In this document: piece after piece, positions 1-57,351 of the stretch
How the letters are laid out: every line of letters begins with the position of its first letter
Numbering within the stretch: position 1 is the first letter of the stretch
DNA from: Candidatus Micrarchaeota archaeon
Lineage (GTDB): Archaea; Micrarchaeota; Micrarchaeia; Micrarchaeales; CABMGC01
DNA: 57,351 bases
Reading direction: 5' to 3'
Assembly: GCA_021790305.1 (NCBI GenBank)
Contig: JAJYED010000004.1
Coordinates: forward strand, 1-57,351
Made by a program: the position numbers and the translations under genes
Notes under the pieces: generated by a model
The model's database searches: none
What the model was told of the DNA's origin: nothing
Seen by the model: only the letters and a program-made list of their open reading frames with translations

Positions 1-73
1 CATTCAGGTATGCAAGCGTAAGTGATATGTGCTTTTCATATCCTGAACCTTCTTTATAGCGTATGTATTTCAT
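1..73 (-). CDS. 5' end of a hypothetical protein running off the window (MKYIRYKEGSGYEKHISLTLAYLN...)
   Basis: ATG overlaps the TGA of the 70..270 ORF (ATGA at 73-70); frame stays open to the window edge. Confidence 0.5.
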   Translation of the reverse strand, partial: MKYIRYKEGSGYEKHISLTLAYLN

Positions 74-270
74 TGAGCCACCATATATACGATAGATGAG
101 AGCATTATGATTACTGAGAAGATCAGTATCTGCTTCATCAGAAGTTTTTGTCCAATAGCTTTACCGTGATCGTTATTTGAAAATACGATTATTAGAGATA
201 AGATAGAGACGATGATTGCTGAAACCTCTGTTATGTATCTGAATAAGAAAATGATGCCATTCATTATCAC
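70..270 (-). CDS. small hypothetical membrane protein (2 TM)
   Basis: 66 aa, two hydrophobic segments; ATGA-type overlaps with neighbours. Confidence 0.6.
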   Translation of the reverse strand: MIMNGIIFLFRYITEVSAIIVSILSLIIVFSNNDHGKAIGQKLLMKQILIFSVIIMLSSIVYMVAQ

Positions 271-836
271 ACCACTCCGATATTGTATCCTGCAGTTAGC
301 ATAAGGAGAGTGGCTGAGAGCTCTTCCCTGCCCAGTACCGCATTGAGGAAAGATGCATTATCAGGGAAGGCCAACTCCAGCTTTTTATGGATTTTTATGC
401 GTTCAGGAAGTGCATCATACCTGTGAAGATCTACCATTCCGAATCTTCTTGATGCAATATTCAACGTGTCGCTTTCCGATAGTCTTCTTGAAGATATGCC
501 CTCGGTTATGAGGCGGTCGGTGACAATGCGTGATAGAGCGGCCTTGCGCGGCTCTGCAGAGTATGTTAAGTAGTTGCTAAACCTGTTCATCCCAAAATAC
601 ACATATCGATAAAAGGAATACTCCTTATCAGGCTCTTCCGAAAGGTCCTTTATGTCTGCCGTTTCGCTTAAGCTGATGGATCCTGATAGTTCGACATCAT
701 CTTTTGCTACAGGGGTATCGAGATCTATGCGTGTCTTGTGCTTCAGGAGATTAAGCGATTTTAACAGGGTGAATATGATTAAGCCAATTATCAGAGGGTA
801 GAATTGCGACAGGTAAGGCACTATTAACTGGGTCAT
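267..836 (-). CDS. hypothetical protein with N-terminal membrane anchor
   Basis: 189 aa ORF, N-terminal hydrophobic stretch, 4-nt overlaps on both sides. Confidence 0.65.
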   Translation of the reverse strand: MTQLIVPYLSQFYPLIIGLIIFTLLKSLNLLKHKTRIDLDTPVAKDDVELSGSISLSETADIKDLSEEPDKEYSFYRYVYFGMNRFSNYLTYSAEPRKAALSRIVTDRLITEGISSRRLSESDTLNIASRRFGMVDLHRYDALPERIKIHKKLELAFPDNASFLNAVLGREELSATLLMLTAGYNIGVV

Positions 837-1507
837 ATCTTCACGATATTCAGCTTATTTCCCCTTGAAGGGAGTATCTTGTATCCACGATCCGGCAGCT
901 CATTAAGTGCCGATTGAAGCTCAATCTTGTCCAATCCAGTATATTCCATCATCTCTTGCATCGTTGCCTCTTTTCCTGACCTTGCAATTATCAGTTCAGG
1001 TGCGATTTGGTATAATTTGTTCTGGAGTTTTGCATTGCCGTTCTCCAGTTCAAGATTCTTCCTTCTTAGCTCTATTATCCGTTTGGAGAGCAGGATGTCC
1101 GAGTACTCGTTAGAGTTCCTTTCCTTTATCGCATTTGAGTAGTGATTCAACTGGTTCTTTACCAGGGCCTCTGAGAGATGTGCGTATATCTCAGACATTC
1201 TTAGTTCGTATCCCCATCTGCAATTGGACATCATTTCGAAAAGCATTAGGAGAATTTCCCTCTTCGGGTTTTCCAGTGCAGTGTTTGATAGAAGTTCTAT
1301 AGAAATGCACTTTTCGTCAAGGTTGAATACGAACTTCCTGCCCTCCTCTTCGAGAGTAGCACAGATGCTGCCTCCTTCTCCTGTTAACTTGTAGGCTTTT
1401 ACTTCCGAGAGATAAGTCTTCATCTGGCCTGTGTCGGCAATCATGTCTGCATTTACAGACATTACATAGCTTACCGCATACTTATTCTGCTTTTTCATTT
1501 TTGGCAC
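833..1507 (-). CDS. hypothetical protein, coiled coil plus probable C-terminal winged helix
   Basis: 224 aa; heptad-like segment followed by 'ATMQEMMEYTGLDKIELQSALNELPDRGY'. Confidence 0.65.
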   Translation of the reverse strand: MPKMKKQNKYAVSYVMSVNADMIADTGQMKTYLSEVKAYKLTGEGGSICATLEEEGRKFVFNLDEKCISIELLSNTALENPKREILLMLFEMMSNCRWGYELRMSEIYAHLSEALVKNQLNHYSNAIKERNSNEYSDILLSKRIIELRRKNLELENGNAKLQNKLYQIAPELIIARSGKEATMQEMMEYTGLDKIELQSALNELPDRGYKILPSRGNKLNIVKI

Positions 1508-1766
1508 CTGCCGCTATCCGGTTTACCGCTCCTGCAAACGCGTCTGCTATCTCGCTGTCGTTTATCCTGAGCCTGCGCAACTCTGAGAGTATGGCTCTCC
1601 TGTCCGCACCGCACAGTATCATTTTGTGGATAAGCTCGCTTAACACTACCTCTGAAGAGGAATTTACGTATGCGAGCACTGCTGCTCCCTCTTCAGGACC
1701 GCAGAGCCGCAGGACTATGCCGTGAAGTTTGCCCGTGTCTACTTCCATCTCCATCCGATCAGCCAT
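1482..1766 (-). CDS. hypothetical protein
   Basis: 94 aa ATG ORF downstream of an AT-rich promoter-like tract (1767-1810). Confidence 0.55.
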   Translation of the reverse strand: MADRMEMEVDTGKLHGIVLRLCGPEEGAAVLAYVNSSSEVVLSELIHKMILCGADRRAILSELRRLRINDSEIADAFAGAVNRIAAGAKNEKAE

Positions 1767-1944
1767 TATTTATTTAAGTATAATATCATATACTATAATA
1801 TATAAACATTTCTTTTGAGTTAAGAATCTGTTGTGCTGAGCCGCTTGAGGCGGGAGTTAACGCATCTTCACCTGAATAATGAGGCGTGTATTGGTAAGAA
1901 TCCGCTTTAGAGCAAGCTTTTTATTCCTTAAATCACAGTAAATT

Positions 1945-4900
1945 TTGGCGATCAGGGACATGTTACATCTAAAATCACTCACTATACACAGGTTCAAGTC
2001 ATTCAAGCACGCAGAACTTCTTTTCAATGATGGGTTTACATGTATAGTGGGGCGTAACGGCTCTGGGAAGTCAACAATCTTCGATGCTCTTACATTCGGT
2101 CTTGGAGTTACGTCTAAGAAGAGGCTGCGAGTAAACAGCATGAAGGAGCTCTTATCCGATTCGCTGAAGGAGAAGAAGGGGCTGCATACAGCTTATGTCA
2201 AGCTCACCTTTACAGGAGATGAAAATGTAGAAGTGGCCAGATATATACGCTCTGACGGAAAGCACGCTTACAGGGTTAACGGGAAGAGGATGAAGAAAGG
2301 AGATGTGATGGAGCTCCTTGCAAAGCATGGAATAAAGTCCGATTACACGAATACGATGCTGCAAGGAGAGATAAACCGTGCAATAGAGATGAATCCTAAG
2401 GAGAGGAGGGAGCTCATAGACATAGCTTCCGGCATAAAGGAATTTGACATAAAGAAAGATGAGAGCCTTAAGGAGCTTGACAAGGTGGATCAGAAGATAT
2501 CAGAGGCGAGGGTCTCTTTGAACGAGAGGACAGGTTTCCTGAAGGAGCTTGGAAAGGAGAAGGAGGTTGCAGAATCTTATCTTAATTACAATAAGAGGCT
2601 AAAGGCCTTGAGATACAGCCTGCTTTCGATGAAGAAAGAGGCTCTGCAGATGTCTTATGACGATGCGGGCAGGAAGATTACAGTTATAGAGCAGAAGAAG
2701 GGCGGCATTAAACAGAAGTATGAAGAGATGAGCAAGCGGATAGAGCAGCTGAATGATGAGAGGCAGACGCTCATGTCGGAGATGAATGAGCGTACAACTT
2801 CTTCGGGGGAGAGGAGCAAGAAGTTGGAGATATCTGCGGCAGAGCTGGCAAACGTTAAGGCTGAACTTTCAAACAGGGAGCAGCAGATTGTTCAGTGCAA
2901 TTTGGATATCGCTGCGCTTGAAGCTGAGCGCAAAGGCATATTAGATAAGATAATTGCAAATTCAAAGGAGATAGAGAGGCTTAGAGAGGAAGAGAGCAGG
3001 TATGCAAAGATTGTTTCTGAGCTTGACTACCTTGGAATTGCTGATGAGAAAGCCGATGAGATACGGTTGATAAACCAGAGGATACTGGAGCTGAGCAGCA
3101 AGCTGATGGATGAGCAGGAGCATATGTCCAGAGTGGGCGCAGACAGATCAGCGATGCTGGACAGGAAGGAATTCTACAAGAAGCAGGCAGAGGAGGTATC
3201 CAAGGGCACAGTAAGCCTGGTCTCTGAGATGAATGATCTTGGCAAGCGCGTTCCTGAGATAGAGAGTAGACTTAAGGAGATAGAGGCTGAGCTGAAGAAG
3301 CTCGACTCTGGATCAAAAGGCCTCTCCTCAACGATAGAGAGGGCTGATGAGAAGCTCATAGAGCTCAGGGAGCAGAGGTCTTACGCAAGGCAGAGGAATA
3401 GTCAGCTTGAGACAAAGCTGACAGCTGCATTCAAGGAGAAGGATGGTTTCTATGGAAAGGCAGCTTCATTATGCACCTATGAACTTGAACACTCTGCTGC
3501 GATAGAGGCTGCTGCAGGGGCGAGGATGGAGTACTTTGTAGTCGATGATATAGACGTTGCCAACCGCATAATAGAGTATGTAAAGAAGAATAGCCTTGGC
3601 AGAGCCACCTTCATACCGCTAAAGGAGATAAAGACTATAGCGCAAAAGGAAGATGAGGAGATGGAGAGGCTCGTCGATCTGGTAAAGTTCGACAAGAAGT
3701 TCGGCAGGGCTTTCGAATATATATTTGAGGATACCTTCCTTGCAGAGAGCGTTGCACAGATAAAGAAGAAGGGAGTGGGCAGGCACAGGTATGTGACAAT
3801 TGATGGAGAGCTTGTAGAGCGCTCAGGGATAATAAGCGGAGGCTCAGGATACGGAAAGGTATCGGTAAGGACAATAGATATGAGCATAGAGAAATTTGAA
3901 GCGGAGAAGAAAGCAGCTCGCGAGGCGACTGATGCAATCGCAGGAAAGCTGTTTGATGCAAGAAAAGAGAAGATGCTTCTGGAGAGCGAGCTCAAGTCGA
4001 TAAACGATAGGACAAGCAGGTTGTCTTCTGAGGTAGCGATAGCTGAAAAGAAGCTCAATGATTCGGTAGCTGCTGCAAAGGAGCTAGAGGTAAAAGCAGC
4101 AGATATAGAGAAGGGCATGCAGGAGATGGATAAGGCAAAGCTTGAGACTGCAATGGAGATAGAGAGGCTGAAGGGCAGGCTGGCAAACGCGGAGAAGGGG
4201 AAGAAGGGCAAGGGGGCGATGGAAGAGGAGAGGAAGAAGCTGAATGATGCCCGTTCCGGCCTTGACAAGACAAGGATAAGGATTGCTGAGCTTTCAAAAG
4301 AGAATGAGATGATTAGTGAGAGGGATTCGGGAATAACCTCTTCGATGAAGAAGAGGAATGGTGAGATAGAGAGGAGCAGGAAGGAGATAAAGGAGCTTAT
4401 ATTGAAGAGACAGGTTCTGGAGGATTCAAGGAAGAGGATAGAGGAGGAGATAAAGAACAGCAGCAGTGTCACCTCGAAGGCTTATGAAAGAATGCAGAAG
4501 ATGGAGGCTGAACTGCAGAAGATGGGCATTGAGAATGGCAAGACCTCTGCGGAGCTGGCAAACGCAGAGAGGGAGCTGAACGAACTTAATATTGTAAGAG
4601 GCCAGACAGAGACAAGACTGAGCGATATAAAGGCGGAGTTTGCCTCGTATGATGGAGAGGGGATAGGGACGGTGGATGGAAGGATAGAGGATATGGAAGC
4701 TGAGGCTAACCTGCTCAACCTTAAGATAAAGGATCTTGGAAATGTCAATCTTAAGGCTCCTGAGATATATGAGATTAAGAAGAAAGAGGTCGACGAGGCG
4801 GATGCAAAGGTGCTCACGCTTGAAGCTGAAAAGGAAGCTGTCCTTAACATGATAAACGAGATAGAATCGAAGAAGCTGCAGATATTCATGGATACATTCA

Positions 4901-5340
4901 ACGATGTCAGCAAGAATTTCACCAAGCTGCACAAGCACATATCCGAGATAAAGGATGCGTCCCTGAAGCTGAGCGATATGTCAAACCCGTTGCAGAGCGG
5001 GCTTGAGATATCAATAAAGGAGGCGGGTGCCTCAAGATCCGTGATACAGCTCTCAGGAGGGGAGAAATCCTTCGCAGTTCTTGTACTGCTTTTTGCGATA
5101 TTCACCAGGAATCCTTCAAGGATATACATATTTGACGAGGTAGATTCTGCACTTGACAAGGACAACTCAAGACTGCTGTCAAAATTGATAAAGGATATGT
5201 CAAAGGACGCACAGTTCGTAGTGGTAAGCCATAATGATTCCCTTGTCGTAGAAGCAGATGCGGCAGTGGGTGTAATAAAGGATACTGCAGGATCAAATGT
5301 AGTAGGAGTCGAGATAGCGGAATTGACAAGAGGCAGATGA
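1945..5340 (+). CDS. smc: chromosome segregation protein SMC (ATG at 1960 is an alternative start)
   Basis: FKSF, Walker A GRNGSGKS, long coiled coils, hinge (GRATFIPL, GIISGG), LSGGEKS signature, Walker B FDEVDSALD. Confidence 0.96.
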   Translation: MAIRDMLHLKSLTIHRFKSFKHAELLFNDGFTCIVGRNGSGKSTIFDALTFGLGVTSKKRLRVNSMKELLSDSLKEKKGLHTAYVKLTFTGDENVEVARYIRSDGKHAYRVNGKRMKKGDVMELLAKHGIKSDYTNTMLQGEINRAIEMNPKERRELIDIASGIKEFDIKKDESLKELDKVDQKISEARVSLNERTGFLKELGKEKEVAESYLNYNKRLKALRYSLLSMKKEALQMSYDDAGRKITVIEQKKGGIKQKYEEMSKRIEQLNDERQTLMSEMNERTTSSGERSKKLEISAAELANVKAELSNREQQIVQCNLDIAALEAERKGILDKIIANSKEIERLREEESRYAKIVSELDYLGIADEKADEIRLINQRILELSSKLMDEQEHMSRVGADRSAMLDRKEFYKKQAEEVSKGTVSLVSEMNDLGKRVPEIESRLKEIEAELKKLDSGSKGLSSTIERADEKLIELREQRSYARQRNSQLETKLTAAFKEKDGFYGKAASLCTYELEHSAAIEAAAGARMEYFVVDDIDVANRIIEYVKKNSLGRATFIPLKEIKTIAQKEDEEMERLVDLVKFDKKFGRAFEYIFEDTFLAESVAQIKKKGVGRHRYVTIDGELVERSGIISGGSGYGKVSVRTIDMSIEKFEAEKKAAREATDAIAGKLFDARKEKMLLESELKSINDRTSRLSSEVAIAEKKLNDSVAAAKELEVKAADIEKGMQEMDKAKLETAMEIERLKGRLANAEKGKKGKGAMEEERKKLNDARSGLDKTRIRIAELSKENEMISERDSGITSSMKKRNGEIERSRKEIKELILKRQVLEDSRKRIEEEIKNSSSVTSKAYERMQKMEAELQKMGIENGKTSAELANAERELNELNIVRGQTETRLSDIKAEFASYDGEGIGTVDGRIEDMEAEANLLNLKIKDLGNVNLKAPEIYEIKKKEVDEADAKVLTLEAEKEAVLNMINEIESKKLQIFMDTFNDVSKNFTKLHKHISEIKDASLKLSDMSNPLQSGLEISIKEAGASRSVIQLSGGEKSFAVLVLLFAIFTRNPSRIYIFDEVDSALDKDNSRLLSKLIKDMSKDAQFVVVSHNDSLVVEADAAVGVIKDTAGSNVVGVEIAELTRGR

Positions 5341-6356
5341 GTATTTTGAAGAAGGAAAAGACGAAACATGATTATGTCAGCTGGTTGCTTTATGCACTCT
5401 TAGTTGTGTCAGTAGTGGCTTATGCTTTTACTAGCAGTGTGTTAATAGGCATAGGAGCTTTCGCATTAGTAGTAATAATACTGATGTATGAATTCAGGCA
5501 GAGCGTTAAGGAAGAGGGTGCGAAAGGTACGGTAGTAGATGTAGCAAAGGCTCTTGCAGTAGTGGCTGTCATATGGTTAGTGCTGATAGTGGTGCTTGGC
5601 ACCACGCAGCCGGTAAATGTCGTGGCAAGCTGCAGCATGCTCCCTGTCCTGAACAGAGGAGACCTCGTCTTCCTTCATGGAATAAACAACATGTCTTCAT
5701 TCCTTCAGAGCAAACACATACCTGTAATAAATGTCAGCCAGACCCAGTTCAACAGTATGGAAGCGAACATCAACAGTGAATTCCTTGCGTATTTCGCATA
5801 TGCAAAGGCAAATCCTTCTGACATAGGGTATATAGGAAACTTCAGCAATTCCACTTATGGCATAGGGTTGTACAACACCCATTGCATAGATTACTACTCC
5901 AGCCTCTCTGAACCTACAGAATACGCAAGATGTGCGGTTCCTGCAGGTTATCAGAACAGGAATCTGATAAGATACAACTATTCAATAGGCAAGGCAGTAA
6001 TAAACGGCATTACTGAGCAGGCGGTCTATACCTCCTCGATAACCATAGCCAACCATACTGTTATAGAGAATTACTCCAATCCAATAATTATTTACCAGAC
6101 AACTCCTTCAGACTACTTCAGCGGAGATATAATACACAGGATTGTAGCCGCGTTGAACGTCAATGGTTCCTATTACATACTTACAAAAGGGGACAACAAC
6201 CCTGGCCTTGATATGGAATTTGGCAATTATCCAATAAACCAGAGCAGTGTAATAGGGTACAACATTGCAACAATACCGCTTATAGGCTATCTGAAACTGA
6301 TACTGAGCGGACAGCTTGGAGCTGTTGCAGGATGCAACCAGACAATGCTAAGATGA
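5337..6356 (+). CDS. signal peptidase I (archaeal/Sec11 type, S26) with large internal insert
   Basis: N-terminal TMs, S-x-SMxP (VASCSMLP), RGDL, IIHRIV, TKGDNN, IPLIGY motifs. Confidence 0.85.
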   Translation: MSILKKEKTKHDYVSWLLYALLVVSVVAYAFTSSVLIGIGAFALVVIILMYEFRQSVKEEGAKGTVVDVAKALAVVAVIWLVLIVVLGTTQPVNVVASCSMLPVLNRGDLVFLHGINNMSSFLQSKHIPVINVSQTQFNSMEANINSEFLAYFAYAKANPSDIGYIGNFSNSTYGIGLYNTHCIDYYSSLSEPTEYARCAVPAGYQNRNLIRYNYSIGKAVINGITEQAVYTSSITIANHTVIENYSNPIIIYQTTPSDYFSGDIIHRIVAALNVNGSYYILTKGDNNPGLDMEFGNYPINQSSVIGYNIATIPLIGYLKLILSGQLGAVAGCNQTMLR

Positions 6357-6360
6357 GTGT

Positions 6361-6615
6361 ATGAAAATAGTATTTGACGAAGGGAAGATATGGGCGAAGA
6401 CGGAGCATGGAGAGGCCGAACTGGACTACAGGATAAAGGACAATTATATGATAATATACCATACAGGAACTCCTGAAGAGGATAGGGGAAAGGGAATAGC
6501 CGAGGAGCTCACTGACAGGGCTTTCGAGTTCGCCAAGAAGAATGGATTGAAGATAATACCCGCATGCCCGTACACACAGTATTACATAAAGAAGAAAAAG
6601 ATAACGGAATACTGA
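6361..6615 (+). CDS. small GNAT N-acetyltransferase (YjdJ-like)
   Basis: HT..PE..RGKGIA acetyl-CoA motif and IIPACPY. Confidence 0.85.
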   Translation: MKIVFDEGKIWAKTEHGEAELDYRIKDNYMIIYHTGTPEEDRGKGIAEELTDRAFEFAKKNGLKIIPACPYTQYYIKKKKITEY

Positions 6616-6629
6616 TATTGCAAGCTATC

Positions 6630-7337
6630 TCAATCTTCAAAAAGAGGCCTTAATGCGCCTAGCAGTTGAGGGTCCATGCCATTCTTTTTACGCAGGTATA
6701 CCTTCCTTGCGGCATAGAATCTTGATCCTGGTATCATTATTGCATCGTTTGCCGTTTTTTCCATCTGCACGCTTCTTTCATCCTGCATGTATACCATTAC
6801 AGGCGCTTCTGCCATCGGCTGCCTTACACCGCTCATGCTCGTTACGCCCCCATGCTTGGATGTCTTCCATATATCCACGGATATCGGACCGTTTCCCTGA
6901 TGGAAGTATACTCTTCTGTTGAACGGCATATTGTCAAGCTCCTCTGTCCATTGCATTGATACGAAACGTAGCTTCTTCCTTTTGCTTTTGTTGTCAATGT
7001 CTATCGCATGATAGCCGTTAAGGTTAGTGCCGATTGCTCCAGTCCAGAACCAGATGTAACCGCTCTCGCCATAGAAACCGGTGCGTTCCAGGGAGGTGAT
7101 GAAGCGTTCATCTCCAAGGTAATCGATAAGCTTTTCAGGAGTGATTAGGCTACCTCTGCTCTTCGTAGCTGCCAGGTAGGAAGTGAAGTAGTTTGCAGGC
7201 TTTTCCACTAGAGTTGGTGCGATAGATGGCTTATTCTCAGCTTCTTTATTTGCAATCATAAAATCCTTGCATTCTTTTTGAGATTGCCTCATATATAAAG
7301 AATGCAGGCCGTTCTGATATAGATTTATAAAGTGCAA
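6630..7337 (-). CDS. hypothetical protein (true start probably an internal Met)
   Basis: 235 aa ORF filling the gap; no recognised family. Confidence 0.6.
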   Translation of the reverse strand: MHFINLYQNGLHSLYMRQSQKECKDFMIANKEAENKPSIAPTLVEKPANYFTSYLAATKSRGSLITPEKLIDYLGDERFITSLERTGFYGESGYIWFWTGAIGTNLNGYHAIDIDNKSKRKKLRFVSMQWTEELDNMPFNRRVYFHQGNGPISVDIWKTSKHGGVTSMSGVRQPMAEAPVMVYMQDERSVQMEKTANDAIMIPGSRFYAARKVYLRKKNGMDPQLLGALRPLFED

Positions 7338-7354
7338 TTGGTAGACTTATAAAT

Positions 7355-8131
7355 ATGCGTAGATTGGCCAATTATGTACTGCTTGTATCTGCCTTAAGCT
7401 CCGTCTTCCTATTTGCAAGTGCTAGTGCGTATTTCAACATGACATATGTCAATACGACTGTGATACTTTACAAGAATACCAGTGCCCATGTTGTAGAATC
7501 TTTCACGATATCCATGTCGAATTCCTCTATTTCGCAGTACAACCAGGATCGGAGGGCGATAAACCTGACACTCAGCGAATGGCAGCATGCGTTGAGCAAC
7601 GATTACCTGATGGAGCACATAATAAACCCTAGAGGCAGCGTACGGGACGTAACCTTTCTGCCAGGGCCGATAGGATATACGAACAATTACGGAGGAACTG
7701 CGATAATAACTCTTGATTACTGGGTGAATAATGTGACCGATGTGCAAAATATTGCACCGCGGGAATTTGAGTATACCTTCAATGACTCTGTGCTTAATTT
7801 CCAGCACACCTCGAGCGGGGAGGATCTTCCGCCCAACACAAGATTCAATATAATAATTCCCAAGGGCACAGACGCCATATCGGTGTATCCATCTCCTGAC
7901 TTCCCGAACCCTAGCTTCACGGGCAATTACACAGGGCATGTGCTCTTCTCGTGGTTTGAGAGCGAACCGTTGAACAAGTTTACCTTTGCATATACGCAGC
8001 AGCAATCTATGCAGGCAGAGGTACTGGCATATTTCAGCGGGATTTACTACGGTTACACCGCAGAGGTATATCTGGCAATAGTGGTCGCTGCTGCAGCTGT
8101 TGGGATTTACGCATACAGGAAGCTGAGATAA
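7355..8131 (+). CDS. secreted, C-terminally membrane-anchored protein
   Basis: signal peptide, many N-x-S/T sequons, C-terminal TM plus RKLR tail. Confidence 0.75.
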   Translation: MRRLANYVLLVSALSSVFLFASASAYFNMTYVNTTVILYKNTSAHVVESFTISMSNSSISQYNQDRRAINLTLSEWQHALSNDYLMEHIINPRGSVRDVTFLPGPIGYTNNYGGTAIITLDYWVNNVTDVQNIAPREFEYTFNDSVLNFQHTSSGEDLPPNTRFNIIIPKGTDAISVYPSPDFPNPSFTGNYTGHVLFSWFESEPLNKFTFAYTQQQSMQAEVLAYFSGIYYGYTAEVYLAIVVAAAAVGIYAYRKLR

Positions 8132-8140
8132 GGTGTATTT

Positions 8141-9628
8141 TTGCATAATTATGAGATTAGGGTGCTTCGCTTATTGGCACGTGCAGACAGCGCATCTCTT
8201 ACAGAACTTGAGAAGCGTGCAGAGCTTAGCAGGGATCAGGTTCTGTGGTCCCTTCACGGACTTGAGGATAAAGGATTTGTAAAATTGCATTACAAGGAAG
8301 AGCGCAGGATAATCCTTACTGCAGAGGGCAAGAGATATGCTGAAAACGGGCTTCCTGAAAGCAGACTCCTTCAAAGAATAAGTAAATCCGAGGTGAAGGC
8401 AGTATCACTCAGCAGTGATGAGGATAAGATAGGACTTCAGTGGCTCATGAGGAAGAAGCTTGCAAATATTGACAACGGTTCCTTAAGGATAACGGACGCT
8501 GGAGAGAGCGCTTTGAAGAAGGAATTCCCTGAAGAGCGTCTGCTACGGGCGATAGCAAAGGATATCGAACATGACAAACTTGCATCTGAGTACGGGGAGG
8601 AATTGGATACCCTGAAGAGGAGGGGGCTTTTGGATATTGAGAATGTGAATGAGTTTGAAAAGGCAGAGATAACCAAGAAAGGGATTGAAGCTGCCGGCGA
8701 TTCGTCTGAAAAAAAGGACGATATCGGAAGCGTTGACCGCGAGATGATTGCAAAGATGGGCTGGAAGGGCAGGAAGTTCTCCGAATATGATGTATCTGCA
8801 AAGGTGGGGCGGGAATTTGCAGCAAAGAAGCATGTATTAAAACAGACTATTGACAGGATAAAGGATGCTTACCTTGCGATGGGCTTCAAGGAGATATCCG
8901 GCCCTACAATCGATTCTGCATTCTGGGTATTTGATTCACTCTTCGTTCCACAGGATCATCCTGCTAGGGATAAGCAGGATACCTTCTTTCTGGAAAACCC
9001 AAAGGAGTTGGAGATAAAGGAAAGGGACTATGCCAAAAAGATAAAGGAAGAGCATGAAAAATCATGGAAGTACGAGTGGGACATAGATAAGGCAAGGCAG
9101 AGCGTCCTTAGGACCCATACTACAAGCGTATCCGCAAGATTCGTTCAGGAGGCGATTGCAAAGATAGCGTCTGAGGAGAGCGATGAGATGCTTCCGTTAA
9201 AGGCCTTCTCGATCGGAAGGATATTCAGGAATGAGAATATTGATTATAGGCATCTTGCGGATTTCTACCAGCATGATGGCGTGATAGTAGGCAAGGATCT
9301 GACCATGGCAAACCTTTTTGATACCCTGATAAAGATATATGCGAAATTCGGGATAGGGATAAAGTTCAAGCCGTCATACTTCCCTTTTGTAGAGCCTGCT
9401 ACAGAGTTTTATGGTTTTTCAGAAGTAGCTGATGAGTGGATAGAACTTGGAGGTGCCGGAATATTGAGAAGGGAGATTACAGGCATCTCAAGAAGCAAGA
9501 TAAGCGTGCTTGCGTGGGGGGCAGGCGTGGAACGCATATTGCTCATGAACAAGGACAATGGGATAAAGTCAATAGCGGAGCTCTACAACAACGGAATAGG
9601 CTTTGCAAGAGATATGAGGTATGTATAG
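8141..9628 (+). CDS. pheS: phenylalanine--tRNA ligase alpha subunit (archaeal type)
   Basis: N-terminal wHTH domains, HPARDKQDTF, LRTHTT, FRNE, YFPFVEP, WGAGVER. Confidence 0.96.
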   Translation: MHNYEIRVLRLLARADSASLTELEKRAELSRDQVLWSLHGLEDKGFVKLHYKEERRIILTAEGKRYAENGLPESRLLQRISKSEVKAVSLSSDEDKIGLQWLMRKKLANIDNGSLRITDAGESALKKEFPEERLLRAIAKDIEHDKLASEYGEELDTLKRRGLLDIENVNEFEKAEITKKGIEAAGDSSEKKDDIGSVDREMIAKMGWKGRKFSEYDVSAKVGREFAAKKHVLKQTIDRIKDAYLAMGFKEISGPTIDSAFWVFDSLFVPQDHPARDKQDTFFLENPKELEIKERDYAKKIKEEHEKSWKYEWDIDKARQSVLRTHTTSVSARFVQEAIAKIASEESDEMLPLKAFSIGRIFRNENIDYRHLADFYQHDGVIVGKDLTMANLFDTLIKIYAKFGIGIKFKPSYFPFVEPATEFYGFSEVADEWIELGGAGILRREITGISRSKISVLAWGAGVERILLMNKDNGIKSIAELYNNGIGFARDMRYV

Positions 9629-11284
9629 ATGCCGGTAATGAAGATAAACAAGAGTTATCTCGGTTCACTCTTAAAGCTGAAGATAAGTGACGAGCAGTTG
9701 AGGGACCAGATATTGAAGCTGGGACTTGAAATAGAGAGCATGACAAAGAACGAGATTGATATAGAACTGCACCTTTCAAGGCCAGATCTTCTTGACCCGG
9801 TAGGAATAGCAAGAGCTTTGCGCTACTTTATGCATAAGAGCGATAAGTTCCATTACAAACTTGGGAGCGGTAAACCGGAGATGACAATAAATGTTTCCAG
9901 CAGCGTAAAGGGCGTAAGACCGTTTATTGCAGGGATGGTAGTCAAAGGGATAAGATTCGATGATATATCGCTGCAGCAGCTAATGGCATTCACGGATAAG
10001 TTCTGCGATACGTTCGGAAGGGAGAGGAAGAAGATAGCAGTTGGAATACATGATTATGACTCGATAGAAAAAACGGATCTCTCATACACACTTTCAAAGG
10101 ATGACAGTTTCGTTGCTCTTAATTCGAAAGAGCGGGAGAGCTTCAGCAGCATTCTGAAAACCAACAAGAAGGGCATCGATTATGGAGAGTCAATAGCGTA
10201 TGGAGGATCAGGATATCCTGTGCTGAAGGATTCCAAAGGTATCCTTGCCCTGATACCTATAATAAACTCGGAGAGGACCAAGGTTACAAAGTCCACGAAG
10301 AACCTCTTCGTTGACGTGACTGGAAATTCCGAGTATGCGATTGGCAAAAGCATCGATATGCTTGCCGCGATGTTCATGGACATGGGTGCAACTGTCTGTC
10401 CTGTAATCACAGCTTATGGAAGCTCTAAGAAGACGTATCCAATGATGGATTCAGATTATATCTCAATAGCACTTGAGGATATATGGAAGAGCCTTGGAGT
10501 TAAATTTGACTACAGGGCAGCGATATCGCTTGCAAACAAGATGGGTTATGAAGCCGCATCTGTGGGCAAGAAGATAAGATTCAGCACTCCTGAGTACAGG
10601 ATAGATATAATCAACGAACAGGACATAATTGAGGACATGGCCATTGCATACGGCTATGATTACATACAGCCGATAGGATTGCCCAGCTATAATGCAGGAT
10701 CGCTTGAGAGTACAACGCTGATGAACAGGAATCTGGAGAGCATGATGACAGGCATGGGATTCACGCAGGTCATGAATTCCTATCTTACAAATCTATCTGT
10801 GAATTATGAGAAGATGGAGGTAGAGAAAAACAAGGATGAAGCGGTGACTATTACAAACTCGGTAAATTCTTCGGTATCGATGCTTAGAACATGGCTTCTC
10901 CCTTCCCTGATGGGAAATCTGTCAAGATCCCAGCATGAAAAGATGCCGCACAGGCTATTTGAACTGGATATGGCATTTTCCGTGAATGCATCAAAGAAGG
11001 TAAGCGAGGAGTATCGCATTGCAGCCGTCGTGTCTGACCCTAAGGCCAATCTTAATGACATAAAAGCTGTTTTGGAAGAGTTAATGTACCTTAACAGGAT
11101 AAAATACACTGTATCTAAATGCTCGCATGGAAGTTTTATAGAAGGAAGATGCGGGGAGATAAAGGTTGATGGCAAGAGCGTCGGATTCTTCGGTGAGATA
11201 CATCCGAAGATACTGAATAATTTTTCTATAGATGAACCCGTATCAGCATTTGAGATAAATCTTCATGGGCTTGGGATCTACTGA
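9629..11284 (+). CDS. pheT: phenylalanine--tRNA ligase beta subunit
   Basis: RPDLL, B3/4 region, YRIDII..DIIEDMAIAYG, GEIHP; directly follows pheS. Confidence 0.95.
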   Translation: MPVMKINKSYLGSLLKLKISDEQLRDQILKLGLEIESMTKNEIDIELHLSRPDLLDPVGIARALRYFMHKSDKFHYKLGSGKPEMTINVSSSVKGVRPFIAGMVVKGIRFDDISLQQLMAFTDKFCDTFGRERKKIAVGIHDYDSIEKTDLSYTLSKDDSFVALNSKERESFSSILKTNKKGIDYGESIAYGGSGYPVLKDSKGILALIPIINSERTKVTKSTKNLFVDVTGNSEYAIGKSIDMLAAMFMDMGATVCPVITAYGSSKKTYPMMDSDYISIALEDIWKSLGVKFDYRAAISLANKMGYEAASVGKKIRFSTPEYRIDIINEQDIIEDMAIAYGYDYIQPIGLPSYNAGSLESTTLMNRNLESMMTGMGFTQVMNSYLTNLSVNYEKMEVEKNKDEAVTITNSVNSSVSMLRTWLLPSLMGNLSRSQHEKMPHRLFELDMAFSVNASKKVSEEYRIAAVVSDPKANLNDIKAVLEELMYLNRIKYTVSKCSHGSFIEGRCGEIKVDGKSVGFFGEIHPKILNNFSIDEPVSAFEINLHGLGIY

Positions 11285-12507
11285 TTCTTTCCTCTCTCCT
11301 TTATGAAGTCGGCCTCATCAGATTCCAGATTGAAGTGCTTCTCCATGAATGCCATGGTCTCATCCTTGCCGTATGAGCTCTCTCCGCTTTCCATCATCAG
11401 CTTCAGCAGAGGCATGTAGCCATTTACTATCTCCTTCTTGTTCACATGGAATACTGGAGAGAGCTTCCCCGCTATCTCCTTGATGTACTGGCGCTCCGCT
11501 TTTGTAGTGCTGAGGTATCTTATTACGCTCGGGAAGAGGTAAGGATTTATCGTGCTTATGTATCCTGTATTCTGAAGGCTTACACCACCTGACATAAGAT
11601 CGTTTGAATATCTCAGATAGCCATAGTAGTTCGTGCGTGTCGCATTGTTGTTGAACCTGCTTGCAAGGGCAAGGACAGAATAGGCATTCGCAACATCCTT
11701 CTTTGACAGATATCTTACAGGTATATTCTGGTCAATCCATTTGAGCAGCATGTCCTTGTCTATTCCTGAAGCAAGGGCCACGCTTCTTGATGCGAGTTTC
11801 TTTGAGGTGAATATCTTATCCAACACGGCAAAGGTCTCTACCTTCCTGTCCCTCATTCCAAGGTGCTCCAGCAGTTCAGGACTTGCGTCTACCATCGCTT
11901 CAAGGTCGTTTAGCGCAGCTCTTACGTCCCCGTTTGCCCTGTTTGCGATTATGTCTACCGTTGCCTTGTCCATCGATATGCCCTCCTTTGCAAGTATGTT
12001 GTTCATCAGTGATACCACATCTTTTGCACTTGGTTTCTTGAACTCTATCCTTTCCACGTACTCTCTAAGGAAGACAAGACTCCTGCTCCAGTAATCGTTA
12101 GCGGTCAATATAACAGGGCTTTTGGATTCCCTGAAGAGCTTTGTCAGTATGCCTTCTATTCCCTTGTCAAACCTTGCCGATATCTCGTCTATCTCATCGA
12201 ATATGATTATTACCTTGCTGCCGAAGAGGTTCCTTGATGTTGTTGCAGGGAGAAGCCTTTTCTGCAGCGTTTCTGCGTCACGGTAGTCGCTTGCGTCGAA
12301 TTCTATTATCTCAAAACCGTTGGAGTATGCGAATGCATGCGCTGCCGCAGTCTTCCCGGTTCCCGTAGGCCCATATATCAACAGGGGTCTTTGCTTCTTC
12401 CCAGATTGAACCTCTGCACCGTAATTTATTAACCTGTCAATCTGGTTCCTATTGCCGATAAGCATGTTGAGCGTAATAGGAGCGTATTTCTCGCAGAATG
12501 AGGGCAT
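11278..12507 (-). CDS. rfcL: replication factor C large subunit
   Basis: EKYAP, Walker A GPTGTGKT, EFDASDYR, DEID, GDVRAALNDL. Confidence 0.93.
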   Translation of the reverse strand: MPSFCEKYAPITLNMLIGNRNQIDRLINYGAEVQSGKKQRPLLIYGPTGTGKTAAAHAFAYSNGFEIIEFDASDYRDAETLQKRLLPATTSRNLFGSKVIIIFDEIDEISARFDKGIEGILTKLFRESKSPVILTANDYWSRSLVFLREYVERIEFKKPSAKDVVSLMNNILAKEGISMDKATVDIIANRANGDVRAALNDLEAMVDASPELLEHLGMRDRKVETFAVLDKIFTSKKLASRSVALASGIDKDMLLKWIDQNIPVRYLSKKDVANAYSVLALASRFNNNATRTNYYGYLRYSNDLMSGGVSLQNTGYISTINPYLFPSVIRYLSTTKAERQYIKEIAGKLSPVFHVNKKEIVNGYMPLLKLMMESGESSYGKDETMAFMEKHFNLESDEADFIKERGKNQ

Positions 12508-12562
12508 GGTATTAATTTATCTGTAAGGAATATAATAGTTCTGAATTAATTCTAAGTGCTAT

Positions 12563-12637
12563 GCTCCGATCGTCTAGTCCGGTCAAGGACGCAGGCCTCT
12601 CACGCCTGTAACCCGGGTTCAAATCCCGGCCGGAGCA
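12563..12637 (+). tRNA. tRNA-Glu(CTC)
   Basis: cloverleaf: GCTCCG/CGGAGC acceptor, CAGGC-CT CTC AC-GCCTG anticodon arm, CCGGG-TTCAAAT-CCCGG T arm; no encoded CCA. Confidence 0.95.
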
Positions 12638-12656
12638 CTTTTGCGTATGTAAAGAA

Positions 12657-12914
12657 TCAGTCCTTTCTTGGCATTTTCTTTAGCTCTTTAAATATGATAA
12701 TAGATGAAGTGATTCCTGCTATCCCCAGCCCTATTGTTGCACCTGCAGCAATGTGTATCAGCTGATTTTCCGGCAGATCATTAGGATTGGCCTTTGAGAA
12801 GTGAATACCGGCGAGCCATGCTCCTATAACTGAGCTTGTGGCAGTGAACTTTATCCCTTCGTTTATCAGATATTTTTTGGGATTATTCTCCTGCTTCCCT
12901 ATTTTGAAGTGCAT
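12657..12914 (-). CDS. small Gly/Ala-rich membrane protein (paralog of 13058..13300)
   Basis: two hydrophobic small-residue helices, basic FKELKK tail. Confidence 0.6.
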   Translation of the reverse strand: MHFKIGKQENNPKKYLINEGIKFTATSSVIGAWLAGIHFSKANPNDLPENQLIHIAAGATIGLGIAGITSSIIIFKELKKMPRKD

Positions 12915-13057
12915 GCTAAACAAGGATTTAAGATGAATATTATGATTATTAAATATTGTTGCTTTGTGAGAAGAACTTAATACGATATATGTCGTATAAA
13001 ATTATGATCCTGAGTTACTTTTAAAAATCATAAGATTTGTTATATGTATGTGAAGAG

Positions 13058-13300
13058 ATGGAGATTTCAAAAAAACTGAAAGGTAAATACATCGAGAACA
13101 GGCACCTCGTACCTGAGGTGCGCAAGTTCGCTGCGTCAGGAGCTTTCGTAGGAGCATCAGTAGCAGGGATTGGAGGGGTCGCGGCAGGTATGCACGGAGT
13201 AGGTGTTGGAGAGATTACAGCATATGTAGGATCTGCGGCTTTGATCGGCGCTGTTGGATTAGGTATAATGGCTTTCAAGGAATTGAAGAGAAAGGAGTAG
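13058..13300 (+). CDS. small glycine-zipper-like membrane protein
   Basis: GxxxG-rich helices, FKELKRKE tail; similar to the divergent neighbour. Confidence 0.65.
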   Translation: MEISKKLKGKYIENRHLVPEVRKFAASGAFVGASVAGIGGVAAGMHGVGVGEITAYVGSAALIGAVGLGIMAFKELKRKE

Positions 13301-13421
13301 GACAGAATAGCAAGGAACTGGATTTTATGCAGTCTGTTGACGCATTTTGTGTGTTTGACTGATATTTGCAGCTTTGGACTGCAGCATAGAAAGTGTTAAA
13401 TATCTAGCAGTACATATAGTA

Positions 13422-13574
13422 GTTGAAAGAATTTCTGGTACAGATAGGTCATCTTATCCTGAAAAGATTAAGGTAAACATGGCGGCAATCTAAATATATA
13501 GAATTACTTTTTGAGATTTTAGCCGTTTTGCAGATTTTATAACAATCGGTCATTTTACCAGAAGTTCTTTTGAC
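13422..13574 (+). ncRNA. candidate structured ncRNA (long closing stem)
   Basis: 13422-13440 pairs with 13556-13574 over 19 bp including 3 G-U; BRE/TATA-like GAAAGTGTTAAATA about 25 nt upstream; no ORF. Confidence 0.4.
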
Positions 13575-13679
13575 ATTCAAAGTACGCAGGGTTTTGAAAA
13601 GATATAAAAACCTTGAGTTATACATAAACTTACAGAATTTTTATACAAAGCACAGCGATGGCTTTATACGGGTCTATTT

Positions 13680-14105
13680 ATGAAGACGCATCTTGAGAAC
13701 AAGCTAATTGCCATAGTAAGAGTCAGAGGAACCTATGGAGTAAGGCATGATATAAAGGAGACCATGAAGAGGATGAACCTGAACAGGGTCAACAGCATGG
13801 TGCTGCTTTACGGCAACAAGGCCAATATAGGCATGATAAACAAGTGCAGCGACTTCGTGACTTACGGAGAGATTGATAATGAGACATTGGAGCTTGTAGC
13901 GAAGAGGAAGGAGATAAAGGTCGAGAAGACAGACATCGATGGCATCTCAGCAGGTAAGAAGAGCCCTAAGGAGGTTATCCCTATGCCAATAAGGATGCAT
14001 CCTCCAAGAAAGGGATACCGAGGCATAAAGCAGAGCTACAAGGCAGGAGGAGACCTTGGATACAGAGGCAAGGAAATAAATTCATTGATAAAGAGAATGG
14101 CATAA
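13680..14105 (+). CDS. rpl30: 50S ribosomal protein uL30
   Basis: IAIVRVRG, FVTYGEID, RMHPPRKG, GDLGYRG.EINSLIKRM. Confidence 0.95.
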   Translation: MKTHLENKLIAIVRVRGTYGVRHDIKETMKRMNLNRVNSMVLLYGNKANIGMINKCSDFVTYGEIDNETLELVAKRKEIKVEKTDIDGISAGKKSPKEVIPMPIRMHPPRKGYRGIKQSYKAGGDLGYRGKEINSLIKRMA

Positions 14106-14115
14106 GGTTATTTTT

Positions 14116-14511
14116 ATGGTATTAAGAGTTAAGAAAAAGAGCAGGAAGTTTTTAGGGAGCAGAAGCTGGGGCGTAGGCAACATAAAGAATGCCAGAGGCT
14201 CCGGAGACCGTGGAGGCACAGGAAGTGGAGGAAAGAAGGGAAAGTGGACACACACGGTAGTTTATGAGAAGGATTCGATAAAGAAGGTGGGTTTCAGCCC
14301 TTGGAGAAAGAAGAACTATTCTGAGATAAACCTTGAGGACATCTCAAAGAACATGGATAAGCTCAAGAAGGACAATGAGATAATGCTAAGGAATTACAAG
14401 GTGCTCAGCAGGGGAGAGATAAGCGTGCCTGTAAAGATATCAGCAAAGTCATTTTCAAAGAAGGCTGAGGAGAAGATAAAGGCGGCAGGAGGAGAAGCGG
14501 TAAAGCTTTAG
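14116..14511 (+). CDS. rpl15: 50S ribosomal protein uL15
   Basis: RKFLGSRSWG.G, RGSGDRGG, FSKKAEEKIKAAGG. Confidence 0.95.
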   Translation: MVLRVKKKSRKFLGSRSWGVGNIKNARGSGDRGGTGSGGKKGKWTHTVVYEKDSIKKVGFSPWRKKNYSEINLEDISKNMDKLKKDNEIMLRNYKVLSRGEISVPVKISAKSFSKKAEEKIKAAGGEAVKL

Positions 14512-14518
14512 TGTATAC

Positions 14519-15694
14519 ATGGAAAAATTAAGGATTGCGTTTTATACTGACACCTATCTGCCTAACGTCGATGGTGTCGTTACCTCGATAATAAATTTCA
14601 GGAAGGAATTGGAGAGAAGAGGGCATACTGTTTATGTGTTTGCCAGCGCAAGCCCAAAGAACAAGGCACTCTATTCAAATAACAAGACCTTTCTGTATAC
14701 TGGATTGAACTTCAAGCCATATCCGCAGTACAGCATCGCGATATTCCCTTACAATTCGGCAATAAAGTTAAGGTCCCTTGGAGTTGACATCATACATGCG
14801 CAGACACCTTTTGCAATGGGCTTTTCAGGCTTGATGGCAGGAAGGATATCACAGTACCCAGTATTGGGATCCTTCCACACCTTTGTCAACAATAGGCACA
14901 TAGTAGAACATTATTATCCAAAGAGCAGACCGCTGAAAAAGTTTGCAAGCACTTACATGAAGAAATACCTGCGCTTCTTCTACAGGAGATGCGATGGCGT
15001 GATAGCCCCTTCTTTCACTGTGGAGAGGATGCTTTACAAGAGCGGGATAAAGGATGTTCATGTTGTGCCGAACAGCATAGACATATCAAAATTCAACAAC
15101 AAGGTAAGCGGAGATAAGATAAGGAAGAAGTACGGGATAAAGGACAGGGACAAGGTTGTGCTCTACGTTGGAAGGCTGTCTGTAGAGAAGAGGATAGAGA
15201 CTATGCTTAAGGCTGCAAAGCTGCTTATGGACAAGGATGACAAGGTAAAGGTCATGATTGCAGGCAAGGGCCCGTCTGAGTCATATTACAAGGAGGTTGC
15301 GCATAAGCTAGGGGTTGCAGACAGGGTGCGCTTCATAGGTTTTGTTGAGCAGAAGACGCTTCCTGAGGTATATGCGGCTTCTGATCTGGTCTGCATGCCC
15401 TCGACCTTTGAGACCCAGGGAATCGTCTCCGTAGAGGCGATGGCCTGCGGAAAACCCGTGGTCGGAGCAGATTACCTCTCCACAAAGGAGCTCATAAAGA
15501 ACGGTTTCAACGGAGAAAAGTTCCGCGCAGGGGATTACAGGCACTGCGCTAAAAAAATAGATAAGGTTTTAAATGATACTAAACCTTATATTAAAAATGC
15601 CCTTAGTACAGGGCGCAGTTTCTCTTCGGAGAAGATGACAGACAAACTGATAGATGTTTACAAACTACTTTTGTCAAAGCAGGCGATAGACTGA
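14519..15694 (+). CDS. GT4 family glycosyltransferase (lipid alpha-glucosyltransferase-like)
   Basis: TDTYLPNVDGV, YVGRLSVEK, ETQGIVSVEAMACG. Confidence 0.9.
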   Translation: MEKLRIAFYTDTYLPNVDGVVTSIINFRKELERRGHTVYVFASASPKNKALYSNNKTFLYTGLNFKPYPQYSIAIFPYNSAIKLRSLGVDIIHAQTPFAMGFSGLMAGRISQYPVLGSFHTFVNNRHIVEHYYPKSRPLKKFASTYMKKYLRFFYRRCDGVIAPSFTVERMLYKSGIKDVHVVPNSIDISKFNNKVSGDKIRKKYGIKDRDKVVLYVGRLSVEKRIETMLKAAKLLMDKDDKVKVMIAGKGPSESYYKEVAHKLGVADRVRFIGFVEQKTLPEVYAASDLVCMPSTFETQGIVSVEAMACGKPVVGADYLSTKELIKNGFNGEKFRAGDYRHCAKKIDKVLNDTKPYIKNALSTGRSFSSEKMTDKLIDVYKLLLSKQAID

Positions 15695-16341
15695 GCGAAA
15701 AAGAGAACGGAAACAACAAGGCAGCTGCAGAAGCGGCGCCTACACCTCATAAGAGCGAGAAGCAGGATAAGGTAGAGGAGATCAGGAAGCAGATAGATGA
15801 GGAGAGGAAGAAGGGAGCTTCGATAGCGAATATGATAAGGGCTACGAAGCGCAGGCTCCTTTACAAGCTTGACGAGAAGGCAGCGGTATCCAAGCTGGCT
15901 CAGATCAGTCATGAGAAGACAAAGGACATAAGGTATCTGAGGAAGAGGAAGAACGAGATAGATTTCAGGATATCCACAGAGGCTTTCACGCTGGATGCCG
16001 AGAGGGATCTTGTAAGGAAGAGAAATGCTATTGAGAAGGAGCTAAACGAAGCGACAAAGAGCTACAGATTGAAGAAGAAGGTAGAGTTCATAGACAAGAG
16101 AATAGAAGAGATGAACAAACAGATAGAGACGATGGTCGAACAGCTTAAGGAATCTAACAAAAAACTCGATGATTACTACAACGAGATGAGAAGGATAAGC
16201 GGCGGCGAAAGAAGAAGGAGGGAGCCTCAGCATGGGGAGGGAAGGCACCAGCAGAAGCCGCAGGAGATAAGCATTGCAGACATCGCCATAATAAACAAGG
16301 AAGAAAGCAAGAAAGAAGAAGATAATTCGGTGATGAATTGA
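15691..16341 (+). CDS. archaeal coiled-coil protein; likely CTG start at 15691 (first ATG 15832)
   Basis: charged coiled coil with 'ISTEAFTLDAERDLV'; coding-like frame extends 47 codons upstream of the ATG. Confidence 0.7.
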   Translation: MSEKENGNNKAAAEAAPTPHKSEKQDKVEEIRKQIDEERKKGASIANMIRATKRRLLYKLDEKAAVSKLAQISHEKTKDIRYLRKRKNEIDFRISTEAFTLDAERDLVRKRNAIEKELNEATKSYRLKKKVEFIDKRIEEMNKQIETMVEQLKESNKKLDDYYNEMRRISGGERRRREPQHGEGRHQQKPQEISIADIAIINKEESKKEEDNSVMN

Positions 16342-17654
16342 AGATTACATTCCTAGGCGCTGCCGGAGAAGTCGGCAGAAGCTGTATAATGATAGAAGAA
16401 GACGGTACGAGAGTTCTTCTTGACTCGGGCATAAAGCTTGGCAAGAAGATAGAATATCCAGAATTGGATAAGGAGACATTGAAGGGTGTTGATGGGATAG
16501 TGGTGAGCCACGCCCATCTTGACCACAGCGGATACCTTCCGCACATATACTCCATAGGTTATGACAAATACGCATATGCTACGAAGCCTACGTTTGAACT
16601 TACGAATGTGCTTATTAGCGATTATATGCGCATTTCCAATCCTGAAGAGATAACCAAGCAGGGCTTGTCTGCGATGCAGAAGAAGCACAAGATAGTAGAG
16701 TATGGGGAGGAATTCAGGATAAAGAACCTAAGGTTCAGGCTGCTCACTGCAGGGCACATACTCGGCAGCGGGATGGTAGAGGTATCATCTAGCAAGGAGA
16801 AGCTGCTCTATACAGGGGATTTCAACCTCGCTACAAGCAAGCTGCTTGAGCCTGCATCAAACCAGGGTCTTAAGATAGATACCCTTGTTACAGAGAGCAC
16901 GTATAGCGGCAAGGATGATGTGTTCAAACCTGAAAAGGTGACCATGGATTTGATGGTAAACAGTCTGAATGATACGATAACTAGAGGAGGAAAGGCGATA
17001 GTCCCGAGCTTCGCGGTAGGGCGTGCAGAGGAGATACTCCTGCTGCTTGACGATTATATGAAGTCAGGAAGGCTGCAGAAGGTCCCGATACATATCGATG
17101 GCATGATAGGGAAGGCCATGCGCATACACAGGCATAATGTCATATACTGCAGGGACGAGCTGCAGAAGAGGATTCTTATGAATGATGACGATCCGTTCAA
17201 GAGCACGAACTTCAACGTCATAAAGACCAGAGGGGAGCGCAAGAACATAATAAACAGCAGCGAGTCAAGCATAATAGTAACGACAAGCGGCATGCTCACA
17301 GGAGGTCCGGTGATAAACTACCTGCAGTCCCTCGCAAAGGATACAAAGAATAAGCTTATCCTTGTAGGATACCAGGCTGTAGGGACGCCAGGAAGGGAGC
17401 TCTTTGACGGTAAGAAGGAGATACAGATAGAGGATAAGACTATAAAGGTAGGCTTAGAGGTAAATACCTTCCACATCTCTGCCCATGCAGACAGGCCGCA
17501 TCTGGTCAACTTCATAAAGTCCTTGAAGGGCTTGAAGAATGTCTATGCCGTGCATGGAGAAAAAGCTAAAGCAGAAGAATTTGTAGACTATATAAACCAG
17601 GACCACAAGCACAACGCAGTTGCGCCTGAACTTGGTTCTTCTTATAATACCTGA
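16338..17654 (+). CDS. beta-CASP metallo-beta-lactamase RNase (CPSF-like, no KH domains)
   Basis: GAAGEVGRSC, SHAHLDH, AGHILG, YTGD, ESTY, FAVGRAEE, SAHAD, VHGE. Confidence 0.92.
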   Translation: MKITFLGAAGEVGRSCIMIEEDGTRVLLDSGIKLGKKIEYPELDKETLKGVDGIVVSHAHLDHSGYLPHIYSIGYDKYAYATKPTFELTNVLISDYMRISNPEEITKQGLSAMQKKHKIVEYGEEFRIKNLRFRLLTAGHILGSGMVEVSSSKEKLLYTGDFNLATSKLLEPASNQGLKIDTLVTESTYSGKDDVFKPEKVTMDLMVNSLNDTITRGGKAIVPSFAVGRAEEILLLLDDYMKSGRLQKVPIHIDGMIGKAMRIHRHNVIYCRDELQKRILMNDDDPFKSTNFNVIKTRGERKNIINSSESSIIVTTSGMLTGGPVINYLQSLAKDTKNKLILVGYQAVGTPGRELFDGKKEIQIEDKTIKVGLEVNTFHISAHADRPHLVNFIKSLKGLKNVYAVHGEKAKAEEFVDYINQDHKHNAVAPELGSSYNT

Positions 17655-17655
17655 T

Positions 17656-17877
17656 TTATTCGTATTTGCTTTTCAGGTGTCTTCGGTACAGGATGAATCC
17701 TATTACCAGTATTACCAGTATCACTACTAGAATAACTAGGTTGAATGATTGAGGCAACGGCTGCTGGATTCCCTGCGGCACTGTTATTGTCGGAGCTATT
17801 GGAATTGAGCTTCCTGATGAATTAGGATTTAAAGAACCTGCGGTTCCAAGCACGTAAACGAAGTCCATATGTAGCAT
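17656..17877 (-). CDS. small membrane-anchored protein
   Basis: Pro/Ser/Gln linker, one TM, basic tail. Confidence 0.5.
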   Translation of the reverse strand: MLHMDFVYVLGTAGSLNPNSSGSSIPIAPTITVPQGIQQPLPQSFNLVILVVILVILVIGFILYRRHLKSKYE

Positions 17878-17913
17878 ATTTTAATTGATTACTATTAAAT
17901 AGGTTACATTAAC

Positions 17914-18840
17914 ATGAGACTCCAAAGTGCATTCGAATATCTTATGGTATGGGGCTGGGTAGTCCTGATAATAGCAGTAGTGCTCGTTATGCTCTTTGAG
18001 GAGGGATTGCTGAATCCTCTGAACTTTTACCCCACGGTATATGGGGGTGCTTGCCATGTTATAAGGCCTGATGGCCCTCTCACGACGCAGTTCATAAGCC
18101 TTGCAGGCACTTGCAATGCTGCTTTGCCGCAAAGCGTTGCGGATATGCCGTGCGCATGGCCCAACCTTAACGTGTGTAATCCTAATTTTATGGTTTCAAA
18201 TCTGAATAATTCAATAAATCCATTGACCATCTCGGCGTGGTTCTGGGAACCTCCAAATATAGTTTATGACGGGCAGTCCGTTGGTTATGGAGGGGTGATA
18301 GTAGGATTTAACGGCGTTTATCCAGAGCTTGCAGTAGGTTACAAATCGGGAAGCAATCCTGGATCTTATCTTTGTGGAGGTACGCCCAGCGACATATACT
18401 GCAGTTCGCATAACGCAACTCCGGGGGCATGGAATTATGGAGTCGTTACTATAAGCGATTCCGTGATAAATGTCTATATGAATGGCAAACTGGTAGCATC
18501 AGGTGCAGGAACAGCATTGACTGGAGATAACACGGCATATGTCGGGGTAAATGCCTCCGGGTGCCGCTGCTGGGAGAATTCTGCTGGCCAGTATGAGCCT
18601 TATTACAATAGCGGGTATACTGCAGACGTGCAGATATACAATACAACTCTTTCCTACGGGGACGTAAATGCGCTTTTTGCAGAAGGAATAAACGGTGCCC
18701 CGATAAACCTGAACAATCTTGTCGCATGGTGGCAACTAAATGGCGATTACAACGATTATAGCGGGAACGGGTACAACGGAAATGCCATAAACATATCATC
18801 TACCGGGTCATGGAAGAACACATATGTCGGTAAAAATTGA
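17914..18840 (+). CDS. LamG/concanavalin-like domain protein with class III (pilin-type) signal peptide
   Basis: MRLQ/SAFEYL plus hydrophobic helix; LTISAWF, WNYGVVT, VYMNG, DVQIYNTTLS, LVAWWQLNG. Confidence 0.85.
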   Translation: MRLQSAFEYLMVWGWVVLIIAVVLVMLFEEGLLNPLNFYPTVYGGACHVIRPDGPLTTQFISLAGTCNAALPQSVADMPCAWPNLNVCNPNFMVSNLNNSINPLTISAWFWEPPNIVYDGQSVGYGGVIVGFNGVYPELAVGYKSGSNPGSYLCGGTPSDIYCSSHNATPGAWNYGVVTISDSVINVYMNGKLVASGAGTALTGDNTAYVGVNASGCRCWENSAGQYEPYYNSGYTADVQIYNTTLSYGDVNALFAEGINGAPINLNNLVAWWQLNGDYNDYSGNGYNGNAINISSTGSWKNTYVGKN

Positions 18841-18875
18841 TCGGCGCTCAGAAGAAGAGGTTCGCTTTTTCCTGT

Positions 18876-18883
18876 GTTTGAAG
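18876..18883. repeat. IS target-site duplication GTTTGAAG (left copy; right copy 19972-19979)
   Basis: identical 8-mer immediately outside both terminal inverted repeats. Confidence 0.85.
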
Positions 18884-19971
18884 TGGGGTGTCCCATAATT
18901 ACTCATAAGTGGCCATGACTGCACTTCAGGCCTGATCTTATGAGATTTTACGGGATTGTACAGTTATAAAGAAACAACTTTGCGTCGATTTCCTTCTGTA
19001 TCATATCTTTTGTCTTAGAAAAGACAGATTCTCCGAACATCCCTTTGAACTTCCCATATGCTCCTTCCACTATCCATCTTTTTCCAAAACCAGATTTTTT
19101 CTTCCGTTTCTTTTGTTTTGCAATTCTGTACTTCTTACTGAGAGTGGTATGATACCTGCCATGGTGTCCATGACTGTCACTATCTGTGGGCAAGTCAAAC
19201 TGTTCTATTACTGCCTTTCTTCTCTCCCCTCCACACCTTCTGGTCGCGTTTATTCTTACAGGAACTATGCATCTGAAACTATGTTCCTTTCCCAGTTCAT
19301 GAGTCATTTCTGCGTCCCATGCACGGTCTGCAAAAAGAGATTTCATAGGTCCAAATAACGGATCCAATAATATCTTTGTAGGTTTTATGTCGTGTAGGTT
19401 ATCTTTTGTAACTGTTCTAGTTAACACTCTTCCATTGTCTGTATCTACTGCGAAAAAGAGTTTGATCCAGTCCTTTCTTTTGCCATACATCTTCGTACGG
19501 TATTCTCCATCGTTTACCAGTTTTATTCCTGTAGAATCAATCGCGACCTCAATTTTTTCCCCACTTTTGATTGGATGCGTATTGAAATTTACTTCAGTTT
19601 TCAATTTTTTAATTCGTCTCCACAAAGTCCTAAAATTTGGAGTTTCAACCTGAATATTCCTGAGAATATCTCGTATTGCGCCGGAAACCTGCCTGTAACC
19701 AAACCTGAGAAGACATTTCAAAGCAAATCCTGCAAAAACCAATCCGTTCCCATATATGAACGGTCTGCCGATTTTATCTTCATTCAGCTCCTTCACTTCC
19801 CTGCTTTGAATTAACGCTGCAGGTTCTATATACAGTGAAATCTCTCCTCTTCTTACTAACATATTGTTATATTCTTTCCAATTCCTATTCTTTACCATCT
19901 TAGTCGCCAAAACTAAGATGCCCCTAGGGGTTTATACCCCTTGGGGATTAGTGGAATTATTGGACAACGCA
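18884..19971 (-). mobile_element. complete IS5-family insertion sequence (1088 bp)
   Basis: imperfect TIRs TGGGGTGTCCCATAATT / TGCGTTGTCCAATAATT (14/17), 8-bp TSD, single transposase. Confidence 0.88.
18948..19910 (-). CDS. IS5-family DDE transposase
   Basis: NWKEYN..LVRRG N-terminus, AIDSTG, ADRAWD, KRWIVEGAYGKFKG. Confidence 0.92.
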   Translation of the reverse strand: MATKMVKNRNWKEYNNMLVRRGEISLYIEPAALIQSREVKELNEDKIGRPFIYGNGLVFAGFALKCLLRFGYRQVSGAIRDILRNIQVETPNFRTLWRRIKKLKTEVNFNTHPIKSGEKIEVAIDSTGIKLVNDGEYRTKMYGKRKDWIKLFFAVDTDNGRVLTRTVTKDNLHDIKPTKILLDPLFGPMKSLFADRAWDAEMTHELGKEHSFRCIVPVRINATRRCGGERRKAVIEQFDLPTDSDSHGHHGRYHTTLSKKYRIAKQKKRKKKSGFGKRWIVEGAYGKFKGMFGESVFSKTKDMIQKEIDAKLFLYNCTIP

Positions 19972-20023
19972 GTTTGAAGATAAGATATAAATATCATGAT
20001 ATTCATTTAATTTCCTTGATAGT

Positions 20024-20233
20024 ATGAGAATAAAGGCAAACAAGGCGACTAGATATCACGGGGATGAACTCGGAATAGGAGCACCTGCATTTATAAGCAG
20101 AGATACAGAAGCGACTGACTCCTTTAAATGGGCATATAGGGGAGCTGACGTTGCTTCAAATAATATACCGAGTAAGAAAAATGCCGATTCTAGATTCTCA
20201 GAAGATTACGGCGGAGAGCCGTTGTTTATCTGA
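20024..20233 (+). CDS. small hypothetical protein
   Basis: 69 aa ATG ORF behind a TATA-like GATATAAATA; no motif. Confidence 0.4.
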   Translation: MRIKANKATRYHGDELGIGAPAFISRDTEATDSFKWAYRGADVASNNIPSKKNADSRFSEDYGGEPLFI

Positions 20234-20521
20234 TTATCTCTCTATGACAAACTTTTCATAATCGGGGCACTTTGGAAAATTTCCGGAGTGCTCTTCGTAT
20301 CTTTCTATGTGCATTACAGAAGGTCCGTTTTTCATATCGACATTAATCTCCTTCTCAAATTTATCAATTAATTCTTTTTCTGCTATTGCAATTATCCTGA
20401 CGCTTCCGTTCTCCATGTTCCTCACGCTGCCTTTTATGCTGTTCCTAAAGGCCGCTTTCTTTACTAGCCATCTGTATCCTACGCCCTGCACATTGCCATG
20501 GACTATGAGAAGGATCTTCAT
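20234..20521 (-). CDS. acyP: acylphosphatase
   Basis: VHGNVQGVGYR and G.VRN..NGSV signatures. Confidence 0.92.
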   Translation of the reverse strand: MKILLIVHGNVQGVGYRWLVKKAAFRNSIKGSVRNMENGSVRIIAIAEKELIDKFEKEINVDMKNGPSVMHIERYEEHSGNFPKCPDYEKFVIER

Positions 20522-20564
20522 ATGATAATATGTTTTTAATCAGTATTATATAATCTTTATCTTT

Positions 20565-20602
20565 TTCAAATAAAAGTTGAAATATTACAAATATAAGTTA
20601 GA
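20565..20602. promoter_or_regulatory. candidate tandem operator upstream of the HTH-grpE-dnaK-dnaJ operon
   Basis: TTCAA-N7-TTGAA palindrome plus a degenerate copy 21 bp later, between divergent TATA boxes. Confidence 0.35.
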
Positions 20603-20628
20603 AAAAAGCAAAGATTTATATATTATAT

Positions 20629-21093
20629 ATGTACAGTACAATCATGAGCTCTGGAGATAAGATTATTATAAGGACAGTGAGCAGGCCTTCAGGAAAGGAT
20701 GCAGAGGAACTTGTAGATTGGTTCTGCAGGGTCTTCGGCCTATCCGGAGAGAAGGGAGATATAGAGCCTGTGCTGCTGAAAGAGATAATCATTACTAGCG
20801 TTAACGGAGAGGGAACGACGAGCAAGGTTTTGAATGAGAAGCTTGAACTCCCGAGAAGCACCGTGATATACCATCTAAACAGGTTCATATATTCAGGGCT
20901 TGTTGTGCGCAGAGGCAGAAAGTATTATCTGCGTTCCGAGGATATGGAGAGCACGCTTGAGGAGCTGCAGAGCGAGATTGACAGGGAGTTTGGCCGCATG
21001 ATGGAGTTCGCACAGAGGATGGATAGTTTATTTGAGGGTAATTTAGATGCAAGAAACAGAAGATGGAAAGAAAGACGAAAGGGCAGAGCCTGA
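20629..21093 (+). CDS. winged-helix (ArsR-like) transcriptional regulator, probable heat-shock regulator
   Basis: 'TTSKVLNEKLELPRSTVIYHLNRFIYSGLV' HTH; first gene of the dnaK operon. Confidence 0.8.
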   Translation: MYSTIMSSGDKIIIRTVSRPSGKDAEELVDWFCRVFGLSGEKGDIEPVLLKEIIITSVNGEGTTSKVLNEKLELPRSTVIYHLNRFIYSGLVVRRGRKYYLRSEDMESTLEELQSEIDREFGRMMEFAQRMDSLFEGNLDARNRRWKERRKGRA

Positions 21094-21604
21094 GAAGAAG
21101 GAGACTGCAGAGCAGAGCTCTCCGGAGAAGGAGATAGCTGATCTTAAGGACAGGATGCTCAGGCTTGCTGCTGAATTCGACAACTACAAGAAGCGCGTTG
21201 TCAAGGATCTTGGCGCTTCCTCTGACAAGGGAAAGGCTGAGATAATTGCAAAACTGCTCCCTGTTATAGACGAGTTTGAGCTTGCGATAAGCAATATGGA
21301 TATTAAGCAGGAGCATGCGAAGGGTATCAGTCTGATATACTCGAACTTCATAAGCATACTTAAATCCGCTGGACTCAGGGCACTAGATGTATCTGGAAGG
21401 TACGATCCGTACAAGCAGGAGATAGTTCTTGTGGAAGAGAGCGATGAGGAAGAAGGCACTATAATCGAGGTAGTAAGGAAAGGGTATGCATTCAATGAAA
21501 TAATGCTTAGGCCCGCATCTGTGATAGTCGCGAAGAAGAGGCATGTTGAGCAAACAAAAAACAAAGAAGAAAACAAAGAGGAAAATAAGAAAGATGGTGA
21601 ATGA
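21047..21604 (+). CDS. grpE: nucleotide exchange factor GrpE
   Basis: [25 protein letters not shown]...MLRPASVIV. Confidence 0.95.
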
Positions 21605-21605
21605 T

Positions 21606-23459
21606 ATGAAAATTATTGGAATAGATCTTGGAACGAGCAACAGTGCTGCAGCAGTACTTGAAGGAGGAAGACCGGTCCTGATACCAAGCGCAGAAGGGAC
21701 CTCGCTTTATGGAAAGTCCTTCCCAAGCTATGTCGCATTTACAAAGGATGGGCAGAGACTTGTCGGAGAGCCTGCAAGGAGGCAGGCTGTAGCAAATCCG
21801 GAAGGGACCGTAGCTGCATTCAAGAGGAAGATGGGTACCGATTTCAAATACGAGATATTCGGTAAGAAGTACTCGCCCCAGGAATTGTCGGCTGCAATAT
21901 TGCAGAAGATAAAGAAGGATGCTGAAGCCTTCCTCGGGGAGGAGGTTATAAAGGCAGTGATAACGGTGCCTGCATACTTTGACGACAACCAGAGGCAGGC
22001 AACAAAGGATGCTGGAGAGATTGCAGGCCTTGAAGTGATAAGGCTTGTCAATGAACCTACAGCTGCTTCTCTTGCATACGGGATAGATAAGGGAGCCAAA
22101 GAGGCGAAGATACTGGTATACGACTTTGGAGGAGGAACGCTTGACGTAACCATAATGGAATTTGGCGGCGGTGTTTTTGAGGTAAAGGCTACAAGCGGAG
22201 ACACCCATCTTGGAGGAACAGATATGGATAATGCAATAGTTGAATTCCTCCTTGCCGAGATAAAGAAGAGCACAGGAGCAGATGTTTCGAAGGACAAGCA
22301 GGCAGTGCAGAGAGTCAGAGAGGCTGGAGAGCGTGCAAAGATAGAACTCTCTACCACAGTTTCGACAGACATAAACCTTCCCTTCCTTGCGATGGGTGCT
22401 AACAACACTCCTGTTAACTTCTCGTACCAGATGAGCAGGGCGAAGCTCGAAGAGATAGTCATACAGATAGTAGAGAGGACGACGAAGCCGGTAATGCAGG
22501 CCATGAAGGATGCGAAGCTTGAGCCAAAGGACATAGACAAGGTAATACTTGTCGGCGGCCCAACAAGGATGCCCATAGTGCAGAGATATATAGAACAGCT
22601 GCTTGGGAAGAAGATAGAGCGCGGCGTTGATCCTATGGAAGCGGTAGCTTTCGGCGCGGCCATACAGGCAGGAGTGCTTACAGGTGAGGTAAAGGATGTC
22701 GTTCTTCTCGACGTTACTCCGCTATCCCTTGGGCTTGAGACCATGGGAGGGGTGATGACCAAGATCATAGACAGGAATACGACAATACCTGTCAAGAGAT
22801 CCCAGATATTCACAACTGCAGAGGATAACCAGCCTACGGTAGACATACACATACTGCAGGGAGAAAGGAGCATTGCAAAAGACAATATAGAGCTTGGCAG
22901 ATTCGAGCTCACAGGTCTTCCTCCAGCAAGAAGAGGAACGCCGCAGATAGAGGTTACCTTCGACATAGATGCAAACGGGATACTCCACGTCCATGCAAAG
23001 GATAAGGCAACAGGAAAAGAGCAATCCATGCAGGTAATGGCACCTAACAAGATGAACAGGGATGATATTGAGACGAAGATAAAGGAGGCTGAGCAGAACG
23101 CAGAGCAGGATAAGGAGCTGCTTGAAAAGATACAGCTCAAGAATGACGCCGAGTCCATCATATACACTACTGACAGAGCGCTGAAGGATTACAAGGATAA
23201 GATACCTGCTGACGTATCTGACAGCATAAGCAACTTGAAGAATGAGCTTGAGGATGCGGTAAAGAAAGAGGATTATCAGGGAATAAAGGACGGGCTTGAC
23301 AAGCTCAGGGAGGAGCTCCAGAAGATAGGCGGAAGCATGTATGGGCAGGGAGCTGGAGGAGAACCTGGACCAGAAGCTGCGCCTGGCCCTGGTCCCGGTC
23401 CTGATGCAGGAGAGGGAGGAGATGGAAGCGTAGATGCGGATTTCAAAGTGCAGAAATAG
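21606..23459 (+). CDS. dnaK: chaperone DnaK (Hsp70)
   Basis: [33 protein letters not shown]; GGTGA RBS before ATG 21606. Confidence 0.98.
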
Positions 23460-23468
23460 GGTTGAACG

Positions 23469-24593
23469 ATGGCAAAGGATTACTATAGCATTCTCGGAGT
23501 TCCAAAGAACGCTAGCCAAGCCCAGATAAAGGAGGCTTACAGGAAGCTTGTGCTGAAGAACCACCCTGACATAAACAAGAACGATGAAGCCAAGACCAAG
23601 ATGCAGGAGATAAACGAGGCTTATGCGGTCCTTGGAAACGAGGAGAAGCGCAAGCAGTATGATACATATGGTCCGGAGATGTTCAACAGGCAGTTCTCCC
23701 AAGAGGACATATTCAGGGGCATGAACTTTGAAGATATTATAAGGGATATGGGCCTCAACATAAACTTCGGCGGCTTCGGATCTGAAGACCTTTTCGGCAG
23801 CTTCTTTGGAGGACCTAGGCAGAACAGGGATGTTGGACAGAGCATATTATACAGGATGGACCTTACGCTGGAAGAGATAGCAAGAGGTACAAAGAAGAAG
23901 ATAACAATAAAGCATCTAAAGAGGTGCTCCCGCTGCTCCGGAGCAGGAGGAGAGCCAGGTTCAAAGCCCGTAAAGTGCCCAAGGTGTAAGGGCACAGGGT
24001 ACATAAGCAGGCAGCAGCGCTCGATGTTTGGCAGCATAAACACCGTTACCCCTTGTGAAGATTGCGGGGGAGCTGGAAAATACTATGACAAGGTATGCAA
24101 AGTATGCTCAGGAAAAGGAGGGGTCCTTGCATCTGAGAATGTCGAGGTTTCCATTCCTTCCGGAGTTACCCATGGGATGAGGCTGCGCCTTGAAGGCATG
24201 GGAGATTTTGGAAAGGATGGAAATGGAGACCTTTACATAGAGATAAGAGAGCTTGGTCATCGCATTTTCAAGAGGAGCGGGGATACGGTCATGGTTGATG
24301 TAAAGGTACCGTTTTACATAGCGGCACTTGGAGGAGGCGTATCCGTTCCGACGCTCTTGCATGGAAATAAGGAGATTGAGATAGAAAAAGGTACGCAGCA
24401 GGGAAAGAAGATATTCCTCAAGGACGAGGGGATTAAGAGATTCAATGGAAGTGCGATAGGAGAGGAGATAGCAGTAGTGAATATAGAGATACCTAAAGAG
24501 CTGACAAAGGAGGAAAGGGAGCTTATGGAAAAGCTCAAGGAGCTTGGGGAGCAGCATAAAGATGGCTCTAAGAAAAGGTTCGGCTTGTTCTGA
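23469..24593 (+). CDS. dnaJ: chaperone DnaJ
   Basis: J domain with HPD, G/F region, four CxxCxGxG repeats. Confidence 0.97.
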
Positions 24594-24641
24594 GTAGTGC
24601 GATACCTATTTAAAATTGGGATTTCAGATATATTCGATATT

Positions 24642-25340
24642 ATGCGCTTCTCGATGTACCATGCGATTCTTCTAGTGTGCATATTTACAGCCACAGGATA
24701 TGGTGCAAGCGTTAATTCCACTAATCAGACAACAGGCTACTCGACCATACTTGTAAATACCTCTTTTGTTATGCCAAATTATCAAACCAAGTACGTTAAC
24801 TTCATTGTTTATCCTCTTTCAAACGTAAGCAGCTACACTACTCTAGAGTTGCTGAATCAGAGCTCATTCACAAAATATAACATGAGCGTAAAGCTTCTGA
24901 ACAATAGCGGGTATCCGCCATTCGTGGGTCAGATTGTGATTGCGCCGACAAATCATACGCCTAGTAATTTTTATCTGATCCGGTTGCAGGCTGTTGGTGG
25001 AAATCCTTCGAACTTTACCGAGGTTGTTAACGTAACCATACTTAACAGCACGCTGTATGAAGAGTATATAGGCCTGCAGAATTCCGTAAACAGCATAATA
25101 AATGGAAATACGACTTCCGTAAGCACGGTTAGCACCGTACCTGTAACACAGCAGACTACAGCCATTTACAATACTGCCAGTTCTGTGCAGACAACAGCTT
25201 ACGTCAATACAACTATAGCCACTACTGTTGCAACTGCTGCGCCACAGAATGGTAACTTGCTTTTGTATGCGGTTATCGTAATAGTGGTTGTGGTAGCGAT
25301 TGGCACATACCTGTTTTTGATGAATAAGAAGAGGCGATGA
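24642..25340 (+). CDS. secreted Thr-rich, membrane-anchored surface glycoprotein
   Basis: signal peptide, sequons, Thr-rich stalk, TM plus NKKRR. Confidence 0.75.
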   Translation: MRFSMYHAILLVCIFTATGYGASVNSTNQTTGYSTILVNTSFVMPNYQTKYVNFIVYPLSNVSSYTTLELLNQSSFTKYNMSVKLLNNSGYPPFVGQIVIAPTNHTPSNFYLIRLQAVGGNPSNFTEVVNVTILNSTLYEEYIGLQNSVNSIINGNTTSVSTVSTVPVTQQTTAIYNTASSVQTTAYVNTTIATTVATAAPQNGNLLLYAVIVIVVVVAIGTYLFLMNKKRR

Positions 25341-25343
25341 TTC

Positions 25344-25652
25344 ATGAAAGGAAATAAGGTACAGGCAGAGGTAGCCGAATTTCGTATAAAAAGGCTCTTC
25401 TCGCTTGCAAAAGAATCGATGGATCCAGATTCGCCAATGCATGGGCTAGGAAAGAGATACGTACATATAGCAGAGGAGATAAGCTCGCATTACAGGATAA
25501 GGATACCTGATAAGATAAGGGTACAGATATGCCGGTCTTGCCATAATCTTCTTGTCCCTGGAATAAACGCAAAGGTAAGAGTAGTCTCTGACAAGGATTA
25601 TGTTGCTTATTTATGCGAGTGTGGAGCGGAGCGCCACATTTTTTACAGATAG
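25344..25652 (+). CDS. rnp4: ribonuclease P protein component 4 (Rpp21)
   Basis: RIKRLF, RYV, ICRSC..LLVPG, CECG. Confidence 0.92.
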   Translation: MKGNKVQAEVAEFRIKRLFSLAKESMDPDSPMHGLGKRYVHIAEEISSHYRIRIPDKIRVQICRSCHNLLVPGINAKVRVVSDKDYVAYLCECGAERHIFYR

Positions 25653-25656
25653 TATC

Positions 25657-26178
25657 TTATTTTACGCCAAGCTTTTTTAGCATCAGTTCGGACAATACGT
25701 CTACTCTCTCCGGATCGCTTAGCGTTATTATGTTTTTCTGGTCTTCCAGATAGTTTTCAGAAGCCTTGCCATGGTACAGCCTGATTACATCTCTTATTGA
25801 AGGGTCTTTTGGGGCTGCCACTTTTATCTCTGATATTATATTTGATCTTGCGATTATCTTTATTGCATTGTTTATCCCCACTATTATCTTGCCCCTGTTT
25901 GCGAATGAGGATATAACTTCAAGGAGAGGCCTGAAATCGTATAGTCTGTAAGACTCCACCCCAGGACCATCTGCCAGTATTATGGCATCGAAATCGTTGC
26001 CTTTTATGCGGCCTGCGTTAGTGAATCTGCTGTATACTGCACCATGAGAGCCAACGCACTCTTTTGTAGAGTAGCTTGCAAGCACGACTTCCACTCCCCA
26101 TTTTTCAAGCGTATTTTTTATGCTTGATATAGATTCATCCCTGAAGTCCTTTGGAGGTATAAGCATTACTACGCGCAT
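25657..26178 (-). CDS. DJ-1/PfpI family protein, catalytic Cys absent
   Basis: PPKDFRDES, FDAIILADGPG, GKIIVGINNA where AIC.. is expected. Confidence 0.8.
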   Translation of the reverse strand: MRVVMLIPPKDFRDESISSIKNTLEKWGVEVVLASYSTKECVGSHGAVYSRFTNAGRIKGNDFDAIILADGPGVESYRLYDFRPLLEVISSFANRGKIIVGINNAIKIIARSNIISEIKVAAPKDPSIRDVIRLYHGKASENYLEDQKNIITLSDPERVDVLSELMLKKLGVK

Positions 26179-26216
26179 TTTATCACAAATTGTTGGACTA
26201 TAAAGATTATAACCTT

Positions 26217-28214
26217 TTACATGCCCCTATGCAGCCTTGACCTGGATATGAAATATACTATGAATGCTATTGCAACTATTCCTATTAAAATCTCAATGTC
26301 ATATACAGATACAAATATCTGTCTTATCTGGGTGCCGCCAGATGCAGAAGCATACTCGGTTATTCCACCATAGGTCGCACTCAGGTTTACCATGCCGTAT
26401 GGAAGATCCCTGAATGATATCCTTCCGTCAGTAGCTTGTAAATTTTCTGAACTTCCGTTGGCAAAAACCGCATGGATAGTTGCGTTTATAGGATTGTCAA
26501 AAATATCGGTGAATGTTGCGTTTATATTATACAGGGGCAGATTTACGAATACCGTACTGTTGCGCGTTATGCTTATCGGTTGGTTTAGTGCCATCTTCAT
26601 GTTGTCGTAGTAGACTCCGGTTATGTTATATGTCTGATCAGGGAATAGGAAGGCTGAATTATTGTATGCCTTGCCGTTTAGGTATATCTTTGAAGGGAAG
26701 ACCCTGTTTCCATATTCGTCTGTGGTCTCGAGAGAGGCAAGGTACTGCTTCTTGAATATTGCAGCCACAGTTACCGGCCGAGTCACGATGAAATTCATGT
26801 ATGTGTCAGAAGAGCCGTTGCTCCATGCGTAGAATGATGTTTGTGAAAAGTTCGATCTTTTTACTGTGTAGTTGCTAATTGATACTGTGGCGTTGGTGCC
26901 ATAGGCATACCATCCACTTCCGCTTATGCTGCCGTACTTTGAGCTTGCGTTTACGTAGTATTCCTTGATGAAAGTTGCGCTGATGTTGAATGGAGAATTG
27001 GCATATGCGCTTCCGGAAGGTTTATTGTTCCCGTTTGACCAGTTTTGGAAGACGTACCTTGTTGTTTGGTTGTAATAATAAGTGGAATTGTCTACGGCAT
27101 AGTTCACCATGCTTCCTGCATTATACCAGCCAGCGCCTTTTGCTGCACCATAAGAAGAATTTACATTTATCAGGTATTGAAGCTGCCAGTTTGCGTTCTC
27201 AGTTATATTGCTCGATATTGAGATAGTAGTGGAGTTATCCGGTCCTGTATAGCTGCCTGCTCCTGTGCCTGACCAGCCTTCGAACACTGCCCTTGTACCG
27301 TTTCCCATGTACACATACTTTGGCTCTGATATCTGCTGGCTTGAGTAAGCCTGGAATTGTGCTGTTGAATTCTTGGCACCGTATGCAGAGATGATCTTGA
27401 GGTAATAGCCGAAGTCCCATAGTTGGTATCCGTTGTTTGGCTGCGCAAGTCCTGAACCTGCCTCAAAATAGTTTATTCTTGACCCTATCTCTGAGACACC
27501 GTAAGGGTTTTGCAATGCCTTGTCGCTTCCTACACCATATCCTATGTAAGAATAGCCGTGCGGCACAGGATAGACTTCTCCTGCAGAATTGTAGAAAGAG
27601 AAATTTGAGAATATAACTGGCAGTATACGGGTGTTTGCGCCTGTAGAATTTGCCATCTCACCGAAGGCAACAGGTGCATTGCTCCCTGAAGATCCTGTCC
27701 CAAGATCGACTGTGCCTATCTGATTTCCGTTTAATAGAAAATGCCATACTCCGTTTGAATAATAAAACGAATACCTGTTGAATTTGCCATCAGGTCCAGC
27801 TGAACCGTCTGGCCCTATTGCACCCATAAAGGTGCTTGAATTAGAATTAGGAAGGAAGTATTCGTAGAACCATTCTGCGTCGCCTTTGTTTATGTACGCT
27901 GTGCTTGTGCAGTTGTATTGATTGCAGTATGAAGGATAGTTGCCGGACTGGTTTTCTATAACGTAGCCCACCTGTATGAATGCACCGTTTGCCAGGTTTT
28001 CGCCTGTCCAGAAGCCTATGGAGCCATTTTCCAGATAAGGCTGTGCTACTGTCTGTATTGTCACGGCTGCGCCTGTGTTATGGTAGGTTATCTGGTCCCC
28101 TGTCGCACCGAACTGGAACCAGTACTGGGCGTTGGCACTGTAAATAAGTACAGAGGCAAGTATGAAAATAGCAAATGCATCACGCCCTCTCATAGTCAAT
28201 CCCAAGCTCTTCAA
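26217..28214 (-). CDS. large secreted multidomain surface protein with C-terminal anchor
   Basis: signal peptide, beta-rich N-domain, repeated 'Y.V...S.YG...G.GWY..G' modules, C-terminal TM. Confidence 0.75.
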   Translation of the reverse strand: MKSLGLTMRGRDAFAIFILASVLIYSANAQYWFQFGATGDQITYHNTGAAVTIQTVAQPYLENGSIGFWTGENLANGAFIQVGYVIENQSGNYPSYCNQYNCTSTAYINKGDAEWFYEYFLPNSNSSTFMGAIGPDGSAGPDGKFNRYSFYYSNGVWHFLLNGNQIGTVDLGTGSSGSNAPVAFGEMANSTGANTRILPVIFSNFSFYNSAGEVYPVPHGYSYIGYGVGSDKALQNPYGVSEIGSRINYFEAGSGLAQPNNGYQLWDFGYYLKIISAYGAKNSTAQFQAYSSQQISEPKYVYMGNGTRAVFEGWSGTGAGSYTGPDNSTTISISSNITENANWQLQYLINVNSSYGAAKGAGWYNAGSMVNYAVDNSTYYYNQTTRYVFQNWSNGNNKPSGSAYANSPFNISATFIKEYYVNASSKYGSISGSGWYAYGTNATVSISNYTVKRSNFSQTSFYAWSNGSSDTYMNFIVTRPVTVAAIFKKQYLASLETTDEYGNRVFPSKIYLNGKAYNNSAFLFPDQTYNITGVYYDNMKMALNQPISITRNSTVFVNLPLYNINATFTDIFDNPINATIHAVFANGSSENLQATDGRISFRDLPYGMVNLSATYGGITEYASASGGTQIRQIFVSVYDIEILIGIVAIAFIVYFISRSRLHRGM

Positions 28215-28983
28215 GTTTATTTATAATCGCAGACCTAGGCTCCGATCCCAAGCTCTTCCAGTCTATGACTGCAAGTTCGGTTTCCTGGTCGCTCCTTTTT
28301 ATCGCAGCCTCGATCATATCAGTATTCCATGTGCTGCCATCTTTTATAAAAGAGTGGCTGGGCATTATGTGCCCGAATGCATAGCCCTTTTCCAGCGCCA
28401 GCCTTGTGAATTTTGATGGATAATGGTTTCCGCCTATGCCTATAACAGCATGTGAATAATCCTGGGAGTTATCTGCCATGGACTGTGCGGCGCTTATCGA
28501 AGCCTGTCCGAGAATTTCTGCCGATTCATGATTGCTAACCATGGCTTCGCTTCCTCCGAACTCTATGAATGTACAGGGAGTATCGAGCAGAGGGCCGTGA
28601 TGTGTGGCTTCGTATACCTTGTTTGTCCCTTCTGGTGCTCTTTCCGATAGATTCCTCATGCATGCAAGCATGAGTACAGGAGAAGAGGTTGAGAGTTTCT
28701 TCGGCATGCCCCCTAGCGATGCCTCTTTTGTCCAATTCCCTAAGGAGTGGGATGTGAAAGAGGTTATGCCTGCAGAGCTGTGATGCCTGCTCATGAATAG
28801 CACTGTGCTGAAACCCATCTTGTCCACATAGTCTGCGGTAATGAGAGATCCTTCGATCCTGAGCAGCTCTACCTTGTCCTGAATGACCCTTCCATCCCTG
28901 TCCTCGAAATCATACCCCTTTTTTATGAACTCGGCGGCATTCTTTGATACAGGATCGCTATCTGAATAGGCTATGCATATCAT
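28180..28983 (-). CDS. dtdA: D-aminoacyl-tRNA deacylase (archaeal DtdA/GEK1 type)
   Basis: SRHHS, H..GN, YEATHHGP, FIEFG, GIGGNHY, GHIMP, IDWKS. Confidence 0.92.
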   Translation of the reverse strand: MICIAYSDSDPVSKNAAEFIKKGYDFEDRDGRVIQDKVELLRIEGSLITADYVDKMGFSTVLFMSRHHSSAGITSFTSHSLGNWTKEASLGGMPKKLSTSSPVLMLACMRNLSERAPEGTNKVYEATHHGPLLDTPCTFIEFGGSEAMVSNHESAEILGQASISAAQSMADNSQDYSHAVIGIGGNHYPSKFTRLALEKGYAFGHIMPSHSFIKDGSTWNTDMIEAAIKRSDQETELAVIDWKSLGSEPRSAIINKLEELGIDYERA

Positions 28984-29124
28984 GCTAACGCATCGGATAA
29001 GGGTTTTCAAGATATAAAGCTTGAGGTTAGTTGTCTTCAGAGAACTTCAAATTAAGATAAGCTATATATTATTATCGTGGTTAGTAGTTGTATAGCTTTT
29101 TGCTGATGCTCTGGCATAGGTGAT

Positions 29125-29865
29125 ATGTTGGAATTAAAGATAGATAATGCGAAGTATTGGAAGGAGTGCATAGATACGATAGTTAACCTTGTTGATGAAG
29201 GTGTCTTCAATGTTACGAAGGAGGGAGTCACCCTTAAGGCCATGGATCCTTCAAGCATAAGCATGATCTCTTTCTTCATGCCTACAAAGGCTTTCTCAAA
29301 ATATGATGTTGACAAGAATGTCTCTCTCGGCCTCAATATAGACAATTTGAGCAAGATAATGTCAAGGGCAAGGGATGGAGAGTCACTTATAATGAAGGAA
29401 CATGATAATAAGCTCACGCTTGAGTTCTCAGGCCAGTCCAAAAGGAGGTTCAAGACCCAACTGATAGACGTAAGGAAGAGCGTTGACAAGGAACCAAGCG
29501 TGCAGTTTGACGCAGATATTGAGATAAACGGAGAGACGCTTAAGGAATTAGTAAAGGATGCCACGATAGTCTCTGAGTATATATCTCTCAAGGCAACCAA
29601 GGATCAGTTCAACATAGATTGCAGAGGAGATTCAGGAGAGCTGAACGAGGAGCACCTCAGCGATGGCAATTCTATAAAGAAGATAAAGGCAGAGAAGAAT
29701 GCCGAGGCAACTTTCAACCTGCAGTTCCTTGAGAATATGGTTAAATCGTGTCCTGCCGGGAACTACATAAGCATAGGCTTGAAATCCAACGAGCCGCTTA
29801 AGCTCACCTACAAGGTAGGAGAGGCCCAGATAACATATTATCTTGCGCCTTACATGGAGAGCTGA
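29125..29865 (+). CDS. pcn: PCNA sliding clamp
   Basis: AMDPSSISM, C-terminal YYLAP, 246 aa. Confidence 0.96.
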   Translation: MLELKIDNAKYWKECIDTIVNLVDEGVFNVTKEGVTLKAMDPSSISMISFFMPTKAFSKYDVDKNVSLGLNIDNLSKIMSRARDGESLIMKEHDNKLTLEFSGQSKRRFKTQLIDVRKSVDKEPSVQFDADIEINGETLKELVKDATIVSEYISLKATKDQFNIDCRGDSGELNEEHLSDGNSIKKIKAEKNAEATFNLQFLENMVKSCPAGNYISIGLKSNEPLKLTYKVGEAQITYYLAPYMES

Positions 29866-29873
29866 ATGGTAAT

Positions 29874-30122
29874 TTGTTGGAAGTGGAAGCCCGCATAAGG
29901 AAGGATATACTGCTTTTTTCCGAGAGTATGAAGAAGGTCAGCAATGCCAGCCTGAACGATGAGGAGAGAAAGGTTGTTGAGCTTGCAGAGATGTATGCAA
30001 AGGACTCTGAGTCATGGCTCAAGAAGAATGACGTTTACACTGCTTTCGCAAGCATAGCATATGCGCATGGATTGCTTGATGCGATTCTCAAGATAAAGGG
30101 AATTTATGATGAAGGTAAATGA
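29874..30122 (+). CDS. DUF357 family protein
   Basis: Y.KDS..W...D...AFASIAYAHGLLDA. Confidence 0.85.
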   Translation: MLEVEARIRKDILLFSESMKKVSNASLNDEERKVVELAEMYAKDSESWLKKNDVYTAFASIAYAHGLLDAILKIKGIYDEGK

Positions 30123-31188
30123 GCTCTCAGCTGAGATAAGTGTCAATAAAGGAGTATTCTACAATCCAAAGATGCAGTCTCTGCGTTCCGTCTCGGTGGC
30201 TTTCGTAAAAGCAAATGCCAGGAAGGGCGCAAGGCTTCTGGATGCGACTTCTGCAACAGGGATACGCGACATAAGATATGCGCTTGAAGCTGGAATAAAG
30301 GAGCCTGTGCTGATAGACATGAACAAAGATGCTTATGCCAATTCCTTGGATAATGTGAAAGCCAATGGGATTGAAGCAGACGTGAGGGAGAAGAGCTTCC
30401 AGGAGTTTGCAAATACCGATAGTGAGAGATTTGACATAATAGACATAGACCCGTTCGGAAGCCCGGCTCCTTTGATATACGATGCTTTCAAGATCTCGAA
30501 AGACGGGACGCTGCTGATGATTACTGCTACGGATACAGCAGTGCTGCACGGAGCGCATGCAAACGCATGCATAAAGACATACGGATCATTTCCTATGCAC
30601 ACTGAACTGTGCAAGGAAGCAGGAGCAAGGATCCTGTTGGGATTTGTTGCAAGAAATGCAGCACAGTTCAACTTCGGCATAGAACCTCTCATGTGCGTAT
30701 CGGATATGCACTACCTGAGAGTGTTCATGCGCGTATCTCACGGAGCATCAGGGGCCCTCGCTTCTGTAAAGGATCTTGGGATTTTGAAGCAATGCAGCTC
30801 ATGCAGATATTTCGAGTATAACGATGGAATATGCACATCTGATATCAGATGCACAAAGTGCGGTTCGAAGATGCTTGTTGCAGGGCAGATGTGGCTTAAA
30901 GGGCTTTCAGATAGGAAGCATGTAGATAATACATTAAAGGCAATAAAGAAGATGAACGATCCTGCTGCTGAAAAGCAAATGTCCATGATAGCCGATGAAC
31001 TTGATGTCCCTTTTTTCTACTCTGTCCCTAAGATGACAAAGGCATTCTCAATTGGCTCGGTTTCGCATAGGAAGGTTATGGATAGGCTGCAGAGTAAAGG
31101 ATATAGGGTCTCAGAGACGCAGTTCTGGAAGGATTCTGTAAAGACAGATGCAGATTATGATGCTGTTGTCAATTCTGTTAAAACCTAG
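30106..31188 (+). CDS. trm1: tRNA (guanine26-N2)-dimethyltransferase
   Basis: VFYNP.M, DIDPFGSP, TATD, E.GARIL, C-terminal CxxC-CxxC. Confidence 0.93.
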   Translation: MMKVNELSAEISVNKGVFYNPKMQSLRSVSVAFVKANARKGARLLDATSATGIRDIRYALEAGIKEPVLIDMNKDAYANSLDNVKANGIEADVREKSFQEFANTDSERFDIIDIDPFGSPAPLIYDAFKISKDGTLLMITATDTAVLHGAHANACIKTYGSFPMHTELCKEAGARILLGFVARNAAQFNFGIEPLMCVSDMHYLRVFMRVSHGASGALASVKDLGILKQCSSCRYFEYNDGICTSDIRCTKCGSKMLVAGQMWLKGLSDRKHVDNTLKAIKKMNDPAAEKQMSMIADELDVPFFYSVPKMTKAFSIGSVSHRKVMDRLQSKGYRVSETQFWKDSVKTDADYDAVVNSVKT

Positions 31189-31191
31189 TAG

Positions 31192-31806
31192 TTATCTTCT
31201 CCTTTCTACTGAAAAGGCCAGTTTGAATGCGTCCCCTTTCTTATGATTCAATGAAAGATAATGCTCGTTTAGATTTTGATCTGGACATTTTGGCACATCT
31301 GGAGTAAGCATTCTTGGCAGTGTGCGCCTTTTCAGCTCCCTTGTTAATGAGTAGGAAGAGATACTTCCTTGATCGATAAAATAATTAATCGCTCTGAGCA
31401 ATCCCCTCTCCACATTTGGATTCTGTGTAGTTACAGTAAAGACGCTGAATCCTTCCCCCAGTCCATCCGATATGCGCAGTTTATTTAGCATGTAGTATAT
31501 CCCGTTGCCACGATCTGGTTTTGCGACAAAGGCAGTAACAAAATGGCACTCGTCCGTTTGATATTCTGATGCTGCAAAGCCTACTGCAGTCTTTGTGTCT
31601 TTCCTGCATGCCGAGAGCAGCAGGTTGTTTGTGGCGAGAAGGCGGGCTATCCACCTATCTGAAGTGTTATTGGTGAATGCATTCTTGGCTACCCTGATAG
31701 CATCTTTCAGTTCGGATTTGTCTATGTCAATGCTCTTTCCCCATGCGGATTTCTGTTTGATTATCTCGTATTTCCCATTGCATTCTATTGATGGCATGGT
31801 TTTCAC
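31192..31806 (-). CDS. GNAT-fold acetyltransferase (paralog of 31803..32435)
   Basis: AVGFA, V...DRGNGIY acetyl-CoA loop, TVTTQNP. Confidence 0.7.
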   Translation of the reverse strand: MKTMPSIECNGKYEIIKQKSAWGKSIDIDKSELKDAIRVAKNAFTNNTSDRWIARLLATNNLLLSACRKDTKTAVGFAASEYQTDECHFVTAFVAKPDRGNGIYYMLNKLRISDGLGEGFSVFTVTTQNPNVERGLLRAINYFIDQGSISSYSLTRELKRRTLPRMLTPDVPKCPDQNLNEHYLSLNHKKGDAFKLAFSVERRR

Positions 31807-32435
31807 TCCCAGAAAAATTTCCTTGTTCTACTGGCTACGAATGATATCTGGAATGCATCCCCTCTCGTGTAGTCAAGCATAGAGAATAGCCTATTTATTC
31901 TCTCTTTGGATGATCTGGGAATATAGCCAGTTATCAGCCTGCCGTAACAGCCACGTATTACCTCCCTTTGCATGGAGTATCCCGATATTCTGCCCTCCAT
32001 TAATAAAGCATCGAAAGTGCAGGATATGCCATTTTCCACTCTTGGGTTTTGCGTAGTAACCGTAAAGGTGTCAAATCCCTTGCTGAGACCATCGCTTATT
32101 CGCAATCTGTTGAACATTTGATACAGGCCTTTCCCCTGCTCTGATTTGATTATTGCTGCTGAAGAGAGATAACAGAAATCGTCCGTATAATGAGAGGATG
32201 CAAACCCTACCGGCTGCATTTTGTCTTTATCATATGCCACGATAAGAAGAGCACTATCCTTTATAAGATTTGTTACCTCTTCTTTTGATATTACCGGGGT
32301 GAAAGAGGCTCTTGATATTCTGAATATCTCCTCGAATAACTCCTTGTTTATATTAGGATCTCCGGAATTTGCCTTATGTTTGGCTATCCTGTAGGTCTTT
32401 TCTGTTTCTGTTGAATAGTCTGCCCTTAGAGCCAT
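31803..32435 (-). CDS. GNAT-fold acetyltransferase
   Basis: PVGFA, I...EQGKGLY, TVTTQNP. Confidence 0.72.
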   Translation of the reverse strand: MALRADYSTETEKTYRIAKHKANSGDPNINKELFEEIFRISRASFTPVISKEEVTNLIKDSALLIVAYDKDKMQPVGFASSHYTDDFCYLSSAAIIKSEQGKGLYQMFNRLRISDGLSKGFDTFTVTTQNPRVENGISCTFDALLMEGRISGYSMQREVIRGCYGRLITGYIPRSSKERINRLFSMLDYTRGDAFQISFVASRTRKFFWE

Positions 32436-32443
32436 TTTATCGC

Positions 32444-32518
32444 CTATTTCCTGTTGTGTTTTGCATACTTAGAAGCGAAGGTCTTGTGTTCTTTTGTCTT
32501 GAGGTAGCAGCGAGACAT
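32444..32518 (-). CDS. candidate 24-aa basic leader/precursor peptide MSRCYLKTKEHKTFASKYAKHNRK
   Basis: ATG..TAG ORF ending 8 nt before the GNAT start; below the ORF-track cutoff. Confidence 0.3.
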   Translation of the reverse strand: MSRCYLKTKEHKTFASKYAKHNRK

Positions 32519-32632
32519 TTAATCTCGGAATTTGATTAAAAATTGATGTAATACTTTCGATTAATCTGATATTTAAATCAGCATGTTTCGCTTCCACTAT
32601 TTCGTAATGTTTAAATATGACCAAAAGGAGAG

Positions 32633-32962
32633 ATGTCTTGTGGGGATAAATTGGATGGGATAGCTCTAGAAAGACAAGTGAGAGGGGAAGACTCGCTGGT
32701 CCAGTTCCTGAATAACAGCTGTATGAGCTGCAGGAAGGAATTCGGGAGGGACGAGATAAGGGTTCTGCCGTCTTCGTATATACAGGAGAGGGACTTCTAC
32801 GTCAGGAGCGGAATAGTAAGAAAGAGGCTGCTCTGCGTAGACTGCTACAACGGCACAAGAATGGCTACGAAGACAAGGAGCAACAGGTACAGGAATACTC
32901 GCAGGACAGGACTGCGCAGGCTCTTCTCTTCGAGAGGCTTCCTTTCGGAGACCTTGGTCTGA
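32633..32962 (+). CDS. zinc-finger protein with Arg-rich tail
   Basis: CMSC...LCVDC. Confidence 0.6.
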   Translation: MSCGDKLDGIALERQVRGEDSLVQFLNNSCMSCRKEFGRDEIRVLPSSYIQERDFYVRSGIVRKRLLCVDCYNGTRMATKTRSNRYRNTRRTGLRRLFSSRGFLSETLV

Positions 32963-32965
32963 GGA

Positions 32966-33688
32966 TTACTTCCTCTTTCTCAGGTCTGCCGTTATTATAT
33001 GGAAGTTTTTCTCTGCGTTGTCATAACCTAGCGCAGACTTGAAGACCTCTGCATCAAGAGTCATGGTGCTGTCAGAATAAGGATCGTTTATGTAGAATGC
33101 GTCCTTATCATAGCCTGTTACGACCACCCAGTGTGGTGATGACTCCATGTACGGATTTATCACATTTGCATCTATCAGCACTATGGGCAGCTGATTTGAA
33201 GAAAGTGCCTTCTTTATAGAATTTATCGTGATGTTGTTTGAGTGCTCCTCTGCAACCTTCATAGAGAGAGCTTTTTCCTTTATCTCGTTGAATGAAGCTG
33301 TGAGAGTATCAAGATTGACATTTTCATATACTGCGAGCTTCCTGTCGTACCCTTCATCCTTAGTATTGCTTATTATTTTTACCCTTGCGCCCCTCTTTGC
33401 AAGTGCGTATGCTATTCCGTACTTTGAACCGTGCCAGACGCTCCCGTTTACAGCTTCCTGCCATATGCCATACTCCTGATCCTTAGATAGCTTGAAGTTC
33501 TTGTTGATATATTTAAGTACCATCATGGTGCATGCTGCGGAGCTTGTGAATTCCTCTGTCTGCGGATAGTGAGGCACTTCAAGGGCGACCTGGGGCCTGA
33601 GCTTTGCCCTCTTAGCGTGATGCTGAGCTTTCGGAGTTTTCTTAACTGGTTTCGCCTTTTTCGCAGATTTCTTCTTGGTTATCGCCAT
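32966..33688 (-). CDS. peptidase C39-like protein (DUF3335-like) with Lys-rich N-terminus
   Basis: VPHYPQ...FT, PIVLI, PHWVVVTGYD, YINDP. Confidence 0.8.
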   Translation of the reverse strand: MAITKKKSAKKAKPVKKTPKAQHHAKRAKLRPQVALEVPHYPQTEEFTSSAACTMMVLKYINKNFKLSKDQEYGIWQEAVNGSVWHGSKYGIAYALAKRGARVKIISNTKDEGYDRKLAVYENVNLDTLTASFNEIKEKALSMKVAEEHSNNITINSIKKALSSNQLPIVLIDANVINPYMESSPHWVVVTGYDKDAFYINDPYSDSTMTLDAEVFKSALGYDNAEKNFHIITADLRKRK

Positions 33689-33702
33689 TGAATCACATTT
33701 TT

Positions 33703-33803
33703 TGGTGCAGGGAGAGAGATTTGTTCAGTGTTATTGAACTCTCGTAGGCCTAAGCCAACAGATCTTGAGTCTGTCGCGTTTGACCAGGCTCCGCCATCCC
33801 TGC
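33703..33803 (-). tRNA. tRNA-Leu(CAA) with a 13-nt intron in the T loop (33721-33733); CCA encoded
   Basis: GCAGGGA/TCCCTGC acceptor, ACAGA-CT CAA GA-TCTGT arm, variable arm; removing TAACACTGAACAA restores GAGAG-TTCAAAT-CTCTC. Confidence 0.9.
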
Positions 33804-33914
33804 ACGGCTATTTAATTATATGTTTCATTATATAATATTATCTAGTATTTATACGTTTGCATTGCAAAAAAACGCGTGATTTCCTCAGTTTTACTGATAT
33901 TTAAAGGTTAGGTT

Positions 33915-35354
33915 ATGAGAGTGAAGAAGATTGATGAGTATAGGTTCAGGATAGAGAAAGACGCCTCTAGCGGCATGAATACAGGCGTGGTAATGTACTC
34001 CTCTGAAAAGCTTATGGCCAATCTTAAGAATGATAGGACGATGCAGCAGGCCGCAAATGCGGCAACGCTCCCTGGAATACGGGGTAATGTGATGGTTATG
34101 CCTGACGGGCATGAGGGGTATGGTTTTCCCGTAGGAGGCGTAGCTGGTTTCGACGCTGATGAAGGGATAATCTCTCCTGGGGCGATAGGATTTGACATAA
34201 ACTGCGGGATACGTGTCATAAGAACCAATCTTGAAGAATCAGATATAAGGAAGAATATGAAAAAACTCTCTGATGAGATATTCCTGAATGTGCCTAGCGG
34301 GCTTGACAGCAGGCTCAAAATAGGTTTTGAGCCTTCGGATTTAGAAAGAGTGGCTCAGGAAGGTGCAGCATATCTTGTAAGCAAGGGCTTTGGAGTCAGT
34401 GAGGATATAGAGCATATGGAGGAGAAGGGCTGCATGGAAGGGGCGGATTTCTCAAAGGTCAGCCAGCGTGCAAAATCAAGAGGAAAGAATCAGCTTGGCA
34501 CTCTCGGAGCCGGCAATCACTTCCTTGAGATACAGAAAATTGATAAGATCTTCGACAAGAAACTTGCAAAGGCTTATGGAGTCTATGAAGGACAGATAGT
34601 GATCATGGTGCATACAGGCTCACGGGGTTTCGGCCACCAGATATGCAGCGATTATCTTCGCACACTTGCGGAATATCAGGCAAGAAAGGGCATACAGATA
34701 GTTGATCCGGAGCTGAGCTACGCGCATGTTAAGAGCAAAGAGGCAGAGGACTACCTTAAGGCTATGAAGTGCGGGGTGAACTTCGCATTTGCAAACAGGG
34801 AGATGATAACGCACATAATAAGAGAGAGCTTTGAGAAGGTTATGGGAAGGAGTGCTGAGGAACTGGGAATGAGCTTGCTGTACGATCTTTCCCATAATAT
34901 AGCAAAGCTTGAGGAGCACAAGGTTGAGGGTAAAAAGGAGAGAGTATATGTGCATAGGAAGGGAGCTACAAGGGCTTTTGCAAAAGGAAGGAAGGAGATA
35001 CCTGAAGCTTATAGGGATTACGGGCAGCCTGTGCTCATACCCGGAAGCATGGGAACAGCCAGCTACATACTTGCAGGGGGAGAAGGAGCGATGGAGGAGA
35101 CTTTCGGTTCTGCGTGCCATGGTGCAGGAAGGGTGATGTCAAGACACCAGGCACTGCGCGAGATAGGAGCGGAGAAGACAATGGCCTCTATGAAGAGCAA
35201 GGATATAGAGCTCAGGGTGCATGACAGGAGGCTGGTAAGCGAGGAATCGGAGTGGGTATACAAGGACATAGATGAGGTAATAAGAGTGGTGGAAGGGGCT
35301 GGGCTTGCACTGCCGGTATCAAGGAATGTGCCCATAGCTGTGATAAAAGGCTGA
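33915..35354 (+). CDS. rtcB: RNA-splicing ligase RtcB
   Basis: PDGHEGYGFPVG, GFDINCG, GNHF, HTGSRG, HRKGAT, PGSMG, HGAGR. Confidence 0.97.
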   Translation: MRVKKIDEYRFRIEKDASSGMNTGVVMYSSEKLMANLKNDRTMQQAANAATLPGIRGNVMVMPDGHEGYGFPVGGVAGFDADEGIISPGAIGFDINCGIRVIRTNLEESDIRKNMKKLSDEIFLNVPSGLDSRLKIGFEPSDLERVAQEGAAYLVSKGFGVSEDIEHMEEKGCMEGADFSKVSQRAKSRGKNQLGTLGAGNHFLEIQKIDKIFDKKLAKAYGVYEGQIVIMVHTGSRGFGHQICSDYLRTLAEYQARKGIQIVDPELSYAHVKSKEAEDYLKAMKCGVNFAFANREMITHIIRESFEKVMGRSAEELGMSLLYDLSHNIAKLEEHKVEGKKERVYVHRKGATRAFAKGRKEIPEAYRDYGQPVLIPGSMGTASYILAGGEGAMEETFGSACHGAGRVMSRHQALREIGAEKTMASMKSKDIELRVHDRRLVSEESEWVYKDIDEVIRVVEGAGLALPVSRNVPIAVIKG

Positions 35355-35466
35355 TACGCCACTCTTGAACGAAAAATTATGAATCTGAGAAGAGCTTTTT
35401 GAGTAAAAAAGTGCCAGGACATTGTTAAATGATAGTAAATGCTGTACTATGAATGAGATAAAGGTC

Positions 35467-36018
35467 TCATTTAGATAATTTATACCTCTTAATTGTTTTA
35501 AAACGTCCTGTTTGCCTCTCTTCAACAATGTAGATATAATTGATTTTATGTATTCTTTTTATTTTCTTTGAATTCACTTCGTTAAATGCGTTTTTGAACT
35601 TGTTCTTTTGTATCTTATCTCCGACTGCGATATGTGGAATCCATAATTTTGTGGTATAATCAGTTGAAAATTTCTTACTATATAATTTAAAAAGATGATT
35701 TATTGCTTTATTCAACCTAATTAAGTCGCTTGTTCTTTTTATCTTATAGTATATCCTTCTTTTTGACCAATTAGTTAAACCGACAATCTCTATTTTGATG
35801 GGTTTAGTTTCAGAACTTATTTTCTTTAGTTCTTTTTTTATTTCGTTTAGATTTTTTATTTTTCCGATCTGGAAAGTTATGTGCGGATAATTATCTGAAG
35901 CTCCAGTTATTCCATTATATTTTCTTTCAAAGTCCTTGAAAAGTTTCATAAGTTTTTTATCGTCGTTTACAATTGATAAGATGTAGATTTTTGACATTTT
36001 ATTCCCTCTTTGGTCCAC
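35467..36018 (-). CDS. 2H phosphoesterase (2'-5' RNA ligase family)
   Basis: two Hx(T/A) motifs, PHITF and PHIAV; visibly AT-rich and Lys-rich. Confidence 0.8.
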   Translation of the reverse strand: MDQRGNKMSKIYILSIVNDDKKLMKLFKDFERKYNGITGASDNYPHITFQIGKIKNLNEIKKELKKISSETKPIKIEIVGLTNWSKRRIYYKIKRTSDLIRLNKAINHLFKLYSKKFSTDYTTKLWIPHIAVGDKIQKNKFKNAFNEVNSKKIKRIHKINYIYIVEERQTGRFKTIKRYKLSK

Positions 36019-36049
36019 CTATAAGATTACTTTTGCCTTCTGTCTCTAC

Positions 36050-36871
36050 TTATATCCCTGCAGCACCGGCCACGTTTTTGATACGTTTCTTGTATACATT
36101 GTATTTCGGAAGGTCTATGAATGAAGAGATCATATCGAGAAGTTTTTCTGCGCTGTCGAACTCTTTCTTCATTGCAAGATGCCTTGCAGCATAGAATACC
36201 GCATTCAGCTCCCTTTCACGAAGCAATTCGTTTATCTTCTTCTCTGCATCCTTTTCGTTGGTCTCTGTTGCGAGTGCCATCTTCGCATATTTGAATGCAA
36301 GAGTGGTGTTCATCTGCTGGTCCAGTATTATCGATGCGTGCGCATACCTCTTCAACTTTATCTCAGCCATCGCCTTTATGAAGAGTGAATTCTCGTCAGA
36401 GGCTTTTGAAAGTTCGAGGATTTCTATGCTTTTGTGAAGGCACTCCCTGTTTCTGGATTCGAGATGCATGGCATTATACTTGTTCCTTTTAGGCTCGTCA
36501 TTCCTGTTGTCTGCATTTCTCTCCATGAATGCCTTCATGTTATAGTCCACATCCAGATAGGTTATATCTGAAAGTGATCTGTAGAGAGAGGCAAGAGCGT
36601 ATAGCACTTTTGGATCTGCATTTGTGCAGAGCTGTTCTGCATTCTCAATGGCTTCAAGATACGCCCCTTTAGCTATGGATTGGCTTATGCCACCGAGCTT
36701 GGATGCGACTACAGGATCAAGGATGTTCTTCTCTCCAGGCACCACTATTGATTCGCATAGCGGGCATATGGAATAAGGACCTTCTGCGCACATGTATTCT
36801 GTTGAACAGTAGGCGCACTTTGCCTTTGATTCTGGAAGCTTGAATGCCTTTGCATTATGATACAGGCCCAT
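36050..36871 (-). CDS. hypothetical protein, N-terminal zinc ribbon plus helical (TPR-like) repeats
   Basis: CAYC...CPLC followed by Ala/Leu-rich helices. Confidence 0.65.
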   Translation of the reverse strand: MGLYHNAKAFKLPESKAKCAYCSTEYMCAEGPYSICPLCESIVVPGEKNILDPVVASKLGGISQSIAKGAYLEAIENAEQLCTNADPKVLYALASLYRSLSDITYLDVDYNMKAFMERNADNRNDEPKRNKYNAMHLESRNRECLHKSIEILELSKASDENSLFIKAMAEIKLKRYAHASIILDQQMNTTLAFKYAKMALATETNEKDAEKKINELLRERELNAVFYAARHLAMKKEFDSAEKLLDMISSFIDLPKYNVYKKRIKNVAGAAGI

Positions 36872-36904
36872 GATTAACTTGTATCATAAAACATTTTATA
36901 TATG

Positions 36905-37564
36905 TCAGCGTTTTTTGAGTACAGCGAATAGGTGCATCCTGTCGAAAGGCATAAGGTCCATTGACTCCACAACCTCGAATGTTCCGGATACCGCCTTTAG
37001 GAATTCCTTGTACACCACTTTCGGATTCTTTGATACGCTGATGCTCTGTGACTTTATTGCAACATATGCATAGCTTCCTTTTCCTAGGAACCTGCTGTTC
37101 TCGATAAGCATCTGCGCCTGATCCCTTGCGGCTATATCCTGATACAGCACGTCTGCAAGGCCCACTTCTTCAGCATACCTCTCAACGTTCCTTGCATTTT
37201 CCAGTATAGGCAGCATATTCTCCCGCTTTTCGCAGACCTTTATCAGATCTCGTACGCTTCTCTCAGATACCTCTACGCAGTAGAGCTCTCCTTCCATTGA
37301 TATTATGTCGCTTATATGGCTGCATGTTGTGCCTGTCGCTGCTCCCAGGTAAAGAACCTTGCTCCCCTTCTTTATCTGCATGTGCCTCATTCCTTTCAGA
37401 ATGGCAGCGGCAAGCTTTGATCTGTAGGGATTCCATAGCCTGTACTCTTTGCCATCCGCTTTAACAAGCTCTTCTCCGTATACCTTCTCTCCCTGTACAA
37501 GATTGACAGTTGCAAGCTTTCCATTCACCCTGAACACCCCGTCGAATACTTCCTTTGCAGTCAT
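36905..37564 (-). CDS. flpA: fibrillarin-like rRNA/tRNA 2'-O-methyltransferase
   Basis: VYGE, YRLWNPYRSKLAAA, VLYLGAATGTT, YQDIA. Confidence 0.96.
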   Translation of the reverse strand: MTAKEVFDGVFRVNGKLATVNLVQGEKVYGEELVKADGKEYRLWNPYRSKLAAAILKGMRHMQIKKGSKVLYLGAATGTTCSHISDIISMEGELYCVEVSERSVRDLIKVCEKRENMLPILENARNVERYAEEVGLADVLYQDIAARDQAQMLIENSRFLGKGSYAYVAIKSQSISVSKNPKVVYKEFLKAVSGTFEVVESMDLMPFDRMHLFAVLKKR

Positions 37565-37609
37565 TAGAACACTGACATGATTTGGCGATGCATATTTATA
37601 ATCCTTTTA

Positions 37610-39886
37610 ATGGACAATACGTTCATGGACGGCGACCGGTATGACAATCTGCTCTCCGTAGTGACAGGACTTTATAAGGAAGCAGGTACTCCTGCGGAGC
37701 TTATGAAGAGGTTTTCAACGAAGATGCAGAGCGTCAGCGGTGTCGACAGCGCCATAGTAAAGGAATCGAGTGCAGACAGTAAGAGAGGCAATTTTGAGGA
37801 GTTCATATTCAACACGAGAAAGCCGTATGTTGACAACAGCCTTAGCGACTATTCGGCTTTTCCTGAGCTGATAGAGTATTACAACAAGGGATACAAGAGC
37901 TGCATGGTGCTTCCGATAAGCGCTTACGATAGGAAGTTCGGGCTGCTAATACTCCTGTCAAAGCAGGAGGAAGCCTTTGGGGGCAATGCCATCTCTGATG
38001 CAGTGGTAATGGCCGAAGCCGTAGGTAATGCAGCGCTCTTCTTATCTGAGAAGGAGAAGAGCGTAAATCTTGCAAAGTATTTTGACGCAGCGTTTAATGC
38101 GGCTGTGCCGCAGGTGCTTATAGACAAGAATGGAAATGTTGTAAAAGCCAACAAAGGCTATGCCAATCTTTTTGATTATTCTGTTAGGGAGGCGATCGGC
38201 AAGAGTTTCGCCAATAACTTCAAGCTTGGAGAACAGGAGATGAAAGAGCTATTTGCAGGAGTGCCTCTTAATACTAGGACAGTCGATGGCAGACTTTTTG
38301 CAATAAGAGGAAGCACTGTAAACGAGAGGCTGACTCATCTCCTGATACGGGATATTACTGAGCATGAGAATCTGGAGAGGAGATTAGATACTGCGCAGAA
38401 AAGCAGGAATGATGTATTTATCGCAATGGATCGCAGCTTTAAGATAACGTGGATAAGCAGCAATGCGGCAGGAGTTCTCGGAATCATTCCTGAAGAAGTA
38501 ATAGGAGTAAATTTCACTGATATGGTGAAGGACGGCTCAGGCATATTGGCTGCGCTTGCGGGAGCTGCCGACAAGGAGTATTCTGCAAACATAAGGTTAA
38601 GCATAGGCAACGGCATGAATGCGGATATGAAAGCTTATCTGTATAGAAAGGATAATTCCATATATGGTGTGCTTTCAAAAGAACATGAGAGGTACTTCAA
38701 AGAGCTTAGCTCAACTTTTGACCAGGTAATAGGCATATCCAACGATTCAATCATAAGGATAGATGAGAATGGGATGATAACCGGGGTGAATAAAAGCTTT
38801 GAGAAGATTCTCAAATACACTCAGGAAGAGGTTTATGGGAAGCCGGTTACAAACATGTATGGCACGGCAGATGGACAGAAGCTGAGTTCGTATATATCTA
38901 TGGCAAAGAAGAACGGAATCGTAACGGACATGTTCGGAAACATGCATGCAAAAAACAGCGATGAGCTTGTGCCTTTCAAGTTTAGCATAAAGAGGATAAA
39001 TGAGGGTTATAGCAGCAATATGAGCTTCCTGATAATAGGTACTGAGCTTGCCACAAAGACGCGTATGGAGGACTTGGAAAATGAGATTGAGAGAAGAGAC
39101 AGGGAGGCACAGAAGTATAAGGCTGAGAGCGATCTGAAGACGCAATTTATAAATAATATATCCCATGACCTGAAGACCCCTATAACAAATATAAAGGGCT
39201 TCTCCAAGCTGCTCTATAAAGGAGAGTTCGGCGAACTTAATGAGGATCAGAAAGGGTACCTTAAGATAATAATGGATGAGCTTGACAGACTGATGAATCT
39301 GATAGGGCAGATGCTTGACGTTGCAAAACTCTCTTCTGGTAAGGTAGTGCTTGACCTGCAGCAGGTAAATTTCAATGAGCTCCTGAATAATCCGAGCATA
39401 AAGGCCTTTGAGGAAGTGTGCAAGGCAAAAGGGCTGTACTTCAGGTCACATGTCGATTATGATGTGCCTACGATAATAGCAGACCCAAACAGGCTGATAC
39501 AGGTTTTGGTCAATCTTATAGGCAATTCAGTAAAGTTTACTGAAAGTGGAGGGATAGAGATTATTGTAAAACGAGTGTCCAAGAACAGCAGGTATGTGAG
39601 AGTGACTGTGAAGGATACAGGCATAGGAATTCCAAGGGAAGAGAAGAAGAAGGTCTTTGGCAAATTCTTCCAGGTGCCGCATAGGGATAATCTGAAGATG
39701 CAAGAGGGAGCTGGCACGGGACTTGGTTTGTCGATAACAAAGGAGATAGTGCATCTTCATGGGGGGAAAGTCGGCGTTGAGTCCGAACCTGGAAAAGGCA
39801 GTGAGTTCTGGTTCAGGATGCCGTTCAGCGCTAAGGTCAAGAAGGAATCAAAGAAGCAGGCGCCTAAAGACAAGGTCAAGGAATGA
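37610..39886 (+). CDS. cytoplasmic GAF/PAS sensor histidine kinase (start uncertain, 37577-37625)
   Basis: H box ISHDLKTP, N box NLIGNSVKF, G1 DTGIGI, G2 GTGLGL; three PAS-like repeats; no TM. Confidence 0.93.
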   Translation: MDNTFMDGDRYDNLLSVVTGLYKEAGTPAELMKRFSTKMQSVSGVDSAIVKESSADSKRGNFEEFIFNTRKPYVDNSLSDYSAFPELIEYYNKGYKSCMVLPISAYDRKFGLLILLSKQEEAFGGNAISDAVVMAEAVGNAALFLSEKEKSVNLAKYFDAAFNAAVPQVLIDKNGNVVKANKGYANLFDYSVREAIGKSFANNFKLGEQEMKELFAGVPLNTRTVDGRLFAIRGSTVNERLTHLLIRDITEHENLERRLDTAQKSRNDVFIAMDRSFKITWISSNAAGVLGIIPEEVIGVNFTDMVKDGSGILAALAGAADKEYSANIRLSIGNGMNADMKAYLYRKDNSIYGVLSKEHERYFKELSSTFDQVIGISNDSIIRIDENGMITGVNKSFEKILKYTQEEVYGKPVTNMYGTADGQKLSSYISMAKKNGIVTDMFGNMHAKNSDELVPFKFSIKRINEGYSSNMSFLIIGTELATKTRMEDLENEIERRDREAQKYKAESDLKTQFINNISHDLKTPITNIKGFSKLLYKGEFGELNEDQKGYLKIIMDELDRLMNLIGQMLDVAKLSSGKVVLDLQQVNFNELLNNPSIKAFEEVCKAKGLYFRSHVDYDVPTIIADPNRLIQVLVNLIGNSVKFTESGGIEIIVKRVSKNSRYVRVTVKDTGIGIPREEKKKVFGKFFQVPHRDNLKMQEGAGTGLGLSITKEIVHLHGGKVGVESEPGKGSEFWFRMPFSAKVKKESKKQAPKDKVKE

Positions 39887-40841
39887 GTGCGGCGCATGCA
39901 TTCCCTATTGACTTTTGGGAGTTATAGTTCGATTCTACCTGCGAGTAGGTAAGCCCGCTGAATAATCCAGTGAATGTAGTTGTTACAGTGACATTGGAAG
40001 GGTAGGTAAACTGGGCATTAAGGGCAGCTTTTGAACCAAGAGTCTTTGATACAGTAGTGTATGTTATGTTGTAAGTTCCAGGAGAGACCTCTACTGCTGA
40101 TGAGGTGATTTCGTACGGAGTTACCTTGCTTGTATTGTAATATGTATTCTGTCCTGAAGGTGCAGAGTGCTGCGTTGAGATGAAGGTTGAATTGTATAAT
40201 GAAGGAGTGCATGATTGCGTTGCCTGATAAAGTGCTGCGTAGTTGCCCATCAGCGTGCCTACAGATGTTTTATTGAATGAAGATATTGCAAGGGCGCCAG
40301 TATTGACTGTCGTTGTTGGCTGTATCGTTGATATTGTGGTGCTGCCTGAGGTGGTAGTTGCAGTTGTAGTGGCAGTGGTCGGATTTCCTGAGACGCCTGT
40401 GGAAATCTTTATGTCTGCAGGTATCTGCACCACAGAGAGAACAGCGCCTGTGTTGTTTGATGAAATAAGCTTGAGTTCCATGTCTGCGTATTGTGACCCG
40501 CTAAGGCTGATGTTTGCCGTCTGGCCTTTGCTTATCCTCAGAGCTATCGTCTGACCCTGGAAGATAGGTATACTGCTGAGATACAGATTAACTAATGATG
40601 GAGTAGAATAGTTAAGGTATACTGAGAATTGATTGCCATTGTTTAACATAAGATTCTGTGCAGACCCTTTCTGCAGAACGAATGTGTAGTTCTGGCTTAT
40701 CTGCCTTGTCCCGTTTCCGGAAGAGAGGACAGCGTATGCTGCTATTATCACTAGAATAACAATAACTGCTGCTATTACTACCTTGCCGTTGCCTTTTCTA
40801 GCAACTTGGTTATGTACGCGGTGATGTTTGCCAAATCTCAT
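39876..40841 (-). CDS. N-terminally anchored Thr-rich surface protein
   Basis: basic N-terminus plus TM, Thr-rich linker between two beta-rich domains. Confidence 0.75.
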   Translation of the reverse strand: MRFGKHHRVHNQVARKGNGKVVIAAVIVILVIIAAYAVLSSGNGTRQISQNYTFVLQKGSAQNLMLNNGNQFSVYLNYSTPSLVNLYLSSIPIFQGQTIALRISKGQTANISLSGSQYADMELKLISSNNTGAVLSVVQIPADIKISTGVSGNPTTATTTATTTSGSTTISTIQPTTTVNTGALAISSFNKTSVGTLMGNYAALYQATQSCTPSLYNSTFISTQHSAPSGQNTYYNTSKVTPYEITSSAVEVSPGTYNITYTTVSKTLGSKAALNAQFTYPSNVTVTTTFTGLFSGLTYSQVESNYNSQKSIGNACAALIP

Positions 40842-40948
40842 GTTTTAGATTTATACGCATGCATTTTAATAGTTTACTTGCAGCGAGGTGCAGGGAAATG
40901 ATAAGAAATATTATATACTTTATACGAATCCTATTATAGGCGATCAGA

Positions 40949-42148
40949 ATGGACAACGTTGAATCTGTAAAATCCGACATCATATCTATAATAAACGACA
41001 GGCAGCAGGTAACCTATAATGAGTTACAGGGGCTTACCTCTTCTCTTAAGATAAGTGAGAGCACGCTCAAAAAGGGACTTGAGGAGCTTGAAGAAGCAAA
41101 TGCAATAGCTTCGAGGAGCAGCGGAGGAATACTCACCTATTATATGCTCCAGGACGAGCAGGTCCTGAACAGGGTCATGATAGTTGAGGATGATAAGAAC
41201 ATAAACAAACTGATGGCTCTCTCTGTAGGCAAGGGCTTCAACATAACCCAGATATACGATGGAAAGGAGGCCATGGAGAGAATAAAAAGGGAGAAGCCTG
41301 ATCTTGTCATACTGGACCTTATGCTTCCTGGAGCTGACGGCCTTGAGATATGCCAATCGGTAAAGACAAACCCTGCTCTTACAGACACCACAGTAATAAT
41401 AGTAAGCGCAATGGATGCTACATCTAACAGATTTAAGGGAATAAAGTACGGAGCTGATTATTACGTAAAAAAACCGTTCGATCCTACAGAACTGAGGAAT
41501 CTTGTCACCATATTCCTGAAGAAGAAGGGTAAGAGATTCGATCCCCTTATAGATCTGCCAAACGAGGAGAAGATATCTGCTGCTGTAGAGAAGAGCGTAA
41601 AGGCAACAAGCGACTACGGAATAGGAAGGCTTAAGGTAGAGGGGCTTGCGGATTTCGCAGATAGATTCGGATCAGATTCAGGAATAACAATACTCAGGCT
41701 TGTTTCACAGCTGATACAGGACAATGTAAAGGAATCAGGAGGGTCTGTCTTCGTCGGATTTCTTGATGCAGATGATTTTGTAATAGCAGGTGACAGGGCG
41801 AAGGTCTCCAAGATAGCTGCGAACATGGCTTCGGAGTTCAACTCAGTACTGCCTTTCATATATCAGAATGAGGGTTACAAACCGATAGAGCTCGGGATAG
41901 AAGACACGTATGGCACGGAGATGCCGAAGCTTCAGCTAATGTACTCGCCAATAGAAAAGAGTGACCTTAAGGAGAGAAGATCCGAGATACTTAAGAGCAA
42001 GAAGGATGAAAATACGATAGGGTCATATACCTACGAAGAGCTGAGGCGCATGCTTGGAAGCAACGACCTTGACGTTATAATAACCAGGGATCAGAACGGA
42101 GTAAGGCTATCCATAGGAAAGGGCAAGAGGGATAAAGACACTGAGTGA
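40949..42148 (+). CDS. response regulator: wHTH + REC + degenerate GGDEF-like domain
   Basis: IVEDD, ILDLMLP, VSA, KKPF receiver motifs; DPLIDLPN and FVGFLDADDFVI in the output domain. Confidence 0.85.
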   Translation: MDNVESVKSDIISIINDRQQVTYNELQGLTSSLKISESTLKKGLEELEEANAIASRSSGGILTYYMLQDEQVLNRVMIVEDDKNINKLMALSVGKGFNITQIYDGKEAMERIKREKPDLVILDLMLPGADGLEICQSVKTNPALTDTTVIIVSAMDATSNRFKGIKYGADYYVKKPFDPTELRNLVTIFLKKKGKRFDPLIDLPNEEKISAAVEKSVKATSDYGIGRLKVEGLADFADRFGSDSGITILRLVSQLIQDNVKESGGSVFVGFLDADDFVIAGDRAKVSKIAANMASEFNSVLPFIYQNEGYKPIELGIEDTYGTEMPKLQLMYSPIEKSDLKERRSEILKSKKDENTIGSYTYEELRRMLGSNDLDVIITRDQNGVRLSIGKGKRDKDTE

Positions 42149-42466
42149 CTATCTTCTCTTTGCTTTTTTCTGCGGGCTTTTAGGCTTTTGGGCTTTTGCT
42201 TTCTTCTGAGTCTTGGGCCTCGCATTCTTCCTTTTGACTGAAATCGACCTGGCAACTGCAGAAGGTCTTGACCCTGCTTCAGGAGAGCCAAGAAGCTTGG
42301 CTATGTGATCTTCCTGCTCTGGCCTGTCAGTTGCACTGTTGCTCAGTGCTTCGCTCTCGATAATTCCCTTCTCCAAAAGCTTATATATTTGCTGAGACCT
42401 ATTAAAAGTCTCAAAGCCTGTTGCCCTTTTGCTTTTATTCTTCTTAGCTACCATTTTAACTCCCAA
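42149..42466 (-). CDS. small Lys-rich hypothetical protein
   Basis: 105 aa, basic low-complexity termini. Confidence 0.5.
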   Translation of the reverse strand: MGVKMVAKKNKSKRATGFETFNRSQQIYKLLEKGIIESEALSNSATDRPEQEDHIAKLLGSPEAGSRPSAVARSISVKRKNARPKTQKKAKAQKPKSPQKKAKRR

Positions 42467-42531
42467 TAACCAACCTTTTACAATAGGCGTACATCACACT
42501 TATAAATTTATTCTATAGCGCAGTGCATTTC

Positions 42532-45195
42532 ATGATACGAGTATTGGATAGGCAGTTTAGTGTAGAGGAGAGCCTCGATAGCCTAAATCTGTTCATAAGG
42601 AAGTGGTTCGTTTCCAGATACAAGGAGCCTAGCCCCCCACAGAGGTACTCCTTCAAGCTCATAAAGGAGAAGAAGAATATACTTGTAACGGCACCGACAG
42701 GGAGCGGCAAGACCTTCTCTGCCTTCATGGCGGTTCTCAGCGACCTTATGAATATGTCGCTTGCAAACCAGCTTGAGGAGAAGGTATACTGCATATACGT
42801 CTCTCCCTTGAGGGCTCTGAACAATGATATATACAGGAACCTTAACGAGCCACTTTCCGAGATATACTCTGATCTGAGCATAGACGTGAAGAAGATAACT
42901 GTTGGGATAAGGACAGGAGATACTCCTACTTCTGAGAGGCAGAAGCACATTGCCCACCCTCCAAACATACTCGTTACCACTCCGGAGAGCCTTGCCATAC
43001 TCCTTAATTCGCCCAGATTCATGGAGAACCTAAAGGACCTGAAGTACTTCATAATAGACGAACTGCATGAGCTTGCCAACAACAAGCGCGGAGTGCATCT
43101 CTCATTGTCCATAGAGAGGCTTGCAGAGGCAGTCGGCCATGATTTCATCAGGATAGGGATGGGAGCGACTTTGCACCCCATAGAGGATGCTGCACGCTTC
43201 CTTGTGGGATATGATAGGAAGGGCAAGGAGAGGGATTGCGATGTTGTAGACGCGACATGGAACAAGAAGCTGCAATTCGTTGCGATGTCTCCTGTAAAGG
43301 ACATAATGAATGCAAAGGATGAGGAGATAGAGAACTCCCTTTACTCGACAATGAATTCCATAATAAAGAAGAACAGCACCACTCTGATATTTACCAATAC
43401 AAGAAGCGGCACTGAAAGAGTAGTCTATAACCTTGCCAAGAGGTACAAATACGGCAATGAGCATATAGCGGCCCATCATGGCTCGCTATCAAGGGATACC
43501 AGACTTGGAGTTGAGGAGATGCTCAAGAAAGGCAAGCTGAAGTGCGTAGTCTCTTCCACAAGCCTTGAGCTCGGCATAGATATAGGGTCTATAGACAACG
43601 TAATACAGCTAGGGTCGCCTAAGAGCGTAGCACGGGTAGTGCAGAGGATAGGAAGGAGCGGGCACGGGTTCGGGAATCCTGCCATAGGTGAGGTCATAGT
43701 CACAAATAGGGACGACCTTGTTGAGTGCTCTGTGATGCTAGATTCTGCAGTAAAGAGACACCTTGACTCGTTCAATACTCCGAAGAACGCTCTGGATGTA
43801 CTCTGCCAGCACATTGTCGGTATGGCCCTTAACAGGAAGTGGGACGTGGAAGAAGCTTATGAGACCATAAGATGCTCCTATCCTTACCACACTCTTGACA
43901 AGCAGGATTACTTTGCAGTACTCAGGTACCTTTCAGGAATGTATGTTGGTCTAGAGAGCAGGCGCGTATATGCAAAGATATGGTATGATGAGAAGGAAAA
44001 GGTCTTCGGGAGAAGGGGGAAACTCACCAAGCTGATATACTACCTTAATCTGGGCACAATACCTGATGAGGTATCCGTAGACGTAGTGACAAAGGAGAAC
44101 AAGCATATAGGAAATATAGAGGAGGAGTTTCTTGCTCGGCTGAAACCAGGCGACATATTTGTACTGGGCGGAAGAGTGTACAGGTTTGAATACTCGAGAG
44201 TGATGAAGGCTTACGTGAGCGATGCTTCTGGAATGGCGCCCACGATACCTCCGTGGTATTCAGAACAGCTTCCTCTTACATACGAGCTTGCAATAAACAT
44301 AGGCAGGTTCAGGGCCGAGTTCACGGAAGCGGTATCGAAATCTGCAAAGAAGGAGAAGAAGCTCATAAGCAAGCTCTCAAGAAACACCCTGGAGGCCAAC
44401 AAGGACGCTAAGAAGATACTCGACAGCATGCCAATGGATGATAATGCAAAGAACTCGATGTTCAACTACTTCATGGAGCAGCTGCTCTTTGCAGGATATG
44501 TGCCTAATGACAGGTTTATGCTGATAGAGCAGAGTGTTGATGAGGAGAGCGAGAGGAACCTGATAATATTCCACTCTTTGTATGGAAGAAGGATAAACGA
44601 TGCGATGTCAAGGCTCTTCGGCATAAAGATAGCAGATATGCACGACACCGAAGTTGGAGTCAATATAACCGATAACGGCTTTGTAATAATGACACCTGAA
44701 GATGTAAGGATCACTGGCAAGGAGATACATGCCATAATACAGGAGCTTGGGAGATCAGACCTTTACAAGATGCTTCGTGAGAATATAAGGAGAACGGAGA
44801 TGATGAAGAGAAGGTTCAGGCACTGCGCGGCAAGGAGCTTCATGATTCTTAGGAATTACCGCGGCATAAAGATAGGCGTAAGGAGGCAGCATGTGAACTC
44901 TCAGGCGATACTCAAAGCGGTAGAGGAGATGGATCCCAACTTTCCGATATTGAAGGAGACTTACAGGGAGATATTCGACGATCTCATGGACCTTCCTAGG
45001 ACTACTGGAATAATAAAAGGACTTGTGGAAGGGAGCATAGACTACAAGGTCATAACAAGCGATATACCTTCACCTTTTTCACATATGATGCTGACTTTCG
45101 GAGAAGCAGATGTTATAATGATGAGCGACAGGAGAAGGCACCTCAAGGAACTTAGGAAGCAGGTTCTTGCAAAACTGAAGGAGATGTCGAAGTGA
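42532..45195 (+). CDS. lhr: Lhr-like ATP-dependent SF2 helicase
   Basis: APTGSGKT, SPLRALNND, TTPES, DELH, HHGSL, LELGIDIG, QRIGRSGH, GTIPD. Confidence 0.94.
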   Translation: MIRVLDRQFSVEESLDSLNLFIRKWFVSRYKEPSPPQRYSFKLIKEKKNILVTAPTGSGKTFSAFMAVLSDLMNMSLANQLEEKVYCIYVSPLRALNNDIYRNLNEPLSEIYSDLSIDVKKITVGIRTGDTPTSERQKHIAHPPNILVTTPESLAILLNSPRFMENLKDLKYFIIDELHELANNKRGVHLSLSIERLAEAVGHDFIRIGMGATLHPIEDAARFLVGYDRKGKERDCDVVDATWNKKLQFVAMSPVKDIMNAKDEEIENSLYSTMNSIIKKNSTTLIFTNTRSGTERVVYNLAKRYKYGNEHIAAHHGSLSRDTRLGVEEMLKKGKLKCVVSSTSLELGIDIGSIDNVIQLGSPKSVARVVQRIGRSGHGFGNPAIGEVIVTNRDDLVECSVMLDSAVKRHLDSFNTPKNALDVLCQHIVGMALNRKWDVEEAYETIRCSYPYHTLDKQDYFAVLRYLSGMYVGLESRRVYAKIWYDEKEKVFGRRGKLTKLIYYLNLGTIPDEVSVDVVTKENKHIGNIEEEFLARLKPGDIFVLGGRVYRFEYSRVMKAYVSDASGMAPTIPPWYSEQLPLTYELAINIGRFRAEFTEAVSKSAKKEKKLISKLSRNTLEANKDAKKILDSMPMDDNAKNSMFNYFMEQLLFAGYVPNDRFMLIEQSVDEESERNLIIFHSLYGRRINDAMSRLFGIKIADMHDTEVGVNITDNGFVIMTPEDVRITGKEIHAIIQELGRSDLYKMLRENIRRTEMMKRRFRHCAARSFMILRNYRGIKIGVRRQHVNSQAILKAVEEMDPNFPILKETYREIFDDLMDLPRTTGIIKGLVEGSIDYKVITSDIPSPFSHMMLTFGEADVIMMSDRRRHLKELRKQVLAKLKEMSK

Positions 45196-45935
45196 TAGAG
45201 CTATACAAAGGAGTATACGTAGTAGAAGGTATGCCGGTATTATTCATAAAGAAGCTGAATGCGCTTGTATGTTCAGACCTTCACCTCGGATATGAGGGAG
45301 TGATGGCGGATAGAGGCATCTTCCTTCCCAAGACAAATCTTGCTAAGATAAAGGAGACATTGAAGAAGAGCACGGAGATAACAGGAGCAAAGAAGCTGAT
45401 AATAGACGGCGATATAAAGAACGAATTTTCCAAAGTACATATGGAGGAGTTCAATGAATTCAGGGAGCTTGTGTCTTTCCTTAAAGAGCTCGATATCGAA
45501 GAGCTGCACCTTGTAAAAGGCAACCATGATAACTTCATAGACAGGTTCGAAAGACCTTTCGGGATAAAGATATATAGGCAGGAATTTCTTCTTAAAGACG
45601 TTTTGTTCTTCCACGGCGAGGAACTACCTGCTTCAGATGAAGGCAAGCTGCTTGTGATGGGACATCTGCATCCTGCTGTCGGCATATTCAACAAATTAGG
45701 GGTTAAGGAGAAGGTGAAGTGCTTCCTTTATGGCAAAATGGCAGATAAGAGAGATATAATCATACTGCCTGCCATGAACTACTTCTCAGAAGGAATAGAG
45801 GTCAACATAAGCAATATTGACGATACGCCGGTATTCAGGCGTATGCTGAACCTCATGGACATGAATGTTGTAGGCATAGATTACACTGAAGCTGTGAAAT
45901 TCGGCAGTGTAAGGGAACTTGCAGATATTTTATAA
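45192..45935 (+). CDS. Lhr-associated calcineurin-like metallophosphoesterase
   Basis: DLHLG, GDIK, GNHD, HG, GHLHP; overlaps lhr stop. Confidence 0.9.
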   Translation: MIELYKGVYVVEGMPVLFIKKLNALVCSDLHLGYEGVMADRGIFLPKTNLAKIKETLKKSTEITGAKKLIIDGDIKNEFSKVHMEEFNEFRELVSFLKELDIEELHLVKGNHDNFIDRFERPFGIKIYRQEFLLKDVLFFHGEELPASDEGKLLVMGHLHPAVGIFNKLGVKEKVKCFLYGKMADKRDIIILPAMNYFSEGIEVNISNIDDTPVFRRMLNLMDMNVVGIDYTEAVKFGSVRELADIL

Positions 45936-45958
45936 TTTAAACAGGGATATTGTTACGC

Positions 45959-46031
45959 AGTCCCGTCATCTAGTGGCCAAGGATAGCGGGCTTTGGACCC
46001 GCTTACGCCAGTTCGAATCTGGCCGGGACTA
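45959..46031 (+). tRNA. tRNA-Gln(TTG)
   Basis: AGTCCCG/CGGGACT acceptor (A1-U72), GCGGG-CT TTG GA-CCCGC, GCCAG-TTCGAAT-CTGGC. Confidence 0.95.
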
Positions 46032-46035
46032 TCAA

Positions 46036-46082
46036 GTGATGAGACGAGGTATTTCTGAATGGTGATGAAAGAGAGTCTCTGA
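46036..46082 (+). ncRNA. box C/D guide sRNA
   Basis: C GTGATGA 46036-42, D' CTGA 46055-58, C' GTGATGA 46062-68, D CTGA 46079-82; 12- and 10-nt guides. Confidence 0.85.
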
Positions 46083-46162
46083 CCAACATGACTTTGCATG
46101 CGCGTATGTAGATAGTATTTAAGGTATTTTGCATCAATACTGAGTATTGTTTAAGTGAATCC

Positions 46163-47614
46163 ATGGTTGAAAAGCCGAAGAACCTTGAGGGCATAAATGT
46201 TCGTAAGGACGAGAATTTCTCTGAGTGGTATACTCAGGTAGTGCTAAAGGCAGGATTGGCAGATTATGGGCCTGTACAGGGTACGATGGCAATACGTCCT
46301 ACAGCATATGAGATATGGGAGATGATACAGGAGGCTTTTAACAGAATGATAAAGAGTACGGGCCATAAGAATGCGTATTTCCCGATGCTCATACCAGAGT
46401 CATTCCTTACAAAAGAGGCAGAGCACTTCGAGGGCTTCACTCCTGAGGTGTTCTGGGTTACTCATGGCGGCAATAACAAGCTTGGAGAACAGCTTGCAGT
46501 AAGGCCTACTTCCGAGACGATAATATACTCCTTTTATTCAAAGTGGATAAGGAGCTGGAGAGACCTTCCTCTGCTGCTGAACCAGTGGTGCAATGTCCTT
46601 AGGGCTGAGATAAAGGCAACAAAACCTTTCCTGAGAACTAGCGAATTCCTTTGGCAGGAAGGACACACTGCACATGCCACTAAAGAGGAGGCAGATAAGG
46701 AAGTTAGGATGATACTTGACTTCTATAAGGAGATTGCAGAACAGTACCTTGCTATACCTGTCCTTCAGGGAATGAAATCGGAGAGGGAGAAATTTGCAGG
46801 AGCTCTTTACACTACAACCATAGAGGCGCTGATGCCTGATGGCAAAGCAGTACAGTCAGGAACATCGCATAATCTGGGACAGCACTTCGCCAAGGCGTTT
46901 GGCATAGAGTTCCTTGATGAGCAGGGGCAGAAGCAGTTCGTCTGGCAGACCTCATGGGGGATATCAACAAGGCTTCTTGGAGCTTTGATAATGCTGCATG
47001 GAGATGATAAAGGACTGGTCATACCTCCGAAGGTTGCACCTGTGCAGCTGATGATAGTGCCGATATACAAGGACATTGAGAAGGCAGAAGTTCTGAAAGC
47101 TTCCAGGAGCATAATGGAGAGTCTCAGAAGCGCAGGCTTCAGGGTCGATATAGATGAGAGGGAGAATAGGACTCCTGGATGGAAGTTCAACGAGCATGAG
47201 ACAAAAGGGGTGCCGATGAGGATAGAGATAGGACCAAAGGACATTGCATCTGGATCTGTAGTATTGGTAAGGAGGAACACTTCGGAAAAGAGATCAGTAA
47301 AAATATCCGAACTGAACAACTTAGTAAAGGAAGAGATAGTTAAGATGCAGAATGAGATGTTTGAAAAGGCAAAGAAGTTTCTTGACCAGAATATAAGAGT
47401 TGCAGAAAATTATGATGAATTCAAGGAGATACTCAATTCAAAGAAGGGTTTCATAAAAGCAGGATGGTGCGGCAAGGACTCCTGCGAAGATAAGATCAAG
47501 GAGGAAACTGGAGCTACAAGCAGACTGATACCTTTTGATCATGAGAATACAAAGAGCTGTGTTTATTGCGGAGAGAAGGCTAAGAGCTACGCTTACTTTG
47601 CACTCTCTTATTGA
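46163..47614 (+). CDS. proS: proline--tRNA ligase (archaeal/eukaryotic type)
   Basis: FSEWY, VRPTSET, FLRTSEFLWQEGH, GTSHNLG, SWGISTR, C-terminal Zn site. Confidence 0.97.
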   Translation: MVEKPKNLEGINVRKDENFSEWYTQVVLKAGLADYGPVQGTMAIRPTAYEIWEMIQEAFNRMIKSTGHKNAYFPMLIPESFLTKEAEHFEGFTPEVFWVTHGGNNKLGEQLAVRPTSETIIYSFYSKWIRSWRDLPLLLNQWCNVLRAEIKATKPFLRTSEFLWQEGHTAHATKEEADKEVRMILDFYKEIAEQYLAIPVLQGMKSEREKFAGALYTTTIEALMPDGKAVQSGTSHNLGQHFAKAFGIEFLDEQGQKQFVWQTSWGISTRLLGALIMLHGDDKGLVIPPKVAPVQLMIVPIYKDIEKAEVLKASRSIMESLRSAGFRVDIDERENRTPGWKFNEHETKGVPMRIEIGPKDIASGSVVLVRRNTSEKRSVKISELNNLVKEEIVKMQNEMFEKAKKFLDQNIRVAENYDEFKEILNSKKGFIKAGWCGKDSCEDKIKEETGATSRLIPFDHENTKSCVYCGEKAKSYAYFALSY

Positions 47615-48211
47615 TTATGCTTCTATGCCGTATTTTTTAAGATCTTTCATTAACCCGTTAATGCCTTTGAAGCGTATGGCATTTATTCCTGCCTTTCTTG
47701 CCCCTTTTACGTTAACTTCCATGTCGTCTATGAATACGGCTTCACTTGGCTTGACATTCAGCCTTCTCAGTGCTTCCAGATATATGCGCTTGTCTGGCTT
47801 TGACACCCCAAAGTAGCAGGACGCGAGGACAAACCTGAATATGCCGTAGTCTATAAGGGATTTTGCGTAGTAATATCTTGACTTGTCAACATTTGTTATG
47901 CATGCAATTTTGTATCTCTTGCTAAGCTTTTTGGCGAGCGAAACCATGTCCTTCTTTACCTTCCCGTTGTCATAAAGGAAGATCGGCCATTTTACCTCTG
48001 ACTCCTTTATGCCGAATCTCTTTGCTATCCTACTTTCGAATTCATGCTTTGTCATATTTCCCGACTCGTAATCCACAAGAAGCGATACGATGAAGTTGCG
48101 TATTGTCTTTTCATCAGTATTGGTGAGCCCTTCCATCTTCCTGAAGTACTTGTAATTAACCGCGTCTAGAAGTACCCCTCCCATATCGAATATTACAGCT
48201 TTTATTGCCAT
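47615..48211 (-). CDS. HAD-superfamily phosphatase
   Basis: FDMGGVL, TN, KPD..IY, FIDD. Confidence 0.9.
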   Translation of the reverse strand: MAIKAVIFDMGGVLLDAVNYKYFRKMEGLTNTDEKTIRNFIVSLLVDYESGNMTKHEFESRIAKRFGIKESEVKWPIFLYDNGKVKKDMVSLAKKLSKRYKIACITNVDKSRYYYAKSLIDYGIFRFVLASCYFGVSKPDKRIYLEALRRLNVKPSEAVFIDDMEVNVKGARKAGINAIRFKGINGLMKDLKKYGIEA

Positions 48212-48215
48212 GCAT

Positions 48216-49061
48216 TCAGCCCTGTATTATGGATCTTATTATTATCTTTGTATGCTCCCATTCTGACAGCCTGCGCATCGAGTATTTTATCCACTCTTCC
48301 CCGTATGGCAGATAGATATTCATGTCCTCTGATTCTGCAATCTTTGCAGCAAGAGACGATCTTACTCCTTTCAGCATCCCGAATGAGATCCTTTTATGAT
48401 ACTTTTTCTCGCTGTTTATTGCAATCTTTATTATCTTATCATCATGCGATGCTATCATGAATTTGTCCGCATGGGAAAAAAGATACGCCATGCACCTTAG
48501 ATAATTATTGTACACATCGCGCTTGTCCTGGAACGCTATTGTTGAGGGGTATTTGTATGCTCCCTTCACAAGCCTTACCATACCATTATGCTTTGCTATC
48601 CGTTCTACATCCTTAAGGCTTCTTTTGAGCTTAGCCTGTATGCATACTCCCGTATTCTTGTATCGCTTATGGAATTTTAGATAGGTGTTTATAGTACTTG
48701 GAACGAATCTGTACTGTTCCATATCAAGCCATACTGTAATATCGTATCTTGATGCCTTTGCAAGTATCATTGAATAATTCTTCTCGAAATAGCTTGTGCT
48801 TACTATCAAACCAGTCTGTGTCGGCTTAACAGCTATGCTTCCTTTTATTTTCTTGGAATGCATCTGGTCCAGAAGCTGCATTATCTGATCCATGTTCTGT
48901 TCCACAAGCTTTTTGCTCTTAAGATCCTCTCCCAGATAATTCATTATTACGCTCTCTTTATGGGAGTTTATCCTTTTTGCCTCCTGAATTGCGTGTTGCA
49001 GATCCTCTCCTGCAATCCACTTCCTTGCAACAAGCATTCCTAGCGAGTCTATGACAGACAT
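48216..49061 (-). CDS. proline dehydrogenase (monofunctional)
   Basis: WIAGE, LGE, KPTQ.G, LDME, RLVKGAY, ASHD, YLPYG..W..Y.MRR. Confidence 0.92.
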   Translation of the reverse strand: MSVIDSLGMLVARKWIAGEDLQHAIQEAKRINSHKESVIMNYLGEDLKSKKLVEQNMDQIMQLLDQMHSKKIKGSIAVKPTQTGLIVSTSYFEKNYSMILAKASRYDITVWLDMEQYRFVPSTINTYLKFHKRYKNTGVCIQAKLKRSLKDVERIAKHNGMVRLVKGAYKYPSTIAFQDKRDVYNNYLRCMAYLFSHADKFMIASHDDKIIKIAINSEKKYHKRISFGMLKGVRSSLAAKIAESEDMNIYLPYGEEWIKYSMRRLSEWEHTKIIIRSIIQG

Positions 49062-49127
49062 ATAAACATTAGTATCTCTTGCAACAAATTTATATAATAC
49101 CCCTTGCGAATATTATCTGTTTATTCA

Positions 49128-49267
49128 GGGGTTGTTGCGTAACTTGGCAGCGCGGCAGGCTCCAGATGTTTATAATCCAATGAGCCTTTCGGCGATGATG
49201 AGGATCTGGAAGTACCGAATAAATATGAAGTAACCTGCAAGTCGGGGTTCAAATCCCCGCAACCCCA
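49128..49267 (+). tRNA. tRNA-Trp(CCA) with a 67-nt intron at 37/38 (49166-49232)
   Basis: GGGGTTG/CAACCCC acceptor, GCAGG/CCTGC anticodon stem, CCA at 49162-64, T arm GGGGTTCAAATCCCC. Confidence 0.92.
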
Positions 49268-49378
49268 AGCCCTATCCCATAGCAACAGGATGCATAGATT
49301 ATTTATAGATAAGTGAGATATATATCCAGCAGATTTCGCCTGTTGGGCCTAAAATAAATAGAAACATGTTGGGTTTTT

Positions 49379-49522
49379 ATGAACGTACGCATGCATGAAT
49401 TCTTTATCGCTTTCATTGCTATATTCAGTGCCACGCTTATCCTCAGCTTCTGGCTTGGCGGATGGCCATTCATACCTGCCGGAGCGCTGTTTGTTTACAT
49501 AATTGCAAGACTTGACAAATAG
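49379..49522 (+). CDS. 47-aa membrane protein missed by the ORF track
   Basis: MNVRMHEFFIAFIAIFSATLILSFWLGGWPFIPAGALFVYIIARLDK, helical-hairpin pattern. Confidence 0.5.
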   Translation: MNVRMHEFFIAFIAIFSATLILSFWLGGWPFIPAGALFVYIIARLDK

Positions 49523-49534
49523 CATTCTTTCTGT

Positions 49535-50761
49535 TTACTCCCTGCTTAACGTTATCATCCCGTATCGTTTCATGAATATGTAACTGCTTGCCAGCCTGCT
49601 CAGTCTTTTCGCGTCCAGTTCTTTAATCATCTGCGGTATTTTTGCATACATTCTTCCATCGCCGTACATCAGCTCCATCTCAGTTATCTTAGTTGCAGTT
49701 TCCATCGTATCGTCAGTATCCATTGCGTATTTTATCTCAAGTCCGCGCTTGACATTTTCCAGCTCCTCGCTTTTAATCTTTCCGCTCTTGAGCTTCTGAA
49801 ATTCCTGGAGCATTATCTGCCTTATTTTATTGAGCTTTGATGGAGAACCTCCCGCAGATGCTGAGATATAGCCGAATGTGCCGTATGCGTTGTATTCGAC
49901 ACTTGGGTCGTATGAAAGCCCGTGGATCTCTCGTACCTGATCGTAGAGCCTGTTGTTCAGTATGCTCGCTATCGCACGCATTGATACATACTCTTGGAGC
50001 TTGGACGCGTCTATCCCGTGGCATCCGAAGCCTATGGCAACCTCCCCTCTTTCAGTATCCTTCCGCTTCATTTTTATGCGCCTGGTGTTATTGTTCGGAA
50101 ATAATCGGTCACGCTTTGGACTGGAGAGTTTCCGCTCAAAATCGCCCATGTATTTCTTGGCAAGTTCAACTCCGTATTCTGCGCTTATGCCTCCGCTTAT
50201 TACCATGACGGAATTGCCCGGATTATAATAGGTCTCGTAAGCATCTATTATGTTCTGAAGGCTTACATTGTGCTCCAGGGAGCTTATGCTTTCAGGCATT
50301 ATTCCCTTGCTTTTCTTGAACAGCGCCCTTGGCATGTTGTCATACACTATCGAATTCGGATCCTCCTTCCTCATCGCTATCTCATGCGTGATGGGACCGA
50401 GCTCATGTTTGAATTCCTTTCTTGAGAACTTCGGGTGCCTGAACATATCTGATATCAGCTCCATTGCGTTCTCCGTATAACGCCTGTACACCTGCGCTTC
50501 GTACATCGTGGTCTCGTAATCCGTCTCGGCGTTGTAGAAGATGTTGTACTTCCTCGTTATCTCGTTTATCTGCGACCAGCTCCTCTTCTTTGTGCCTTTG
50601 AAGAGCATGTGCTCAAGATAATGTGCAAGGCCTTCATGGTTCCTTCCAACATCTACCGAGCCGAAATTAACCCCTATCACTATGCTTACTGATTCCAGGC
50701 TCTCCTTTTGGGCTATGAGCACCCTTAAGCCATTATCTAAAGTTCGCTTGTGGATCTTCAT
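49535..50761 (-). CDS. M16 family zinc peptidase
   Basis: LDNGLRV, GLAHYLEHMLFKGT (HxxEH), RLYDQVREIHGLSY. Confidence 0.93.
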   Translation of the reverse strand: MKIHKRTLDNGLRVLIAQKESLESVSIVIGVNFGSVDVGRNHEGLAHYLEHMLFKGTKKRSWSQINEITRKYNIFYNAETDYETTMYEAQVYRRYTENAMELISDMFRHPKFSRKEFKHELGPITHEIAMRKEDPNSIVYDNMPRALFKKSKGIMPESISSLEHNVSLQNIIDAYETYYNPGNSVMVISGGISAEYGVELAKKYMGDFERKLSSPKRDRLFPNNNTRRIKMKRKDTERGEVAIGFGCHGIDASKLQEYVSMRAIASILNNRLYDQVREIHGLSYDPSVEYNAYGTFGYISASAGGSPSKLNKIRQIMLQEFQKLKSGKIKSEELENVKRGLEIKYAMDTDDTMETATKITEMELMYGDGRMYAKIPQMIKELDAKRLSRLASSYIFMKRYGMITLSRE

Positions 50762-51014
50762 CGTATTAGATGTAGCGAAGCAACTTTCTTTAACCTTTTA
50801 GAGCATTTTGGTATGTAGCGATGCTTTCTAAGGACTTGTCTATAAAGAAGATGCTTATTTGGCAGGATAAATGATAAAATAAATGCAGTAGATGGCATAA
50901 AAGACAAAATGGATACAAGACAGGACAGCATGGTGCACTTTCTTTGACATCAGGGCATACGCTCATACATAAAAATCTTGCTTTGCATAGATATTATCAT
51001 ATAATGGTGATTTT

Positions 51015-51287
51015 GTGGCTAGAAGAAGAAGCGTTAGAAAGAGCGAATCTGGAGAATATTCCAGAGGTGCCAATAGAAAGATGCACGGACCTGTAGGCTG
51101 GTTATATCTGGTTGCAGGAATAGTGCTGGTATTCGTAGCGTACTTTGTAAACCCTGCGCTTATAGCAGCACTGATATTCTTTGTGATAGGACTGGGCTTG
51201 CTTGCCGCAGGATTCGGCATGATGGGAATAAGGTGTGGCTTCCTGTGCAATTGGTTCTGCGATGACAGCTGCGGTACCAAACACTGA
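51015..51287 (+). CDS. small 2-TM protein with Cys-rich tail
   Basis: GGTGA RBS, two TMs, CGFLCNWFCDDSC. Confidence 0.6.
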   Translation: MARRRSVRKSESGEYSRGANRKMHGPVGWLYLVAGIVLVFVAYFVNPALIAALIFFVIGLGLLAAGFGMMGIRCGFLCNWFCDDSCGTKH

Positions 51288-51341
51288 CTGGTGTTAAGCA
51301 TTTGATGCGTGGTCTTTTTCCATGCATCTTTACTATATGTG

Positions 51342-51378
51342 CGGAGAGAGAATACTCTCTCCGTTATTCTTTTTCCTT
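51342..51378 (+). terminator. 9-bp hairpin followed by a U-rich tract between convergent genes
   Basis: CGGAGAGAG-AATA-CTCTCTCCG then TTATTCTTTTTCC. Confidence 0.45.
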
Positions 51379-51402
51379 TGTAATTATCGCACTTGCCTGC
51401 CT

Positions 51403-52473
51403 TTAGACGTTCCTGTGTACAAGGAAGTCAACCAGCTGCTTCATCCTCTCCTTTGCTGCTGAATCAGGAAGTGTCTTGTCTACTGCATCCCATGCTTCTT
51501 TTATCATGCGCTCTGCTATTTTGGTTGAGTATTCCTTCGAATTGTACTTGTCGATTATACCTATTGCTTCTTTTATCAGGACTTTGTCCTTTGTGTGCAT
51601 CCTTAGTATCTCGGAAAGCCTGTTCTTGTCAGCTTCACTGCCTTCCTTCATCACATGCAGTACCATCAAGGTTATCTTGCCTTCCGAAATGTCGTCTCCA
51701 ACTCCTCCCTTGCCTTCTGAGAGCTTGCTTTCCGTCAGGTTGAGTATATCATCCTGTATTTGGAATGCTATGCCTATAGTTGCACCGAACCTTCCCATTA
51801 TCTCTACGGTTTTGTCATCAGCGCCTGCAAGTGCAGAACCGAGTTCGCATGCAAATCTTGATAGTACGCCTGTTTTGTCGTGAGCCATCTGCAGATACTT
51901 CTCCTCTGTTATGGTCTTGGGATCCACAAGGCCACCGTGCCACGCTATATCTATAGCCTGGCCTAGAGATACCCTTGTCATATTTTTTATGTATATTGAG
52001 GCTGCCCTGTTCTTTTGGTCTTGTGTAAGCTTTGGGCTGTCAATTAATGCAAGCATTGGGAAAAAGTACATGAAGTCGCCAAGGTTTGTCGCTACATCTA
52101 TCCCGAATTTTACATGTATAGAATCGGCATTTCTCCTTTTTGGGGAATTATCCTCTATATCATCATGAATCAGAGTGGCGTTGTGTATCACTTCTGGTAT
52201 TATTGAGAACTCTATATATTCATCAGGGTTCTTGCCAAGAGCTTCAAGTGTGATCATGGTCAGTGCAGGGCGCCACCTCTTGCCTCCAAGATCAAGGAGA
52301 TACCAAGCAGGCTCCAGGATGCTCTTTGTCATGGCTTCAGGGTCATACTCGTAGTTGCTCCTTCCAAGCAGGCTTTCTATATACCTGTTTGAAGACTTTT
52401 TCTTGAGGTAAGTCTCAAGTTCCTGATTGACCTTTTGTGAATTTTCCTTTAGATACTCTTCAAAATTATCCAT
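51403..52473 (-). CDS. polyprenyl diphosphate synthase (GGPP synthase-like)
   Basis: GGKRWRP, LIHDDIED..RR, GQAID, KT, FQIQDDIL, DDISEGK. Confidence 0.94.
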   Translation of the reverse strand: MDNFEEYLKENSQKVNQELETYLKKKSSNRYIESLLGRSNYEYDPEAMTKSILEPAWYLLDLGGKRWRPALTMITLEALGKNPDEYIEFSIIPEVIHNATLIHDDIEDNSPKRRNADSIHVKFGIDVATNLGDFMYFFPMLALIDSPKLTQDQKNRAASIYIKNMTRVSLGQAIDIAWHGGLVDPKTITEEKYLQMAHDKTGVLSRFACELGSALAGADDKTVEIMGRFGATIGIAFQIQDDILNLTESKLSEGKGGVGDDISEGKITLMVLHVMKEGSEADKNRLSEILRMHTKDKVLIKEAIGIIDKYNSKEYSTKIAERMIKEAWDAVDKTLPDSAAKERMKQLVDFLVHRNV

Positions 52474-52602
52474 ATACACACAGCGCACGTTTAGGTGCTA
52501 TTATAGATTGACTTAGGGTATTAAGAATTTAGCTGCTTATTCGTCAAAAGAGGTAAGGTAGATTTAAATCTTGAACGTTTCAAATCTAGAATAGGTATTA
52601 AC

Positions 52603-52851
52603 ATGGTAAAGATAGATGTTAAGGCAGAGGCAGCAAATCTTCACAAGGCCACGCGAACGCAGATAACTACATTGATAATAACTGCATTCGGGCTTGTAGC
52701 AGCGCTTGCATGGAATACTGCAATACAGGGGATTTTTGTGTTGGTATTCGGCCCAGCCAGTTCGATAGGGGCCATGCTGAGTTATGCAATTCTGGTTACT
52801 GTGATAGCGGTCATAGTTACTGTTTATCTCTCAAGGCTAAATTCCAAGTAA
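52603..52851 (+). CDS. small 2-TM protein (DUF5654-like)
   Basis: LIITAFGLVAALAWN.AIQ...YAILVT. Confidence 0.75.
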   Translation: MVKIDVKAEAANLHKATRTQITTLIITAFGLVAALAWNTAIQGIFVLVFGPASSIGAMLSYAILVTVIAVIVTVYLSRLNSK

Positions 52852-52855
52852 GTAA

Positions 52856-53476
52856 TTACTTCCTTGTCTTCTTAACAGCTATCCTGTATATTATGTATAG
52901 GATGAGTGCGAGGAATGCCACTGCGGACATTGCAATATAAAGGTTATTTGAAGACAGCAGATAGTATCCAAAAAGCATTAGCAATATGTCCCATATCGCA
53001 CTTCCTACCAAAGAGTATAAGAAGAACTTTTTGAAAGGCATCCTTGCAAAACCTGCAGGGAAGCTGATAAGCCCTCTTAGAACTGGTATCATCCTTGATA
53101 CAAATACTGCAAATCCTCCATTCCTGTTGAACCAGCTGTCAAAAGCATCTATTTTCTCCTTGTTTATGTGGAAAAGGTGAAGATGTTTGTATACTACATC
53201 CTTGCCTATGAAATATCCTATTACATAGTCTATGACTACGCCAACCATATTTCCTGCAAGTATTGCAAGTGCAGCTATGTAAAAATTAAAGACGCCTTTT
53301 GCAGCAAGATATCCTGCTATCGGAACTATTACCTCACTAGGTATAGGCAGGGATGCGCCTTCTAGGGCCATCATCCCGAACAATCCCAGATACCCGTAAG
53401 TAGAGAGCAGACTGTTGATGTACGCAGTACTGAATATCGTTTGGAGCAGCAGTAGTATTTGAAGCATATTTTTCAC
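52856..53476 (-). CDS. DedA family membrane protein
   Basis: LEGASLPIPSE, SRMIPVLR..ISFPAG. Confidence 0.92.
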   Translation of the reverse strand: MKNMLQILLLLQTIFSTAYINSLLSTYGYLGLFGMMALEGASLPIPSEVIVPIAGYLAAKGVFNFYIAALAILAGNMVGVVIDYVIGYFIGKDVVYKHLHLFHINKEKIDAFDSWFNRNGGFAVFVSRMIPVLRGLISFPAGFARMPFKKFFLYSLVGSAIWDILLMLFGYYLLSSNNLYIAMSAVAFLALILYIIYRIAVKKTRK

Positions 53477-53510
53477 ATAAGATAAATATTTGGTAACAGT
53501 AGATCAACTG

Positions 53511-54221
53511 TTACTTTTTACGGATCGTGAGTATGTACAGAATAACAATTCCTATTGCGAGTATTGCTCCGACAATTATAATAAGGCTTGGAGCCTGGCC
53601 TTGGCTTGTCGCTATTGTTGTAGAATTCTGTGTGTTATTCTGGCCAGGTATGGTATAGAGCAATGAGGTCGTGTTGGCAATAGTAGTGGTGTTTACAGTC
53701 TCGACCGTAGTCTGAACTGTTGTAGTTGTAAGGTTTGCAGGTAACTGTGTTGCTGAAGTTACAGTTCCAGCATCTGAATTGGTGCCAAACCATTCTGCAA
53801 GTATCAACCATGAGCCATTAGAGTATACATATGTGGCAGAATAAGGTATGAATAATGCGGTGGTCTGGTTGCTTGACACAAACCATATATCCCTGTTTAC
53901 GCTGTATGCTGTAGCATTTATGTCTACCACACTTGAATTCCTTATGTAAAAGGTGTAGGGAGTGCCGTATGAAGTTATGTTTTCCAACGCAGGCAGTATC
54001 TCAGAATTACCATAATAGGTATTGCTGAAGTTAGTGTAATTCATATTTATGAATATGAATGGATATGTAACATAGCTTCCCATAGTAGCACTTATGTTTC
54101 CTGCAGCTATTTCGCTTATATGCACAGTGGATATGTTTGCAAGCGTTTGGGTGACGTTCGACTGGGCAAGCACTAGAGATGAGATGAAAATTAACGCAAG
54201 TAAAGGTATAGATGCCTTCAT
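53511..54221 (-). CDS. secreted Thr-rich, membrane-anchored surface glycoprotein
   Basis: signal peptide, sequons, Thr stalk, TM plus RKK. Confidence 0.75.
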   Translation of the reverse strand: MKASIPLLALIFISSLVLAQSNVTQTLANISTVHISEIAAGNISATMGSYVTYPFIFINMNYTNFSNTYYGNSEILPALENITSYGTPYTFYIRNSSVVDINATAYSVNRDIWFVSSNQTTALFIPYSATYVYSNGSWLILAEWFGTNSDAGTVTSATQLPANLTTTTVQTTVETVNTTTIANTTSLLYTIPGQNNTQNSTTIATSQGQAPSLIIIVGAILAIGIVILYILTIRKK

Positions 54222-54286
54222 CCTATCATATTGGTTATTAAAGCGTGCAACTTATATAAATGCGTTAAATCGATTGGTGTTTTTAA

Positions 54287-55207
54287 TTGCCAATAGAATG
54301 TGTAAAACTTACAAAAAAATACCACGGAGCTACTTCAAAATCACTGGATAATGTAAATGTCAGCATACCTACCAAGGGGATATTCAGCCTCATAGGAAGG
54401 AATGGGGCAGGAAAGACTACACTTACAAGAATACTTGGAACTCAGCTCATGCCGAGCTCGGGACACGCGAGCATTAATGGGCTTGATGTTGTGGATGATG
54501 CTAAGGAGCTCAGGGAGATCATCGCGGTGATACCGCAGGATGGGAAACCTGTTCCGTGGGTAACTCCTGCACAGATGATAATGACATATTTGATGTGGAG
54601 AGGATATGGGATTAGGGATGCAAGGTCAAGAGCCTTAAGCGTGATAAAGGATGTCGGTATTTACAAGGAGAAGGATAAGCATATTGAAAATCTTTCAGGC
54701 GGCACAAGGAGAAAGGTGCTTGTAGGATGCGTCCTTGCCTCTGAAGCAGAGATAGTCTTCATGGACGAGCCGACTACCGGCCTGGATCTTATATCAAGGA
54801 CTTCTTTTTGGGAGACTCTTGGAAGGCTGAAAAAGGACCGTTTCTTCCTTCTTACCACGCATTACCTTGAAGAGGCAGAGTCACTTGCTGATGGAATAGG
54901 CATACTTGACAACGGAAAGCTGCTGGTATCAGGGAGCATGGACCAGATAAGGAGGAGGATACGCTATAAGTACATGGTTACTCTTGGAAAAGATGCAAAG
55001 GTCCCTGATGTTAAGGGAAAGACGGTGCGCACTTCTAACAGCACAAAAATAATGACATCTGAGAAGGAGGCAAAGAAGATAGCTTCTGAGATGATAAGGA
55101 GGCATGCAGAATTTTCAATGAGTCCCATATCACTGAATGAGATATTTTACTCTTTTGTAAAGGAGGATATAGATTTAGAAAACGGTGAGAGTCATGAGGA
55201 GAAATAA
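54287..55207 (+). CDS. ABC transporter ATP-binding protein (multidrug/ABC-2 type)
   Basis: GRNGAGKT, LSGG, MDEPTTGLD, TTHY. Confidence 0.93.
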   Translation: MPIECVKLTKKYHGATSKSLDNVNVSIPTKGIFSLIGRNGAGKTTLTRILGTQLMPSSGHASINGLDVVDDAKELREIIAVIPQDGKPVPWVTPAQMIMTYLMWRGYGIRDARSRALSVIKDVGIYKEKDKHIENLSGGTRRKVLVGCVLASEAEIVFMDEPTTGLDLISRTSFWETLGRLKKDRFFLLTTHYLEEAESLADGIGILDNGKLLVSGSMDQIRRRIRYKYMVTLGKDAKVPDVKGKTVRTSNSTKIMTSEKEAKKIASEMIRRHAEFSMSPISLNEIFYSFVKEDIDLENGESHEEK

Positions 55208-55937
55208 GCTTAGTCAGATCTGGGCATCCGTCCTTCTTACAGCAATATACTGGATGAGAAATTACCCTATATCGATAGTTGCGTCCTTCCTCTCTCCGCT
55301 TGCGATAGTGTTGATAATATCATTTGTAAGCAAAGGTGCACTTGTAGGAGTAGCTGTTGAAGGTGCGTTGATAACGACTTTTGTGCTTAATGGAATAATG
55401 GAGATGACAGACATATCTCATTTGAAGAACGATTTTAAGATACAGGATATGGTAGTGGCTTCTCCCACTTCTGCCTTCTCGTATATATTTGGCATGTCGC
55501 TTTCAAGCCTGGCTACTTCTATCCCATCAATAATATTCATACTCATATTGTGGAGCGTTTTTGTACATACTACGATAGTATCTGCTCTGACGGTTTTTGC
55601 CGTGGTGGCTCTCCTCATGGTCCTTTCCATATCAATAGGTTTCTTCCTGGCTACCAGAACATCAGATATATCTCAGAGTTATCAGTTTACAAGCATACTT
55701 GGCTTGCTTTTTACAACAATTTCCCCTATATACTATCCTATATCTCTGATACCGATGCCATATAGGTATCTTGCATATCTCTCTCCGATAACCTATGGAG
55801 CAGAGATAATACAGAGCGCAACTGGTTACCTTAGCATAAGTTCCATGAATCTTGCAGTTGACTGGCTGGTCCTCATCGTTCTTACAGCAATTACACTGTT
55901 CTTCGCGATAAAGGATTTGAGATGGCGCGAGGCATGA
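55185..55937 (+). CDS. ABC-2 type permease
   Basis: six TMs, PIYYP...P......LSPITY motif. Confidence 0.9.
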   Translation: MRVMRRNKLSQIWASVLLTAIYWMRNYPISIVASFLSPLAIVLIISFVSKGALVGVAVEGALITTFVLNGIMEMTDISHLKNDFKIQDMVVASPTSAFSYIFGMSLSSLATSIPSIIFILILWSVFVHTTIVSALTVFAVVALLMVLSISIGFFLATRTSDISQSYQFTSILGLLFTTISPIYYPISLIPMPYRYLAYLSPITYGAEIIQSATGYLSISSMNLAVDWLVLIVLTAITLFFAIKDLRWREA

Positions 55938-55941
55938 GTTT
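55803..55941 (+). repeat. left copy of duplicated permease 3' end
   Basis: 55803-55827 = 57135-57159 (25 bp) and 55876-55941 = 57163-57228 (66 bp). Confidence 0.9.
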
Positions 55942-56080
55942 TGCTTGGGAGATTTCGGGTTTAGGATAGATGTAATTCGCATATTGTTATCTGCCATAAC
56001 GCCGCCTAACGGCCAGGTAGGATACGATAACTTTTTCAGTTTATTATTAAACAGGTTAAGCGTATTAAACAAGTGAAACG

Positions 56081-57136
56081 ATGGGAAATAAGGATTGGTA
56101 TACTGAAAGGTGGAAAAATAAGCAAGCGCTTAAGAAAAAGACACGACGCCTTGAAAAACTGAAAAGAAATGTAAAAAAAGATAATTCTGATGAAGACTCT
56201 CTAGAACTGACTATTTATGATTCTGACGATCCGGTTTTAGGTGAATTAAATCAGGGCATCCTAGCTGGTCTGAGTTATCCCACTTATACAATCCTGTCTA
56301 AAGGGAAATTTATTCAAGGAATGACCGAATCAAAAGAACAGGGAGGTATACTTAGCAAGCTTTCGATAGGAGATAACATAGTATTTGACATGTATGATGA
56401 AAAACCTGTGATAATGGGGATAACCCAAAGGCGCTCGAAGCTTGTCAGGTTACGTGCAGACGCTTCTAGGCGCTCTCAAGCTGGAGCAGAAGAGCAAGTG
56501 ATTGCAGTTAATATGGACTTGGCAATAATTGTTGCTTCTGTAGCCCAGCCCACTTTCCACCCAAGGTTAGTAGATAGATACCTGATAGTGTGCCAGTACG
56601 GCAACATACGTCCTTTGCTATGTCTGACTAAGATAGACTTAGCGCCAATACCAGATGTGTCAATGTACCGTGGGATAGATCTGCCGGTTGTAAGCATATC
56701 AAACAAAACTAATGAAGGCATAGACCAGCTACTGCCTTATCTTAATGGAAAGTGTTGTGTCCTAGTTGGTAACAGCGGCGTAGGAAAATCCTCCCTAGTC
56801 AACACTCTGCTTAAGAGAGAGGAAGCATTAACAGGAGAGGTAAGCAAAAAATCTGGAAAAGGAAGACACACTACTTCAGCTTACATGCTGCACGTCTTAG
56901 ATAAATCTACTTATCTTATCGATACACCTGGAATACGTTCGCTTGGTTTATTGGACATAGACAAGAGATCATTGCGCTTATATTTTCCTGAGTTTCATGA
57001 GTTCGCAACTAATTGCAAATTCAATGATTGTACACATTATCATGAACCAGACTGTGCAGTCAAAAAGGCAGTAGAAGAAGGGTTTATCTCACAGGAGAGG
57101 TACGATAGTTATATCCGTATCCTATCAAAGAGTTGA
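56081..57136 (+). CDS. rsgA: ribosome small subunit-dependent GTPase A (circularly permuted)
   Basis: TKID before GNSGVGKS, GRHTT, IDTPG, CKFNDCTHYHEPDC zinc finger. Confidence 0.92.
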   Translation: MGNKDWYTERWKNKQALKKKTRRLEKLKRNVKKDNSDEDSLELTIYDSDDPVLGELNQGILAGLSYPTYTILSKGKFIQGMTESKEQGGILSKLSIGDNIVFDMYDEKPVIMGITQRRSKLVRLRADASRRSQAGAEEQVIAVNMDLAIIVASVAQPTFHPRLVDRYLIVCQYGNIRPLLCLTKIDLAPIPDVSMYRGIDLPVVSISNKTNEGIDQLLPYLNGKCCVLVGNSGVGKSSLVNTLLKREEALTGEVSKKSGKGRHTTSAYMLHVLDKSTYLIDTPGIRSLGLLDIDKRSLRLYFPEFHEFATNCKFNDCTHYHEPDCAVKKAVEEGFISQERYDSYIRILSKS

Positions 57137-57228
57137 GATAATACAGAGCGCAACTGGTTGCCTCGTTCTTACAGCAATTACACTGTTCTTCGCGATAAAG
57201 GATTTGAGATGGCGCGAGGCATGAGTTT
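57135..57228 (+). repeat. right, internally deleted copy of the permease 3' end
   Basis: 25-bp and 66-bp exact matches to the left copy, about 45 bp missing between them. Confidence 0.9.
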
Positions 57229-57347
57229 GGCGGGGGGGAGATTTGAACACCCGATCTCTAGATTTCTAAGATCATAGCCGAAAGGCTCATTACTCATCAT
57301 GCTATGCATATGAGTCTAGCGCTCTAACCAGGCTGAGCTACCCCGCC
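57228..57347 (-). tRNA. tRNA-Met(CAT), probably elongator, with a 45-nt intron at 37/38 (57264-57308)
   Basis: GGCGGGG/CCCCGCC acceptor (G1-C72, not initiator), CTAGA-CT CAT AA-TCTAG after splicing; Ile2 identity not fully excluded. Confidence 0.88.
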
Positions 57348-57351
57348 TTCG

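Follow-up and report, generated by a model that had tools for sequence, protein, structure and literature searches.

In Euryarchaeota, the intron of pre-tRNA-Trp carries a box C/D guide for Cm34 and Um39, as described for Haloferax volcanii and for Pyrococcus sR50 (PMC7994747, PMC2584109, PMC7714728, PMC4090602), and a review terms it a “unique example” of the modification of a tRNA by its intron (PMC4090602). In the accounts cited here, Cm34 of tRNA-Met is directed by guides with genes of their own, namely, sR49 in Pyrococcus and a Haloferax guide (PMC2584109, in which the Met guide is described as “always exonic”) and SNORD97/SCARNA97 in humans (PMC6601510). The 66-nt intron that interrupts the elongator tRNA-Met of Nanoarchaeum equitans is an abundant, stable C/D-like RNA (Randau 2012, PMC3491384); the cited text names no target for it, the supplement gives “no prediction”, and the RNA is treated as a single case. 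Two further precedents are an engineered one-motif “hemi” C/D RNP, which is active but loses site specificity in vitro (Hardin and Batey 2006, PMC1635284), and the transposition of tRNA introns in Thermoproteales (Fujishima 2010, cited in PMC4090602 and bioRxiv 10.64898/2026.10.13.758758).

We analyzed a 57,351-nt stretch of DNA from a “Candidatus Micrarchaeota” archaeon (here, the window), which contains the genes of tRNA-Trp(CCA) and elongator tRNA-Met(CAU), each with an intron (Table 1). A 21-nt sequence shared by the two introns is likely the L7Ae-binding D'/C' kink-turn of two independently inherited intronic 2'-O-methylation guides, each aimed at its own C34. Both introns are old, and each probably carries a built-in guide that directs methylation of its own wobble base. 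Fibrillarin, Nop5, L7Ae, and EndA are all encoded.

Table 1. Positions of the tRNA genes, intron elements, and fibrillarin frame in the window
Feature	Positions	Strand	Description
Fibrillarin (aFib) open frame	36908..37606	-	PF01269, 255.7 bits; NCBIfam NF003276 over cut-off; catalytic subunit that the guides would recruit
Pre-tRNA-Trp(CCA)	49128..49267	+	Rfam RF00005, 46.8 bits; 5' exon 49128-49165, C34 = 49162, 3' exon 49233-49267
Trp intron (67 nt, at 37/38)	49166..49232	+	Putative reduced classical box C/D guide: D' - hairpin - C' - guide - D - loop - C
Shared module, Trp copy	49179..49201	+	Box D' 49180-49183, 3-bp hairpin 49184-49193, 3-nt bulge, box C' 49195-49201
Trp antisense element	49204..49210	+	Predicted partner of U33 through intron base 2 in the precursor, with G49209 opposite C34
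Box D and box C-like elements	49215..49230	+	Degenerate box D 49215-49218; box C-like element 49225-49230
Pre-tRNA-Met(CAU), elongator	57228..57347	-	Rfam RF00005, 54.8 bits; C34 = 57312, A37 = 57309, A38 = 57263
Met intron (45 nt, at 37/38)	57264..57308	-	Putative single-kink-turn self-guide
5' hairpin of Met intron (3 bp)	57300..57308	-	Adds to the cis duplex of target and guide (6 bp; ~10 bp with the hairpin)
Met guide	57292..57297	-	Antisense to positions 31-36; G57295, fifth from box D', pairs C34
Shared module, Met copy	57269..57291	-	Box D' 57290-57287, hairpin 57286-57277, bulge, box C' 57275-57269
BHB helix partner, Met intron	57269-57266	-	Follows the Met module

The shared module and its surroundings

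The initial annotation had described a nearly identical 21-mer in the two introns (49179-49199 on the plus strand and 57271-57291 on the minus strand), had read it as a D-like box, a hairpin, and a C-like box, and had seen in the flanks different guides, each matching its own host anticodon. These readings hold. The two 21-mers differ at a single position (20/21 identity), and a scan of the window at ≤3 mismatches returned these two matches and no others, against a chance expectation of 0.01. By its sequence, the 21-mer corresponds to the kink-turn (box D', hairpin, and box C') of two putative C/D-type guides encoded in introns, and the same predicted C'/D' kink-turn is found in orthologous introns; in each intron an antisense stretch to the host's own anticodon loop is aimed at C34. 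One of the checks proposed by the annotation, a search of the rest of the genome, yielded no extra copies at ≤3 mismatches, and the matches at 4 to 5 mismatches all lie outside tRNA genes. Searching the window for Rfam small RNA families at gathering score returned RF00005 tRNA matches only.

The guide lies 5' of D' in the Met intron and 3' of C' in the Trp intron, that is, on opposite sides of the module. Outside the module the two introns have nothing in common, and their lengths and guide positions differ. Misassembly of either locus, which the annotation had named as a possible refutation, is ruled out: the tRNA-Met gene also occurs at the end of a second contig (C12) with a 126-nt identical overlap, the Trp and Met genes lie on one contig in genomes G001, G003, and G005, 7 to 10 kb apart, and a contig from another study (run X5) shows 0 differences from positions 57226-57328.

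The Trp, Met, and Ser(UGA) introns

The Trp intron fits the classical intronic guide. Like its euryarchaeal counterpart as described in the cited reports, it lies at 37/38 of tRNA-Trp(CCA), is ~65 nt long, contains C'/D' and C/D-like motifs, and is antisense to its own anticodon loop, with the C34-targeting element between box C' and box D. Unlike that counterpart, it lacks a guide for position 39, in place of which the window and the order have an AU-rich variable spacer, and its box D is degenerate and one base out of the N+5 register. In the window precursor, the pairing of the antisense element has a probability of 1.0 in the ViennaRNA ensemble. The antisense core is present in all 75 parsed Trp introns; box D is in register in 44 introns, shifted by +1 in 7 and by -1 in 2, and not recognizable in 22, a few of the 75 rows being mis-parsed. 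Of 58 genomes searched for outgroup Trp genes, 32 had a pattern match; 30 loci were read, 2 of them non-tRNA. The guide for position 39 persists, with the parts in the same order, in the Trp introns of three outgroup genomes (G121, G044, and G051) and of three Hadarchaeota. On this layout, we regard the Trp module as descended from the D'/C' element of the classical Trp intron with its two guides, and the intron as a classical two-kink guide in decay whose position-39 arm has been lost. Trp introns of four other lineages have a one-kink layout, and guide-free Met or Trp introns occur in several families of Micrarchaeota. Because the outgroups hold the complete classical layout, an origin of the Trp guide by copying of a piece of the Met precursor is largely rejected. 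As a separate observation, the Trp intron core resembles the Met precursor from D' into the Met 3' exon, which is explained by the box C consensus together with the antisense to the Trp anticodon.

The Met intron has the antisense element at N+5 from its D-type box that is expected of an archaeal box C/D guide, and a predicted kink-turn or K-loop of C- and D-type boxes with tandem G.A pairs. Standard box C/D guides are bipartite; here, both in the window and across the order, there is one motif, and the Met intron is therefore a variant and not a standard member of the class. Its guide-target duplex consists of 6 perfect pairs followed by a bulge and reaches ~10 pairs with the bulged cis extension (standard guides, ~9 to 12 bp). 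It is probably a natural one-kink guide aimed at C34, judging from these sequence features; our literature search found no assignment of a target to the Met intron.

A Met self-guide with C34 in the N+5 register occurs in 136 of 301 genomes of the phylum, compared with 0 for a reversed-pattern control. In a wider scan of contigs, at least 119 stretches matched, 80 of which were listed; bacterial rows were dropped as chance matches, and records of Nanoarchaeum, other DPANN, and Hadarchaeota are among the matches listed. Since most Met rows outside the order were picked through the guide pattern, the presence of a guide there is by construction. Features outside the search pattern recur, namely, the box C' core in 141 of 141 distinct Met introns and a stem of ≥2 bp in 138 of 141. 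Counted on the parsed elements of distinct introns, the first three stem positions are paired at a frequency of 0.937, versus 0.663 in shuffles (maximum, 0.715), and the pairs vary among GC, CG, AU, and UA, so that the stem covaries. Box D' is the canonical CTGA in 24 of 107 introns, the module alternates freely between a hairpin and a K-loop across relatives, and a 3-bp stem at the 5' end is present in 103 of the 121 introns whose spacer has the length for it, in 21 different stem sequences. We date the Met module back as far as DPANN.

The N. equitans Met intron (L181) belongs to the same family, with the order target, hairpin, guide, one base, CTGA, hairpin, and box C', and its guide and target covary (G31-C). 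Compared with that intron as published, the window Met intron is shorter (45 versus 66 nt) and lacks the 3' GC-rich hairpin. The comparison names a candidate target for this orphan RNA. The separately encoded Met guides, as described, share with the window Met intron the target nucleotide and the predicted N+5 chemistry, but they act in trans, whereas the window guide sits in the intron of its own target.

The intron of tRNA-Ser(UGA) is a putative third self-guide of the genome; it has a K-loop instead of the kink-turn hairpin, and its internal motif is unlike the Trp/Met module. Thus, the family of self-guiding introns suggested by the annotation is seen within this one genome (Trp, Met, and Ser). 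The Met and Ser introns differ from the euryarchaeal Trp guide in being one-kink and in residing in other tRNAs. A fixed one-base spacer puts position 34 at N+5 in the Met and Ser guides and positions 34 and 39 at N+5 in the outgroup Trp introns. Intronic self-guides would then form a wide family, as opposed to the “unique example” of Trp and the never-intronic Met guide of the cited accounts (PMC4090602, PMC2584109), and self-guidance would offer a reason for the retention of tRNA introns in reduced genomes.

Precursor folding and the proposed methylation

The mismatch of C34 within the bulge-helix-bulge (BHB) central helix, pointed out by the annotation in both precursors, is present in each 4-bp helix (partner GAAG in Trp and TTAG in Met), but as a conserved signal in Met it is rejected: among 107 distinct Met introns, the helix is perfect in 34, mismatched at C34 in 33, at A35 in 32, and otherwise in 8 (~8 rows have a mis-called 3' end). 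Among the Trp rows, the mismatch is at C34 in 51 of 75 and at U33 in 11, with 13 mis-parsed. The predominance of C34 in Trp may arise because the helix partner (49227-49230 in the window) overlaps the box C-like element.

In all three precursors (Trp, Met, and Ser), the predicted fold pairs base 34 with the guide in cis, and for 134 of 141 Met precursors the pair between C34 and the guide G has P > 0.5. In the window, the BHB fold lies above the minimum free energy by 11 kcal/mol (Met) and 7 kcal/mol (Trp). The computed folds suggest that the precursor folds first with its anticodon loop paired to the intron antisense in cis and the D'/C' kink exposed. By analogy with known C/D biology, L7Ae, Nop5, and fibrillarin would then load on the kink and C34, paired five nucleotides from the D-type box, would be methylated; refolding to the less stable BHB would follow, and EndA would excise the intron.

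The same chemistry might operate in trans, with the excised (circular) intron or another precursor guiding methylation. Such a route is favored by the in vitro work cited for Haloferax pre-tRNA-Trp (PMC2584109, PMC7994747) and would suit the accumulation of the N. equitans Met intron (PMC3491384), but we think it unlikely here: in 17 of 141 introns a spacer of as little as 2 to 5 nt makes a single hairpin of target and guide, the target on the precursor itself is blocked by the cis hairpin, and only 6 to 7 pairs are available on a mature tRNA. The cis-versus-trans question becomes testable on a 120-nt RNA. Like the Met intron, the engineered hemi RNP has one C/D motif and one guide; it is reported as nonspecific, whereas for the Met intron a single hairpin joins the target to its guide and could serve as an anchor in place of the second motif. 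A natural one-kink guide, if true, would challenge the need for two C/D motifs for specificity (PMC1635284).

The antisense and the kink could also be a device for folding or splicing timing, in which an L7Ae-bound hairpin hides the anticodon and delays the BHB, with little or no methylation. The greater stability of the cis hairpin and the retention of the Trp antisense where box D has decayed would agree with such a role, as would the state of Nop5, which also counts against guided methylation. The window genome's Nop5 covers only profile positions 112 to 378 of 417, and the ~110-residue N-terminal domain is missing in 5 of 5 Micrarchaeota genomes examined and present in N. equitans. The N-terminal domain of Nop5 binds fibrillarin. 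A profile search found no separately encoded N-terminal domain, but such searches are insensitive, because PF08156 misses even the N. equitans domain; a weak match in G121 proved to be an unrelated open reading frame. A purely structural role is nevertheless distinctly unlikely, since the fixed N+5 spacer is a methylation rule for which structure has no need, and fibrillarin is retained in 40 of 41 genomes. Returning to methylation in cis, we offer only tentatively a broader scheme, in which Micrarchaeota would methylate wobble bases by a stripped-down system of one-kink cis guides (Met and Ser, with Trp decaying) and an RNP with an N-terminally short Nop5, and in which micro-conversion in this genus would have homogenized the kink between two unrelated tRNA introns while the guides were kept.

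Origin of the match between the two modules

The annotation had explained the shared 21-mer by a portable C/D scaffold that moved between tRNA genes and was then retargeted, giving rise to both introns. As the source of these two introns, such a scaffold is largely refuted, and we hold it to be very unlikely. Transposition between tRNA types is reported in Thermoproteales (PMC4090602), where, likewise, introns that belong to different tRNAs within a genome share similar sequence; there, however, whole introns are described as alike, whereas here the likeness is confined to a constrained 21-nt module, in one genus and in two unrelated old introns. Met and Ser introns, and the Trp introns of four other lineages, share the one-kink layout, so that the design may have been copied in ancient times; in G353 the Trp hairpin is similar to the Met hairpin, and the Trp core resembles the Met precursor (see above). 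Against these points stand the unrelated flanks and opposed guides, the descent of the Trp module from the classical intron, the age of the Met module, the different internal motif of Ser, and the lack of further copies in the genome at ≤3 mismatches. Moreover, across 36 other genera, the edit distance between the two modules is 7.56 within genomes and 7.59 between genomes, and no concerted evolution was found in 66 genomes of these genera (permutation p median, 0.57). Order-wide concerted evolution is therefore rejected, and a transposed, retargeted scaffold is unsupported. We read the near-identity of the kink as a peculiarity of a single genus rather than as the trace of a mobile cassette, and a mobile-scaffold headline would contribute less, amounting at most to genus-level micro-conversion.

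The kink-turn consensus fixes most of the 21-mer in both intron families: about 15 of the 21 letters are the order-wide consensus in both introns, and for the remaining 4 to 6 free letters Trp and Met agree only in this genus. These letters may have been matched by a short conversion (possibly a 15- to 21-nt tract) or by convergence, about equally well. (i) Pure convergence, in a sequence space kept small by L7Ae and stability constraints that both introns share, has an even chance of being correct. Besides the extent of the consensus, it is favored by the distance of 2 edits that separates the G000 Trp module from those of Met in two unrelated genera and by a C-G third pair being the commonest type (50 of 110); however, none of 4,156 cross-genus Met-Trp pairs is as close as the window's pair, and the proximity of the two genes is peculiar to the same genus. 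(ii) A gene-conversion tract of ~15 nt (box D' with the A that precedes it, and the hairpin) that left the guides untouched has slightly less than an even chance. A tract of this length is very short for recombination. The hairpin type is not confined to this genus, being found in 3 of 67 genus-level Met variants and 7 of 66 genus-level Trp variants (counts that include the genus itself). With 37 genera tried, chance would give an edit distance of 2 about 7% of the time, the window had been chosen for its match, and within-genus permutation is weak (p = 0.03 for the full motif and 0.20 for the hairpin; n = 6, related genomes). In favor of conversion, the edit distance is 1 to 4 in the six genomes of the genus with both genes, whereas the cross-genus pairs include none at ≤1 edit and 8 at 2. 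Along the long stem leading to the genus, both hairpins changed to one common form, while in the sister genera (g35/g11; RpoB tree, support of 100) the third Met pair is A-U in 3 of 3 tips and the Trp hairpins are different. The short distance between the genes in this genus compares with ≥59 kb in ten other genomes with both placed on one contig, and the variable loop base agrees within three of the six genomes.

Probable self-guiding tRNA introns and the module shared by Trp and Met

The shared 21-mer is a real observation. Its two copies in the window differ by a single base; one lies in the 67-nt intron of tRNA-Trp(CCA) and the other in the 45-nt intron of elongator tRNA-Met(CAU), each inserted at 37/38. 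A search of the window with up to three mismatches returned these two copies and no more (0.01 expected), and across the 742-kb genome (G000) the sole extra close match is the Met gene itself, in a 126-nt contig overlap on contig C12. The module is a predicted kink-turn that opens with box D' (NTGA) and a GC-closed hairpin and continues through a 3-nt bulge to box C' (RTGA...). In the Met intron, a one-base gap separates D' from the antisense element on its 5' side, whose fifth base pairs with C34. In the Trp intron, the antisense element is on the 3' side of C'. After it come a degenerate box D, a loop, and a box C-like element, the last of which also serves as the helix partner in the bulge-helix-bulge (BHB) splicing fold. 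Because the antisense side and the layout differ, the role of the module differs between the two introns. ViennaRNA, which includes no kink-turn or protein energies, pairs C34 in cis with the guide G in both window precursors (p = 1.0) and gives a cost in stability of 11.3 (Met) and 6.6 (Trp) kcal/mol for the BHB fold.

Judged by its sequences, the family of Met self-guide introns is old. Matches to the Met query were found in 41/41 genomes (40 relatives plus G000), and the guide and module are present in the orthologous introns of all 39 extracted Met precursors. An exon-plus-guide pattern matched 136 of 301 genomes of the phylum (reversed control, 0), and a near-identical Met gene exists in records labelled Micrarchaeota. 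Among the matches listed in a scan of species genomes, the Met layout occurs under the depositors' labels Nanoarchaeum equitans, Nanoarchaeota, Woesearchaeota, Aenigmatarchaeota, Nanohaloarchaea, Hadarchaeota, and “uncultured Methanosarcinales”. Bacterial rows of that scan were discarded as chance matches. Features outside the search pattern are conserved in the 141 distinct Met introns: the box C' core in all, the stem in 138, and hairpin pairing of 0.937 (shuffles, 0.663). Four Watson-Crick pair types occur at position one. A 5' hairpin is present in 103/121 introns, and in 134 of the 141 precursors the pairing between C34 and the guide has P>0.5. The sole available exon-guide covariation in the family is at position 31, in N. 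equitans. Distribution is patchy. In a check of 55 genomes, nearly all of them negative for the exon-plus-guide pattern, the guide is present in some with a longer spacer or with different letters in the exon, and the Met introns of several families lack it.

In many Met introns from outside the window's order, the 3' part holds a second antisense stretch against exon positions ~21-28 (loci L088, L093, L102, L109, L119, and L133), and a CTGA/CTGG overlapping the BHB partner often follows directly. This stretch may act as a second guide, with its target near 26-27, or may help with unfolding.

Scanning the genome with a generic self-guide pattern gave 21 matches. Three of them fall within tRNAs, two in Met and one in tRNA-Ser(UGA) on contig C18, a gene that ARAGORN wrongly assigns to Ala. 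All 30 Ser loci read have the order guide, one base, CTGA, loop, box C', with U34 as predicted target; a hairpin like that of the shared module is absent from all but one genome, in which the insert is longer. Since the Ser intron has the layout without the module hairpin, the family is united by design and not by a single copied cassette. The family of self-guiding tRNA introns proposed in the initial annotation is borne out as a real one, on sequence grounds, for Met, Trp, and Ser(UGA).

Features discussed in the text (G000, genome of the window; C, contig; L, extracted locus)
Feature	Location	Strand	Remarks
21-mer, Trp intron	window 49179-49199	+	
21-mer, Met intron	window 57271-57291	-	
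Islet, 1.3 kb	window 55876-57244		bounded by two 82-nt direct repeats, 94% alike
RsgA GTPase gene, bacterial type	window 56081-57136		inside islet; TIGR00157 over cut-off
tRNA-Leu(CAA)	window 33706-33803	-	~15-nt extra T-loop stretch; Rfam match, ARAGORN miss
tRNA-Ser(UGA)	G000:C18:4200-4322 (L364:101-223)	+	37-nt intron, one-K-loop self-guide
tRNA-Ser(GGA)	G000:C21:69385-69515	+	anticodon-loop intron and T-arm insertion; default ARAGORN misses or miscalls
tRNA-Leu(UAA)	G000:C31 near 4020-4125	+	D-loop insertion; default ARAGORN misses or miscalls
Nop5 gene	G000:C32:1304-2134 (L078)	+	start near residue 120 of solved archaeal Nop5

Origin of the Trp module and of the identity within the genus

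The window's Trp intron is a reduced form of a classical guide. Its antisense core is retained in 75/75 parsed Trp introns of the order. A few rows being mis-parsed, 44 of these introns have box D in register, 9 have it shifted, and in 22 it is unrecognisable. Outside the order, inspection by eye identified the full two-guide intron in the relatives G121, G044, and G051 and in three Hadarchaeota genomes, with a D' guide that places C39 at N+5 (pairing with the fifth nucleotide from the box). Because these outgroups have the full form with its parts in the same order, the Trp module descends from one that already sat at this position. Four other lineages (G353, G356, G360, and G367) have a one-kink, Met-like Trp layout, and guide-free Trp introns occur in families f4 and f9 and part of f13.

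Two Trp guide types alternate, one short with a decayed box D and the other fully paired with an intact box D and K-loop. No correctly parsed row of the order has a perfect Trp BHB central helix; the mismatch is at C34 or U33. In G353, the hairpins of the Trp and Met one-kink introns (L454 and L128) resemble each other, which makes this pair another candidate for inter-intron copying.

The 21-mer had been read as a portable C/D scaffold, transposed or converted between tRNA genes and then retargeted. This reading is unsupported, save for a possible micro-conversion at the genus level. In 72 genomes of 37 genera with both genes, Met and Trp modules outside the window's genus are separated by a mean edit distance of 7.56 when both come from one genome and 7.59 when they come from different genera (one-per-genus permutation test, median p 0.57). 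Genome by genome, the distances in the genus are 1, 2, 3, 4, 1, and 2. A 29-genome RpoB tree, from which G010 was left out for lack of a match, groups the genus with the neighbouring genera g35 and g11 (support, 100). Their hairpins differ from its own; therefore, it was on the stem of the genus that both hairpins acquired their present form. This favors a one-off conversion of ~15 nt, as do a Met-Trp gene distance of 7-10 kb, peculiar to this genus among placeable cases, and the lack of any pair within 1 edit among 4156 cross-genus pairs (8 at 2). Against this, as many as 37 genera went into the comparison, the match itself was the reason for choosing the window, and the same type of hairpin also arose elsewhere. 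We consider conversion slightly short of an even prospect and give convergence an even chance.

Methylation machinery and proposed mechanism

Genes for fibrillarin, Nop5, L7Ae, and EndA were all found. EndA is a single chain of 384 aa, a length within the size range of the ARMAN epsilon type; together with the near-identical Met gene in records labelled Micrarchaeota, this makes Micrarchaeota the most likely affiliation of the organism. Given the layout, conservation, covariation, predicted folds, and machinery genes observed by sequence and computation, a C/D RNP probably loads onto the intron guide and 2'-O-methylates base 34 ahead of splicing, after which the precursor would refold into the BHB. 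The out-of-register Trp box D of the window's genome (a +1 shift) weighs against this mechanism, as does the non-specificity in vitro of a single-motif C/D RNP, reported in PMC1635284. Nop5 also counts against it, lacking its N-terminal domain (~110 residues) in 5/5 Micrarchaeota genomes (G000, G023, G032, G039, and G121); N. equitans Nop5 retains it. Insensitive searches found no separate gene for this domain, and a full-text search yielded no paper on the short Micrarchaeota Nop5.

In full-text searches of papers available without subscription, we found no assignment of C34 as a Met-intron guide target and no description of the DPANN Met-intron guide family. The PMC3491384 supplement lists the N. 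equitans Met intron RNA with coverage 31500 and target “no prediction”. Related work comprises PMC2584109, PMC7994747, PMC7714728, PMC4090602, PMC6009581, PMC7668247, PMC6313347, PMC6601510, PMC3239211, PMC5558902, and bioRxiv 10.64898/2026.10.13.758758.

Surroundings of tRNA-Met and other unusual tRNA genes

The right-hand repeat of the islet overlaps tRNA-Met at its 3' end. Past the same tRNA-Met, contig C12 diverges, and therefore strains differ at the islet. The extra T-loop stretch of tRNA-Leu(CAA) is probably a non-canonical intron.

Follow-up and report, generated by a model that had tools for sequence, protein, structure and literature searches.

The 45-nt intron of an elongator tRNA-Met gene from Candidatus Micrarchaeota probably acts as a cis-acting, single-kink-turn guide of the box C/D type, which would direct 2'-O-methylation of C34 in its own transcript and then refold, such that methylation is followed by splicing. 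The gene lies at the end of the stretch of DNA that was analysed, 57,351 nt in all (the window), whose boundary is 4 nt upstream of the gene.

As the sequence and its comparison with relatives show, nucleotides 31-37 and the first three intron bases (i1-i3) of the unspliced RNA fold onto the intron segment GCAUGAUGAGU, forming a helix named P1. In the proposed mechanism, L7Ae would bind the intron kink-turn, a Nop5 homologue and fibrillarin would then dock on it, and fibrillarin would 2'-O-methylate C34 of the same molecule while it is held in the P1 fold. The anticodon region would next quit P1 and pair with the 3' end of the intron (..AG) to give a relaxed bulge-helix-bulge (BHB), which the broad-specificity splicing endonuclease of the lineage would cut, so that methylation would come before splicing.

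The tRNA-Met gene and its intron

The features of the gene are as follows, with i1 the first base of the intron.
57228-57347 (-), gene for elongator tRNA-Met(CAU), interrupted at 37/38 by an intron of 45 nt; Rfam tRNA model, 54.8 bits
57309-57347 (-), 5' exon (tRNA nt 1-37), with the 3' end ...CUAGA CUCAUA; read directly
57264-57308 (-), intron, 45 nt; read directly and from the Rfam tRNA model
57228-57263 (-), 3' exon (nt 38-73), with the 5' end A UCUAG; read directly
57312 (-), C34, wobble base and predicted 2'-O-methylation target, paired with the G at 57295
57306-57315 (-), target strand of P1, A31-A37 and i1-i3, ACTCATATGC (also written ACUCAUAUGC); pairing read directly
57291-57302 (-), guide strand of P1, GCATGATGAGTA (as RNA GCAUGAUGAGUA), with AUGAGU against 31-36 and GCAU against A37 and i1-i3
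57287-57290 (-), AUGA as the D-type box, forming the kink-turn strand that has no bulge, in which GA alone is conserved
57277-57286 (-), C-stem of the kink-turn, the closed hairpin GCC-UUUC-GGC, with invariant outer G-C and C-G pairs
57270-57276 (-), C-type box UAUGAUC, made of a 3-nt bulge UAU, GA and U, with UAUGA at 57272-57276 and N-R-U-G-A conserved
57264-57269 (-), intron tail UUAGAA, with UUAG against C32-A35 in the BHB fold and AA|A38 as the 3' bulge

The Rfam tRNA model matches the gene with a 47-position insertion in the anticodon loop. ARAGORN, run with introns on, calls the gene Ser(cga) by misplacing the intron by two bases; this call was rejected in favor of CAU, given the short variable loop and the clear evidence of the relatives. 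A second, identical copy lies in the interior of another contig of the same assembly (G000:C12:31368-31487) with a different 3' flank. The assembly comprises 742 kb in 37 contigs, with 43.7% G+C and 82% completeness. In metatranscriptome run X20, a single 152-nt contig was matched; it contains the unspliced gene with its 5' flank, for which DNA carry-over is possible, and the spliced joint is absent from that run.

The acceptor stem of the intron-bearing tRNA begins with G1-C72. The other CAU tRNA of the genome has A1-U72 and three G-C pairs beside the anticodon loop and is thus initiator-like; such a tRNA was found in 4 of 5 near-complete relatives, with none in the fifth (G023) by pattern. 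A third CAU tRNA was not found in these five with a pattern for the standard loop and T-arm. A gene for tRNA-Ile(UAU), missing from the 82%-complete assembly itself, is present in all five same-genus genomes searched, where it has a short intron, and in other relatives. Therefore, the lineage reads AUA with UAU, and the intron-bearing gene is that of elongator tRNA-Met. The same tRNA census speaks against the suggestion, made in the original prediction, that the modification could help to distinguish Met from Ile2 CAU tRNAs.

The segment GCAUGAUGAGU in the intron is antisense to nucleotides 31-37 and i1-i3 of its own precursor. The six lower pairs of P1 are A31-T, C32-G, U33-A, C34-G, A35-T and U36-A; beyond one bulged G follow A37-T, i1-A, i2-C and i3-G. 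On the guide side, GCAU-G-AUGAGU (57292-57302) is followed by a single A and then by AUGA, such that the partner of C34, at 57295, is the fifth base upstream of AUGA. Re-reading the pairing therefore bears out the complementarity first described, with its one bulged G and its fifth base on C34. The AUGA, the GCC/GGC hairpin and the UAUGA together form a kink-turn, unmentioned in the original prediction, with a closed C-stem, a 3-nt UAU bulge and tandem GA/GA. A box C/D motif with a loop capping its terminal stem is built in this way.

Conservation, covariation and sister modules

When the 120-nt gene was compared by BLAST with 40 relatives of the order, full-length matches with an intron were obtained in 37, at 74-100% identity, and partial matches only in G010, G011 and G021. 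The comparative set comprises 39 copies from 38 genomes, including the copy studied here and a second copy in G004; the unpublished genome G038 is counted among the relatives, and no conclusion depends on it alone. A single plan fits all 39 copies: CUCAU, an upper helix with a 3-4 nt loop, 0-2 bulged bases, AUGAGU, exactly 3 nt, GA, a GC..GC hairpin, N-R-U, GA, a tail and A38. The guide core is AUGAGU in 38 copies and GUGAGU in one. The introns vary in length from 34 to 51 nt, the bulged guide base is G, U, C, A or none, and the sequence 3' of the C-type box, 1-11 nt long, is variable and ends mostly in ..AGAA. The distance from AUGAGU to GA is constant in all 39 copies, and the N+5 register on C34 is therefore fixed throughout.

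The kink-turn of the box C/D type, given as GA, a closed GC stem, N-R-U and GA, is found in 39 of 39 copies, with a stem that covaries. Next to it lies the antisense element, with six invariant pairs to nucleotides 31-36 and up to four more past the bulge. The boxes themselves are kept only in part, as RUGA and NNGA versus the consensus RUGAUGA and CUGA. Because the two bases ahead of the invariant GA vary (AU, AC, CA, GC, AG and UU), the element initially described as an ATGA D-type box is better written NNGA. An ATGATGA within the guide was considered as a C box and rejected, as it is an accident of the bulged G and is not conserved among relatives. No C'/D' pair accompanies the motif, in that no further GA/GA motif was found at a usable distance in the 39 copies.

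Covariation was assessed on an alignment of 35 of the 39 copies, which leaves out L001, L002 and L004 (all three identical to the copy studied here) and L006 (identical to L005 in this region) and contains 34 distinct rows. In the structure made of P1 and the hairpin, 97.0% of 575 cells are paired (helix 2 at 100%, helix 3 at 91%); when partners are slid out of register as a control, pairing falls to 20-46%. The covariation score is 0.100, versus 0.034 +/- 0.007 in shuffled alignments, and none of 500 shuffles reaches it. Given that relatedness inflates shuffle tests, more weight is put on the types of pair. The six pairs of nucleotides 31-36 with the guide form in 34 of 34 rows and are unable to covary because the anticodon loop is fixed. 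Position 37 does covary with the guide, to G:C in two rows, with G37:C present in L027 (genome G029) and in several named loci, as does i1, to A:U in two rows and G:C in two. The third hairpin pair is A:U in 15 rows, C:G in 8, U:A in 5 and U:G in 1, with a two-sided change in 14 of 34. RNAalifold recovers P1 and the hairpin from the alignment unguided. The survey for guide covariation proposed with the original prediction thus finds the register kept in 39 of 39 copies, with covariation at A37, at i1 and in the third hairpin pair; a lack of conserved complementarity, which had been named, together with a separate sR-tMet, as a ground for giving up the guide, is contradicted by the plan kept in every copy.

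Could the complementarity be accidental, or be the ordinary pairing of a BHB intron with the anticodon? Archaeal introns do normally pair with the anticodon region, and AUGA is the plain complement of U33-U36 in any CAU tRNA. In the window, a single occurrence of the loose motif ATGAGT-NNN-GA-N6-14-RTGA compares with an expectation of 0.30, and 24 of 100 shuffles have one or more. Inside the intron, with some 20 possible starts, the expectation is roughly 5e-5 by our own arithmetic. The splicing motif also has a different partner, the ..AG at the intron 3' end, and guide, spacing and kink-turn are kept, with covariation, across the order and much of the phylum. Coincidence or plain BHB pairing is accordingly very improbable.

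Since the upper part of P1 uses intron bases that exist only in the precursor, its conserved partner is the pre-tRNA itself, and since guide positions 8-11 covary with i1-i3, the substrate would be the unspliced precursor. This bears on whether the guide acts mainly in trans, as an excised linear or circular intron or from another precursor, on another pre-tRNA-Met or on rRNA. There is a precedent in the guide of the tRNA-Trp intron: according to a review, its action was initially taken to be in cis and then proved to be in trans or intramolecular (PMC7994747). A Nop5 dimer could conceivably link two half-mers. The covariation with i1-i3 argues against rRNA and for unspliced pre-tRNA-Met as the target, however, and with a loop of only 3 nt, hairpin pairing within one molecule is much more likely than any other. 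Action chiefly in trans is therefore considered improbable, and the cis-acting guide is preferred.

A covariance model, R1, was built from the 35-sequence alignment to survey the phylum. It matches in 115 of 151 sampled genomes (101 of 133 of good quality) and in 66 of 86 genera. Family f3 is matched in 45 of 45 genomes and f1 in 22 of 25; several families are at zero, such as f11 with 0 of 8. R1 is thus silent in 36 of the 151 genomes, whole families among them, which counts against the reading as a Cm34 guide. A search for the exact pattern in one genome per prokaryotic species gave at least 118 stretches, almost all from Candidatus Micrarchaeota. Among the 80 matches listed, 79 lie in a tRNA context as judged by eye, 77 have an exact 3' anticodon stem, and ARAGORN calls an intron-bearing tRNA at 72. 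The only one of the 80 outside a tRNA context, in Collinsella, was dismissed as chance. A cultivated Ca. Micrarchaeum strain also has the module in its genome (locus L107). The other labels among the matches listed are Aenigmatarchaeota, Iainarchaeum, Nanoarchaeota and 'Marsarchaeota' MAGs. Because the pattern served to select them, these loci are uninformative on its own conservation.

Related modules are found in two other tRNA introns of the genome, while the introns of its tRNA-Cys, Tyr and Leu contain no such module by eye.
G000:C18:4201-4321, tRNA-Ser(UGA) with a long variable arm, containing ..UCUUGAG-UUUG-CUCAAGAG-CUGA-UUACAA-AUGAUGC..
49128-49267 (+), tRNA-Trp(CCA) with a 67-nt intron
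49180-49201 (+), kink-turn hairpin of the Trp intron, the same as in the Met intron, AUGA-GCCUUUCGGC-GAUGAUGA
49202-49213 (+), guide of the Trp intron, 12 nt, complementary to U33-i2
49214-49218 (+), NNGA-type box ACCGA of the Trp intron, followed after a short loop by AUGAAG from 49225

The tRNA-Ser(UGA) gene is present in 37 of 40 relatives. In all 30 loci that were read, its intron has P1, GAG|CUGA without variation, a loop of 3-9 nt and RUGAUG; the boxes are canonical, and U34 is faced by the fifth base from CUGA. Locus L262 has CGA as its anticodon and, in the guide, G in place of A, a compensatory change at the predicted target.

The Trp gene is called Arg(cct) by ARAGORN, an intron-placement error that was set aside in favor of Trp(CCA). 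Its intron is, as a sequence-based prediction, a two-kink-turn guide with a loop-closed C/D end. Full-length matches occur in 35 genomes, and the loci of 30 relatives were read. The second box has GA at N+5 for C34 in 19 of the 30, NNAA in 5, GA one base late in 5 and neither in 1; the late box (ACCGA) belongs to the five copies of the genus studied here, that of the window included. The Trp module is thus supportive, yet not clean in the genome studied here, and its out-of-register guide in the genus (5 of 30) and its NNAA boxes (5 of 30) count against the Cm34-guide reading.

Proteins, other guide RNAs and known systems

Genes for fibrillarin, L7Ae-family proteins and a Nop5 homologue are present in the genome, and the window also carries one conventional guide RNA.
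36905-37564 (-), fibrillarin gene, 219 aa, the presumed methyltransferase; Pfam PF01269, 256 bits
46036-46082, canonical C/D sRNA, 47 nt, GUGAUGA-12-CUGA-AUG-GUGAUGA-10-CUGA, 4 nt after tRNA-Gln

Within the order sample, fibrillarin is found in 40 of 41 genomes. In the genome studied here, contig C20 carries two L7Ae-family genes and contig C32 the gene for a Nop-domain protein. This Nop5 homologue, 257 aa long, aligns with residues 126-375 of S. solfataricus Nop5 (3id5_A) and with positions 125-378 of 417 of NCBIfam NF011121, and by these alignments is without a recognizable N-terminal fibrillarin-binding domain. Nop5 matches were obtained in 39 of the 41 genomes, each beginning at profile position 91 or later, and no separate locus for the N-terminal part was found in that sample. 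PF08156 (NOP5NT) is silent in the genome and likewise in 14 of 14 control genomes, and is therefore uninformative on this domain. The lack of a recognizable fibrillarin-binding domain counts against the reading of the Met intron as a Cm34 guide.

The canonical sRNA in the window implies that guide RNAs of the standard type exist here. Targets sought for three canonical-looking C/D sRNAs gave self matches and chance-level 9-10-mers only, and the rRNA is apparently unassembled. A separate sR-tMet, along with unconserved complementarity, had been named as a finding that would speak against the intron. In the 82%-complete genome, 9-nt complements of the anticodon region are about as frequent as chance predicts. 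The pattern ATGAG-NN-NNGA has 111 sites in the genome, with one non-self site that has a 10-nt complement (G000:C18:21427); this falls within an ORF of 189 aa whose C-terminus resembles a ribosomal protein, and was judged to be chance. In short, no convincing separate Cm34 guide was found, an absence that is not firm at 82% completeness.

In archaea, box C/D RNPs are responsible for Cm34 of elongator tRNA-Met (PMC6601510, PMC4033218), a modification also known in vertebrates; in humans it is guided by SNORD97/SCARNA97 (Vitali and Kiss 2019, PMC6601510). The human RNAs, like the Met intron as proposed, are guides for Cm34 of elongator tRNA-Met; unlike it, they are eukaryotic, trans-acting and canonical snoRNA/scaRNA. 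Pyrococcus uses a separate sRNA for this nucleotide (PMC7994747). This sRNA and the haloarchaeal sR-tMet share the Cm34 target and the enzyme system with the Met intron but are separate genes with two box pairs. The sR-tMet (Joardar 2011) reportedly acts on the intron-containing precursor.

The euryarchaeal pre-tRNA-Trp intron is a guide in Pyrococcus (sR50) and in Haloferax volcanii (Clouet d'Orval 2001, via PMC4033218 and PMC7994747), with sR50 guiding Cm34 and Um39 (PMC7994747). Like the Met module, it is intron-borne and directed at C34 of its own precursor. It combines a C/D with a C'/D' motif and carries two guides, one for C34 and one for U39, whereas the Met intron has one kink-turn, one guide and a 3-nt link.

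The closest precedent is the elongator tRNA-Met of Nanoarchaeum equitans, whose 66-nt intron yields a stable C/D-box-like RNA (Randau 2012, Genome Biol 13:R63; PMC3491384). The supplementary table of that paper gives 31,500 reads for this RNA with 'no prediction' as its target, and a methylation-guide role is proposed in the text with no target named. Judged by eye, the elements of this RNA come in the order seen in the Met intron here: AUGAG, 2 nt, CUGA, a closed stem and GAUGA. It shares with the Met intron an origin in elongator tRNA-Met of a DPANN archaeon, the arrangement of D box, GC stem and C box, and the N+5 register on C34. The N. equitans intron, with its 66 nt against 45 nt here, has a consensus CUGA where the boxes here are NNGA/RUGA, and it contains a further GC hairpin of 6 bp; the passages of that paper drawn on here do not describe conservation of the intron RNA. 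The original prediction, which had cited intron-encoded guides for tRNA-Trp only, therefore overlooked a tRNA-Met case already in print (PMC3491384). For a guide-like tRNA-Met intron, Randau 2012 alone was found in the literature searched, to which Clouet d'Orval 2001 and Joardar 2011 may add more. The Met-intron design is thus strongly conserved, without a second box pair and alongside an unusual Nop5, and is not a first sighting, given the precedent of Randau 2012.

Guide fold, splicing fold and proposed function

In a canonical 37/38 intron, nucleotides 32-35 pair with the four bases ahead of the 3' bulge, giving a 4-bp helix between two 3-nt bulges. In the splicing fold of the Met intron, the BHB partner of nucleotides 32-35 is the conserved ..AG of the intron 3' end, which is distinct from the guide. 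Among 33 rows, the pairs C32:G and U33:A or U33:G form in all, a pair with C34 in 16 and a pair with A35 in 18. The last two alternate by type of tail, giving a central helix with about 3 of the 4 bp, with bulges that can be drawn as UA|U and AA|A. This relaxed BHB occupies the nucleotides of P1 and, in the sequence studied here, also the 3' strand of the kink-turn hairpin. By nearest-neighbor energies for this sequence, P1 with the hairpin has -13.1 kcal/mol, the minimum free energy (MFE) fold -14.8 and the BHB-like fold -2.0; the MFE structure is the P1 and hairpin fold with one extra pair. Given that P1 and the hairpin are far stabler than the BHB, the naked precursor should adopt the guide fold, which hides the 5' splice site, and according to these folding energies must refold for splicing. 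The guide fold and splicing fold of the euryarchaeal Trp intron are likewise mutually exclusive. The endonuclease of Micrarchaeota is of the epsilon2 type, with broad substrate specificity (PMC3239211, PMC3488258), and is reported to accept relaxed motifs (PMC3239211), which fits the relaxed BHB; the ARMAN endonuclease papers make no mention of box C/D or of Met.

Some features of the intron count against a Cm34 guide. It has a single kink-turn. Archaeal C/D RNPs normally have two, and half-mers are weak in some in-vitro systems. The boxes are degenerate (NNGA and RUGA versus CUGA and RUGAUGA). In most copies, a 1-2 nt bulge follows guide position 7 and the loop between target and guide is only 3 nt, which may be tight inside the RNP.

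The same features could be taken to suggest that the intron is a structural or processing device without methyl transfer, in which L7Ae masks the anticodon, aids folding, gates splicing or stabilizes the excised intron. In its favor are the single kink-turn with degenerate boxes and a Nop5 homologue that lacks the domain by which fibrillarin is usually held, and P1, which covers the 5' splice site and is far stabler than the BHB-like fold, might gate splicing by itself. It leaves unpredicted, however, the register on nucleotide 34, kept in 39 of 39 Met, 30 of 30 Ser-UGA and 19 of 30 Trp introns, as well as the compensating guide change in the C34-bearing tRNA-Ser of L262, and guide RNAs are known elsewhere to act on position 34 in these very tRNAs. 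A purely structural role is therefore rather unlikely, although it deserves more weight than action in trans.

The methylation guide remains the preferred reading. Of the original proposal of a self-targeting C/D guide, the self-directed pairing is upheld by the register, the covariation, the sister modules and the encoded proteins, but the second box pair of a usual C/D guide is absent. More broadly, and only tentatively, Micrarchaeota and other DPANN archaea may have a minimal, possibly monomeric C/D system in which the introns of at least three tRNA families, Met, Trp and Ser-UGA, carry single-kink-turn guides for modification of their own wobble base, L7Ae and fibrillarin assemble on a Nop5 without the usual fibrillarin-binding domain, and mutually exclusive folds enforce methylation before splicing. 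Such a system, if true, would explain why these introns are retained under extreme genome reduction.

Three layouts would then lead to Cm34 of elongator tRNA-Met: haloarchaea and Pyrococcus have a separate sRNA for it, humans have snoRNAs, and in DPANN the guide would lie in the intron and act in cis. The guide would be far smaller than the textbook two-motif archaeal C/D RNA, with one kink-turn, about 10 nt of antisense and a covalent link to its target. A Nop5 without its N-terminal domain raises the question of how fibrillarin is recruited, and the function of half-mer C/D RNPs in vivo becomes directly testable. The guide reading would assign a definite role to a tRNA intron kept throughout a phylum of genome-reduced archaea.

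Predicted guides in the tRNA-Ser and tRNA-Trp introns

A predicted intron-borne guide aimed at the wobble base was also found in a second and a third tRNA gene of the genome (G000).

G000, contig C18, 4201-4321 (locus L234/L236): tRNA-Ser(UGA) gene with a guide-bearing intron
Window 49128-49267, plus strand: tRNA-Trp(CCA) gene with a 67-nt intron

The tRNA-Ser(UGA) intron holds a half-mer, a guide of box C/D type with a single kink-turn and no second box pair, in which canonical boxes are arranged in the order guide, CUGA, 6-nt loop and AUGAUGC. The N+5 base, fifth upstream of the D-type box, lies opposite U34. The half-mer is kept in all of the loci read among relatives (30/30), and in one of these, L262, the anticodon is CGA and the guide base is changed to compensate.

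The tRNA-Trp intron contains two kink-turn motifs; the GCC/GGC hairpin that caps the kink-turn of the tRNA-Met intron also closes the first of them. In introns of the organism's own genus, the C34 guide is followed by an ACCGA box that is one base off the N+5 register, and the register is kept in 19 of 30 relatives. ARAGORN wrongly called this gene (49128-49267, plus strand) Arg(cct).

Nop5, fibrillarin and a canonical C/D sRNA

G000, contig C32, 1361-2134 (locus L040): Nop5 (aNOP56) homologue, 257 aa
Window 36905-37564, minus strand: fibrillarin gene
Window 46036-46082, plus strand: canonical C/D sRNA, 47 nt (GUGAUGA ... CUGA AUG GUGAUGA ... CUGA)

The Nop5 homologue aligns with residues 126-375 of Sso Nop5 and, judged by its sequence, lacks a recognisable N-terminal fibrillarin-binding domain. 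Matches to the Nop5 family profile begin only at position 91-139 in 39 of the 41 genomes sampled from the order, with two partial ones beginning later, and no separate locus for the N-terminal part was found in these 41 genomes. The Nop5 and fibrillarin genes are on different contigs and are not adjacent; the upstream neighbour of fibrillarin is a divergent 769-aa ORF that, by eye, looks like a sensor histidine kinase.

The C/D sRNA starts 4 nt after tRNA-Gln (45959-46031), and the two together resemble a dicistronic tRNA-sRNA unit. The search for targets of this sRNA came up empty, because the rRNA seems to be missing from the assembly.

Copies of the tRNA-Met gene

The window (contig C35) stops at 57351, just 4 nt beyond the 5' end of the tRNA-Met gene at 57347. 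The interior of contig C12 holds a second, identical copy of 125 nt (gene at 31368-31487) whose 3' flank differs. Either the gene is present twice or the assembly was broken at a repeat. The tRNA-Met of this genus has a U52.U62 mismatch in the T-stem (GGGUG / CUCCC; 57236-57252, minus strand); the stem is fully paired in most relatives.

Other tRNAs and the decoding of AUA

Window 33706-33803, minus strand: tRNA Leu-CAA, 98 nt (Rfam, 45.1 bits)

This gene, overlooked by ARAGORN, is assigned as Leu-CAA by its anticodon loop, CUCAAGA, and carries an insertion in the T-arm region that looks like a non-canonical intron. A AAACUUCUU...AAGAAGUUU-type hairpin is common to the genome's own tRNA-Cys(GCA) intron (contig C3, 3523-3633) and the tRNA-Ile(UAU) intron of a relative (L221, genome G011); it could represent an intron element that is mobile or that recurs.

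tRNA-Ile(UAU) is present in the lineage, often with an intron (relatives' loci L216-L233, outside the window), which is about 17 nt in same-genus copies. No tRNA-Ile2(CAU) was seen, and a pattern search of five near-complete relatives gave no third CAU tRNA. Therefore, AUA is apparently decoded without agmatidine in this lineage.
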